Assembly (NCBI GenBank): GCA_048882045.1
Contig: JBHLRZ010000052.1
Coordinates: 1 to 16,083 of the forward strand
From: Candidatus Thorarchaeota archaeon
GTDB lineage: Archaea; Asgardarchaeota; Thorarchaeia; Thorarchaeales; Thorarchaeaceae
Length of the DNA stretch: 16,083 bases
Direction: 5' to 3'
Both the position numbers and the translations under genes were made by a program. Under the pieces are notes generated by a model, which searched no databases, was not told the origin of the DNA, and was given only the letters and a program-made list of their open reading frames with translations. Below are positions 1-16,083 of this stretch, one piece after another. Position 1 is the stretch's first letter; each line of letters begins with the position of its first letter.

Positions 1-86
1 GCATCGTTTCTTTTCTTAAGAAACTGTTATCACAATCTATAACTTTCGAAGAACATAAATCCTTCTGAAGAACTGAACAAAGGTTA

Positions 87-812
87 ATGAACGCGAAAAA
101 CTTGTTCGTTGTGGGATGGGTAGTCACAGCCATAGCTGCGGCATTTCTGATTTATGAGTACTATACACTGATGCCGTACTTCTTCATAGTTGGACTTGCT
201 GGGGCGGCCTTCGTAGGACTATGGCGGGCTAATCGAATGAAGACTCGCGACTTAGTCGTTTTGGTCTTGGTGTCAATATTTGTTGCATTCATTGATGAGT
301 ATGCGCACACATCAAGTGGAGTCCTGGTGTACTTCGATCTCAATACTCCATCGCTTCTGACAGTTATGGGATGGAGCCTCTTCTTACTGGTCATACTTTC
401 TGTCACGGAGTATCTGAGTAGAACGCCTGTGATGAAGCAACTAGCCAGATTCGATCAACCTGTAGTCAAAACCCTACCAGCATTGATTGCCATATTTGCC
501 ACCGTCGTTCTTGTCTGGGCACAGGGATATTTGGGAGTCTTTGATGCCTTACTCACAGGAGTATATGTCTCTCTGGGACTGGTCAGTCTCTACTACTCGC
601 AGCTGCGAACTCTTGGTTGGAACCTCTCGATTCTGATCAGCAGTGTAGCGATTGGAGGAGCGATGGAGTTCCTGGGAGGACTGGATGGGATGTGGTGGTA
701 CTTCTATCTCGAACCAATGGCCTGGTTCATGGTGTTCACTTGGGCACTTAGAACATGGACAATATTCACCCTATGTTCATTCGTAGGTGTGAAGTTCAAG
801 GAGGTCCTATAG
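87..812 (+). CDS. Multi-pass integral membrane protein with a two-fold internal repeat (DUF2878/CruF/lycopene-cyclase-like E..G..G.W.Y motif)
   Basis: 241 aa and hydrophobic throughout (roughly 8-9 TM segments). A motif occurs twice, 'DEYAHTSSGVLVYF...P...MGWSLF' and 'MEFLGGLDGMWWYF...P...FTWAL'. The family call is a loose resemblance only. Confidence 0.7.
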   Translation: MNAKNLFVVGWVVTAIAAAFLIYEYYTLMPYFFIVGLAGAAFVGLWRANRMKTRDLVVLVLVSIFVAFIDEYAHTSSGVLVYFDLNTPSLLTVMGWSLFLLVILSVTEYLSRTPVMKQLARFDQPVVKTLPALIAIFATVVLVWAQGYLGVFDALLTGVYVSLGLVSLYYSQLRTLGWNLSILISSVAIGGAMEFLGGLDGMWWYFYLEPMAWFMVFTWALRTWTIFTLCSFVGVKFKEVL

Positions 813-884
813 CTAGCTATCCAGATCAACGAACGATTTAATACAAACCTCATAACATCATTAGAATAAATCGGGGGAATTTCA

Positions 885-2117
885 GTGGACCGAAATTCGA
901 CAAAACAAATGGAGTTAGGTCTAGAGAATGGACCGTACTATGCTATTGCTGTGTCCGATTTACACCTTGGATATGACAAGGCGGACAAAGAAGCATTCAG
1001 AGTTTTTCTCCGCAACATGAAAGACATTCGAGTGGATCATCTACTCCTCGTTGGGGACGTTTTGGACATGTGGAGGAGAGACAACAAGGGTCTGATTGAG
1101 GACAACATGGACATTCTAGTGATGCTTCGCGACCTCAAGAAGAATGAGCAAGTTGGTACAATTCACTATGTGATTGGAAATCATGATTTCAGTATTGAAC
1201 TTATGACAGATGAGTTTGGTATTCTTTCAGATCTATTTACCTTTTACCCAGGAACCTCAAGCAATCGAGTGTGGGTGGAATTACCATTACCTGAGGAGGG
1301 AAATAAGCTGGCAGATAAGAGTTTCAAATTCATGCATGGTCATCAGCTGAGTGCAGGTTTGGCCGATCCGATAATTCCAATGTATGATGGAATCTGTACT
1401 GCATTATGCAGACAGGGTGATTTAGGAGGGAGGATTACTAGTTTCCTCTGGGATTTGAGATATTCACTTCCATTAATTTTCCTGATCATGGCTGTTGTGG
1501 CATATCTGTATCTGGAGCTTATCTGGCCCATCTTGCTTGGTCTTCTGGCAATAGGTTCCTTTGTAGCAATCTATGGGATTGGAAAGAGACGCAAAGGAAG
1601 AGAGGATTTGAGTTTCAATGAACAAGTCTACGAACTCCTTGAAGCCTTGCCTTTGAGGACGAGAAAAAGAACAATGGACTACCTGAAAGCACCACCACAC
1701 AAGAGAGGCGAATTCAAGGAAATAAGCGCCCGCGACATAGACAAGGCATACAAAGCTGTCAAACATAAAATCGACAAAATTGAACGAGAGTCAGCTCATG
1801 AGGTCATAAATGAAGTTTTGAAAACACTCCCAAGTGATGGAGAGTTTGAGAAGGTTCTTACTATTCTCGGTCCAAATGATCAACGTGTCATAGGACATAC
1901 TCATGAAGCAGACCCCGTTGAAAATCCAACTAATCTCGGATGCTGGGTGAAAGGCCATCCATACCACTATCTCGTCATCAACTACGGAGGACATCATGAT
2001 CTGATGGTCTGGCGTTGGAAAGAAATTTCTCGTTGGCGACGGGTTGTGCGAAGACTACGAAGACAGAAAGTCCGGGAAGGATATTCTCGAGTGATACAGA
2101 TTGTTCAAACTAAGTAG
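885..2117 (+). CDS. Calcineurin-like metallophosphoesterase (LpxH-like) with an inserted transmembrane hairpin
   Basis: All five metal-binding motifs are present: SDLHLG, GDVLD, GNHD, HGH and GHTH, plus NLGCW. Two hydrophobic helices (SLPLIFLIMAVVAYLYL; LIWPILLGLLAIGSFVAIYGI) lie between HGH and GHTH. Start is GTG at 885, with an alternative ATG at 909. Confidence 0.88.
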   Translation: MDRNSTKQMELGLENGPYYAIAVSDLHLGYDKADKEAFRVFLRNMKDIRVDHLLLVGDVLDMWRRDNKGLIEDNMDILVMLRDLKKNEQVGTIHYVIGNHDFSIELMTDEFGILSDLFTFYPGTSSNRVWVELPLPEEGNKLADKSFKFMHGHQLSAGLADPIIPMYDGICTALCRQGDLGGRITSFLWDLRYSLPLIFLIMAVVAYLYLELIWPILLGLLAIGSFVAIYGIGKRRKGREDLSFNEQVYELLEALPLRTRKRTMDYLKAPPHKRGEFKEISARDIDKAYKAVKHKIDKIERESAHEVINEVLKTLPSDGEFEKVLTILGPNDQRVIGHTHEADPVENPTNLGCWVKGHPYHYLVINYGGHHDLMVWRWKEISRWRRVVRRLRRQKVREGYSRVIQIVQTK

Positions 2118-2147
2118 AATAGAGAAAAATGCCGTTTGTGAATTGGG

Positions 2148-3542
2148 ATGGTGAGTAATGTGGGAACTAAAACTATAGAGAAGAAGAGATCAGAAGAAAT
2201 TGGAAAGAACAAAGATAGGATTCAGACAGAATTTCTCCTTCGAGAACATGAGTATTTTGCAGAGTCCTTTGTCAATAATGAGGAAGTTGGGGAGAAGCGG
2301 GTCAATTTTCTAATTACTATTGTACTAGCTATCTTGGCTGCTTTAGTGGGTCTAGTTAGTGTTGAGAGTACGATCATAGACCTTAGCATTGTTCTTATGG
2401 TGGGCATCTTCGTCTTGTTTGGACTGTTGTTGTTGAGTTATGTGACACTACTACGAATTATCTACAGGAACAAGCGTACCGACGACTGGAAATATAGACT
2501 TGATACGGTGCGAGAGCAGTTCAGAACCCTAGACAAACGCTTGGAAGACTATTATCCATTTGGTCGTAAGATTCAGCGGCGAACTGGTTTCAGAGAATTT
2601 GGCACGGGAGGATTAGTAGAGTTCACTATGACCATCATCACTATCCTCTTCATTGCTTTAGTGGAATTCATCTTAGCGAACATATTCCTTATGCTCGACA
2701 TGTTTCTGTCAATACAAATGACTGGAGCATTGATAATTGGTTTTCTTGGATCTTTTTCGGCGTCATGGTATGGTTTACGACGCTATGTTAGTAGCAAGTA
2801 TGAAGAAAGAAAGGAACAGATGTTTGAATGGAGAATATTCTGGTCAGATGATGAAGAAAGACCATGGAAAGAGGATTGCTCTCAATATATAGATAACATC
2901 TTGTCACAGGCTGAGGTGGAAAAACGAACTGATTACTATATCAACTTAGGAAAACAGGATATAGGATTGAAAATAACCTGTCAGATAAAGAAGGAACAGC
3001 TTCTATGTATGCTTGAATTGAAGCAGTGTCTTGGAAAGAAACAGGAGTACGAAGAGTGGTTGAAACCTGTGTCCCTGAATCTTAAAACTAATATAGAAGA
3101 TGGGGAAAAGAATGTCAGTAGTGAAGTAATAAAGGGTTTAGAGGAAATTCTGAATTCGTTGGATTCAAAGAATCCTAAGGAGAAGCCTTTGTTTAAACTA
3201 ATTAGAGAGTGTATTCACCAAATTCTAATTGGAAAATTCCAGATAGTTACGATAACCAAGGAACGCAAAAGAGTACGCGCTTATCTCGACCAAGAATTGA
3301 GATCATGGCAATTTCAATTGAGTTATTCCAAACAACCTGAAACAGTAATACTTGAATCGACAGCTGGAACTCTCTTCGACTCTTCAAAAGAACCCAAAAG
3401 ATTCAGAACAGTATGCGTAGAGAGTGAAAATGTTGAAGAGGTCAGAGAGTTTAGAAACTCTCACATGAATGATGAATTTAAGAGTAATGTCAGCTATCCG
3501 AGGTATTTACATCAACTATGGGAAGACATACAACTTAAGTAA
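2148..3542 (+). CDS. N-terminal 4-TM membrane domain fused to a C-terminal CYTH-like (triphosphate tunnel) domain
   Basis: Four hydrophobic segments lie in the first ~210 aa. The C-terminal half has ordered motifs EWRIF, RTDYY, IGLK, LELK, EEWLK, TKERKR, TVCVES and SYPRYL, matching the CYTH-superfamily pattern with a divergent ExExK. Confidence 0.65.
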   Translation: MVSNVGTKTIEKKRSEEIGKNKDRIQTEFLLREHEYFAESFVNNEEVGEKRVNFLITIVLAILAALVGLVSVESTIIDLSIVLMVGIFVLFGLLLLSYVTLLRIIYRNKRTDDWKYRLDTVREQFRTLDKRLEDYYPFGRKIQRRTGFREFGTGGLVEFTMTIITILFIALVEFILANIFLMLDMFLSIQMTGALIIGFLGSFSASWYGLRRYVSSKYEERKEQMFEWRIFWSDDEERPWKEDCSQYIDNILSQAEVEKRTDYYINLGKQDIGLKITCQIKKEQLLCMLELKQCLGKKQEYEEWLKPVSLNLKTNIEDGEKNVSSEVIKGLEEILNSLDSKNPKEKPLFKLIRECIHQILIGKFQIVTITKERKRVRAYLDQELRSWQFQLSYSKQPETVILESTAGTLFDSSKEPKRFRTVCVESENVEEVREFRNSHMNDEFKSNVSYPRYLHQLWEDIQLK

Positions 3543-3563
3543 CTCATCAGATCTTGGTCATGC

Positions 3564-4334
3564 ATGGCACATCCAGGAGTCATGAGAGGAAAGGATGGAA
3601 GGGCACCCCACATCCATCTGAAGGAAGACGAGGTTGCGAGATACGTTCTTCTTCCAGGATCACCTGAACGCGCAAGACTCACTGCATCCATGTTCGATGA
3701 GTCTGAGGAGAAGGCGTTTCACAGGGAGTTCCTCTCATTCACGGGTAAGTATCAGGGAGTTGACGTAACAGTGATGTCCACTGGCATGGGTGTATTTTCA
3801 GCAGTGACAGCTGTAGAAGAACTTGCGGACATCGGTGCTGACACATTCATTCGGATTGGTTCTTGTGCAACATATCAGAAGGAAATCAACCTCGGTGACA
3901 ACATCATTGCAACTGGTTGTATTCGCGATGAGGGGTGCACTCTGGAGTTTGCACCTCTGGCTTTTCCTGCTGTACCCAATCTGGACGTAATGATGACCCT
4001 CATCGAGTCAGCCAAGAGGATAGGAGCGACATATCACACAGGAATTGTGAGGACATGCGAGAACTTCTATACCAGAGACCGTTCCCTCCCACTCAACGAA
4101 CAATATGCTAGACTCGGTGCAGTCGCACTTGAGATGGAGTTGTCTGCAATCCTTATGGCTTCCATAGACCTTGGCAAGAGAGCAGGAGGGATTCTCACGG
4201 TTGGCTCGAACCTCGTCACAACTGAGAACCGATACAAGGGACAACGAGTCGAAGAATTCGATAGGGGAGAGATGAACATGATCAAGATTGCACTCGAAAG
4301 TATCAAGGCGCTTCATTCCAGGGACAACAAATAA
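3564..4334 (+). CDS. udp: Nucleoside phosphorylase (PNP_UDP_1 family, uridine phosphorylase-like)
   Basis: Motifs HIHL, VLLPGSPERA, HREF, STGMG, FIRIGSC, IRDEG, FPAVP and ALEMELSA. Substrate (uridine vs purine) cannot be settled by eye. Confidence 0.9.
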   Translation: MAHPGVMRGKDGRAPHIHLKEDEVARYVLLPGSPERARLTASMFDESEEKAFHREFLSFTGKYQGVDVTVMSTGMGVFSAVTAVEELADIGADTFIRIGSCATYQKEINLGDNIIATGCIRDEGCTLEFAPLAFPAVPNLDVMMTLIESAKRIGATYHTGIVRTCENFYTRDRSLPLNEQYARLGAVALEMELSAILMASIDLGKRAGGILTVGSNLVTTENRYKGQRVEEFDRGEMNMIKIALESIKALHSRDNK

Positions 4335-4336
4335 GC

Positions 4337-4702
4337 TCAGAGGTCTTTCAGTAGACCATCCGGATCATCGAAAGCACCCATTCTTAAAGGAGCATCACCA
4401 TGAAGACAGTAGTGAGTATGTGTTATGAACATCTCACGTGCTACTGAGCATTTCTTGCAGAGACAATCTCGTTCCTCAGAGATTCGTGAACTCTGACCGC
4501 TATGGCAGAATTGAAGTCCCAGATTTTCTAAAGAGGACTCTTTTGACACATCCCATCCAAGACTTCTGTAGTGTGCTTGAGATTCCTCGATTGCACGAAT
4601 GAACGTTGAACATTCATGACATTGACACATGGCTGATCTCTGACGCATAGCAGCATTCCATTCTGCAGGTTTCATTCCCATAGCCCGCTCAAACCGTTCC
4701 AT
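4337..4702 (-). CDS. DUF2769-like Cys-rich metal-binding protein
   Basis: The Cys pattern CQCHEC ... FCHSGQS ... CLCKKC.V ... HYC..G matches the archaeal DUF2769 layout. It converges on the phosphorylase stop with a 2-nt gap. Confidence 0.75.
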   Translation of the reverse strand: MERFERAMGMKPAEWNAAMRQRSAMCQCHECSTFIRAIEESQAHYRSLGWDVSKESSLENLGLQFCHSGQSSRISEERDCLCKKCSVAREMFITHTHYCLHGDAPLRMGAFDDPDGLLKDL

Positions 4703-4770
4703 CCTGTGACCTCGATGATATGTGTTCTAATTCAGAGTTTATGTCTTGCGTCACGGTTCCTGAGTATGTA

Positions 4771-4810
4771 TTTATATATCATGGAACAAGTAACCTAAAT
4801 ACTTATATAT
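4771..4810. promoter_or_regulatory. Candidate divergent archaeal TATA boxes
   Basis: TTTATATA (4771-4778) and TTATATAT (4803-4810) sit in an AT-rich stretch between the DUF2769-like gene (-) and the micro-ORF region (+). Confidence 0.5.
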
Positions 4811-4886
4811 TGTAATACGTAACACAAATACAAGCAAGCCGAAAGCGTTGGAGAACAATGCTGGGGTTTGGAGGATGTGAAACACA

Positions 4887-4994
4887 ATGGCTGAACATCA
4901 TAAGAAACACAGGCTTTCCGAAAGGAGAGGTAGCGGGCTCAGAACTCTGAAGTCCCTTTACCTGGAACACACAACGGGAAGTGAGTTGCAATAA
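4887..4994 (+). CDS. Putative 35-aa basic micro-protein (MAEHHKKHRLSERRGSGLRTLKSLYLEHTTGSELQ); may instead be a leader peptide or non-coding structured leader
   Basis: Hand-translated. ATG at 4887 is preceded by SD-like GGAGGATGTGA (4870-4880), and TAA at 4992-4994 abuts the SD of the next ORF. It overlaps a predicted RNA structure. Confidence 0.4.
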   Translation: MAEHHKKHRLSERRGSGLRTLKSLYLEHTTGSELQ

Positions 4995-5008
4995 AGGAGG
5001 AAAAGTAA

Positions 5009-5104
5009 ATGGCACTAGCAAAAAGCAAGCAGGCAAAGAGAATCAAGACCAAGAGGATTCAGTCAACTGAAGCCTTGGCCTATGCATATCTCTACAGACG
5101 TTGA
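5009..5104 (+). CDS. Putative 31-aa basic micro-protein with Tyr-rich C-terminus (MALAKSKQAKRIKTKRIQSTEALAYAYLYRR)
   Basis: Hand-translated. A strong SD (AGGAGG, 4995-5000) lies 8 nt before ATG 5009, the stop is TGA 5102-5104, and a strong hairpin follows. Confidence 0.6.
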   Translation: MALAKSKQAKRIKTKRIQSTEALAYAYLYRR

Positions 5105-5141
5105 TCATTATAACTCACAGCCATTGTGTGCTCTTGGATCA

Positions 5142-5179
5142 TGAGGATGTGACCGCGTACGGCTCCGCGGTCACCCTCA
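5142..5179. terminator. Strong hairpin between convergent micro-ORFs (3' stabiliser or terminator-like)
   Basis: TGAGG-(AT bulge)-GTGACCGCG / CGCGGTCAC-CCTCA, 14 bp with an 8-nt loop, followed by T-rich CTTGTTTTGGAATTTT on +. Confidence 0.55.
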
Positions 5180-5270
5180 AACTTGTTTTGGAATTTTAAT
5201 ACAATAGAGTTTGAGAGAATAGAGTGGAGGAGCATGTCCACCACCCTATCCGAATTCGACCAGAGGATAG

Positions 5271-5372
5271 TTACCTATCATATCGCGTATGATAGGCTGC
5301 AGACATGCCTGTACGGTTCTTCTGAGTTGGGAGTCTTCTCCATTTTTTGATGGATCCTTTCTCACTTGCCAT
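5271..5372 (-). CDS. Putative 33-aa basic micro-protein (MASEKGSIKKWRRLPTQKNRTGMSAAYHTRYDR)
   Basis: Hand-translated on the - strand. SD-like AAAGGTG(TG) lies shortly upstream of ATG 5372 and TAA ends at 5271. It is co-oriented with, and 128 nt downstream of, the radical SAM gene. Confidence 0.5.
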   Translation of the reverse strand: MASEKGSIKKWRRLPTQKNRTGMSAAYHTRYDR

Positions 5373-5431
5373 TTCAGCACACCTTTACGTAAGTACTCTT
5401 GTTGAAAGAATATTATTTCACAGGCTATGGC

Positions 5432-5482
5432 GACTTCGGAAAAGAGGCCGATTGATGAAAGCAGAGTCCGATTTCCGAAGTC
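5432..5482. repeat. Perfect 11-bp inverted repeat with 29-nt spacer
   Basis: GACTTCGGAAA (5432-5442) / TTTCCGAAGTC (5472-5482), immediately 3' of the radical SAM stop codon. Confidence 0.8.
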
Positions 5483-5500
5483 ATGATTTAGGAAAACGGA

Positions 5501-6598
5501 TTACATGAATCTCCGCATCATCTGTTCAATCAGATTGTCGATGTTTTCCAAGTTCACATTGTTCTCAGCCATGATATGACTGATACGGGTTCTTCGAGAG
5601 ATATCATCCAGGTCATCCAAGCTTGTTAGCGCACCGAGTCGCCTACCAAACCTGTACAACATCTGTTCTTCCTCCTCCAAATCAAGGAACCTCTGCAGAA
5701 TTGATATCATCTTCCCCTTGTCATCCGGTAGCTGCCCCTTCAAGTCTGCGAAGAGGTTCAAGATGTGATCGCTGACGAGATAGCTCGAAACATCTTCCAG
5801 ATGCTCAATGAAAGTCAAAAGTTCCTTGACAATCTCAATGTCATTGCAACGGTCGAATTCTCCAGAGATCATTAGTTCGTACAGTGGTGCTCTGACTGGG
5901 AATGCTAGGGGACGAAGACGGATGAAGTCAGGATCAATCTGATTCAAAGCATCTGCAGATTCGATGGCATGTTCTTGTGACAGACTCATTCCACCGAGTC
6001 CGGGCATGAAGTATTCGGATACTTCCATTCCAGCCTTCTTCACTTTCAGACCAGCCAGAACATGAATCTTTTTTGATGCGCCTTTCCTAACCATCTTCAA
6101 AACATTATCTGAACCAGACTCCAATCCAACATGGATTCTTGATAGTCCAGATTCAGAGAACGAGGTCAAGTCGTCCACGCTCATTTTGTTGATAGTGGAA
6201 GACCGCGAGTAAGAGGTGATACGCTCAATATTCGGAAACTTTTCTCCAAGATGATTGAGTATCTGAATCAAGTCTTTTGGTCCAATCACCAAAGCATCAG
6301 AGTCCTGAAGAAAAACAGACTTCATTCCAAGACTGGTCCAGCGCATTGCAGAGTCATATGCTAGAGGTTCTTCGATGACAAAATCATTCTGAGGAGACTC
6401 AAGAAAAGCAACATATTCGGCAATGTAGTCAATGTCTCGAAGTACATGTTCCAGAGGACGAACTGAAAACTCGGCATCCTTGTATACTGGACAGAAAAGG
6501 CAGCGATTCCATTCACAGTTTCGCGTCACGCGAACCAAGAGACTTGAAGCTTCACTTGGTGGTCTTATCGGACCCATTTCATAGCGATATTCGAACAA
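5501..6598 (-). CDS. Radical SAM protein (IRPPSEA / CX4CX2C family, function unknown)
   Basis: Motifs GPIRPPSEASSLLVRVTRNCEWNRCLFC, VFLQDSD, RIHVGLESG, YFMPGLGG and SDHILNL. The ORF track starts at GTG 6631. A GGAGGT SD just after the upstream stop favours TTG at 6598 (365 aa). Confidence 0.9.
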   Translation of the reverse strand: MFEYRYEMGPIRPPSEASSLLVRVTRNCEWNRCLFCPVYKDAEFSVRPLEHVLRDIDYIAEYVAFLESPQNDFVIEEPLAYDSAMRWTSLGMKSVFLQDSDALVIGPKDLIQILNHLGEKFPNIERITSYSRSSTINKMSVDDLTSFSESGLSRIHVGLESGSDNVLKMVRKGASKKIHVLAGLKVKKAGMEVSEYFMPGLGGMSLSQEHAIESADALNQIDPDFIRLRPLAFPVRAPLYELMISGEFDRCNDIEIVKELLTFIEHLEDVSSYLVSDHILNLFADLKGQLPDDKGKMISILQRFLDLEEEEQMLYRFGRRLGALTSLDDLDDISRRTRISHIMAENNVNLENIDNLIEQMMRRFM

Positions 6599-6614
6599 AC
6601 GACATGACCTCCAG

Positions 6615-7541
6615 TCAATATCCTGCTTCACGAATCATATCATCAAGCATTGTTTCTGCATAATACTTGAACTTCTTGTTGGAGTATGACACCAATGTTG
6701 TCGTGGATTTGACGAAGGTTTGACAACGAATATGCCGTGCAATCTCCTCAGCCTGATGGAGGTCATCTACAACAAACTCAGCGAAGATGACAGGATCTGT
6801 TGCTGATACGGTAGGGTCCCACAACTCTAGTGGATATTCCGCTTTTAGCCACTTGACAACTTCGTTCAAAGTGGTTTCGTCCTCGTTCAACTCTAAACGC
6901 ACGTAGAAGTTTACAAGACCACCTGCCGCTGTGTCAGGCCTGGTAGAGAAGATTACACCTCCATCTTCCATAAGTTCCCGGATTCCCCGTCTAACTGTCT
7001 TAGCAGCAAGTCCTGCTTCTTGAGCAATTTCAGAAATCAGAGCGCGGGGATTCTTCTGAAGAACAGCAAGTATTCTGAGGTGAAGATTGGCAAGGTCAAC
7101 CTTTCGTCCCATGCGCCAAAGGATTGTATGAAGCTCAACATCTTGTACCGTTGACGGATGACGGAGGAATTTTCTAAGGTCGGACAACATAGAAGATCCA
7201 ATATATTGTCCCCAGAGGAGATATGCTCCACCCACTGCGCTTGCGAGTAGGCTGATATGACCAACCATTTCATTTTCGCCCATGTACTTCAGGAATTCAT
7301 CTATATCCTCAGTCCCATCGGTTATGACTAGAGCCATGAAATATTCTGCATTGATCATAGCAGCATCAAGGGAAATGGCAAATCTCGATATTGCTCCGCT
7401 GTCAAGTAAAGCTGAAACCCTATTCTTCACAGCATTGGCACTTAGCCCAGTCTTCTTTGATAGGTTTTCATAGCTGACTCTGCAGTTTTTCGAAATTTCT
7501 GTCAATATCATTTTGTCAACAGGATCCAATACTGTGCCCAC
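6615..7541 (-). CDS. Tandem (two-module) Lrp/AsnC-family winged-helix transcriptional regulator
   Basis: Two HTH modules (LDPVDKMILTEISKNCRVSYENLSKKTGLSANAVKNRV; LHLRILAVLQKNPRALISEIAQEAGLAAKTVRRGI), each followed by a RAM-like alpha/beta domain. Confidence 0.88.
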   Translation of the reverse strand: MGTVLDPVDKMILTEISKNCRVSYENLSKKTGLSANAVKNRVSALLDSGAISRFAISLDAAMINAEYFMALVITDGTEDIDEFLKYMGENEMVGHISLLASAVGGAYLLWGQYIGSSMLSDLRKFLRHPSTVQDVELHTILWRMGRKVDLANLHLRILAVLQKNPRALISEIAQEAGLAAKTVRRGIRELMEDGGVIFSTRPDTAAGGLVNFYVRLELNEDETTLNEVVKWLKAEYPLELWDPTVSATDPVIFAEFVVDDLHQAEEIARHIRCQTFVKSTTTLVSYSNKKFKYYAETMLDDMIREAGY

Positions 7542-7605
7542 CTGTTTCTAACCATCAAACATCTTCTTGTTAGTATTTTCCTTTCCTGTTGAGGATACAG
7601 GGACT

Positions 7606-8058
7606 TCACAAGAATTCAGACAGTCGCTTGTTTTGCCATACAATATTCCGTTTCTCATTTGCGATCTTTTCAGCAGCCTCGATGTACATCCTCAGGGTAT
7701 CGATATGTGATCGTAGTTCGGCAACACTGCTATTATGACCCAATTTGAAAGAAGAGGGACCTATTCTTCGACCTTTCCTAAAAGCGGCATAGAAACAGGC
7801 TTCGATTCCCTTTGCTCCCATAGTCTGAGCTCGTTCTCCCACAGTCATAATGAGGTCAAGATCCTCCTGAGATTCGATACACATGTAGTATGCTGGACGC
7901 AACGGGTGAGATGTATCAGTGAATTTCACAATACGAGACCCCTCGGGAAATCGGTTGTTAAGACAGGTGTTGCATCTCCACTCTCCACCATCAGAGAACG
8001 AGTTGTATATGTACTGGACTCCGTCTGTGGACCCACAAGCATCACAGGTTTTCGTCAT
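7606..8058 (-). CDS. Hypothetical protein with N-terminal Zn-finger (CxxC...CxxC)
   Basis: CDAC and CNTC in the first 32 aa, a purine-rich SD-like AGGGGAATAGGA before the ATG, and a helical C-terminus. Confidence 0.7.
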   Translation of the reverse strand: MTKTCDACGSTDGVQYIYNSFSDGGEWRCNTCLNNRFPEGSRIVKFTDTSHPLRPAYYMCIESQEDLDLIMTVGERAQTMGAKGIEACFYAAFRKGRRIGPSSFKLGHNSSVAELRSHIDTLRMYIEAAEKIANEKRNIVWQNKRLSEFL

Positions 8059-8177
8059 TCCTATTCCCCTTTCTGATTCTCTAACAGGAAAAATAGTTGC
8101 AAATGAAGAACTTGAGATGTTATGTTCTCTCGGTGATACAAACTAGAGAGTCTGTGGTCTCGAAAAAAGGCCAAGAG

Positions 8178-8184
8178 TTTATAT
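8178..8184 (+). promoter_or_regulatory. Candidate TATA box for the small Zn-binding gene
   Basis: TTTATAT preceded by purine-rich CAAGAG, about 65-90 nt upstream of the ORF. Confidence 0.4.
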
Positions 8185-8248
8185 CTATTCACGAAGACGC
8201 GAGTCCAGTGATTTCTGTGGAATGGAGAGGCTAGCGATGTTGCCCTGA

Positions 8249-8467
8249 GTGGCTATCGCAGGATGTATTATCATACCGCACAAGAAAGGCCGAGGAGGCC
8301 TCAAGAAGATCAGAGTTCGTGAAGTGAGCGGGAAAGTTTATCCTCACAGGATGGACCGTTGCACTGTCAACATCGCTCCCAGGTGCAAGGGTTGGGTAAA
8401 TGTAAACACCATGCCTGCTCCTGGCATATGCAAGCGTTGCTGGCAGGTCATAAACTCTCGTAAATGA
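8249..8467 (+). CDS. Small basic Cys4 Zn-binding protein (start uncertain)
   Basis: PHKKGRGGLKKIRVR ... C-x7-C ... CKRC. It fills the intergenic gap, with a TATA upstream and a hairpin/T-tract downstream. The start may be GTG 8249 or non-canonical ATA 8273. Confidence 0.6.
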   Translation: MAIAGCIIIPHKKGRGGLKKIRVREVSGKVYPHRMDRCTVNIAPRCKGWVNVNTMPAPGICKRCWQVINSRK

Positions 8468-8470
8468 ACA

Positions 8471-8500
8471 GGGGGACATTCCCCCAACTATTCTTTTTCT
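8471..8500 (+). terminator. Hairpin plus T-rich tract
   Basis: GGGGGA-CAT-TCCCCC (8471-8485), followed by TTCTTTTTCT, between convergent genes. Confidence 0.55.
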
Positions 8501-9090
8501 CATTCTATTATGGGAGCTTGTGATGACCTTTTATGGAATTCTTTGAACCGAGTGAGTCTCTGACGGGTTGAGTTAACTGCATAAAAAAGGAAGATAACTG
8601 ATACAATGAGAAAAATACCAGGGAGTATTGATGGGCCCATACCTATGCTCCGATATCCTAGTGCTGAATTCCAGTTATTCAGACCGTCACATGCCCAGAC
8701 AGTGAAGTGGATGTCAAAGGTTCCGCCTTCCCAAGAGAGGAACTTGCCTATGCTAAATCTCCAAGTTCCATTATTTATTGTGCCTTCTGAGAGTTGAGCA
8801 TACACCCTGTATGTTGCGTCAGTCGCTTGGTCAGATATGTCTGCAAACACAGTGGTGACATTGTCAGAGTCACTTACGTCAATCGCCATATCGTAAGTGA
8901 CGTTCCGAGGCCAATAGATAGATCCGTCAGCACAGAGTCCATTGTATCGAATATAGATGGATGGTCCTTCCTGGCCTTGCGCAATTATATTTGAATTGTT
9001 TAGAGCTGATAAGGATGGACTAATTGGAACTGATGGCAAGATTATGATTATAAAGAGAATCAAAACTCCTCTAAGTCGCCCTGCCTGCAA
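8500..9090 (-). CDS. Secreted, C-terminally membrane-anchored protein with a beta-sandwich (Ig-like) domain
   Basis: N-terminal signal-like hydrophobic stretch, beta-rich core (DVSDSDNVTTV; FTVWACDGLNNW), several N-x-S/T sequons, and a C-terminal TM helix with a basic tail. Confidence 0.75.
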   Translation of the reverse strand: MQAGRLRGVLILFIIIILPSVPISPSLSALNNSNIIAQGQEGPSIYIRYNGLCADGSIYWPRNVTYDMAIDVSDSDNVTTVFADISDQATDATYRVYAQLSEGTINNGTWRFSIGKFLSWEGGTFDIHFTVWACDGLNNWNSALGYRSIGMGPSILPGIFLIVSVIFLFYAVNSTRQRLTRFKEFHKRSSQAPIIE

Positions 9091-9201
9091 TACAATCTCC
9101 AGATATCACTAGTCGACAGTAATATTCAGTCTACTTATAGAACGTTCAATCGATTGCATCATGAAGACTGGTGGACTTTTTCCAACCAATTTTACATTTG
9201 A

Positions 9202-9447
9202 CTATGCAGGAATATAGATCCATTGTCGCATATCTTGTAGACAGGGAATTCGTCGAATCAAATTTTTCTTCAGCAGCTTTCGGAGCGCATATCTAACTGT
9301 GCGAGGAGCGAATTGCACTTCTCCTAAGAGTTGTTTGGGTGTGACACCATTTTTCCCTTGCTTTCTCAATATTGAGAGAACTATCTCTTGACTCTTTGTC
9401 AACTTGGAAGCCTTCACCCTTTGCTCAAATTCTTCATTACTCATCAT
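9202..9447 (-). CDS. Small winged helix-turn-helix DNA-binding protein (MarR/ArsR-like)
   Basis: LTKSQEIVLSIL...TPKQL...APRTVRYALRKLLKKNLIRRIPCLQDMRQWIY. The track start is TTG 9462, but a GGTG SD favours ATG 9447 or 9444. Confidence 0.85.
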   Translation of the reverse strand: MMSNEEFEQRVKASKLTKSQEIVLSILRKQGKNGVTPKQLLGEVQFAPRTVRYALRKLLKKNLIRRIPCLQDMRQWIYIPA

Positions 9448-9574
9448 TGGTAAAAACACCAACTATATAGATATTCGTTTTAAAGAATAGTATATAATAT
9501 TTTCTACAAAAGCGATTGGAAAAATTAACTGCGTTAAGATGGCGGGAGGTCAGGATTGGTATGGGTATGGGTTT

Positions 9575-9787
9575 CTATGGATCATCCTCATCATCGGGGT
9601 CACTCACTACGACACCAGAATCCAGATGCTCATAGGTAGGTGTTTGGAGTTTATCGGAATCTCCCATCTCCGCAAACTTAGCCTGAGCGTAACGATTCCA
9701 AGCTACAAGAGCAAGAATAAAAGCAGCGAGAATGATTCCTACGAATATTCCGTATTTGTGAAGCCATAAAATGAAATCGAGTTGCAT
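9575..9787 (-). CDS. Small single-pass membrane protein with acidic tail
   Basis: One TM helix (GIFVGIILAAFILALVAW) and tail SDPDDEDDP. A GGTGAT SD favours ATG 9787 (70 aa) over the track start at 9826. Confidence 0.65.
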   Translation of the reverse strand: MQLDFILWLHKYGIFVGIILAAFILALVAWNRYAQAKFAEMGDSDKLQTPTYEHLDSGVVVSDPDDEDDP

Positions 9788-9952
9788 CAAATAATCACCA
9801 GTTAGATCAAAGTGGAATGTTTCCATGCTTCTTCGGAGGTCTATTTTGTTTTTTTCTTGTAAGTAAGTCCGGAGGGATATAAATCATAATCTTGATTTTG
9901 TTAAATAGAATTCAAAAATCGTTTATGTGATAAATCTAAATTGAATGTCTGT

Positions 9953-11056
9953 TTACTCATTTTCCACACAGTCCTTTTTAACCTTTGAACAACGAAGAAG
10001 CATGATAAAATTCGAGCCATCACCGGGATTGTTTTCAACTCTATCTTCTACTCGAAAATATCCGCCGTAGTTTTCTATAACATACCAAGCGAGAGTCAAT
10101 TCCAAACCTAATCCATTGGAGCTGTTAGGTTTCTGCAACAGATGTTTCGAGAGGTCTGAGCTTTCGATGTCACTATTTTCTACACCATGGTCTTTGATTT
10201 GCAGTTTAAGATATGGCGTTTGGACTATTGATTCTATATCGATATCAATTCGAATCGTTGTCCTTGAATCTTTCATTGCGATGTGATGAATTAAACTCTT
10301 GAAAATTTCAAGAAGATATTCATCAGCAGTAACGAAATATTGCCCAGGTTCAAGATTTGTTGTTATAGATAACACCTTGTGGGGAAGGGATCTCTCAACA
10401 GTTTCTATGGCAGAGGACAGACTTTCTCCAAGATCACATTCAAATAGCTGGGGAGCCTTTCTGGCAATTTGCCAAAGCGTCTTTAAATTTGAGATTAACG
10501 TCGAACTTCGCTCTATCTCACTTCGACCTTCATGAAGTATATGTCTTAGAGCAGGACTCATCTCAGACTTGGCAAGAGCATCATCAAAAAGAGCCATTGC
10601 ATGTGCATTGATTTCAGTTAGATCGAATGCAAATAGATCTATGATTGTTTCACTCCTGCTTAGCTCGTGAAACAGATTGCTAGCTGTGGTGAGTTGCTCC
10701 GTAACATTGTGGAATACAGCAACCACAGATACAATTCGATTTTCTTCATATCTAGGAAAGAGGGTACCTTCAACCTGAATCGGAATTCCGGACTTTGTTT
10801 GAAGTGTAATGAATAAGCCTTGCACTCTCTGACCTTCCAACGCTTTTGCAAGATTGTGCTTTGTTCTTAGAATGTACCCGGGGAATACATAATCTCTCAT
10901 TGAAATCTGTGAGATGCCATCTTCAGTGAATCCCAAAGTGTGTAACCAAGCAGGATTAACATATTCAAGAGACCCATCAGGTCTGATGCTTTGGATTAAT
11001 GCATTATAACCCTCCACACAGGATCTGAAAATTTCCTCACTTCCAGTAGTAATCAC
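9953..11056 (-). CDS. PAS + HisKA-like + HATPase_c-like sensor protein, probably catalytically degenerate
   Basis: PAS (YVNPAWLHTLGF...TKSGIPIQVEG...VFHNVTE) and HATPase remnants (ADEYLLEIF, IKDHG, GLGLELTL, YGGYFRVEDRV, GSNF). GGTGA SD precedes the GTG. Confidence 0.82.
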   Translation of the reverse strand: MITTGSEEIFRSCVEGYNALIQSIRPDGSLEYVNPAWLHTLGFTEDGISQISMRDYVFPGYILRTKHNLAKALEGQRVQGLFITLQTKSGIPIQVEGTLFPRYEENRIVSVVAVFHNVTEQLTTASNLFHELSRSETIIDLFAFDLTEINAHAMALFDDALAKSEMSPALRHILHEGRSEIERSSTLISNLKTLWQIARKAPQLFECDLGESLSSAIETVERSLPHKVLSITTNLEPGQYFVTADEYLLEIFKSLIHHIAMKDSRTTIRIDIDIESIVQTPYLKLQIKDHGVENSDIESSDLSKHLLQKPNSSNGLGLELTLAWYVIENYGGYFRVEDRVENNPGDGSNFIMLLRCSKVKKDCVENE

Positions 11057-11153
11057 TGAGTTTCACCACAAAAACAACTTCCTATACGACTATTGCTAGA
11101 AATTCCTATCAACTTGATATACTCAACACACAATTCACATCACAACATCTGCT

Positions 11154-12449
11154 TTACTTGGATATCACATTCTCCCCTAACTTGGTCTTGATGCTTTGCA
11201 GCAAGCCTTCCACCACATCTTTTCCGCATAGTTTTGAGAGCTCCTCCTTTAACTCTTCAATGAAAAACTCTAGAGTGTCTTGGATATCATTCAGAGCAAC
11301 AGGGCTTGAATAGGAGTCGAAAACACAATCAGACTGCATCATGCTAGTTAGATTTATCCGATTAATCCAAGGATGGTTCTTCTTGCCTTCCTCTTTGATT
11401 TGGTCAAAGAGACAAGTCATCGTCTTCCGACCAATGATTTGATATCCTCTTAGAATAAGATTCGAAAGAATACATTCATTCAAGAGAACACGCTGACAGT
11501 CTTCAGAAATCCTCTGGATATATCCTCTATTGATAAGTTCACCCAAATCTAGAAGAAGAGAATTCACTTTGGGAATTTTCACATCTTTTATGAGTGTCGA
11601 TAACTGTGTGCGACCATCAAATCGTGCGATCATGTTCAGACTATCATCTGAAAGACGCAATGGATTTGCTTTATGGAATAATACTGATAATGCACTCTCT
11701 GAGGGTGCTAGAATGTCATTATCAGTGGGAATAGGCTTAAGGTAAATAGCATTCTTCCAATATGCTCTCGAAACGTGATCAATTACATCATCTGTATGAA
11801 AGGAAAGAAAATCTGCTATCTCTTGAATTGATTGGACTCCTTCAATACAGCCTAGAGTCTTTAGAACATTGAAAGTCGTACTGGGAAGATTGAAAGTGAG
11901 ATCGGATCTCTCCAATTCAGGTCTTTTCATTACAAGTGTTCTAGTAGTCACTTTATCATCTGTGAACAACCTCCGAACAAATTGATCGAATTCCCTGAAT
12001 GCGCTACCTTCGATGCCATCAGAATTCTTGAATACTTGGAAACAATCTTCAAACTCATTCATAACATGGAGTAGTTTGCTTCGAACTTCATTCGTTTCCC
12101 TTGATACTGCGAGAACTCCGAATGTCCAATCACCTGTTTCTACAAGAACCGTAGTATCCATACCATAGATTGTTTTCCAACTTGATTGTTCCTCTCCTGA
12201 CACAAAAACCAAGAAACTCGACATAGCTGAGATAAATCCAGAAATCACTTGAGGATCTAAACTACCTATGTAGAATTCGTGTGTATAGGGAGCTAGTCCG
12301 CTATCCTTATTCATAATCATCAATAGTTTCTCATTAGGTAGCCAGGAGGACGATAAAGTGTCGGTAAGTACTCTATGTGCTACATTCCCCTTTGTGTTGG
12401 ATGGTTGATAGCGGAGATCATTTGTCACTCGTGATACCTCTTGTTCCAT
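11154..12449 (-). CDS. Longin-like domain + tandem winged-helix protein (Asgard-type, NPRL2-like architecture)
   Basis: Longin-like signature LLMIMNKDSGL...LDPQVISGFISAMSSF...VRSKLLHVMNEFE...FREFDQFVRRLF, and two wHTH-like units (IEGVQSIQEIA...; FDGRTQLSTLI...LINRGYI). The true start may be further downstream. Confidence 0.65.
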   Translation of the reverse strand: MEQEVSRVTNDLRYQPSNTKGNVAHRVLTDTLSSSWLPNEKLLMIMNKDSGLAPYTHEFYIGSLDPQVISGFISAMSSFLVFVSGEEQSSWKTIYGMDTTVLVETGDWTFGVLAVSRETNEVRSKLLHVMNEFEDCFQVFKNSDGIEGSAFREFDQFVRRLFTDDKVTTRTLVMKRPELERSDLTFNLPSTTFNVLKTLGCIEGVQSIQEIADFLSFHTDDVIDHVSRAYWKNAIYLKPIPTDNDILAPSESALSVLFHKANPLRLSDDSLNMIARFDGRTQLSTLIKDVKIPKVNSLLLDLGELINRGYIQRISEDCQRVLLNECILSNLILRGYQIIGRKTMTCLFDQIKEEGKKNHPWINRINLTSMMQSDCVFDSYSSPVALNDIQDTLEFFIEELKEELSKLCGKDVVEGLLQSIKTKLGENVISK

Positions 12450-12835
12450 GTTAGAATTCTAGACTAGCAACCTAGGAAACATGTAGAGAAAGAGCTATTC
12501 TGGTTTTTTGCAACTTCAGCTAGATATCAATATCATCACCAAGTTGTAATCTCAACCAGACTTTGCTCTCCTCTTTGATGATTAATCCAGAGTTCAGAAA
12601 GGTTCTACGGGATCTTTTGGAGGTGAAGTCATTTTTATCGAATAGAATAGAACCTCATAATATAGAAACTTGAACGATAGAATTTGCTATTAGAAATAAC
12701 AGTTGCATCCTATAAAGTAAGTATGCTAGGAAGATACGCATTTCTAACCCGCAAAATGCAGCAGATTTAATATAAGTAGACAGTTAATCAATACAACAGA
12801 AGCTCTTAAAGTCATCAGACCCAATACACCTCAGG

Positions 12836-14509
12836 ATGACACAACTTATCTCCAAAATAGCAGACGTATGGCAGGAATGTTCAAAGATAATAGTAGATCG
12901 TTTCCATCTTGAATTCCTACCTACGCCTATACTTGTCAAGAAACTCAGCAAGTTAGAAGATTTGCATATAGGAGGCAAGTATGAAGTCAAGAGTCGAGAA
13001 TTTCAAGTGGCGGAGGACGTTTTAGAAGGAGAGATTCCACTAAAGGGACTAGTCTTCCGAGAGTGCTTTTACAATTCATTACCAAATAACCTGTGCTCAG
13101 AAGCAAAGCGAGACCTATCTTTTGAGTTTTCTAGACAATATCTGAAGAAAGGTGAGAAGGACAAATGGATATCGATTTGGAAAAGGATTCCATCACTGCG
13201 GGTCCAAGCGAATCTCATTTACAACTCACTAGAACTCATGACATGGATACGCACCCTTGGTGGTAAGGATGAGTTAGATGCGATTCTTCATGAATTTGTA
13301 TGTATGTTTCGCTATGGGAAATCTCTGGATTTCAATGACTATGTTGAGTACATGATGCAAAGAGTACAGAATATTGTTGTCGCATTAAACCAAGTAGAGG
13401 TCAAGATATTAGATGCATTGATGAAAAATCGTGAAGCTTCATACAAACAGGTTGCGGAGATCACTGGATTAAGTGAATCGTGGGTTTGTTCTAAAATCAA
13501 TTACTTGAAAAGAAAATATGTTTTGATGGAGCATACCACAGTTCCTTTTTCCACCATCGGCATCAAAACATTCTATGCTCTTCTCGCTGGACCTTCATGG
13601 AGTGACCTAACAACTCTTCTGACAAAATGTCCCTTTTTGTACGAAATTCGAACGATTCTCAATGGACCTTGGCATTCAATGGCCAGACTAGCTGTGCCAG
13701 ACAATTCACAGAACATTCGTTCACTTAGACAAATGAGAACAATACTGGAGAATCATGGAATCGCATGCGACATATCAGAAACTTTCTCAGTCGGGGTTTG
13801 GAACTCATTCTATCACTATAATACCAAGACTCACTCTTGGGAGATACCATGGATAGCAATGCAGGGATGGGGCCATAGAATAGAAGAAGAATCAATCGAC
13901 AAACTTGTTGAACAAATTGACTATCCTACTAGAACTACTGATCACTATCTTGATTCTCTCGATATTCAAATTCTCAACTTAGTAAGGCAAGGACTGAAAT
14001 CAATCCGAGTGCTAAGGAAAGAACTTTCGGCAGGACAGAACAAGCTCTTGAAGCGTGTTAAGAAACTCAAGAGGGAAGGTTTGATACGAAGAGATTGGGG
14101 AGTCTATAATATTGGACTCGTTGAGAGAGTTGCACTCAGAGCTACAGATACAAGAACTGCAAGTCTTCTTGATGCATGGTCCAGAGAACTCCCACGTGTG
14201 TTTCTCCGCTATGAAAAGAATAGAAATCTTCTGATGGTGGCGGAGTTGCCTTTAGGAGGTTCGGCCAAATTGATGGACACGATCCGTTTACTCAAATGGC
14301 CTGCTACTATTTCACCTCTCAGCAGCGCTATCTGGGGACATTGGCAATTTCCTAGCACATTTTGGGATGTTGAAAAGCAACAATGGCGGTTTCAGAAGAA
14401 TGATTTGGAGAGCTGGCTGAATCTATTGAAGGAGGATTGTGAAAAACTAGTTACTGAGGAGATAGATGCAGAATCTGAGTATTTCACGATTCAACGATCA
14501 AGGCAGTGA
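12836..14509 (+). CDS. Large multi-domain regulator with two Lrp/AsnC-type wHTH modules and an uncharacterised N-terminal domain
   Basis: HTH1 is LNQVEVKILDALMKNREASYKQVAEITGLSESWVCSKINYL. HTH2 is LDSLDIQILNLVRQG...LKRVKKLKREGLI. Each module ends in an aromatic motif (HYNTKTHSW; FWDVEKQQW). Confidence 0.8.
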   Translation: MTQLISKIADVWQECSKIIVDRFHLEFLPTPILVKKLSKLEDLHIGGKYEVKSREFQVAEDVLEGEIPLKGLVFRECFYNSLPNNLCSEAKRDLSFEFSRQYLKKGEKDKWISIWKRIPSLRVQANLIYNSLELMTWIRTLGGKDELDAILHEFVCMFRYGKSLDFNDYVEYMMQRVQNIVVALNQVEVKILDALMKNREASYKQVAEITGLSESWVCSKINYLKRKYVLMEHTTVPFSTIGIKTFYALLAGPSWSDLTTLLTKCPFLYEIRTILNGPWHSMARLAVPDNSQNIRSLRQMRTILENHGIACDISETFSVGVWNSFYHYNTKTHSWEIPWIAMQGWGHRIEEESIDKLVEQIDYPTRTTDHYLDSLDIQILNLVRQGLKSIRVLRKELSAGQNKLLKRVKKLKREGLIRRDWGVYNIGLVERVALRATDTRTASLLDAWSRELPRVFLRYEKNRNLLMVAELPLGGSAKLMDTIRLLKWPATISPLSSAIWGHWQFPSTFWDVEKQQWRFQKNDLESWLNLLKEDCEKLVTEEIDAESEYFTIQRSRQ

Positions 14510-14645
14510 GTAGTAAAACGCATCAGTAACACAATTCTTCGAAATATCACAAACACTTGAAGTTTGCTACTATTTGCTATTTTGAAGTGCGTAGAGAACG
14601 CATTATTTTCAATCAAAGCCCCAGTTTCATCGCTCGTTCAACAGC

Positions 14646-14652
14646 TTATATA
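14646..14652 (+). promoter_or_regulatory. Candidate TATA box
   Basis: TTATATA lies ~22 nt upstream of the start of the GC-rich structured element, consistent with archaeal TATA-to-TSS spacing. Confidence 0.5.
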
Positions 14653-14673
14653 CTAAGAATTCGACTTATCCAT

Positions 14674-14767
14674 TGGGACCCAAGGAACTGACAGGGGAAG
14701 ATTGTAACGAAAAACCGGTAACTCGTTATGAGGGGGGTCCCAGGGGTCTGGAAACCATCCGGACCCC
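14674..14767 (+). ncRNA. Putative structured RNA (small ncRNA or 5' leader), family not recognised
   Basis: P1 TGGGACCC/GGGTCCCA (14674-81/14735-42), inner P2 TAACGA/TCGTTA (14705-10/14723-28), and P3 GGGGTCTGGA/TCCGGACCCC (14743-52/14758-67). It forms a GC-rich island in an AT-rich spacer. Confidence 0.5.
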
Positions 14768-14835
14768 GCCTATTGCCTATTGGTACTTGATTCAAAGGAT
14801 ATCATAATGGGAACCAGTAAATTCATTGGAGTTCA

Positions 14836-15528
14836 TTGACAATGGCAAAACCGAAGATCCACATCGCGTTTTTTGGAAACAAGAAGAGCATAGAGTATCT
14901 AGCAGTAAGAAGACAGATTGATGATCTGATCATTATCCATAGTCCGGAACATGAGGATATTGTGGCTGAAATCAATAGGAAATACACTGATGCTGGAATC
15001 TCAAGCAAATCTGTAATGGCGACATCAGAGGATTTTACGAATATTCTAGCGTCCGCTCTGAATGCATTGGATTCTCAAAGGTTCAATCAGTATGAAATCG
15101 AGGTTAGTGTATCAACTGATGATTGCTTAATGTCTATGGCAGCATGTATTTGCGCTGCGATTGTAAAAGCATCTATTGTATATATTCAGGGAAATGAAAT
15201 ATTCAATTTTGCTGAAATATGGCCTTCTGAGCTTGTCAATCTATCTTATCAGAAAAGAGAGATCCTATGTTATCTTGAAAGTTGTAAGACACCTGTACAT
15301 CAGAAACAGGTATCAGAAGAAACAGGAATACGACAGTCTGGGATATCTCGACATCTCCGAAATTTGGAGCTGGCGGGTTACGTATCAAGGCGACGAACTT
15401 CTCGTCGAAAACAGGTCAGTATAACTGAGCTTGGTCGTGCCATCCTTCACCATAAGCAAATCAGAAAAAGACGCATCTGGAGTTCATATTCTCTGCCAGT
15501 AGCAGGCAAAATTCAGGCGGTGGGATGA
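14836..15528 (+). CDS. CARF-like Rossmann domain + ArsR/MarR-type wHTH regulator (Csa3/DUF6293-like)
   Basis: Rossmann-like order IHIAFFG / DDLIIIHS / DFTNIL / IEVSVSTDDCLMSMAA / IVYI, and a C-terminal HTH LSYQKREILCYL...QSGISRHLRNLELAGYV...VSITELG. An alternative ATG is at 14842. Confidence 0.75.
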   Translation: MTMAKPKIHIAFFGNKKSIEYLAVRRQIDDLIIIHSPEHEDIVAEINRKYTDAGISSKSVMATSEDFTNILASALNALDSQRFNQYEIEVSVSTDDCLMSMAACICAAIVKASIVYIQGNEIFNFAEIWPSELVNLSYQKREILCYLESCKTPVHQKQVSEETGIRQSGISRHLRNLELAGYVSRRRTSRRKQVSITELGRAILHHKQIRKRRIWSSYSLPVAGKIQAVG

Positions 15529-15532
15529 GAGT

Positions 15533-16083
15533 ATGCGGGATTCAAACTCATTCCTTTTTGAACCGGGATCGGACTCAATGCTAGAAGATTACACAGCGCT
15601 GTATAATGCAGTCGATTCGTTTGACAATCCAGACCATGTTCAGATCTCTGAAGACTATTTTCGTTCTTCTTTCTCGCATCCAAGTGTGGAAGTTGACCGT
15701 GATGTTGTGTTAGTGCAGAATCGTGAGGGGACTCTAGTTGCTGCTGGCACGATAATCTCTCAAGAAACATCACCTATGAGTTCGAGGATGATGGTTCACG
15801 TACATCCAGACTTTCGAAACAGAGGGATTGGTTCAATGGTCTTAAACTATCTCACAGAAATGGGAATGGAAAGAGGTTCATCTCTTTTTGAATGCCGAAT
15901 TCCAAGCTTTCGAACTGATGCAGTAGCATTCGCTGAGTCTCATGGTTTCAAGTATGATTACTCTTGGATCAAGATGAGGTTGGAGTACGACAAACCAATA
16001 GAATCAGAATCACGACCAAAGGAGTTGAGATTCAGAGTCTTGGATCCCAAAAAGGAACTGGAAACATGGGTAGAACTTCATAA
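15533..16083 (+). CDS. GNAT-family N-acetyltransferase (probably tandem GNAT), truncated by the window end; missing from the ORF track
   Basis: Hand-translated open frame from ATG 15533 (MRDSNSFLFEPG...). It has acetyl-CoA motif A VHPDFRNRGIG, motif B AVAFAESHGF, and no stop before 16083. It starts 4 nt after the CARF-HTH stop. Confidence 0.88.
   Translation, partial: MRDSNSFLFEPGSDSMLEDYTALYNAVDSFDNPDHVQISEDYFRSSFSHPSVEVDRDVVLVQNREGTLVAAGTIISQETSPMSSRMMVHVHPDFRNRGIGSMVLNYLTEMGMERGSSLFECRIPSFRTDAVAFAESHGFKYDYSWIKMRLEYDKPIESESRPKELRFRVLDPKKELETWVELH

Follow-up and report, generated by a model that had tools for sequence, protein, structure and literature searches.

Alpha/beta small acid-soluble spore proteins are tiny, tightly regulated, nucleic-acid-binding proteins with multiple dispersed genes, and leaderless multi-peptide bacteriocins such as aureocin A70 and garvicin KS come from operons of tandem, translationally coupled genes for similar cationic peptides of ~30 aa, sometimes beside a transporter gene. 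[quoted passage not shown] In haloarchaea, the 5' and 3' mRNA ends are reported to set translation jointly, by a mechanism that was unknown (PMC2636863).

The locus analyzed here, with a bicistronic unit (ORFs A and B) and a facing single-gene unit (ORF C), shares features with each of these. Like type I toxin mRNAs, the A-B mRNA carries ORFs of about 30 aa, occurs in dispersed copies and has stem-loops at both the 5' and 3' ends, and a distant 3' element is predicted to pair with the translation start region. Unlike them, it is bicistronic and archaeal, its pairing lies over the AUG and not the SD, and its peptides are hydrophilic with no hydrophobic 15-mer; as the peptides fail this hydrophobicity test, we did not class the locus as a type I system. 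The family of ORF B could be analogous to the alpha/beta spore proteins, being multicopy, dispersed, tiny and tightly regulated, with nucleic-acid binding as the putative shared property, although its members are half the size, form one helix in place of a two-helix fold, lie in tandem coupled arrays and have no Pfam match. We know of no sporulation in the Thorarchaeota host. Arrays of B genes resemble the aureocin A70 and garvicin KS operons in their tandem, translationally coupled genes for similar cationic peptides of ~30 aa that sometimes stand beside a transporter, but they come without a dedicated ABC exporter or immunity gene, their products have low hydrophobicity, and the family is nearly universal in Thorarchaeaceae whereas leaderless bacteriocins are patchy. 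As in haloarchaea, both ends of the A-B mRNA seem to be involved in control; unlike the haloarchaeal case, a predicted direct base-pairing between them is supported by covariation.

Three small coding genes in two putative transcription units

The window, meaning the whole stretch of DNA that was analyzed, is the entire contig C52 (16,083 nt) of a 93%-complete genome of 3.6 Mb (G000). Its gap at 4703-5500 has a DUF2769 gene on one side and a radical SAM gene on the other, and ahead of the radical SAM gene come the genes of a double Lrp/AsnC regulator and of a 150-aa protein carrying a putative zinc ribbon. The original prediction had placed three ORFs in this gap, each starting Met-Ala, rich in Lys and Arg and preceded by an SD-like motif, with a TATA box ahead of the plus-strand pair. 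Coordinates and Met-Ala starts were verified for A (35 aa), B (31 aa) and C (33 aa), as were the basic composition (K+R of 7/35, 9/31 and 9/33, respectively), the SD-like motifs (4870-4875, 4996-5000 and 5380-5385) and the TATA box, which we located at 4801-4810. Four residues of ORF A are acidic, and in most of its orthologues the N-terminus is acidic. The two units had further been said to converge on a 14-bp hairpin; this hairpin exists, as 9 + 5 bp around a 2-nt bulge, but it is not common to both units: it belongs to A-B, and the C unit has a conserved hairpin of its own. The features of the locus are as follows.

4790-4810, plus strand: BRE/TATA promoter core of A-B, better conserved across the genus than the rest of the gap
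4811-4825, no strand assigned: palindromic operator between the TATA box and the inferred transcription start, consensus TGTAATA-S-TATTACA, degenerate in the window
4835-4870, plus strand: 5' stem-loop immediately ahead of the SD of A, a predicted fold whose arms co-vary in relatives (by eye)
4882-4893, plus strand: 5' arm of the putative long-range duplex, a 12-nt perfect inverted repeat that includes the start codon of A
4887-4994, plus strand: ORF A, upstream-type peptide with the core LRTL[DE]SLYYDY in most orthologues, eroded in the window
5009-5104, plus strand: ORF B, main-type member of the multicopy basic peptide family of Thorarchaeaceae
5118-5129, plus strand: 3' arm of the putative long-range duplex, in the 3' UTR, starting 14 nt past the stop of B
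5142-5179, plus strand: A-B 3' hairpin followed by a U-rich tract, the stem kept and the sequence changed in relatives without C
5215-5253, minus strand: 3' hairpin of the C unit, conserved after C in seven genomes whichever gene follows
5271-5372, minus strand: ORF C, 33 aa, basic, ending in YxxR[YF]DR, probable distant relative of B
5373-5500, minus strand: block of ~130 nt that moves with C, including its SD and a possible weak BRE/TATA (5409-5421)
5501-6631, minus strand: radical SAM enzyme with PF04055 only, probably not a maturase
6615-7541, minus strand: double Lrp/AsnC-type HTH regulator, the constant partner of C

As a control for chance, ORFs of 28-40 aa with an ATG-Ala start, at least 18% K+R and an SD-like motif (criteria chosen after the three ORFs had been seen) were counted: the gap holds three, against none in 1999 of 2000 dinucleotide shuffles and one in the other shuffle. 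The whole 3.6-Mb genome has only nine such ORFs, six of which belong to the families described here. An alternative ORF at 4858-4950 was rejected, its frame not being maintained in relatives.

The three ORFs are genuine coding genes under purifying selection, which upholds the proposed unannotated small-protein locus. Orthologues of all three retain start, stop and frame, third codon positions are the most variable, and synonymous change exceeds non-synonymous change in the orthologous intervals, with pooled Nei-Gojobori dN/dS of 0.55 for A (19 sequences; pN<pS in 147/171 pairs), 0.21 for B (153/153 pairs) and 0.29 for C (14/15 pairs); these pairs are not independent, and their direction is uniform. 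The idea of one system of three genes found no support: the histories of A-B and C are separate, and the two are neighbors only in G000 and its sister genome G004. The best explanation is that they are two small transcription units encoding members of one lineage-specific peptide superfamily. In the same two genomes the DUF2769 gene (4337-4702) and the A-B promoter point away from each other, separated by 100 strongly conserved nt that include a second TATA-like tract near 4770-4779.

A multicopy family of basic peptides

ORF B matches its family profile with E values of 1e-16 to 3e-11. Profile searches recovered the family from all 28 genomes of the genus and from 75/76 Thorarchaeaceae genomes, with 1-15 matches each; the 224 other Asgard genomes that were searched gave none. 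G000 carries nine copies (B and eight paralogues). The family consensus reads MAL(A/T)(K/T)N, followed by a basic linker and [ST]T[ED]A[LIV]xYAYxYRR. Members form arrays of tandem, similar, cationic, leaderless peptides in which the terminal Arg-Arg-stop also serves as the SD of the next ORF, and which often finish with an acidic ORF of 34-41 aa overlapping a hairpin. All 75 matches among 1.84 billion proteins were 29-103 aa long, and the 13 longer or odd ones that we inspected were N-extended, fused or read-through forms. No match to the peptides was found in Pfam, NCBIfam, Rfam, PDB (by sequence and fold) or ESM Atlas, no relative on viral contigs and no description in literature searches, and the few named database members are called 'hypothetical'. 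By these searches the B family is undescribed and found only in Thorarchaeaceae, and its small size explains why annotation missed it, even though it is in essentially every genome of that family.

AlphaFold predicts that B has a disordered half and a single helix (residues 20-29). Histone-fold and PIP-box look-alikes were discarded, by reasoning alone, as generic helix caps. The family has a mean net charge of +5.6 and no hydrophobic segment; the best 15-residue hydropathy is -0.18 for B and averages 0.12 across the family, and GRAVY values of the peptides run from -0.7 to -1.5. These properties bear on whether the peptides could be toxic or antagonistic, either type I toxin-like with a 5'-3' RNA lock or leaderless multi-peptide bacteriocin-like and exported by MFS proteins. 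Their size of 30-35 aa, dispersed copies and cationic character would suit such a role, and about 12 of 88 arrays have an MFS gene behind them, in some cases just 6 nt past the last stop; most arrays, including the one in the window, have no transporter gene, and a transmembrane-type segment is absent. On this evidence, together with that of the RNA structures below, we regard a toxic or antagonistic role as distinctly unlikely.

Several observations concern the arrays themselves. At the junction of the last basic ORF and the acidic terminal ORF (L024:5219-5345 and 34 other array ends), the stop was TAG in 31/35 cases and the ORFs were in frame in 29/35, compared with 23/61 and 26/61 at basic-to-basic junctions. 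In five database proteins the two ORFs are fused, with Gln at the basic-acidic junction, probably from an alternative-code gene call, and amber read-through at these junctions is possible; pyrrolysine read-through was unsupported, as neither PylS nor an amber tRNA was found in G000. Spacers within some arrays (L021:5310-5450, L022:5250-5390) contain reversed copies of the operator half-site, in the form of GGTCAC repeats, and are conserved as DNA, not as reading frame, so that DNA looping or an RNA hairpin is possible. Five near-identical arrays at dispersed sites of a single genome (L086-L090, G068) suggest recent spread or gene conversion.

ORF C tracks a regulator, not the radical SAM enzyme

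ORF C has exactly 33 codons in seven genomes and three metagenome contigs. Its upstream block does not differ in length or motifs between loci with the regulator upstream and loci with the radical SAM gene there, and presumably acts as its promoter. C lies between regulator and radical SAM gene in four genomes and after the enzyme in three, and on one contig it follows the regulator with the enzyme not directly behind. The regulator accompanied C at 8/8 independent C loci, while at 10 loci that keep the enzyme beside the zinc-ribbon gene both regulator and C were absent; from this co-occurrence and joint absence we infer that C tracks the regulator and not the enzyme. Other double-Lrp paralogues in G000 had neither a C-like ORF nor the upstream block.

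This pattern weighs against the suggestion, part of the original prediction, that the peptides are modified-peptide precursors. As RiPP precursors they would carry Tyr cross-links introduced by the adjacent radical SAM enzyme, in keeping with the position of C next to that enzyme in seven genomes and with YxY and ExxxY patterns in B and A. The enzyme, however, is of a common stand-alone type (at least 6556 homologues) that is found in 51/86 family genomes, in most of them with C absent, and Pfam and NCBIfam detected no SPASM/Twitch or RRE domain in it and no NCBIfam model at cut-off. Across the 88 family loci a leader/core split, a peptidase and a constant maturase were all absent, and the E and Y positions are variable. 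Since C travels with the regulator, and no maturase follows the family, we consider RiPP maturation very improbable.

Scored with an anchored matrix alongside 18,800 background ORFs, 7/7 C sequences ranked in the top ~1%. One of them, the most divergent (G041), has a B-type beginning and outscored all background ORFs, the other C sequences being marginal, and a profile-profile comparison of C with B (hhalign) was not significant; on this sequence evidence the balance leans modestly toward common ancestry of C and B. A possible link between the two types is a 37-aa ORF in a B array of G000 (C34:14550; L025:5051-5164), which starts like B and ends like C. The final codons of C (5270-5300, minus strand) fold into a small hairpin, one pair of which is compensated in three genomes, and the end of C may thus be constrained as RNA besides as peptide. 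An 11-bp perfect inverted repeat upstream of C (5432-5482) is not kept as such in relatives.

The A-B cassette, its operator and its repressor

Clear orthologues of A were found in 19 genomes of the genus, G000 included, directly upstream of a B wherever examined, and A-like ORFs occur under the same operator in three other genera (by eye). The core of A aligns with that of B, and intermediates occur. With the anchored matrix, 15/19 A sequences were within the top ~1% of the background ORFs (most at 0.01-1%), the A of the window having p 0.29, and the A-to-B profile-profile comparison (hhalign) was not significant; common ancestry of A and B is probable.

The usual site of the cassette is beside an unclassified 110-aa gene. 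G000 retains a copy there in which A is shortened to a stub of seven codons, so A is dispensable. The window copy groups with that of G004 on a long branch, which, with the persistence of the usual-site copy, indicates that a second copy of the cassette landed beside C. Elsewhere, an A-B-B cassette in G052 (L217:2057-3812) is divergent to a small GTPase and roadblock-type gene pair (by eye), and G080 (L219:3280-3810) has two tandem A-like ORFs, each with its own operator, ahead of a B.

A promoter matrix scored strongly in G000 only at the A-B site and the paralogous C4 site. The exact operator consensus was present in 51/86 family genomes, compared to almost none for a reversed-pattern control, and in 19 of 30 loci examined the operator precedes the gene of a ~112-aa ribbon-helix-helix (RHH)-like protein. 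This protein has weak sequence matches to NikR, AbmR and CdrS and weak fold matches to NikR, ParD and PrpA, which are mostly ribbon-helix-helix proteins. The A-B operator is therefore probably shared with an autoregulated RHH-like repressor. The same operator was seen at ARPP-1 domain genes (L250, L251, L260, L270, L275 and L213), twice divergent to the RHH-like regulator; the ARPP-1 copy in G000 looks truncated (181 aa versus about 330).

Arrays of B genes have at least three classes of operator, two of which differ from the A-B palindrome, and the oldest array is divergent to a PadR-like HTH gene. Class I operator-promoters (sites L207:1600-3014, L209:852-2470, L208:1-2570 and L206:1299-2540; contigs C21 and C7 in G000) also head genes for bactofilin-domain, MFS-like, large GNAT and unknown 365-aa proteins.

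This diversity of operators, and the PadR-like neighbor, could be expected if the peptides were protein-binding modulators whose conserved helix docks on a regulator or a large machine, with paralogues in different regulons serving one target; C might act on the double-Lrp protein, and B on a transcription or proteolysis factor. Docking helices typically have an Ala/Tyr face, and C and its regulator are together at all eight independent C loci. Control of the C promoter by that regulator would explain their co-occurrence equally well, and the penultimate Tyr of an HbYX proteasome activator tail was present in just 8/60 members, so that protein modulation seems to us doubtful.

A predicted duplex between the start codon of A and the 3' UTR

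The two arms of the long-range duplex appear to join the start codon of A to the 3' UTR. Across 17 cassettes, 90% of duplex cells pair and two-sided changes occur in 4/9 pairs; the covariation score was reached by no shuffle, and slid registers collapse. Compensatory changes are present in G017/G003, G015 and G012, some duplex changes alter the second or third codon of A, and lineage-specific extensions lengthen the duplex to about 17 bp. In 18 genomes, cognate arms had a mean pairing energy of -20.4 kcal/mol versus -15.7 kcal/mol for non-cognate arms. Full-length partition-function folds of ten relatives predicted that adding the 3' UTR lowers the unpaired fraction of A's start from about 0.5 to 0-0.17 in seven of them and hardly alters pairing at the start of B. 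For the window, the start of A was 0.03 unpaired if the RNA ends at 5135, versus 0.47 at full length, where other folds compete. The covarying duplex would bury the start of A but not that of B. The hairpin downstream (5142-5179) may act as terminator or stabilizer. A further candidate hairpin inside A (about 4935-4957) was discarded, covariation being absent.

A duplex over a start codon recalls type I toxin mRNAs (PMC6733600, PMC8594479) and is a point of likeness for a toxin. Yet this lock covers A and not the more conserved B, neither the remaining arrays nor A-type cassettes from three further genera showed a consistent equivalent, and no conserved antisense promoter was seen in the alignment (by eye).

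Another reading is that A, and perhaps C, is mainly a cis-acting leader ORF, through which ribosome traffic opens or closes the RNA and whose peptide matters little. A is under the weakest constraint of the three genes. Where it is cut to seven codons its start persists, together with the 3' arm and the 5' hairpin, and in four genomes the SD of the radical SAM gene lies directly next to the C hairpin. The core motif of A is nevertheless retained across four genera, C still has 33 codons after its move behind the radical SAM gene, and B has a strong SD of its own and would be left unexplained; a leader role is quite improbable.

Regulation and possible function

We tentatively favor, with a probability of about 0.42, inducible intracellular peptides whose basic tail and short Tyr-rich helix would attach them to RNA, DNA or ribosomes. 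The RHH-like repressor would keep A-B off until induction. The finished mRNA may then fold back, hiding the start of A and leaving that of B open, which would make B the main product. Translation of A would be limited to the time until the 3' arm is transcribed and to moments at which a ribosome at the stop of B melts the duplex. A distance of 10-14 nt past a stop is near the edge of a terminating ribosome, and the 3' arm lies at this distance from the stop of B, so unlocking of A by that ribosome is conceivable. C would be expressed from its own promoter under control of the adjacent double-Lrp regulator. The peptides would remain inside the cell and be needed in bulk, which could account for the many gene copies. 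Their disordered Lys/Arg tail may contact RNA, DNA or ribosome while the capped helix docks via its conserved Ala/Tyr face, during a stress or growth-phase program. This reading draws on the conserved frames and dN/dS values, the range and copy number of the family, its positive charge and missing hydrophobic segment, the predicted disordered half and helix, the small size of all database matches, the operator with its regulator, the duplex, and the finding that no constant enzyme or exporter recurs among the 88 family neighborhoods. Against it stand the acidic N-termini of many A orthologues, the dispensability of A, the competing folds of the full-length window RNA, the non-significant profile comparisons and the weak matches behind the RHH assignment. 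The regulatory anatomy is well supported by the comparative evidence, and the peptide function is a guess.

A bolder and unlikely extension of the favored reading is that these tiny basic peptides, family-wide and spread over several regulons, are an unrecognized chromatin or ribosome component, and that the A-B mRNA sets the ratio of its peptides by 'reverse coupling', in which a ribosome finishing the downstream ORF B would unlock the upstream start of A through the 5'-3' RNA duplex. Our searches found no report of such coupling for archaea. The peptides are short enough for synthesis, making binding tests cheap even without a cultured host. For translation control in archaea through the 5' and 3' mRNA ends, the covarying duplex would provide a concrete base-pairing model.
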